The notes below the pieces were generated by a model. The model was not told where the DNA came from. It saw only the letters and a program-made list of their open reading frames with translations, and did not search any database. This document shows, in pieces, positions 1-26,048 of a stretch of 26,048 nucleotides of DNA. The translations under genes and the position numbers were made by a program. This DNA is from a virus (Duplodnaviria > Caudoviricetes): positions 1 to 26,048 of IMG/VR virus record IMGVR_UViG_3300017774_003032. The stretch is one strand, 5' to 3'. Positions within the stretch are counted from its first letter, which is position 1; each line of letters starts with the position of its first letter.

Positions 1-1
1 A

Positions 2-370
2 GCAGCAACTGGAAACACAACATTTACAGGCTCAGCAGGTTGGACTTGTGCGAATTTAATATGTTCAACAACCGGTAGAACAATTACATTAGCTAATAGT
101 TCATCTGGTGCCTCATATAGAACGACAACAAGTGCTTCATTAACTGCAACAGCTGCAGGTCCAATCTTAATGACCTCAAATAATGCTACAACAAGATCTC
201 TTTGGACATTAGATTATGGAGCACAACAATCTATGATTTACGTAAGTGGTACTCGAATTGATAGTTCGTTAGGTCAAACAATTTGGACCTTTGATGGTCT
301 TAGAACAGATACAGTTAATTGGGCTACAGGTTCAAGACCAGGAACATCAGCTTACACATTCGTTAATTAA
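2..370 (+). CDS. C-terminal part of a Thr/Ser/Gly-rich virion protein (tail fibre/adhesin-like), 5'-truncated by the window
   Basis: The frame of ORF 170..370 is open back to base 2 (AATGNTTFTGSAGWTCANLICSTTGRTITLANSSSG...), so ATG170 is probably internal. Composition suggests beta-rich structure. Lies upstream of the tail module. Confidence 0.6.
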   Translation, partial: AATGNTTFTGSAGWTCANLICSTTGRTITLANSSSGASYRTTTSASLTATAAGPILMTSNNATTRSLWTLDYGAQQSMIYVSGTRIDSSLGQTIWTFDGLRTDTVNWATGSRPGTSAYTFVN

Positions 371-380
371 TATTCAAGAC

Positions 381-388
381 TATTTATA
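381..388 (+). promoter_or_regulatory. TATTTATA motif (putative late promoter)
   Basis: Intergenic, 11 nt before ATG400. CAAGACTATTTATA at 375-388 is identical to 19234-19247. Confidence 0.65.
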
Positions 389-399
389 ATAAACAAGTT

Positions 400-681
400 A
401 TGGAACAAACAAAATTTACAACCGAAGAGCTTCAAAAAATAAAAGAGCTTCAAGACAAGTATCAAGTTTTAGGTATTCAATCAATCCAATTAAAGTTGGC
501 AAAAAAAAGTACAGAGGAATATCTGACTACTTTGAGCGATCAAGAATCACAACTCAACGAACAAATTTACAACGTTAATCAAGAGGAAAAAGATTTTGCA
601 AAAACATTAAGTGATAAATACGGAGTTGGATCATTAGATCTTGAATCCGGTTTATTTACACCTAACCAAGCAAAAAATTAA
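400..681 (+). CDS. Small coiled-coil hypothetical protein (possible fibre/assembly chaperone)
   Basis: 93 aa, helical and rich in Q/E/K/L, with a C-terminal KYGVGSLDLESGLF motif. Preceded by the recurrent upstream motif. Confidence 0.7.
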   Translation: MEQTKFTTEELQKIKELQDKYQVLGIQSIQLKLAKKSTEEYLTTLSDQESQLNEQIYNVNQEEKDFAKTLSDKYGVGSLDLESGLFTPNQAKN

Positions 682-702
682 CGTTTTGGTTATACGTTGT
701 GA

Positions 703-710
703 TATTTATT
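703..710 (+). promoter_or_regulatory. TATTTAT(T) motif (putative late promoter of the sheath gene)
   Basis: Intergenic, 22 nt before ATG733. Confidence 0.55.
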
Positions 711-732
711 ATCAAAATAAAATATACACAAC

Positions 733-3162
733 ATGGCTGAAAGATTAGTATCACCGGGGGTCTTTACGAACGAGAAAGACCTGTCATTTCTACCAGCTGG
801 TATTGCAAATATAGGCGCAGCAATCATTGGACCTACTTCAAAAGGTCCTGCTTTTGTGCCTACAGTTGTAAACAGCTTCGATGACTTTGCCGCCAGATTT
901 GGTGGTCTAAATGAAGAAACTTATGTACCCTACACTGTAAGAACTTACTTGCGAAATGCAGCAAGTGTTACTATTGTGAGAGTATTACAAATTAAAGGTT
1001 ACCGTGCAGGAGCATTCCAAATCATACACTCTTCCTCTTTAGGTCGTAAAGTAGTGGGTGTTTTAGTACCTAGTGCTAAAGTTGGAAGTAGTGATCAAAA
1101 AGACTTATCTGCAACAACAGTAACTGGATTAACAGCAGGTAGCATCAGTGCATCAGGATCAATAGGGTTAACAATAAGTGGTAGTGGTGTATCGGTTCAA
1201 TTAGTATCAGCATCAGGTCTATATACAAGTAATATATCATTTGATAAAGTATTTACTACATCTGTAAAATCACCTAAAAATGGATACTTGTACATGTACT
1301 TCAAAGATTACTTGTCAACAACTATAGGTGTATCGGGATCATTAGAATTCTACTCAGCATCTTGGACATCAACAGACAGCTCAGTAAACTTATCCGGATC
1401 ACTTGGTGGTGGAACAGCAAATTACTGGGGCTCTTACGGTCCAGCTGCAACTCCATACATCACATCACAACTAGTAGCCGGTCAAGACCCAGTACAATTA
1501 TTCCGCTTTGTAACATTAGGAGATGGTACTGACACAAATACAGCATATAAAATTTCAATTGTAAATAACATACTTCCAGGAGATGATCCAGCAAGTGATT
1601 ATGGATTGTTTACTGTTGTGATTCGCGATTACAATGACACAGATCAAAGACCAGTAGTACTAGAATCTTATTCAAACTGCTCACTCGATCCAAATTCTGC
1701 AAACTACATAGGAAGAAAAATCGGTACTAAATACTACACAGTAGATCCTACAAGTGGTGAATTATCACAAAGAGGTGACTATGATAATGTATCTAAGTAT
1801 GTTTATGTTGAAGTTGATGCAGCAGTAGCAGATGGTGGTATATCACCAGCTTTAAAGCCTTTTGGATTCCAAGGATTGTATCAACCATTTGTTGGATTGC
1901 ATTCTTTACCAACCGCATCATACGTTGCAGGTAGTCCAACTATTAACGGATTGTATAACAGAAAAGCTTACTACGGTTGGAATTTTTCTTCAGCAGACAA
2001 TGCAAACTACCTAAAACCAATTCCATCAGGATCCAGTGTAGCTGCAAACTCAAACTTTAACTTAGACAACTGCACAGTTCACCCAAGTGCATCTAAAGTT
2101 GATTCAAACTCAACATTTACTGGAGGAGCTAGTATATTAACATCAACATTCAAAGGATTGGATGTTCAATACATACTTAAATTTAATGTACCTTTACAAG
2201 GTGGATTTGATGGTATGGATCCAGCAATCACTAGAAAAGTTGGTGCTAATATCGTAGGTTCAAACTTATTTGGATTTGATTGCTCATCACAAGGACGTCC
2301 AGGTGCAGATGCATATGTAAAAGCGCTAAACGTACTTGGAAATGGTGATCAGTACGACATCAATCTAATGGTAACACCAGGTGCAACAATCGCGGATCAT
2401 GCAGTAATTGTTAATAAGGCGATTGAAGTAGCAGAGGATCGTGGAGATACGTTTGTAATTGCTGACCCAGTAGTTCAAGGCTCAACATTAGGATCTGCAG
2501 TATCAGCAGTAGCTAACTCAGGAATTGATAGCAACTACGTAGCAACATACTGGCCATGGGTTAAAATCCTAGACACAGATAAAAATAAGCCAGTTTGGGT
2601 ACCACCATCAGTAGTAATTCCAGGAGTACTTGCTTATAACGATAACGTAGCATTTGAATGGTTTGCTCCTGCAGGTTTAAATAGAGGTGGCATTCCATCA
2701 GCGATAGATATCGAAACTAAACTAAGCTTCACTCAGAGAGATAACCTCTACGAAAACAGAATTAACCCAATCGCAACATTCCCAGCACAAGGAATCTGCG
2801 TATGGGGTCAGAAAACACTTCAAACAAGACCATCTGCTCTAGATAGAATTAATGTACGTAGATTGTTAATTGCACTCAAGAAGTTTATCGCAAGTTCGAC
2901 TCGCTACTTAGTATTTGAAAACAATACAACACAAACACGTCAGCGCTTCATTAATATTGTTGAACCATATCTTACAACTGTACAGCAAAGACAAGGTTTA
3001 TTTGCTTTCAGAGTAGTGATGGATGAAACAAACAATACACCAGATATAATCGATCGTAATCTATTATATGGTCAGATATTCATTCAGCCAGCAAAAACAG
3101 CTGAATTTATTGTAATTGACTTCAATATACTGCCTACTGGAGCAACTTTTGATAATGCTTAA
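733..3162 (+). CDS. Contractile tail sheath protein (T4 gp18-like)
   Basis: N-terminal SPGVFTNEKDLS and IIGPTSKGPAFVPT. C-terminal YWPW, WFAPAGLNRG, INPIATFP, WGQKTLQ, LDRINVRRLLI, FENN and IQPAKTAEFIVIDF are hallmark sheath motifs. Confidence 0.97.
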   Translation: MAERLVSPGVFTNEKDLSFLPAGIANIGAAIIGPTSKGPAFVPTVVNSFDDFAARFGGLNEETYVPYTVRTYLRNAASVTIVRVLQIKGYRAGAFQIIHSSSLGRKVVGVLVPSAKVGSSDQKDLSATTVTGLTAGSISASGSIGLTISGSGVSVQLVSASGLYTSNISFDKVFTTSVKSPKNGYLYMYFKDYLSTTIGVSGSLEFYSASWTSTDSSVNLSGSLGGGTANYWGSYGPAATPYITSQLVAGQDPVQLFRFVTLGDGTDTNTAYKISIVNNILPGDDPASDYGLFTVVIRDYNDTDQRPVVLESYSNCSLDPNSANYIGRKIGTKYYTVDPTSGELSQRGDYDNVSKYVYVEVDAAVADGGISPALKPFGFQGLYQPFVGLHSLPTASYVAGSPTINGLYNRKAYYGWNFSSADNANYLKPIPSGSSVAANSNFNLDNCTVHPSASKVDSNSTFTGGASILTSTFKGLDVQYILKFNVPLQGGFDGMDPAITRKVGANIVGSNLFGFDCSSQGRPGADAYVKALNVLGNGDQYDINLMVTPGATIADHAVIVNKAIEVAEDRGDTFVIADPVVQGSTLGSAVSAVANSGIDSNYVATYWPWVKILDTDKNKPVWVPPSVVIPGVLAYNDNVAFEWFAPAGLNRGGIPSAIDIETKLSFTQRDNLYENRINPIATFPAQGICVWGQKTLQTRPSALDRINVRRLLIALKKFIASSTRYLVFENNTTQTRQRFINIVEPYLTTVQQRQGLFAFRVVMDETNNTPDIIDRNLLYGQIFIQPAKTAEFIVIDFNILPTGATFDNA

Positions 3163-3170
3163 TATATATA
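3163..3170 (+). promoter_or_regulatory. TATATATA variant of the putative late promoter
   Basis: Followed by AGAAATAAAGACACATG, similar to TATTTATAAGAAATAAGGATACACCTATG at 21343-21371. Confidence 0.45.
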
Positions 3171-3184
3171 AGAAATAAAGACAC

Positions 3185-3676
3185 ATGGCAACACTAATTC
3201 CGCAAACAGATTCGATGTTCACTTCGTTTGAGCCTAAAGTACAAAATAGGTTTATTCTACGTGATACAGGTGGCATCCCAGCATTCATAGTTAAAAAAGT
3301 AAACAGACCGCAGATGGAATGTGGTGAAGTTCTACTAAATCACATCAACGTACAGCAAAAATTTAAAGGAATTTGTAAGTGGGGCGATGTTACAATGACC
3401 TTATACGATCCTATTGTACCTTCCGGTGCACAAAAAGTAATGGAGTGGGTACGTACTGGCCACGAATCAACAACTGGTCGAGATGGATATGCTCAATTTT
3501 ACAAACGTAACTTGACAATTGATGTACTTGGTCCAGTAGGTGATGAAGTTGAAAGATGGAGATTGTGGGGTGCATTCATTAAAACATCAAACTTTGGTGA
3601 TATGGATTGGGCTACAGAAACTCAAATTGAGATCCAGCTTACGCTTGCAATTGATTACGCAGTACTAGAATACTAA
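3185..3676 (+). CDS. Tail tube protein (T4 gp19-like)
   Basis: 163 aa directly after the sheath gene. Motifs FEPKVQNRF, WGDVTMTLYDP, VMEW, ERWRLWGAF, FGDMDW and LTLAIDYA. Confidence 0.92.
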   Translation: MATLIPQTDSMFTSFEPKVQNRFILRDTGGIPAFIVKKVNRPQMECGEVLLNHINVQQKFKGICKWGDVTMTLYDPIVPSGAQKVMEWVRTGHESTTGRDGYAQFYKRNLTIDVLGPVGDEVERWRLWGAFIKTSNFGDMDWATETQIEIQLTLAIDYAVLEY

Positions 3677-3692
3677 TAATAAATTACACCTG

Positions 3693-3729
3693 AAGAAAGC
3701 CAGTCTCGAAAGAGCTGGTTTTCTTTTTT
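3693..3729 (+). terminator. Rho-independent terminator after the tail tube gene
   Basis: AAGAAAGCCAG-T-CTC-GAAA-GAG-CTGGTTTTCTT hairpin with a GAAA loop, followed by a T tract. Confidence 0.85.
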
Positions 3730-3734
3730 CTCTA

Positions 3735-3742
3735 TATTTATA
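3735..3742 (+). promoter_or_regulatory. TATTTATA motif (putative late promoter)
   Basis: Immediately after the terminator, 15 nt before ATG3758. Confidence 0.65.
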
Positions 3743-3757
3743 AGAAAGTTATATACT

Positions 3758-4594
3758 ATGTCAAAAGTAACAGAAGTTTCAGATGAACAATTAAAAGCTA
3801 TGATCACTGGTAATTACCAGAATGTAGCAAAAGAATCAACACCAGACGTACCAACAGAGGTAATTGAATTACCAAGTAAAGGTTGGTTTTATCCGCAAGG
3901 ACATCCATTAGCATCGGGTAGGATCGAAATGAGGTATATGACCGCTAAAGAGGAAGATATACTCACATCTCAAAATCTAATCAAACAAGGGGTTGTAATT
4001 GACAAACTCCTTCAAGCATTAATTGTAGATAAATTTAATTACAGCGATCTATTGGTTATTGATAAAAATGCATTGTTTATCGCAGCGAGGGTGCTTGGTT
4101 ATGGAAAAGATTACGAGGTGGAAGTAGCTTGTCCGGCTTGTGGTGAAAAATCAAGACATACAGTTGATTTAACTACATTCGAATCAAAAGAGATTGATTT
4201 TGATAAGTTTACAAAAGGCCAAAACGCAATAGAATTCACACTACCGGCATCTAAGAAAACTTTAACGCTAAAGTTTCTTACACATGGTGATGAAAAGGCA
4301 ATTGAGGATGAATTAAAGGGCCTCAAAAAGATGAATGCGCTTACAAAAGTGGACTCAGAACTTACAACTAGAATGAAATACATTATTACTGCAGTTGATG
4401 GTAACCCAGATGCAGTAACATCTAGCTTTGTAAATAGTATGCTAGCCGTAGATTCCCTTGCATTACGTAAATATTTAAAAGAGATTACACCTGATATTGA
4501 TACAACTTTCAGCTATGTGTGCCCACACTGCGGACACGAGAATGAAAAAATACAGGTACCGATCGACGTGTCCTTTTTTTGGCCTGGGGTCTGA
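3758..4594 (+). CDS. Baseplate hub / tail assembly chaperone (T4 gp26-like)
   Basis: IELPSKG, MRYMTAKEEDIL and ARVLGYG motifs, two CxxC knuckles (CPACG, CPHCG) and a C-terminal SFFWP. Lies between the tube and tape measure genes. Confidence 0.85.
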   Translation: MSKVTEVSDEQLKAMITGNYQNVAKESTPDVPTEVIELPSKGWFYPQGHPLASGRIEMRYMTAKEEDILTSQNLIKQGVVIDKLLQALIVDKFNYSDLLVIDKNALFIAARVLGYGKDYEVEVACPACGEKSRHTVDLTTFESKEIDFDKFTKGQNAIEFTLPASKKTLTLKFLTHGDEKAIEDELKGLKKMNALTKVDSELTTRMKYIITAVDGNPDAVTSSFVNSMLAVDSLALRKYLKEITPDIDTTFSYVCPHCGHENEKIQVPIDVSFFWPGV

Positions 4595-4784
4595 TTATCG
4601 ACCCCTTATATTCGACCAGATCTTTGATCTGATGTATTACGGAAAAATGGGCTTCACATTCAAAGAGCTTTATAATTTACCAGTGTGGCTAAGGAGATAT
4701 TACTACTTAAAGCTGGCAGATGTAAAGAAGAAGGAGCAGGAAGCTGAAGAAGAAGCTTACAAAAACGCTACTAAAAAAAGATAG
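4572..4784 (+). CDS. gp51-like chaperone extension, probably expressed by frameshifting from the upstream gene
   Basis: FFGLGSDYRPLIFDQIFDLMYYGKMGFTFKELYNLPVWLRRYY resembles gp51-like/GT-type segments. The ORF-caller start at 4497 is TTG inside the upstream gene. Protein-like sequence begins at the T7 run 4574-4580. Confidence 0.7.
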   Translation, partial: PFFGLGSDYRPLIFDQIFDLMYYGKMGFTFKELYNLPVWLRRYYYLKLADVKKKEQEAEEEAYKNATKKR

Positions 4785-4785
4785 T

Positions 4786-4836
4786 GTAATACTCAATGAG
4801 TTATATAACTTGTTGGGTATTACTATGTTTATTTTT
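4786..4836 (+). terminator. Long hairpin / probable terminator after the chaperone genes
   Basis: GTAATACTCAATGAGTTA/TAACTTGTTGGGTATTAC inverted repeat (4786-4823, includes G-U pairs) followed by T-rich TATGTTTATTTTT. Confidence 0.65.
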
Positions 4837-4844
4837 GTACAAAG

Positions 4845-4876
4845 GTTGTTTTTTTAAGAAAAAGGTCTGATCTTTA
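4845..4876 (+). promoter_or_regulatory. Putative early promoter GTTGTTTTTTT-N9-GTCwGATCTTTA
   Basis: Near copy of 24029-24060 with the same spacing (TTG start to GATCTTTA start = 23 nt). Confidence 0.65.
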
Positions 4877-4900
4877 GATATAACATAAAAAAACAAGATT

Positions 4901-5392
4901 ATGAACTTCTTCAAGAGTATTATAAACGCAGCTGGTCAATTGCTAGAACACCTACTTGTTTTAACCTTATTAGCAGTACTGAGACACAACTTTCGTTGGG
5001 CTTACTACCCTATTAAGTGGTTTGTCTCAACAATACTAGCACTGGGATTATCGGCAATTTTAGCTGTGGTTTTCAAACTCCTATTTGGTGTTAGTGAAGC
5101 GTGGCTTGGTGATCTTATGTATAGCATTGGTACAAGCACAAACATTGCTGGTGCAGGAATTGTATTTGTTGTATGGTTATTAGTATTTGGTTCATATACA
5201 AATTATATATTAAGTGATATTGTTTTGTTGGCAGAAGGTATGTTATACGGTACTGGTAATGTAACAAAGCTCACAACTAAGCAATCTATTTTATGGAATT
5301 TATATGGTGTGGTTGTTTATGTGTTTGTATTTTTTAGAATAATTAACATAGGTATAAGCGGTCAAACTAGTCTGTTTGGTATTTGGAGCTAA
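4901..5392 (+). CDS. Multi-pass membrane protein (moron-like insertion)
   Basis: 163 aa with about four hydrophobic segments. Has its own promoter-like element and terminator, and is T/G-richer than its neighbours. Confidence 0.75.
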   Translation: MNFFKSIINAAGQLLEHLLVLTLLAVLRHNFRWAYYPIKWFVSTILALGLSAILAVVFKLLFGVSEAWLGDLMYSIGTSTNIAGAGIVFVVWLLVFGSYTNYILSDIVLLAEGMLYGTGNVTKLTTKQSILWNLYGVVVYVFVFFRIINIGISGQTSLFGIWS

Positions 5393-5414
5393 GCATAATA
5401 ACTATCTAATAATT

Positions 5415-5444
5415 AAGGGAGTTCAAACGAACTCCTTTTTTTTT
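5415..5444 (+). terminator. Rho-independent terminator
   Basis: AAGGGAGTTC-AAAC-GAACTCCTTT hairpin ending in a T9 run. Confidence 0.9.
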
Positions 5445-5447
5445 AGA

Positions 5448-5455
5448 TATTTATA
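5448..5455 (+). promoter_or_regulatory. TATTTATA motif (putative late promoter)
   Basis: Directly after the terminator, 16 nt before ATG5472. Confidence 0.65.
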
Positions 5456-5471
5456 TGTATAATCACACTTA

Positions 5472-7904
5472 ATGGCAAATCAAGCAAATTTTGATTTTGA
5501 CGATTTTGCAAGTAAATTACAAGCAGCGATAGTCAAAGCAGTATCACAAGGTACGAAGGGTGGATCGCAAACAAAATCTACAAGCATCCTTAACAACATG
5601 GGTACTAGCAAAAGCTTTGTTGGTGACATGAAAAAGGCTGTTGATGAGTATGGAAAAGCTCAACAAAGTCAAGCATTAGCCAATAAAGCTAAACAACTAA
5701 GTCTACAAGAAGGCATATCACTACAGGCAGCAGAGCTTAGAATTGCTGTTGAGCGTACAAAAAAGGCAAATGAGATTGCTATTAAACAAAAAGAAATAAA
5801 TATAGCTCAATTAGAAAGTTTAGCATATCAACAAAGTCTACTGGGGAATACTAATAAAGTAACAAAACTACTTGCTAGAAAAGCTGAACTAGAAGCTGAT
5901 GTTAGTGGACTTCAAAAGCAAAATAAAGAAATCGACAAACTAGCAGCCAAAAGAGAAAAGCAGTTAAAACAAGATGAGTTAGCTTCAAAGCCAGAAAAAG
6001 CTAGAGTGGTTCAAGCTCAACTTCTTGAAAAAGCGTATGATAAAGCTAAAGATGCAATATTACTCTTTTATAGAGAAGGCCAAACAGCAACACAGGCAAT
6101 TAAATCAGCTCTTGATTCCATTACCGTTGGTTCAGTAATTTTTGGTCAAAAGACAGCACAAGCAAATGTAGCAATTCAAAACACAATCGGTGACTTATCA
6201 CAAGCAACTGGAGAAGCTGCAGATCAAGCATCTAGACTAGCTTTAGTTACAGGAGCTTCAGCTGAAACAGTCGGAAAACTTACAGGAGAACTAAGTCAAT
6301 TACCAAATCAAACATTACAATCCGCTAATAACACATCTAAGTTTGCTGCAAATCTAGCACGCTCTGCAAATGTTGCACCTGGTAAGGTATTGGGTGCAAT
6401 GGCTAATAATACAGAAGAGATAGCAAAATTCTCAGCTGCAGGTGGTCAAAATTTTGCAAGAGCTGCTGTAGGTGCACAAAAAATGGGAGTTGAGGTAACT
6501 AAAATAGCAGCAGCCGCCGAAGCTTTGTTGGATTTTGAAAACTCAATTAATAAGCAGATGGAAGCTTCTGTTTTATTGGGTAGAGAGATAAATTTTGATA
6601 GAGCTAGAGAACTTGCACTACAAGGAGACTTAGTAGGTGCAACACAAAGCATGCTTACACAACTAGGTGGTGAAGCTGAGTTTAATAGAATGAATCTTTT
6701 ACAGAAAAAGAAATTGGCTGAGTCAATGGGAATGTCTGTTGCGGATTTAGGTAAGTTAGTAAAGAATCAAGATAAATTTAACGAATCTCAAAAAGAAGCC
6801 ATTGCCAATGGTTCATCACTGGATGAGGTATTAGCTATGGGTGGTAGTACATTTGATAGATTTAAAAATCTAGCAACTCAAAATAAAGATACACTACTAC
6901 TTGGATTACTAACTCTAAAACAATATCCTGGCGTATTGAATACAGCTACGAAAGGAGCAGGTCTTCTACTTAAGCCGTTTACAATGCTGGGATCGACAGT
7001 TGGTGGTTTACTTACAAAAATACCACTACTAAATAAGTTAACAAGTAGCAAACCACCAACACCTAGTCCCACTCCAGACACTGGTTCTATTTCAAAAATA
7101 AACATAGGTGCATTACTTAAAGGAGCAGCTGCAATGGCAATTGCTTCTGTGGGTATTTTTATATTTGCTAAGGCTGTACAAGAGCTTGCTAAAGTAGAGG
7201 ATTGGGGAAGAGTTGCGATTGGATTGGGATTATTTGTAGGATCAATGCTAGCACTAAGTCTAATAGGACCAATTGCAGCCGGAGCACTATACATACTCTC
7301 ACCAGCACTATTAGCTTTTGGAGCTGCTGTTCTATTAATGGGTGCAGGAGTAGCACTTGCAGCTACGGGACTATCATTGTTTATGGAAACTTTAACGACT
7401 GTACCAATAGAGAATTTATTAGCAATAGGACCAGCTTTCTTGGGAATTGGAGTTGGAATACTAGCTATAGCAGGAGCTGCAGCACTTATAGCTCCAGCAT
7501 CAGTAGGCTTTGGATTATTTTTTGGTGTACTTGCTTTAGGATCTGTAGCAGTAGCTATGGTAGCCTTTAGTGTTGAAAAAATGGCAAATTCATCAAAAGG
7601 CCTGACAGAAGCGGGAGTAGCGTTAGTTGGTATGGGAACTGGATTGGCTTCAATAGCTACGAATGGAATTAGAGCATTGCCGGTTATAGGTGCGTTGATG
7701 GGTCTGGCAACAGTTGCACCAGCCCTCGCTAAGCTTAGCGATCTACTTGGTGGAGGTGGAGGTGGTAGTGGAGAAGATGATGCATTACTAGCTGAGATAA
7801 GAGGACTTAGAGAAGACTTGAAAAGGCCAGTACCAATTAACATTGATGGTAGGAAATTGTCAGACTTTTTAAGATTAGCTACAAATACAACTGCCTTTAC
7901 ATAA
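5472..7904 (+). CDS. Tail tape measure protein
   Basis: 810 aa, Ala/Leu/Gly-rich and helical. Contains LLDFENSINKQMEASVLLGREINFDRARELAL, a hydrophobic C-terminal third and a terminal INIDGRKL. Located after the chaperones. Confidence 0.88.
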   Translation: MANQANFDFDDFASKLQAAIVKAVSQGTKGGSQTKSTSILNNMGTSKSFVGDMKKAVDEYGKAQQSQALANKAKQLSLQEGISLQAAELRIAVERTKKANEIAIKQKEINIAQLESLAYQQSLLGNTNKVTKLLARKAELEADVSGLQKQNKEIDKLAAKREKQLKQDELASKPEKARVVQAQLLEKAYDKAKDAILLFYREGQTATQAIKSALDSITVGSVIFGQKTAQANVAIQNTIGDLSQATGEAADQASRLALVTGASAETVGKLTGELSQLPNQTLQSANNTSKFAANLARSANVAPGKVLGAMANNTEEIAKFSAAGGQNFARAAVGAQKMGVEVTKIAAAAEALLDFENSINKQMEASVLLGREINFDRARELALQGDLVGATQSMLTQLGGEAEFNRMNLLQKKKLAESMGMSVADLGKLVKNQDKFNESQKEAIANGSSLDEVLAMGGSTFDRFKNLATQNKDTLLLGLLTLKQYPGVLNTATKGAGLLLKPFTMLGSTVGGLLTKIPLLNKLTSSKPPTPSPTPDTGSISKINIGALLKGAAAMAIASVGIFIFAKAVQELAKVEDWGRVAIGLGLFVGSMLALSLIGPIAAGALYILSPALLAFGAAVLLMGAGVALAATGLSLFMETLTTVPIENLLAIGPAFLGIGVGILAIAGAAALIAPASVGFGLFFGVLALGSVAVAMVAFSVEKMANSSKGLTEAGVALVGMGTGLASIATNGIRALPVIGALMGLATVAPALAKLSDLLGGGGGGSGEDDALLAEIRGLREDLKRPVPINIDGRKLSDFLRLATNTTAFT

Positions 7905-7924
7905 ACTTAAAAAAGTAAAATATT

Positions 7925-10033
7925 ATGGCTAAACTCTTTCAAACGAGATTAAAAATAGAGGAGCAGGCTGCAACCCTACAACCATTTAATCCTCAAATTA
8001 ATCAAGGATCAACAACTCCATACATATCCGATATAAAGATTAATCAAGGATCAACAACACCATACATATCCGATGTAAAGATTAATCAGGGATCAACAAC
8101 TCCTTACGCTTCTGATACAAAGATCAATCAAGGAAGTATCCTTATATCAAAAATACAACTATTACCAGACCAAGGACGGATACAACTATCAATACCTGTA
8201 GACACTTCACCTGGCTTATTAACGATTCCAAGAGAACCAAACACAATCTTCAGCAATAAGATTAATTTAGAGGATAGAATTAGACAATCTCCACTAGTAG
8301 GCACAACAACCGGCCTACAACAATTCTTCTTATCAGACTTTTATGCAGGTAGATTAGCTAATCCAAACTACTCTTTCATACCAAATCAGGGAGGAATCAT
8401 ATTACAAGCATATGGATTTATTCCAAATCAAGGAAGTACGACACTTACAATTACTGGGTTCAATCCAAATCAAGGAACAATAAACGTATCTCCATTCAAC
8501 TTTCAACCAATTCAAGGTAGCATTACATTAGTTAATTATAACTTTTTACCAAATCAAGGAACACAAACACTAAACAACAACACAACCTCAATATCAACAA
8601 TTTTACCTTTTGATTTCTTACCATCACAAGGTTCAATCACACTAAGCCAGTATAACTTTTTACCATTCCAGGATCCAAGTACAATAGTAGTACAACCACT
8701 TAGTACAAACCAAATTCAATTACTACAAGGATTAACACTAGATAATGCTGGAAATCTAGTATCCTTTGTAATACCCAATATAGTGGTATTTAATCCAAAC
8801 CAAGGTAGTATTGTACTTAATGAATTTAACTTCACACCAGATCAAGGCAGTATTGTACTTAGTGAATTTAACTTCACACCAGATCAAGGAGCGATAACTA
8901 TTAGTACTCCTAACTTTATTCCAACACAAGGATCTACAACGCCTAACATTATAGCGTCTTTTAATAGCTTATTACAAGCTATATCTAATCCAACTCAAAC
9001 ACAAGGGGAAGCTAATCTTAATATATTAGGTTATGAACTAGATAGACTACTAGCAAAAACACTACCTGAGGTAAAGCACGGATCATCTGAAAAATTTGAT
9101 TTCTCGGATCGAGCTGTTAATCAAGGAATTGGACCATTCTCTACAAAAAATCCACCACCAGATACAGGAAACACCTACTCACGTGATTCAACATATGGAG
9201 CGGTGATTAATACTCCAGACACAGCTCTAACTCCAACCCCAGACGGGATCGTTGTTAAAGATGAAGTATTCTTCGAACTTAGTGATGTAGGTATCAACAA
9301 CTATATCCAAGTAGCTAATCAGAGGATGGGTCAACCACCTTTGATTAGTTCACCTCGTTCAAATAAAGTCAATTTATTAAATGTGGATTTTGATTATGGT
9401 ACATTAAACGATTTTGAAAATATTAAACAAAATAGCCCCTACCTAAGTGGTGTTGGTAAAGGAAATCAACCTCAAATAAGATCCAATGCAGACTATCCAA
9501 TAGACAACATTCCTGATTTTGGACAAGATTATGTAAACCTGAACTTCACATCAATTAGAGATAATAATACCCTTCAATTCAAAGCATATATAACAAATCT
9601 ATCCGACAACTGGTCACCCACATTCACAGATGTAAAATACGTTGGTAGACAAGATACACTAAAAGTGTTTAATGGAACTACAAGAAATATCTCACTAGCC
9701 TTTAAAATTCCATCACACAATAAACAAAGTCATGCTAATATGTATGATAGGATACAACAACTAATAAGAAGCTCTGCGGTAGGTAAATATAAATCTGGAA
9801 CACCATATGTAATAGGACCTAGCTTAAAAGCTACAATCGGAAATTATATAGTAGGTACACCATGCATTGCAACATCTCTTAAAATAGATACAAACCCATC
9901 AGAATATCCATGGGAAATAGATTCTGGTAAACAACTGCCACAATTTTTGGATGTTTCAATGGAATTGTTTATATTGGGAGATAATGACGGTAAGACAATT
10001 AACAGTAGTGGCACTTTTGTAAGCATTAAATAA
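7925..10033 (+). CDS. Baseplate / tube-initiator-like protein with an N-terminal 14-aa repeat array
   Basis: The C-terminal ~170 aa (FKAYITNLSDNWSP..YVGRQD..FNGTTRNISLAFKI..PWEI..LPQFLDVSMEL) resembles tube-initiator (gp48/gp54-like) folds. The N-terminal half has repeated QG units. Confidence 0.7.
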   Translation: MAKLFQTRLKIEEQAATLQPFNPQINQGSTTPYISDIKINQGSTTPYISDVKINQGSTTPYASDTKINQGSILISKIQLLPDQGRIQLSIPVDTSPGLLTIPREPNTIFSNKINLEDRIRQSPLVGTTTGLQQFFLSDFYAGRLANPNYSFIPNQGGIILQAYGFIPNQGSTTLTITGFNPNQGTINVSPFNFQPIQGSITLVNYNFLPNQGTQTLNNNTTSISTILPFDFLPSQGSITLSQYNFLPFQDPSTIVVQPLSTNQIQLLQGLTLDNAGNLVSFVIPNIVVFNPNQGSIVLNEFNFTPDQGSIVLSEFNFTPDQGAITISTPNFIPTQGSTTPNIIASFNSLLQAISNPTQTQGEANLNILGYELDRLLAKTLPEVKHGSSEKFDFSDRAVNQGIGPFSTKNPPPDTGNTYSRDSTYGAVINTPDTALTPTPDGIVVKDEVFFELSDVGINNYIQVANQRMGQPPLISSPRSNKVNLLNVDFDYGTLNDFENIKQNSPYLSGVGKGNQPQIRSNADYPIDNIPDFGQDYVNLNFTSIRDNNTLQFKAYITNLSDNWSPTFTDVKYVGRQDTLKVFNGTTRNISLAFKIPSHNKQSHANMYDRIQQLIRSSAVGKYKSGTPYVIGPSLKATIGNYIVGTPCIATSLKIDTNPSEYPWEIDSGKQLPQFLDVSMELFILGDNDGKTINSSGTFVSIK
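7997..8137 (+). repeat. 42-bp in-frame tandem repeat, 3 full copies plus a partial copy (INQGSTTPYISDxK)
   Basis: Units start at 7997, 8039, 8081 and 8123. First unit: ATTAATCAAGGATCAACAACTCCATACATATCCGATATAAAG. Confidence 0.95.
8801..8890 (+). repeat. 42-bp in-frame tandem repeat, 2 copies (QGSIVLxEFNFTPD)
   Basis: 8801-8842 and 8843-8884 differ at two positions and are followed by CAAGGA. Confidence 0.95.
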
Positions 10034-10035
10034 TT

Positions 10036-10335
10036 ATGGCAGTCGATCGTTATCAAAATATAGAATCAAAAAAATACAACGGAATCACAGTTAGAAAATC
10101 TACACTGTATCCAACAATAAATCCAAAACCTGGGGACATCTATGTATTAACGGATGTCAGCGATAGATTAGACCAACTATCGTATAAATACTATGGTACA
10201 GTAAAGTATTGGTGGGTAATTGCACATGCGAATAAAATATCAAAAGGATCGATGACATTAGAATCTGGAATTCGATTACTTATACCTACAGATGTTGATA
10301 CCATCTTAAACGATTATAATAATCTAAATCAATAG
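10036..10335 (+). CDS. LysM-like baseplate wedge protein (gp53-like)
   Basis: DRLDQLSYKYYGTVKYWWVIAHAN...GIRLLIP is the typical phage LysM/gp53 pattern. Confidence 0.88.
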   Translation: MAVDRYQNIESKKYNGITVRKSTLYPTINPKPGDIYVLTDVSDRLDQLSYKYYGTVKYWWVIAHANKISKGSMTLESGIRLLIPTDVDTILNDYNNLNQ

Positions 10336-10343
10336 TTACACGA

Positions 10344-12446
10344 ATGAATGTATTCAACGGAGGAGCAGTTAAGCAGAGAGTAATATCAGAATTAAGAAAT
10401 AGATCTAGTACGAATCTAAACCAGTGGCACATAGCAAAGACTGCCTGGGTTCATATTATGAGTTTTTCAAATGTGTGTAGTGGTAATGGTCAAATATCAT
10501 CAAACCAACCACAAAACGGTGGAACTTACTACATAGCTAATTACGAGAGACCACTACAAGGTATAAAAAGTGTGAAAGTCTCAAAATTAGGTGAACTAGG
10601 TACTACTAAAAAATGCACTATAGAATTACAAGCTTGGACAGATGAACAACTAAGCAACATAGGTAAATGTTACTTCATTCCTGGAATGAGTGTGCGAGTC
10701 CAGTTCGGGTGGAGCTTGAATAGTGATGGCACTCCAGGAAAAACACCATTACTAGATACCTTAACTGACGCACAAGCAAACTGTAGAATATTTAGTACTT
10801 CAACAGAAGATAATCCAAATTACGACGGATTTCAAGGAAAGATAACCAATTTCAGTTACAATCTCAATGTTGATGGTGGATGGGATATCACACTTGAGAT
10901 AATATCAGCAGCAAGTTTGATGTCTGATGTGAAAATTGAATCTTATGATAATAAATGTGATTGTAAAAAAGATGATGACAAAAAAACAAACTTATCCGAT
11001 AGTAGTTTGAGTATCGCAATCTTAAAAGCAACTAAAGACTCAAGTCTACTTAAATTAATTGAACAAGATCTAGTAGGCTTAGGTGTAAATATAGCAGAAG
11101 ATACTGCAGTCATTGATCTAAACTCAGATGCAAGAACAGCGGAGGGTGAGGATAATACTGGATTCCTTTCAAACACAGGAGCTGCATTTAGACAAGCTGT
11201 GGGTTGGGTTAAGAACGCTGTTACTTTTGATGATGAAAACACAGGTCCACAATACACAGAAACTTCTGGTACAACCGAAACTTTCATATCCCTAAGAGCT
11301 TTACATCACCTAATAAATTACTACAGCCTACCATCAACTTCGACGGGTAGGTACGTATTTGGCAGAGTAGATGCTAAGAGCAATATATACATATCAACTC
11401 AGGGGTTTTACAAAAATCAAGGTGTTATAGAAGTTGGATCGTCAGATCCTAGGATATGCGTTTTACCAGGAGGTCAGAATCCACTACCAGATCCAAGCCA
11501 ACTAACTGGTAAACCAACAGCTTTATTAGCAGCTGCACCTAGTGATACTAATATTAAGGGCCCTGTAATAGACTTAACTCGAGTGTTAGTTAATACTATT
11601 TTTATTAGAAAAACACTAAAGAGTTTAGCTGAACAGTCTCAAAAGGAGAAGGGTGTGGTACTAAAAGACTTCCTAACAAGTATATACACATCAGTAAACA
11701 CATGCCTAGGCAATCTTTGGAACTTTGAAATAGTTGACGCAACTTCACAAACTGGTAAGTGTACCGATTCAGATGACCCACTTTTGCAAATAGTAGATAC
11801 ATCAACTTACATAAGTAATACACCAGCATCCATTGAGGATATAGCACCCTATAACCCTAGAAACAGTATCATCAGAGACTTTAACTTAGAAACTAAATTA
11901 ACAGATGAGATGAAATCAATGGCCTTGTATTCAACAATACCTCCCCAGGGCTCAAAAAATTTATGCATTGATGAATTTAAAGCATTTAGTTTAGGTGGTG
12001 TTATAAAAAATAACGCACTACCACCAGAAGCTTTTGCGGCAAAAGTTAAAGAAATTGAATGCTCTTTTGCACAGGATGGTGTAACATGTAAACAAACAAC
12101 AGACACTCCAGCTATGAAAGTAGTGTTTGCGTTTCAAAAATCAACGATAAATCTTATTGATGATAATGTAACTGGATTCGAAGCAGCACGTAGTGAATAC
12201 TATGCGGATAGAAGGAAGGGTAGTAATGACCCATCATGTAATATGGTCTTACCATTTCAATGGTCCTTTACGTTAGATGGAATAGGAGGATTCAAATTTG
12301 GCCAATACATAACACATCCTAGAATACCAAAGGAAGTTAGAGATTCATTTAGATTCCAAATCACAGCTGTGGAGCATGATCTATCAGATGGTGACTGGAA
12401 AACTACAATTAATACAATAGCACGATTCTACAAAGAGAAGAACTAG
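10344..12446 (+). CDS. Baseplate hub-like structural protein
   Basis: 700 aa. Motifs YFIPGMSVRVQFGWS, NYDGFQGKITNFSYNLNVDGGWDITLEI, FTLDGIGGFKFGQ and FQITAVEHDLSDGDWKTTI resemble hub (gp27/gpD-like) proteins. Fits the gene order. Confidence 0.7.
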   Translation: MNVFNGGAVKQRVISELRNRSSTNLNQWHIAKTAWVHIMSFSNVCSGNGQISSNQPQNGGTYYIANYERPLQGIKSVKVSKLGELGTTKKCTIELQAWTDEQLSNIGKCYFIPGMSVRVQFGWSLNSDGTPGKTPLLDTLTDAQANCRIFSTSTEDNPNYDGFQGKITNFSYNLNVDGGWDITLEIISAASLMSDVKIESYDNKCDCKKDDDKKTNLSDSSLSIAILKATKDSSLLKLIEQDLVGLGVNIAEDTAVIDLNSDARTAEGEDNTGFLSNTGAAFRQAVGWVKNAVTFDDENTGPQYTETSGTTETFISLRALHHLINYYSLPSTSTGRYVFGRVDAKSNIYISTQGFYKNQGVIEVGSSDPRICVLPGGQNPLPDPSQLTGKPTALLAAAPSDTNIKGPVIDLTRVLVNTIFIRKTLKSLAEQSQKEKGVVLKDFLTSIYTSVNTCLGNLWNFEIVDATSQTGKCTDSDDPLLQIVDTSTYISNTPASIEDIAPYNPRNSIIRDFNLETKLTDEMKSMALYSTIPPQGSKNLCIDEFKAFSLGGVIKNNALPPEAFAAKVKEIECSFAQDGVTCKQTTDTPAMKVVFAFQKSTINLIDDNVTGFEAARSEYYADRRKGSNDPSCNMVLPFQWSFTLDGIGGFKFGQYITHPRIPKEVRDSFRFQITAVEHDLSDGDWKTTINTIARFYKEKN

Positions 12447-12450
12447 ATCT

Positions 12451-13044
12451 ATGTTAAGAAAGAACATACTATCAAATAATACAAATCTTAATAACTATCT
12501 GTATACTAAAGGATTTGAATACTCTTTAGATGGAGAAAATTATATAGGTGAATATCATTTAGTAAACAATAAGCCTTTCGTAGGTCCAATTCCAAAAGAA
12601 GGTTCATTGGAATTAACTAGATACTATGAAGATCAAAGTACTTATACTTACGACAAAATTAAAGCGTTCAAAGACTTAATTAGATACTATAAAGAGCCAA
12701 TACCTAAAATAATCAGACCAACGCAATTAGACTACACTAATGGGTATATTACTAGATTCTTTTTTGAAAAAGCTTTTAACGTTGACAAATATCCAATAGA
12801 AGTAGATTCTCAACAGTATACACAATACAATACTCGTGTGGGTGTTAATGGTGGTTTATATATCAAAGCAGAGATGTATTGGAAACTAATAGGCCCATTA
12901 TATAACGTGTATGATAAAAAAGGAATGCTTATTGAAATGGGTATATATGAACACAACGCTTTGGAAGTGGAAAAGATATCAGAAATAATCCCAAGCATAA
13001 GTTACGTAATAAAAAATTATATAGAGTTTGCTAGACCGAGATAA
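12451..13044 (+). CDS. Hypothetical protein (probably structural, end of the baseplate operon)
   Basis: 197 aa, Tyr-rich, with LYTKGFEY..YIGEYH and PTQLDYTNGYITRFF. Starts 4 nt after the preceding stop codon. Confidence 0.7.
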   Translation: MLRKNILSNNTNLNNYLYTKGFEYSLDGENYIGEYHLVNNKPFVGPIPKEGSLELTRYYEDQSTYTYDKIKAFKDLIRYYKEPIPKIIRPTQLDYTNGYITRFFFEKAFNVDKYPIEVDSQQYTQYNTRVGVNGGLYIKAEMYWKLIGPLYNVYDKKGMLIEMGIYEHNALEVEKISEIIPSISYVIKNYIEFARPR

Positions 13045-13058
13045 TTATCATATAGTTA
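13028..13058 (+). promoter_or_regulatory. Putative host-RNAP promoter TTGCTA-N17-TATAGT(TA)
   Basis: Same TTG-to-TATAGT spacing as at 14797 and 17828. ATG13062 is 5 nt after the hexamer. Confidence 0.65.
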
Positions 13059-13061
13059 CAT

Positions 13062-14369
13062 ATGATCATCGACTCGGAGCAGGCTTATCTTAATTTAGTA
13101 AGAAGTCAAAAGCAATATTTTATTATTCCATTTGGGTACGATAATAGACTGCATAGCGTTGAAAATAAATTATGTGCCATTGTAGTAATAGATTGCATAA
13201 CTGAAGACTGCTATACAATAGCTGTAAATCATCCAGATGCAATATTTCAAGCTGATGATATACAAGACATACTCAAATCACAAAATATTGTATATAATAA
13301 ACATATATTGCAATATAATGGTTATGATGTGGAAAATAATCCGGATGCCGATGTTGTTTCTTACTTAACAATAAACAAGATACCAGAGCAATCAGAAAAC
13401 AATCTAGTTAATTACTACAAGCGTAAATTTGCAAATTGTTTAGTTGTAAACAAAATTATACCACTACACAAGCTTGAAGAAGTAGCCTATGAAATATTCA
13501 CAAGATATCTATATGCTATCAACGAACCGGTAGAGGGAATTGATTATTATAACAGAGCTCAAAGCGTATTTCATCAAATAGAAAAGAACGGCTTAAAGAC
13601 AAATGACCAACTATTTACAGCATTCTATGGTAAAACCTATGCACAGATAGAAGGTTACTGTTATGGCAGGTATAACTTATTCACATCCACAGGACGTCCT
13701 AGTAATACGTTTAGTGGTGTAAATTTAGCTGCTATAAATAAGGATGATGGATCACGTGATTGTTTTGTATCACGCTACGATAATGGACTACTACTGGAAA
13801 TTGACTTTGAGTCTTATCACCCACGTATTATATGTGATTTAATAGATTATAAGATTGATGGTAGTTTATACGAACACCTAAGCACACTCTACTACCCAGA
13901 TCAGGTTATCACAGAGGATTTAATAAAGCAGAGTAAAGAGAATACATTTCGTCAAATATATGGTGGTGTAGATAAAAAATATCTATCAATTGACTTTTTT
14001 AAGAGGATTGACAACTTAACCAAGTCTTTATATTCTTTCTATAAGAAGAATAAGTACATTGAACTCCCAAGTGGTAGAAAACTACGTGTTGATCAGGAGG
14101 AAGTATTTTCTCCACAAAAGATATTCAACTACTTTATACAAGCGCTTGAGACTGAAAACAATGTATACTATTTACATCAATTTCTTACATACTTTAAAGG
14201 TATGTCTATAATGCCAATATTGTATGTCTACGATAGTATTTTATTTGATCTAGATACTAGTCACTATGATTTATGCATAGAGACAATAGAAAAAGTTATA
14301 GATACTAAAAAATATCCCATAAAAATTAAAACAGGAGCTACCTATAACAAAATAAAAGTAGTAGTGTGA
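13062..14369 (+). CDS. Short, divergent family-A (PolA-like) polymerase
   Basis: STGRPS, motif A LEIDFESYHPR, motif B KENTFRQIYGG, FNYFIQALE and motif C LYVYDSILFD. Only 435 aa, with no recognisable exonuclease catalytic motifs. Confidence 0.85.
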   Translation: MIIDSEQAYLNLVRSQKQYFIIPFGYDNRLHSVENKLCAIVVIDCITEDCYTIAVNHPDAIFQADDIQDILKSQNIVYNKHILQYNGYDVENNPDADVVSYLTINKIPEQSENNLVNYYKRKFANCLVVNKIIPLHKLEEVAYEIFTRYLYAINEPVEGIDYYNRAQSVFHQIEKNGLKTNDQLFTAFYGKTYAQIEGYCYGRYNLFTSTGRPSNTFSGVNLAAINKDDGSRDCFVSRYDNGLLLEIDFESYHPRIICDLIDYKIDGSLYEHLSTLYYPDQVITEDLIKQSKENTFRQIYGGVDKKYLSIDFFKRIDNLTKSLYSFYKKNKYIELPSGRKLRVDQEEVFSPQKIFNYFIQALETENNVYYLHQFLTYFKGMSIMPILYVYDSILFDLDTSHYDLCIETIEKVIDTKKYPIKIKTGATYNKIKVVV

Positions 14370-14393
14370 TTATACTTTGGTACGACAAAAGCA

Positions 14394-14401
14394 TATTTAT
14401 G
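14394..14401 (+). promoter_or_regulatory. TATTTAT(G) motif (putative late promoter)
   Basis: Intergenic, 16 nt before ATG14418. Confidence 0.55.
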
Positions 14402-14417
14402 TAAAATAGATGATTTA

Positions 14418-14795
14418 ATGAAGCCACAATTACTGTGCACATTTACATATATAGATCAACTACCAACATGTATAGGTAGCGTACATAAAATTTACAACAA
14501 TGATGTTGCAAATTTGAAATGTTATTCCTATATTGATACTCCAAGATGCATAGTATGTATCTATAATGTATTTACAAACGAAAAAAGACTTAAAGACACA
14601 ATATCAATAAACCGAAAAAAAGACACCAATACGTTCTATAGTATAAATGCTCTTAACAGCCTAATTAAAGTCCTTAACAACGGAATACTGGACAAAACTT
14701 TCAAGGTAGAGTGGGCAAATTATATGAACAGCTTGTTATTGTCAGATGGGTTCGATTCTTACAAAGTGATAAAAGTAAAAGAGTTAACAATCTGA
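14418..14795 (+). CDS. Hypothetical protein between the PolA-like gene and SSB
   Basis: 125-aa ORF filling the gap, with QLLCTF, TISINRKKDTNTFYSINALN and GILDKTFKVEW segments. Confidence 0.8.
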   Translation: MKPQLLCTFTYIDQLPTCIGSVHKIYNNDVANLKCYSYIDTPRCIVCIYNVFTNEKRLKDTISINRKKDTNTFYSINALNSLIKVLNNGILDKTFKVEWANYMNSLLLSDGFDSYKVIKVKELTI

Positions 14796-14796
14796 G

Positions 14797-14827
14797 TTGT
14801 CTGATCGGTTTTTATTTACTATAGTAA
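14797..14827 (+). promoter_or_regulatory. Putative host-RNAP promoter TTGTCT-N17-TATAGT(AA)
   Basis: Intergenic, upstream of the SSB/RecA/exonuclease genes. Confidence 0.7.
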
Positions 14828-14842
14828 CTAAAAATCAATTAT

Positions 14843-15655
14843 ATGGCAATTAATTTAGATGCAATCAAAGCGAGACTCTCGCAAATTCAACAAACCGCAA
14901 ACAGCGGTGGTGGTTCAAAAGGTAACGACTACATGTGGAAACCACCAGTAGGTAAAAGTGTAGTTCGTATCGTACCCTACGCTTTTGATAAAAGCAATCC
15001 TTTCGTCGAGCTTTATTTTCACTACGAGATTGGCAAACGTACAATGGTCTCACCAACATCGTTTGGCCGTCCCGATCCAATCTTGGAATTTGCTGAAAAG
15101 CTTAAAAAGACTGGAGATAAGGATGATTGGAAGCTTGGTAAAAAGATCGAACCTAAGTTCCGCGTATATGCTCCAGTAATTGTACGTGGTGAAGAAGACA
15201 AAGGTGTGCGGTTCTGGTCGTTTGGTAAACAGATATACCAAGAGCTTTTGGGCATTATTTCTGATCCTGATTACGGTGATATTACAGACTTAATGAATGG
15301 CCGTGACATTACAGTAGAGCATATTCCAGCAGAAGAGGGTAATGGTAAGTCATTCCCATCATTCACAGTACGAGTAAAACCAAATGTAACACCAGCAACA
15401 ACAGACAAAGCAATTGCAGAGTCGATTGTTAACGGTCAAAAGAATGTGGAGGATATTACTGGTGAATTACCATATGATGAGATGAAGCAAGCATTGCAAA
15501 AATGGCTTGAACCAGAGTCAAACCCAGCAGGACCTGCAGCCGGTGGTGACGACTTCCTCGAATCGATGAACAACCCAGCTAGTATCAAAAGTGCTAAGAC
15601 AGCAACAAAGATAGAAGACGTATCATCAGCATTCGACGAGCTCTTTAAGAAGTAA
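14843..15655 (+). CDS. Single-stranded DNA-binding protein (T4 gp32-like)
   Basis: WKPPVGKSVVRIVP, VIVRGEEDKGVRFWSFGKQIYQEL, DYGDITDLMNGRDI and an acidic C-terminal tail ending AFDELF. Confidence 0.88.
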   Translation: MAINLDAIKARLSQIQQTANSGGGSKGNDYMWKPPVGKSVVRIVPYAFDKSNPFVELYFHYEIGKRTMVSPTSFGRPDPILEFAEKLKKTGDKDDWKLGKKIEPKFRVYAPVIVRGEEDKGVRFWSFGKQIYQELLGIISDPDYGDITDLMNGRDITVEHIPAEEGNGKSFPSFTVRVKPNVTPATTDKAIAESIVNGQKNVEDITGELPYDEMKQALQKWLEPESNPAGPAAGGDDFLESMNNPASIKSAKTATKIEDVSSAFDELFKK

Positions 15656-15661
15656 TAAGTT

Positions 15662-16804
15662 ATGGCAAAGAAACAAGCAGCCGCTCCAGATGAAATCTCG
15701 GGCCGCGACGAACTGGCTACAGCATTAGCCGATAGTTTGAATAAGAAGTTTAAAGACTTCAAAGCCGTACACTTTCTAGGTGCAGAAGAAACACCAACTG
15801 ATCTCACTGAATGGGTATCAACCGGATCAACCCTGCTTGACATTGCTATCTCTAATCGGCCTGACGGGGGATTCCCCGTAGGTCGAATAGTAGAGCTCCA
15901 AGGCATGGAAGCATCAGGAAAGAGTCTGATTATGGCTCATGCACTAGCAAACACTCAAAAGAAGGGTGGCCTAGCAGTCTACATTGATACAGAGAATGCA
16001 CTTAGTGAGGATTTCCTTAGAGCTATTGGTGTTAATGTAAATGATATGCTTTATATTCCACTGGAAACTATTGAGGATATCTTTGAGGCTATTGAAAGTA
16101 TTGTTGAGAGTATCCGCAAAACTTCAAAAGACCGATTAGTTACAATCGTAGTGGATTCAGTATCAGCCGCAACTACTAAGGTAGAGCAAGATGCAGATTT
16201 CGATAAAGATGGATGGGCAACTTCAAAAGCAATCCTAATGTCAAAAGCAATGCGTAAGATTACTAATACCATTGGTAAACAGCGCGTATTATTACTATGT
16301 GCATCACAACTTCGTGAGAAGATGGGTGTTATGTTTGGTGATAAATACACAACATCGGGTGGTAAAGCTCTTGGGTTCCATGCAAGTTGTCGTATTCGTT
16401 TGAAACCAATTGGTAAACTTAAAAGCGGATCAGGTGCAACTGAGCAGATTATTGGAGTACAAACAGAAGCGCAGGTAATCAAAAACCGTATGGGCCCACC
16501 ATTCAAGAAAGCTGAGTTTGATGTATACTTCGACTCAGGAATCGATGATGTTAATAGTTGGTTGAAGCTATTAAAGAATTATGGTAGAGTGAGTGGATCC
16601 GGAGCTTGGTATCAAATTGTTAATGAGAATACAGGAGAGATCCATAAGTTTCAAGCAAAAGACTGGCGATCTCTAATCAGGGAAAACGCAGAATTGAGAG
16701 ATTATTGCCTCAAGCAGATTTACGATATCTACATTATGAAGTATCGTACTGACGGCGAAATCGACCCAGATAGTGTTACATTAGACGAAAACATCGAAGA
16801 TTAA
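15662..16804 (+). CDS. recA: RecA/UvsX-family recombinase
   Basis: STGSTLLD, GRIVELQGMEASGKS (Walker A), YIDTENAL, IVVDSV (Walker B), SQLREKMGVMFG, TTSGGKALGFHAS and KNRMGPPF. Confidence 0.96.
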   Translation: MAKKQAAAPDEISGRDELATALADSLNKKFKDFKAVHFLGAEETPTDLTEWVSTGSTLLDIAISNRPDGGFPVGRIVELQGMEASGKSLIMAHALANTQKKGGLAVYIDTENALSEDFLRAIGVNVNDMLYIPLETIEDIFEAIESIVESIRKTSKDRLVTIVVDSVSAATTKVEQDADFDKDGWATSKAILMSKAMRKITNTIGKQRVLLLCASQLREKMGVMFGDKYTTSGGKALGFHASCRIRLKPIGKLKSGSGATEQIIGVQTEAQVIKNRMGPPFKKAEFDVYFDSGIDDVNSWLKLLKNYGRVSGSGAWYQIVNENTGEIHKFQAKDWRSLIRENAELRDYCLKQIYDIYIMKYRTDGEIDPDSVTLDENIED

Positions 16805-17835
16805 TGAGTAAATATACCCACCTAATAAACCAACTAAAGGCTGGGAGTATAGGTCAATCAGACAATGAGAGCATAAATGATCGTGTTCTCATTGTCGACG
16901 GCCTTAATACTTTCATCCGAAGTTACGCAGCAAGTCCAGTTATGAACTCAGATGGTATTCACGTAGGTGGTATATCAGGAACCTTACTATCCATAGGTCA
17001 TGCAATTAAATTTATCAATCCAACACGAGTAATCGTAGTGTTTGATGGCAAGAATGGTTCGCAGAAGAGAAGACAAATGTACCCTGAGTATAAGAGTAAT
17101 AGGAAAGTTAAGATTCGACTCAACCGATCAGAGGAGGTCGAAAAACAAGATAATCAACTTGAGCAACTACTACGACTATTGCGGTATCTTGAAATACTAC
17201 CATTTACAGTAATTACATTAGATAACACAGAGGCAGATGACGTAGTTGCTTATATTGCGCACGACTACTTAAAAGAGCAAAACTCACAGGTGTTTATAAT
17301 GTCTTCTGACAAAGATTTCTTACAGCTAGTTGATGATCGCATTCACATTTGGAGTCCTACAAAGAAGAAACTCTACTACACAGCTGATGTCTTTGAACAA
17401 TATGGTATCTACCCTTGCAACTTTCCACTTTACAGAGCGGTAACTGGGGATGCAAGTGATAACATTAAAGGTATTGATGGTATCGGTGATAAAACCTTAC
17501 TAAAGAAGTTTCCAGTCATATCACAAGATACACAGTTATCAATTGATGAACTTATAAATTTCGCTATTAGTAGTGGAAAGGGTAAGGTATTTGAAACAGT
17601 TGTGAACTCAAAGGATCTACTAGAGTTGAACTATTCAATAATGCAATTAACGGAATCTAATATCTCAATGCAAAACAAAATGAAGATAATAGATTTTATG
17701 CGGAATAAACCCGATAAAGCAGCAAAGCTAAAGTTTTATGCCATGATTACAGAAGATAAGATGGGAGCTGCAATTAAGAACGTGACTATGTGGTTGAGTG
17801 AAATAACTCAAAAACTAGATAGGTTTGTTGGATAA
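16804..17835 (+). CDS. 5'-3' exonuclease / flap endonuclease (T4 RNase H-like; PolI N-terminal domain family)
   Basis: LIVDGLN, VVFDG, YPEYKSNR, EADDVV, SSDKDFLQLV and GDASDNIKGIDGIGDKT (H3TH). Confidence 0.95.
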   Translation: MSKYTHLINQLKAGSIGQSDNESINDRVLIVDGLNTFIRSYAASPVMNSDGIHVGGISGTLLSIGHAIKFINPTRVIVVFDGKNGSQKRRQMYPEYKSNRKVKIRLNRSEEVEKQDNQLEQLLRLLRYLEILPFTVITLDNTEADDVVAYIAHDYLKEQNSQVFIMSSDKDFLQLVDDRIHIWSPTKKKLYYTADVFEQYGIYPCNFPLYRAVTGDASDNIKGIDGIGDKTLLKKFPVISQDTQLSIDELINFAISSGKGKVFETVVNSKDLLELNYSIMQLTESNISMQNKMKIIDFMRNKPDKAAKLKFYAMITEDKMGAAIKNVTMWLSEITQKLDRFVG

Positions 17836-17858
17836 CAAATAAGATTAACGTATAGTAA
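17828..17858 (+). promoter_or_regulatory. Putative host-RNAP promoter TTGGAT-N17-TATAGT(AA)
   Basis: Same geometry as 13028 and 14797. ATG17863 is 6 nt after the hexamer. Confidence 0.65.
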
Positions 17859-17862
17859 AGCT

Positions 17863-19233
17863 ATGGGAATAAGAGATACCTTACAATTTTATGGTAATGC
17901 CTTCCAAATTAAGGTACTTTCAGCACTATTAGCAGATCGAGCTTTCTTACAACAAGTTAGCGATATATTAGATATAGAATACTTTTCATCGGATGCAAGT
18001 AAGTGGATTGCAAAAACAACACTTAAATACTTTGATGAGTATAAGAATCAACCAACTTTAGATGTACTTAAAATTAAAGTTAATGAGATTGAGATTGATG
18101 TACTCAAAACGACGGTAGTTGATACTTTGAGAGATGTCATGTCCCATATCGAAGCTGAGGATTTGCCTTTTATTAAAGATAGAGTTATTGACTTTTGTAA
18201 AAATCAAAAACTAAAGAATGCAATCCTACAATCGGTTGAATTACTCAAGCTTGGCCAATATGATGACATAAAGAGGAATATTGATGAAGCTATGAAAGCT
18301 GGTGCTGACAGAAATATTGGACATCAGTATATCGATCATATCCAAGATCGCTTCAAAGAAAACATGCGTAGTACAATAAAAACACCATGGGATGTAATCA
18401 ATGAGATCATGGATGGTGGACTAGGCTCAGGAGAGCTAGGTGTGTTTGTTGCACCGGCTGGTATTGGTAAATCAATGGCATTGGTAAACGCAGCTGCCTA
18501 CGCAGTACAAAAAGGGCTTGATGTTATATACTATAGCTTAGAACTTTCTGAAACTTATGTTGGTGCACGATTCGACTCGTATTATACAGGCATACCTTCT
18601 CAGGATTTAAAATACAACGTAGAGGCTGTAGAAAAAGCATTAACTGGAATTAAAGGTAGGTTAATCATAAAAAGCTACCCAACAAAGACAGCAACAATCA
18701 ACATGCTTGCAGCTCACATTGATAAATGTAAGCTACAAGGCATTAATCCCGGTCTTATCATAATTGACTATGCCGATCTACTAAGAGATACATCAGGGAA
18801 GGGTAATGTCAGACACGACTTAGCGCTTGGTAATATTTACGAGGAACTAAGAGGTATGGCTGGTACTTATGAGTTACCAATATGGACAGCATCACAAGCA
18901 AATAGAAGTGCATTGGAAGAGGATGTAATTGAAGCTGATAAAATCGCAGAGAGTTACACTAAGGTGATGGTGGCTGACTTTGTAGTATCACTATCAAGAA
19001 AAACAGCCGACAAGATCACAGGTACTGGTCGTTGGCATATTATTAAGAATCGCTTTGGTCAAGATGGATTAACATTCCCAAGTAAGATGAATATGTCTGT
19101 GTGTAAGATTAATATTTACGCAGAAGATACGGTTCAAGGTAAACAGACTAAGATTGTGATGCAAAATCAAGATGAGGTAATCCGTAAAACTTTAAGTAAT
19201 AAATTTGCTGAGTTTGCCGGATCCGGAGGATAA
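17863..19233 (+). CDS. dnaB: Replicative DnaB-like (SF4) helicase
   Basis: GELGVFVAPAGIGKS (Walker A), YYSLEL, IIIDYADLL (Walker B), WTASQANR and IIKNRFG. Confidence 0.93.
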   Translation: MGIRDTLQFYGNAFQIKVLSALLADRAFLQQVSDILDIEYFSSDASKWIAKTTLKYFDEYKNQPTLDVLKIKVNEIEIDVLKTTVVDTLRDVMSHIEAEDLPFIKDRVIDFCKNQKLKNAILQSVELLKLGQYDDIKRNIDEAMKAGADRNIGHQYIDHIQDRFKENMRSTIKTPWDVINEIMDGGLGSGELGVFVAPAGIGKSMALVNAAAYAVQKGLDVIYYSLELSETYVGARFDSYYTGIPSQDLKYNVEAVEKALTGIKGRLIIKSYPTKTATINMLAAHIDKCKLQGINPGLIIIDYADLLRDTSGKGNVRHDLALGNIYEELRGMAGTYELPIWTASQANRSALEEDVIEADKIAESYTKVMVADFVVSLSRKTADKITGTGRWHIIKNRFGQDGLTFPSKMNMSVCKINIYAEDTVQGKQTKIVMQNQDEVIRKTLSNKFAEFAGSGG

Positions 19234-19239
19234 CAAGAC

Positions 19240-19247
19240 TATTTATA
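19240..19247 (+). promoter_or_regulatory. TATTTATA motif upstream of RNR
   Basis: 14-nt identity with 375-388. Located 21 nt before ATG19269. Confidence 0.6.
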
Positions 19248-19268
19248 CTTACAACAATTTTAAAACTT

Positions 19269-21125
19269 ATGACAATATCAAATCAAATCTTATCGGAGAT
19301 TACTGTGCATATGAAGTATGCTAAGTATATTCCGGAATTACAACGCAGGGAGACTTGGGAAGAATTAGTAACGCGTAATATGGAAATGCATATTCGGAAG
19401 TATCCACAACTGGAAACAGAAATTAAAGATGCTTATGAGTTAGTTTTTGCAAAGAAGGTATTACCGTCTATGCGCTCAATGCAATTTGCTGGAAAATCTA
19501 TTGAGGTTTCACCTAACCGAATTTATAATTGTGCATACGCACCAATTGACGATCACCGTGTATTTGGTGAAATCATGTTCTTACTACTAGGTGGTACCGG
19601 CGTAGGATACAGTGTACAAAAGCATCACGTAGATAAACTACCGGAAGTGCGTAAACCAAACCAAAATAAAACAAAAAGATACCTAATCCCTGATAGTATT
19701 GAAGGATGGGCTGATGCTGTGAAGATTCTTATGAAGAGCTATTTTACAGGTGGTCCAGTTATTCGTTATGATTTTAGTGATATTAGACCAAAAGGTGCGA
19801 GATTAGTAACATCAGGAGGTAAAGCACCTGGAGCACAACCACTACGTGAGTGTTTAGTTAAAGTGCAGGGTATATTGGATGCAGTTGAAGAAGGTCAGAA
19901 ACTTACACCAATTCAAGTACATGATATTGTTTGTCATATTGCTGATGCCGTACTTGCTGGTGGTATCCGTCGTGCAGCTCTTATTTCCCTATTCTCAGCT
20001 GATGATAGTGAAATGATTGCTTGTAAATCAGGTAATTGGTGGGAAACAAATCCACAAAGAGGTCGTGCAAATAACTCAGCTGCATTGATTCGTCACCGTA
20101 TTACAAAAGAGTACTTTATGGATCTTTGGAAGCGTGTAGAAGCATCTGGAGCTGGTGAACCTGGAATTTATCTTACTAATGATAAAGATTGGGGAACTAA
20201 TCCATGCTGTGAGATTGCGCTTAGACCATACCAATTCTGCAATCTTACCGAGATTAATGCAAGTGATATTGAATCTCAAGAAGACTTAAATAGACGTACA
20301 GCTGCTGCTTCACTAATAGGTACACTACAAGCAGGATATACAGACTTCCATTACCTTCGTGATATTTGGCGCAAAACAACAGAGAAAGATGCATTAGTTG
20401 GAGTGTCTATGACTGGCATTGGATCTGGTGTGATTCTCAATTACGACCTTACTGAAGCTGCTGATATCGCTAAACAAGTGAACAAGCAAATTGCCGAAGC
20501 TATTGGTATTAAGCCAGCAGCTCGTGTAACAACAGTAAAACCAGCCGGTACAACATCACTTACTCTAGGCACTTCGTCAGGAATCCACGCATGGCATAAT
20601 GATTACTATATTCGTCGTATTCGGGTTGGTAAGAATGAAGCAATTTACACCTACCTACAAGTTTATCATCCAGAGCTTATTGAAGATGAATACTTTAGAC
20701 CCCATGATACAGCTGTGATTTCGATTCCACAGAAAGCACCTCAAGGAGCTATTTTACGAAATGAGTCACCTGTTGATTTGCTAGAACGCATTAAGAAGGT
20801 GCATTTGGATTGGGTTAAACCTGGTCACATCTCAGGTATGAATACTCACAATGTATCGGCCACTGTGTCAATTAAAGAGGATGAGTGGGAAACAGTAGGG
20901 GAGTGGATGTGGGAGAATAGAGATCATTACAATGGATTATCAGTATTACCATACTCAGATCATACTTATATTCAAGCTCCGTTTGAAGACTGCACTGAAG
21001 AAAAATATGAAGAGTTAATGACTTCACTAACTGCAGTTGATCTAATGAAGGTGATTGAACTTGAAGACAATACAAATTTAAAAGGAGAAGCAGCCTGCGC
21101 GGGTGGTGCCTGTGAAATTGTTTAA
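19269..21125 (+). CDS. nrdJ: Class II (adenosylcobalamin-dependent) ribonucleotide reductase, monomeric RTPR-like
   Basis: RRETWEE, YNC, GTGVG, GGIRRAALI, TNPCCEI, FCNLTEIN, TTVKPAGTTS and C-terminal ACAGGACEI. No ATP cone, and no adjacent beta-subunit gene. Confidence 0.92.
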   Translation: MTISNQILSEITVHMKYAKYIPELQRRETWEELVTRNMEMHIRKYPQLETEIKDAYELVFAKKVLPSMRSMQFAGKSIEVSPNRIYNCAYAPIDDHRVFGEIMFLLLGGTGVGYSVQKHHVDKLPEVRKPNQNKTKRYLIPDSIEGWADAVKILMKSYFTGGPVIRYDFSDIRPKGARLVTSGGKAPGAQPLRECLVKVQGILDAVEEGQKLTPIQVHDIVCHIADAVLAGGIRRAALISLFSADDSEMIACKSGNWWETNPQRGRANNSAALIRHRITKEYFMDLWKRVEASGAGEPGIYLTNDKDWGTNPCCEIALRPYQFCNLTEINASDIESQEDLNRRTAAASLIGTLQAGYTDFHYLRDIWRKTTEKDALVGVSMTGIGSGVILNYDLTEAADIAKQVNKQIAEAIGIKPAARVTTVKPAGTTSLTLGTSSGIHAWHNDYYIRRIRVGKNEAIYTYLQVYHPELIEDEYFRPHDTAVISIPQKAPQGAILRNESPVDLLERIKKVHLDWVKPGHISGMNTHNVSATVSIKEDEWETVGEWMWENRDHYNGLSVLPYSDHTYIQAPFEDCTEEKYEELMTSLTAVDLMKVIELEDNTNLKGEAACAGGACEIV

Positions 21126-21138
21126 CAATTAGCAATCT

Positions 21139-21164
21139 AGCCCCCCTCTAATGGGGGGCTTTTT
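21139..21164 (+). terminator. Rho-independent terminator after RNR
   Basis: AGCCCCCC-TCTAAT-GGGGGGCT followed by TTTT. Confidence 0.9.
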
Positions 21165-21165
21165 C

Positions 21166-21173
21166 TATTTATA
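21166..21173 (+). promoter_or_regulatory. TATTTATA motif abutting ATG21173
   Basis: Follows the terminator. Its last A is the A of the ATG. Confidence 0.45.
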
Positions 21174-21358
21174 TGAACCCTGAAAAAGATTGGATATACC
21201 AACAATTTATGAAAGAGACTGCAAATAAAGTGAAACCGCTGGCCTCTGATTTTCTTATTAGTAGAGGATTTTGTTGTGGTAATAAATGTAAAAACTGCCC
21301 ATACGAACCAAAATATCAGAAAGGTAATACTGAATTACAGACTATTTATAAGAAATAA
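21173..21358 (+). CDS. Small Cys-rich protein (DUF5522-like)
   Basis: FLISRGFCCGNKCKNCPY matches the RGxCCxxxCxxCPY pattern. Confidence 0.75.
   Translation: MNPEKDWIYQQFMKETANKVKPLASDFLISRGFCCGNKCKNCPYEPKYQKGNTELQTIYKK
21343..21350 (+). promoter_or_regulatory. TATTTATA motif (putative late promoter)
   Basis: 18 nt before ATG21369. Context resembles that of the tail tube gene. Confidence 0.6.
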
Positions 21359-21368
21359 GGATACACCT

Positions 21369-21872
21369 ATGTCCAAACTAAATTTAACTGAAATAGAGAA
21401 AAGTGAAGTCTATGGTATAGAATTCACTAATCCTGATACCGGTAATAAAATCAAGGTAGCATCTGGTTTGACATACCCTAAAGAAACACGTGCTTATCAA
21501 AAGGCAATGAGCATTGTTAACCGTTACTTAGGAAAACAAAAGCGAAACGTAATTCAACCAACACCAGACGACGCTAAACCAGAACAACCTACCGATAAAC
21601 CAAGGTTTGAAAAAAGACCAGAACTACAAGACAAGGAGTCTGAAAAGAGTCAAGGAGAACCAACACCACGTAAGCAAGGTGGCTCTGAAGATAATTTGGG
21701 ATTAGAGCCTGGTATGAAGATTGCTAAGCTTATTGTCAGAGATAGAGAGTATAAGCCTGCGTTTATAGAAGATATTAAAAATGGACTAATCAAGATTAAA
21801 GGTGCACCAATTATGAAGATTGATACCTTTAAGAAGTTAGTTGATATGGGTTACTTTAGAGTTAAAAAATGA
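21369..21872 (+). CDS. Hypothetical protein (167 aa; possible internal head protein)
   Basis: Start moved from GTG21276 to ATG21369, which follows the promoter motif and removes the overlap. Contains an NPDTGNKIKVASGLTY motif and a charged P/E/K linker. Confidence 0.7.
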   Translation: MSKLNLTEIEKSEVYGIEFTNPDTGNKIKVASGLTYPKETRAYQKAMSIVNRYLGKQKRNVIQPTPDDAKPEQPTDKPRFEKRPELQDKESEKSQGEPTPRKQGGSEDNLGLEPGMKIAKLIVRDREYKPAFIEDIKNGLIKIKGAPIMKIDTFKKLVDMGYFRVKK

Positions 21873-23572
21873 AGCATATAGATTTTGATGAGATATTGAC
21901 CGAGTGGTCTTATAAGTTACCAAAGGGGTTTCCAACTATAGTTGATGGTAAGTTTATTAATAGAGGTGAGATTTTAATTCTCAATGAGATTCTACAAGAT
22001 AGGGGTATCAACCCAATTGAACCACCACAAATAGAAGAGTTGGAGTATATACAAGAAGACTTACAAGGAACCAGTACACCAGATTTCAAAGAGGGCTTAG
22101 TAATATACTTTACTTCACAAACTTCACAAACTCTAGCAGCCATTGAGAGAAAATTACAAACCGATAATGGTACATTAAAGCTGAGTACCAATATCAATAA
22201 CCAATATTACGGTCAGAAGTCAGCTGATCTTGTTAAACAAGCAATAGCGCATCTATCAAGTAATGTAGTATCTAAAAAAGACAAAGCTTTTTATTACAAT
22301 GCGTTAAGTATAGCCAAGACAATACAAGAATTATATGGCCGTCCAATGCAAGCTGATAGGGGTGTTTTATTTGAAGAGATTCGTAAAAAAGCACTAGAGT
22401 TAGTAAATAAATTGGGTGAAGATGTATCATTATCAGCAGCCGATAAATGGTGCCCAGCTGACATATACATATATAATGATAAACAGGCAGCTCAAAAAGC
22501 ATTAGCGGCTCAATATCTAAATATTGATGATGATTCATTAAATGCACAGTTCCAAACAGACTACACGAAAACACAAAATAAAATATTAGGGATTTCTCTT
22601 AAAGAACAAAAAGCTCAGGCAGGCAAAGCATCATCTTTCAGGGGAGTTTTAACAAAAGATAAAAACTATCCGGATATTCCGGTACAGCAGGATTTAAGAT
22701 TGTTGTTAGAAGTATCTTATAATTTAGGACAATCATTAATATCAAAAGATAAAAAATTAGCAATAGGATACTTTGCAGCTGCTCATACACTACTAGGTAG
22801 AGTGACAACAAAGGATGCTCCTAGTGCCGAATCACTAAAAGCAAAGATAGCTCAGATACTCAGTGATACCTTAGGTGAGGATAATCTTAATGCTTCTTAT
22901 AATAGAAAAGGATCCTTTGATAAAGATAAAACTAGAAAGGTATTCACTCAACTAGGCTTAACCGACATTAAAGTATCTCCAGATTATCAAACAGCCGTTA
23001 AGCAATTTTACACTGAGATTAAAAGTAAATGTGAAAATGCTTACAACAAAGCGAGAACTCAATTCATCACAACTTTAACATCACTCAATTACGAGGTACC
23101 TGCGGAAACACCGGATATTTCTAAGATGAGTCCAGAAACACTGCTCAAGAAAACAAATTGCTATATTACCGCTGAATACCTACTAAGTGGATTGAATACT
23201 GAATTACTTAAAATACCACAAGGGTACCAGACGATAGCCGACCAGAAAAATATTTTTATTGCATTAACTGCGTATGCAGTTGGTATGGCTGGTATATCAC
23301 CAACTTTTGTTAAGGTGGTTGGTAACTCAAAAGGAGCATCAGCTAACATTGATACATTCTACGGTAGTGGCTTTTTAAATCTAGATGATGGTACCGCTGT
23401 ATCTATTACAGATACGGCAGAATATAAAGGGTTTTATGCTACTTTTATAACGAAGGTAACGCTAGAAGCAGGCGAGGAAGCAGAGGTAGTGAAAAAATAT
23501 AACGTAACTTTGGATTTTAGATATGCGGGGGACCAGTTGAATATAGAAGTGTCCGAATTAAAACAAGCTTAA
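21869..23572 (+). CDS. Large hypothetical protein with a candidate PD-(D/E)xK restriction-endonuclease-like domain
   Basis: 567 aa with FKEGLV, DKWCPADIYIY (D198) and ILGISLKE (K245). ATGA overlap with the upstream gene. Confidence 0.6.
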   Translation: MKHIDFDEILTEWSYKLPKGFPTIVDGKFINRGEILILNEILQDRGINPIEPPQIEELEYIQEDLQGTSTPDFKEGLVIYFTSQTSQTLAAIERKLQTDNGTLKLSTNINNQYYGQKSADLVKQAIAHLSSNVVSKKDKAFYYNALSIAKTIQELYGRPMQADRGVLFEEIRKKALELVNKLGEDVSLSAADKWCPADIYIYNDKQAAQKALAAQYLNIDDDSLNAQFQTDYTKTQNKILGISLKEQKAQAGKASSFRGVLTKDKNYPDIPVQQDLRLLLEVSYNLGQSLISKDKKLAIGYFAAAHTLLGRVTTKDAPSAESLKAKIAQILSDTLGEDNLNASYNRKGSFDKDKTRKVFTQLGLTDIKVSPDYQTAVKQFYTEIKSKCENAYNKARTQFITTLTSLNYEVPAETPDISKMSPETLLKKTNCYITAEYLLSGLNTELLKIPQGYQTIADQKNIFIALTAYAVGMAGISPTFVKVVGNSKGASANIDTFYGSGFLNLDDGTAVSITDTAEYKGFYATFITKVTLEAGEEAEVVKKYNVTLDFRYAGDQLNIEVSELKQA

Positions 23573-23588
23573 TAAACAAAAATAACAA

Positions 23589-24026
23589 ATGAAAATCAAG
23601 TTTCAAAAGCTGCACCCAGATGCAGTAACACCATCCTACGCAAAACAAGGAGATGCAGGATTAGATTTGACTGCAGTAGGGTTTGAAGTCACACCAAGCT
23701 ATATTTCTTACAAAACCGGATTAGCTTTTGAGATACCAGAAGGTTATGTGGGCTTACTATTTCCAAGAAGTAGTAACTCAAAGAAGCAACTACTATTAAC
23801 AAACTCCGTAGGTGTAGTAGATTCAGGGTACAGAGGTGAGATTGAGTTTAGATTTAAGTTAGTGGGTAACGGAATTATTCCAGAAGGAGATCTGGATGTG
23901 TATGAAATTGGTGATAAAGTCGGCCAACTAGTAATCCTACCCTATCCGCAGATTGAACTCCAAGAAGAAAACAATCTCTCTGATTCAGAGCGTGGTACAG
24001 GAGGTTTTGGTTCAACAGGAAATTAA
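23589..24026 (+). CDS. dut: Trimeric dUTPase
   Basis: AGLDL, PRSS, NSVGVVDSGYRGEI, GQLVI and RGTGGFGSTG (motifs 1-5). Confidence 0.97.
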   Translation: MKIKFQKLHPDAVTPSYAKQGDAGLDLTAVGFEVTPSYISYKTGLAFEIPEGYVGLLFPRSSNSKKQLLLTNSVGVVDSGYRGEIEFRFKLVGNGIIPEGDLDVYEIGDKVGQLVILPYPQIELQEENNLSDSERGTGGFGSTGN

Positions 24027-24028
24027 CT

Positions 24029-24060
24029 GTTGTTTTTTTGAAAAATTAGTCAGATCTTTA
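24029..24060 (+). promoter_or_regulatory. Putative early promoter GTTGTTTTTTT-N9-GTCwGATCTTTA
   Basis: Near copy of 4845-4876. ATG24065 is 4 nt downstream. Confidence 0.65.
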
Positions 24061-24064
24061 AGTT

Positions 24065-24352
24065 ATGTTTATAGGTACAGAGATTATATCTTTTAACGAT
24101 AGTTTATATCAGCTCATTCGTAGATTCCGCGATAGGGAAAACCTACCAATCACTGATATGAAGGAATACTATCATTGTGACACTGTGTTGCGTAAAGATG
24201 GGTTTCTTCACTTTTGTAGACTTATTCAAGAACCACAAATCATAGAAGATGGGCAAATCAAAATGGAATTGGTGGAGACGCCACAGCAAGAGACAACCAT
24301 TGGATCCGAAACAAGCCCTGAAGGGGAAGTCGTTTCTACTCCAGCAGATTGA
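24065..24352 (+). CDS. Hypothetical protein
   Basis: 95-aa ORF directly after the promoter motif, with YHCDTVLRKDGFLHFC. Its tail overlaps the next gene. Confidence 0.65.
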   Translation: MFIGTEIISFNDSLYQLIRRFRDRENLPITDMKEYYHCDTVLRKDGFLHFCRLIQEPQIIEDGQIKMELVETPQQETTIGSETSPEGEVVSTPAD

Positions 24353-24728
24353 ACACGGTGACTTTGATTATAGTGAGTATAGAGCGCAAGCTTTAGAGGA
24401 ACTTGCTATGTGTAAGCGAGATATGCTAAAGTTGGTGACTACTTGGAAGTATGGCAAGGGTAGCTTAGATGAGAAGTTAGATGAACTTGAGCGTAAGTAT
24501 ATCAAGAGACACAACAAGCTTATGCAAGACCATGATCGTGAAGAGAATAAGATGCTTCACGAACTGAAAGAGTCTCTAATCAAGGAATTTGGTACAGATG
24601 TTTGGGATGAAGCATTAGAACAAGTAGATGGTGGAAATCTGAAAGATTTATACTATACTTATAGACAATTAACTTCAAAAGAAAATGGCACGCGTAAACG
24701 TCGGAGTAGATCCAAAGTTACTGTCTGA
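24249..24728 (+). CDS. Hypothetical helical protein
   Basis: 159 aa with WNWWRRH, LLQQIEHGDFDYS and a coiled-coil-like body. Confidence 0.7.
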   Translation: MGKSKWNWWRRHSKRQPLDPKQALKGKSFLLQQIEHGDFDYSEYRAQALEELAMCKRDMLKLVTTWKYGKGSLDEKLDELERKYIKRHNKLMQDHDREENKMLHELKESLIKEFGTDVWDEALEQVDGGNLKDLYYTYRQLTSKENGTRKRRSRSKVTV

Positions 24729-25155
24729 TCAACACCTAGTAGCAGAGTCTGTAGAGATTACAATGATAACTGGAGGCTTGAGATTCCATGATTATAAAAT
24801 TAAGGGTGAGATTCCGAAAGAATTTTCCATGGGAAAAGGTCATATGAACTTCTTTAAAAACAAACTACTATACCTAGCAATAAGATTAGCTGAGGTAAAT
24901 GCGGAGATGGTTAGAAGAGGCTTTAAACCAGGATCTATTATAAATCTTGATGAGTTTCCCGAAGAATTGCACGGTGCTTGGAATCCAGCTTGGAAAGACA
25001 GTATTCACCTAAGAGAGAGGGTTGTTGATAGATTAAAGCATCCAAAAAACGGTAAGCCTGGTAATCAATATCATAGATACAGAGGTCAAGTGATTGGTGA
25101 GGAATTAGATAAATTCTGTAATAATCTTTTGCAATCTGAAATATATTACGTATAG
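24685..25155 (+). CDS. denV: Pyrimidine-dimer DNA glycosylase / endonuclease V-like protein
   Basis: MARVN..LSDQHLVAESVEI, F-x-MGKGHMNFFKNKLLYL and EMVRRGF align by eye with T4 DenV (MTRIN..LADQHLMAEYREL..GAGHVTFFYDKL..ECLKRGF). Confidence 0.85.
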   Translation: MARVNVGVDPKLLSDQHLVAESVEITMITGGLRFHDYKIKGEIPKEFSMGKGHMNFFKNKLLYLAIRLAEVNAEMVRRGFKPGSIINLDEFPEELHGAWNPAWKDSIHLRERVVDRLKHPKNGKPGNQYHRYRGQVIGEELDKFCNNLLQSEIYYV

Positions 25156-25158
25156 TTA
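25129..25158 (+). promoter_or_regulatory. Putative promoter TTGCAA-N16-TATAGT(TA) for queD/queE
   Basis: Same TATAGT element, preceded by ACG as at 17848. ATG25163 is 6 nt after the hexamer. Confidence 0.55.
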
Positions 25159-25162
25159 TTTT

Positions 25163-25627
25163 ATGAAAAGATTTCAATCAACAAAATTATTTGATGGATA
25201 CTCAGCTTGTTTCCGTCAATGGAAAGCAGAAGGAACTCACTGTAAGTATCTGCATGGTTATGCTGTATCGTTTAGAGTGTGGTTTGAAGGAGAGTTAGAT
25301 GAACGTAATTGGGTATTTGATTTTGGTGGAATGAAAAGAGCAAAAGCTAAAATACACGGATTATCACCTAAAGACTACTTTGCATACCTCCTAGACCATA
25401 CAACTATCGTAGCTCAAGACGATCCATATTTAGAGCATTTTAAGCAAATGGATACGGATGGCGTAATACAACTGCGAATTCTAGATGGTGTAGGATGTGA
25501 GAGATTTGCAGAATACCTACACAACACAATTAACGACTTTTTAAAAGAAGAAACAAACGGCCGTGTACGAGCCGCAAAAGTAGAAGTTTATGAACACGAA
25601 AGAAACTCAGCAAGCTACCAAGAATGA
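25163..25627 (+). CDS. queD: 6-carboxy-5,6,7,8-tetrahydropterin synthase (QueD/PTPS family)
   Basis: CKYLHGY, WVFDFGGMK, LLDHT, CERFAEY and EVYEHERNSASY. Lies near queE. Confidence 0.9.
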   Translation: MKRFQSTKLFDGYSACFRQWKAEGTHCKYLHGYAVSFRVWFEGELDERNWVFDFGGMKRAKAKIHGLSPKDYFAYLLDHTTIVAQDDPYLEHFKQMDTDGVIQLRILDGVGCERFAEYLHNTINDFLKEETNGRVRAAKVEVYEHERNSASYQE

Positions 25628-25628
25628 A

Positions 25629-25841
25629 ATGGTATCTCTTTATGATTATCTGGGCCATGCAGCTGGTTCGGAATTAGGAAAAGAAGTAGCAACTGCTGCA
25701 ACATTAATGAGAGTGCCAATGGATAACCGCGAGGTAACTACTAAAAATTATCAAGGTAGAATTATATTATATCCACGTTGGTTCTTAGATAATTATTTCA
25801 CTAATAAAGCAACACAAGCAACACAAGCATTTCAACTATGA
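25629..25841 (+). CDS. Small hypothetical protein (~70 aa)
   Basis: The start is probably ATG25629, just after the queD stop, rather than 25590. Contains SLYDYLGHAAGSELGKEV and YQGRIILYPRWFL. ATGA-coupled to queE. Confidence 0.7.
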   Translation: MVSLYDYLGHAAGSELGKEVATAATLMRVPMDNREVTTKNYQGRIILYPRWFLDNYFTNKATQATQAFQL

Positions 25842-26048
25842 GCGTAAAAGATAAATTATTAATTAGTAGTGATTTTTACAGTGTGCAGGGAGAGGGAGTA
25901 TCTTCGGGTATTCCTTCATACTTTGTTCGTTTAGGAAACTGTAACTTAACATGCGGAATGTCAAGAGCATTTGCTAATAAGCTTCTAAAAGAAGCATCAT
26001 TAGAAGATGGCGAAATATTCAAAGGCGAGTTAGAATTAGAAGGTAAAG
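25838..26048 (+). CDS. queE: 7-carboxy-7-deazaguanine synthase (QueE, radical SAM), 3'-truncated; absent from the ORF track
   Basis: Manual translation: MSVKDKLLISSDFYSVQGEGVSSGIPSYFVRLGNCNLTCG... The FYSVQGEG and FVRLxxCNLxC motifs are QueE hallmarks. Confidence 0.9.
   Translation, partial: MSVKDKLLISSDFYSVQGEGVSSGIPSYFVRLGNCNLTCGMSRAFANKLLKEASLEDGEIFKGELELEGK

Follow-up and report, generated by a model that had tools for sequence, protein, structure and literature searches.

The gene at the centre of this locus raises the question of what a minimal family-A polymerase, with a His at its steric gate and a motif C likened to that of RNA polymerases (RNAPs), does for a phage. The window, by which we mean the whole 26,048-nucleotide stretch of DNA that was analysed, is a fragment of a T4-like myovirus in which tail sheath, tube, baseplate hub and tape measure genes come first and the polymerase gene next; 3' of it lie genes for SSB, RecA, a 5'-3' exonuclease, DnaB, ribonucleotide reductase, DenV and QueD (Table 1). 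A first-pass annotation of this DNA had concluded that the protein is not a standard replicase and might make primers, transcribe phage genes, handle modified nucleotides or form part of a multi-subunit enzyme, and had pointed to the lack of a primase gene nearby. No primase was indeed found within the 26-kb contig; since this contig alone is the genome record of the source phage, that absence carries no weight.

Table 1. Features of the polymerase locus, with positions counted from the first letter of the window.
Feature	Position	Strand	Basis or remark
Conserved upstream ORF, 197 aa, end of tail/baseplate block	12451..13044	+	80/84 loci
Predicted host-sigma (early-type) promoter, TTGCTA-N17-TATAGT	13028..13056	+	Ends 5 nt before ATG
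divPolA1 gene, 435 aa, minimal family-A polymerase	13062..14369	+	phrog_17 match (E 8.7e-17), fold, dN/dS
N-terminal domain, 3'-5' exonuclease fold, Exo I acids absent	13062..13589	+	Conserved D27, H31, H57, D/E59, D95
Thumb remnant, G177-Y204, 28 aa (116 in Klenow)	13590..13673	+	Model, alignment
Palm hairpin TGRPSN, R212 = Klenow R668	13689..13706	+	DNA-polymerase type TxTGR, not T7 RNAP DWRGR
Motif A DFESYHPR, catalytic D248, His253 at steric-gate position	13803..13826	+	His 192/192
Motif B (O-helix) IKQSKENTFRQIYGG; K292, F296, Y300 kept, Arg754 position = Ile	13923..13967	+	Alignment
Motif C YVYDS, catalytic D391	14223..14237	+	Of 192: D391 192, Y390 191, S392 185 or Ala 7
K421/K423, last palm strand, conserved basic; Pol I has VEV there	14322..14330	+	Alignment
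125-aa downstream protein, RRM/ACT-like N-terminal half, candidate partner	14418..14795	+	Synteny, model
gp32-like SSB	14843-15655	+	Conserved replication/recombination block, 14843..19233
RecA/UvsX	15662-16804	+	Same conserved block
5'-3' exonuclease	16804-17835	+	Same conserved block
DnaB-like helicase	17863-19233	+	Same conserved block

The match of the 435-aa protein to phrog_17, a phage DNA polymerase family, in PHROGs was weak; a Pfam search returned no family, and PDB sequence searches gave no matches at E<=1 with either the protein or a 120-member family profile. Its AlphaFold2 model (pLDDT 94.3, pTM 0.91) was more informative. All matches listed by Foldseek were family-A DNA polymerases (best TMq 0.73, E 1.5e-18), and a wide structural search (VIA) aligned 404-424 residues with Pol I at Z scores of 23.8 and 23.2, with T7 DNA polymerase at 21.8. 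The mitochondrial, T7 and N4 RNAPs reached 12.5, 10.7 and 8.3, respectively, over about 270 residues, a gap that is owed partly to the exonuclease-fold domain, which RNAPs lack. The comparison of Pol I with T7 RNAP that the first-pass annotation had proposed came out strongly in favour of Pol I (Z 23-24 against at most 12.5 for single-subunit RNAPs). Residues 1 to about 178 of the model matched RNase D/ExnV1-type exonucleases at Z 8-9.

Comparison with phage proteins allowed the enzyme to be assigned to a named family, divPolA1. A tblastn comparison with the prototype, gp001 from the Flavobacterium phage vB_FspM_immuto (immuto), gave E 3e-43 and 33% identity across residues 100-423; the divPolA1 profile scored 272 bits; and in a 23-sequence tree, which carries a long-branch warning, 16 divPolA1 sequences including the 435-aa protein and gp001 were separated from seven canonical PolAs (100/100). 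The best cultured matches were immuto gp001 and a protein of Microcystis phage Mel-JY01, and the 484-kb uncultured phage LR756508 also matched. Yutin et al. (2024, Virol J 21:200, PMC11348598) describe divPolA1 as a divergent form of PolA in which the palm is intact, the thumb truncated and the exonuclease inactive; the corresponding features found here were the palm Asp residues (192/192 homologues), a 28-residue thumb, an exonuclease fold without Exo I acids and replication genes downstream. By sequence, then, the protein is a divPolA1 member. The divPolA1 section of that paper lists 14 genomes of 155-190 kb, places divPolA1 beside a regular DNA polymerase (DNAP) of family A, B or C that occupies a more variable neighbourhood, and considers it likely that divPolA1 keeps DNA polymerase activity and acts in replication. 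Our literature searches found no source for the name beyond this paper and its preprint, and no activity measurement for any member.

Of 2421 candidates in a protein search, 347 were relatives; scanning viral contigs with a profile gave at least 595 stretches. Conservation was scored on 192 aligned sequences, made up of the best 120 of the 347 proteins and locus-derived members of at least 400 aa (eight shorter hits were left out and exact duplicates merged; 76 are at <70% identity, down to 26%). The motifs described in the first-pass annotation were confirmed, namely motif A with D248 at 13803 and H253 at 13818, motif B with I288, K292, F296 and Y300, and motif C YVYDSIL with D391, and the replacements of E710 by His, R754 by Ile and HDE by YDS were borne out by alignment with E. 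coli Pol I (H881>Y, E883>S). All 192 sequences carry D248, H253, K292, F296, Y300, G301, E363, T364, Y388, D391 and D396, and R212 is likewise invariant. Tyr stands at position 390 in 191 sequences, and at position 392 there are 185 with Ser and seven with Ala; hence the His proved invariant, as had been asked of it, whereas YDS did not fully. Across the family the pocket has changed at conserved sites (E710>H, I709>Y/F, R754 mostly lost, H881>Y, E883>S/A; further, Q677 and N678>A, with E363 and T364 newly invariant), and residues of DNA-polymerase type are retained, as evidenced by the TxTGR hairpin, F762 (192/192), N845 (183/192) and Q849 (191/192).

Position 288, the Arg754 site, is never basic in this set (10 gaps). 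Because the set had been collected partly through motif patterns, 11 members found by way of QueD were checked separately. The His was kept in 10/10 with motif A visible; RxxxK (EQRAESK) was seen together with the His gate in three of the 11 (L234-L236), and in one member, L241, the Y766 site is Asn. The motif B Arg has thus been lost commonly though not universally, and these four members are natural variants useful for assays.

The thumb, which had been described as shortened, is in fact nearly gone: G177-Y204 amounts to 28 residues where Klenow has 116, so that about 90 are missing, and its length across the 192 homologues is 13-33. Of the earlier claim that the Exo motifs are absent, the part concerning Exo I stood, as its acid is not conserved; Exo II/III are in a poorly aligned register here, and their replacement is taken partly from the published description of the family (PMC11348598). 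Within this dead exonuclease domain (13062-13350), H31 (189/192), H57 (191/192), D/E59 (192/192), D95 (186/192) and D27 (155/192) are kept, and these residues may be structural or may mark a repurposed site. A crude count of dN/dS gave 0.04-0.17 for seven of ten pairs of five close copies, the other three being saturated. These values and the fixed substitutions exclude a decaying gene, and the view that this is not a standard replicase was upheld.

What the His at the gate implies for sugar choice was considered from work on other enzymes, and in our analysis this evidence cuts both ways on rNTP entry. According to the reports concerned, the His gate of PolD excludes rNTPs (PMC7708050) and that of DnaE is modelled to do so (PMC8485763); in human PrimPol Y100H, a gate His lets NTPs in (PMC6362072). 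All three enzymes have other folds, so the His sequence alone cannot decide sugar choice. The YDS of motif C, which had been read as RNAP-like, is not RNAP-specific: PolB of related phages has DTDSV at motif C, and its motif A (DLTSLYPS) places a ring residue and then Pro at the gate. The Tyr before the O-helix likewise occurs in these phages' regular PolA (DFY/DLY).

Further information came from 11 genomes that are complete or at least 96% complete (W01-W03, G002, G021, G022, G024-G028), all of which encode divPolA1, a DnaG-type primase, a regular DNAP, a gp55-like protein and the 125-aa neighbour. The relatives are about 26-41% identical to the 435-aa protein, and primase, replicase and sigma factor are known from them and not from the source phage. 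The replicative polymerase and primase that were to be looked for beyond the 26-kb source contig were thus both present in 11/11 complete relatives, and the step from a missing primase to a priming role fell away. A query with immuto DnaG matched 8/22 records, i.e. all eight of >=94 kb and 0/14 of <=82 kb, and 10/12 further records; the zinc-binding and Toprim acidic motifs were intact in all eight that were aligned. The regular DNAP is a PolA in four of the 11 genomes and a PolB in seven, one of these also having a DnaE. Among the PolB matches, one has an in-frame stop and one is in pieces, in a genome also holding DnaE. No regular DNAP was found in the partial records G003 (67% complete) and G005 (54% complete). 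It is worth mentioning that the 484-kb LR756508 (W03; L102, L122-L126) combines divPolA1 with a PolB split into several pieces and a match to DnaE, i.e. three polymerase families, in a genome far beyond the published 155-190 kb range.

The regular enzyme lies 11-37 kb from divPolA1 where measured and switches among families A, B and C (its variable surroundings are also described in PMC11348598), whereas divPolA1 is constant across the clade and heads the replication block. Such a pattern could mean that divPolA1 is the true replicase core, obtaining processivity and proofreading from other subunits, and that the regular DNAP, being exchangeable, plays the accessory part. We consider this unlikely, as divPolA1 has neither thumb nor exonuclease acids, yet the genomes measure 150-480 kb, and the regular enzymes look complete, as in immuto gp199 with DTET, DYTSLE and HDQ. 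A T4 gp45 clamp query matched 0/5 genomes; run with no positive control, it is uninformative.

The promoter predicted upstream of the gene ends so close to the ATG that the transcript is likely leaderless. A looser form of the pattern was present 5' of divPolA1 in 49/61 loci, compared with a mean of 7.5 and a maximum of 13 in 200 shuffles, and 5' of SSB in 34/71 and of DnaB in 35/43; the counts were 0/33 for TMP and 2/54 for the 700-aa hub. Within the window, TTG-N19-21-TATAGT has four sites on the + strand, 5' of divPolA1, SSB, DnaB and QueD, and none on the - strand; a general sigma-70 scan gave 37 sites versus 41.6 expected, i.e. no excess. The promoter claim is accordingly one of position and conservation, for a pattern devised after viewing the window. 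Sharing of the pattern with SSB and DnaB suggests that host RNA polymerase likely transcribes divPolA1 along with the replication genes. In three freshwater metatranscriptome contig sets, the 125-aa ORF, SSB, RecA and exonuclease were covered and the divPolA1 gene was not, a result that is uninformative. The early-type promoters read TTTG-N19-20-TATAGTT(A/G) at several loci (window 13025-13058, 14797, 17828 and 25129). The Bacteroidota promoter consensus is TTTG...TAnnTTTG, and the nearness of the two sequences hints at a Bacteroidota host, as for immuto.

A different motif, TATTTAT, occurs eight times on the + strand (381, 703, 3735, 5448, 14394, 19240, 21166 and 21343), 7-30 nt before an ATG; seven of the eight use listed ORF starts, and the eighth uses an inner ATG, 21372, picked after viewing. 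Permuted 7-mers gave at most two such sites. In relatives, TATTTAT is kept before TMP (19/32), hub (10/21) and RNR (15/25) and is found 5' of divPolA1 in only 1/78 loci; elsewhere it precedes structural and some other genes. Judging from these sites it is likely a phage late promoter; that of T4, for comparison, is TATAAATA. The gp55-like protein is an unannotated product of 235-260 aa (L021:28174-28872, which is immuto gp118; L129, L130 and L131) seen in 11/11 complete relatives. T4 gp55 was its best PDB match (E 0.012), a profile comparison with T4 gp55 was weak (probability 12%, E 0.0024), Sigma70_r2 matched weakly in 3/5 genomes, PHROGs gave no name for the sigma-like proteins (0/3), and in immuto the gene adjoins gp46/47-like genes. 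Its assignment as a late sigma factor, weak yet consistent, is likely on these matches, and late transcription is likely handled by it.

These observations bear on whether divPolA1 might itself be a phage RNA polymerase for transcription. The gate Glu is lost, the Asp of motif C is followed by Ser as in the HDS of T7 RNAP, Tyr270 stands at the position of T7 RNAP Y571, and the phage has a late-promoter-like motif of its own. On the other side, the Gly gate of T7 RNAP, its DWRGR, the Met at the F762 site (Met635), His784 and the long loop preceding it are all absent; the Tyr and the Asp-Ser recur in the regular PolA and PolB of these phages; the modelled fold is Pol I-like; and late transcription can be explained by host RNAP together with a gp55-like sigma, found in 11/11 complete genomes. 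A search for the T7-type RNAP family matched 0/5 genomes and, again with no positive control, is uninformative. With fold, motif set and sigma factor all against it, we regard the RNA polymerase reading put forward earlier as very unlikely.

The handling of modified nucleotides had also been proposed. For a polymerase specialised for 7-deazaguanine-modified DNA or nucleotides, one may cite the QueD gene and the QueE-like ORF start of the window and the report that G in immuto DNA is fully replaced by fdPreQ1 (bioRxiv 2023.04.13.536721). However, the same preprint attributes modification to insertion by DpdA transglycosylases, and two complete relatives, Mel-JY01 and LR756508, keep the His-gated enzyme and gave no match to QueD or DpdA3, the latter matching in 9/13 genomes. 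A role of this kind is very improbable. As to the surrounding genes, QueD and the start of the QueE-like ORF lie at 25163-26048 and belong to the 7-deazaguanine pathway, DenV lies at 24685-25155, and a dUTPase-like ORF was recognised by eye at 23589-24026.

Gene order around divPolA1 is well conserved. In loci long enough to be scored, the 125-aa ORF (52/58), SSB (45/46), RecA (36/37) and the 5'-exonuclease (28/28) were found downstream. A ~310-aa ORF, likely an intron-encoded homing endonuclease, interrupts the DnaB gene in three loci (L094, L095 and L096), and in the baseplate region of the window short PxQG repeats are numerous in the N-terminal half of a 702-aa ORF (7925-8950). The 125-aa protein was modelled with pLDDT 93.7; RRM/ACT folds were matched by residues 1-65, with Z reaching 7.0, which is a common-fold level, and the rest is unmatched. 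An ESM Atlas search gave no usable match and a viral fold search one close homologue only. The protein has no family name and displays an invariant patch, R66-K67...Y74-x-x-N77-A-L-N80. Its presence in 11/11 complete or >=96% complete relatives makes a partner subunit plausible, in line with the multi-subunit enzyme suggested at the outset.

With such a partner, or with SSB, divPolA1 may start DNA or RNA-DNA chains de novo, using rNTPs, as a second, DnaG-independent priming system beside DnaG that re-primes stalled forks or recombination intermediates. This idea, the strongest of the alternatives though we find it doubtful, has a precedent in CCPol-MP, a family-A polymerase with a small ssDNA-binding partner that is described as a proven dNTP primase (PMC7581432). 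Moreover, in a proposal by Rice, the initiating triphosphate is obstructed by the last helix of the Pol I thumb, which is shorter in T7 RNAP and CCPol (PMC10061031); in divPolA1 this helix is wholly absent. The NTP-admitting His of PrimPol Y100H (PMC6362072) and the constant 125-aa protein with its RRM/ACT-like half point the same way. However, E710 and F762 are both retained in CCPol, which means that the His does not mark a primase; 11/11 complete genomes already have a DnaG-type primase, with motifs intact in the eight aligned; and the model of the 125-aa protein is RRM/ACT, albeit at common-fold Z, and not the OB fold of MP. If the idea were true, a large clade of aquatic T4-like phages would harbour in divPolA1 a naturally occurring family-A lineage that stands between DNA polymerase and primase or RNA polymerase.

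The observed fold, motifs, synteny and co-occurrence lead us to favour, tentatively and with slightly less than even confidence, an accessory DNA-dependent DNA polymerase of low processivity and without proofreading, which would fill gaps and serve recombination-dependent synthesis. A helper DNA polymerase is preferred over a primase or RNAP because genes for a primase and a regular DNA polymerase, and for what is likely a late sigma factor, are present in complete relatives. As for the substrate, sugar choice and partners that we infer, divPolA1 would be transcribed alongside the replication genes, using a host-type promoter of its own, and would extend short 3' ends, both at gaps that remain once RNA primers have been taken out by the neighbouring 5'-3' exonuclease and in D-loops made by RecA, so that polymerase and exonuclease could act as a split Pol I. 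His253 would stack under the incoming sugar as a ring-shaped gate, comparable to the Tyr of PolB (DxxSLYP) and the His of PolD/DnaE; the lost Arg may be replaced by K421/K423 (position 421 is K or R in 188/192 homologues) or by R297; and the grip formerly provided by the thumb might come from SSB or the 125-aa neighbour. Thumb-truncated Pol I is reported to stay active, with lower processivity and fidelity (cited in PMC10061031). Several points count against an accessory role: the simultaneous rewiring of the pocket at many conserved sites exceeds the needs of plain gap filling; the gate His of PrimPol Y100H admits NTPs; it is the regular DNAP that has the more variable neighbourhood (PMC11348598); and a regular PolA, where present, could fill gaps, which leaves the need for a second enzyme unexplained. 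The loss of several DNA-gripping residues and of the thumb, together with the Asn at the Y766 site of L241, might instead suggest a nucleotidyltransferase that is catalytically weak or works without a template, or else a protein serving as scaffold or as decoy, for example against host sensors of phage polymerases; this is quite unlikely given that D248, D391, K292, R212 and F296 are kept in 192/192 and that the template-contact residues N845 and Q849 are retained.

Among known systems, divPolA1 shares with Klenow/Pol I the exonuclease-fold, palm and fingers (Z 23.2, 424 residues aligned) and keeps D705, D882, K758, F762, Y766, R668, N845 and Q849. It differs in the thumb (28 versus 116 residues), the fingers segment (33 versus 49), E710>H, HDE>YDS, the mostly lost R754, the absent Exo I acids and a 5'-3' exonuclease encoded as a separate gene four ORFs downstream; the motif A Glu gate, RxxxK, HDE and full thumb that characterize a canonical Pol I are all lacking in the 435-aa protein. 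The functional elements of T7 RNAP are the Gly gate, DxxGR, the His784 motif and the specificity loop. With T7-type RNAPs divPolA1 has in common the palm fold (Z 8-12.5), the Ser after the motif C Asp and the Tyr before the O-helix, and it lacks the Gly gate, DxxGR, His784, an insert of specificity-loop length and the promoter-binding N-domain. CCPol-MP and TV-Pol are, as described, likewise reduced family-A polymerases with a shortened thumb and an adjoining small conserved ORF and helicase (PMC7581432, PMC10061031, PMC2579912). Unlike divPolA1 with its His, CCPol keeps E710, as well as F762 (PMC7581432), and TV-Pol keeps RxxxK and a two-helix thumb (PMC2579912). MP has a predicted OB-fold, whereas the 125-aa neighbour is RRM/ACT-like over its first 65 residues and is followed by a gp32-like SSB. 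TV-Pol is associated with D5 helicases and takes the place of primases (PMC2579912); no such replacement was seen here, the DnaG-type primase being kept in 11/11 complete relatives.

The closest comparison is with the divPolA1 prototype, with which the locus shares gene order, a truncated thumb, a dead exonuclease, an intact palm and, in relatives, a second regular DNAP; the 435-aa copy itself adds little beyond other members. Relative to the set of Yutin et al., the present one comprises 347 proteins and at least 595 stretches, plus the 484-kb genome, and the defining divPolA1 section of their paper (PMC11348598) is without discussion of the His gate, the lost Arg, YDS, primase, sigma factor or promoter. 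The active-site signature that emerges, i.e. a His gate, YxYD[SA], a mostly lost Arg and no thumb, thus goes beyond that section. Purifying selection maintains divPolA1 in aquatic phage sequences by the hundred, even as the regular polymerase changes between families A, B and C. Its study could reveal whether His can serve as a sugar gate in a family-A pocket, the minimum thumb of a Pol I fold, and whether such an enzyme is able to prime.
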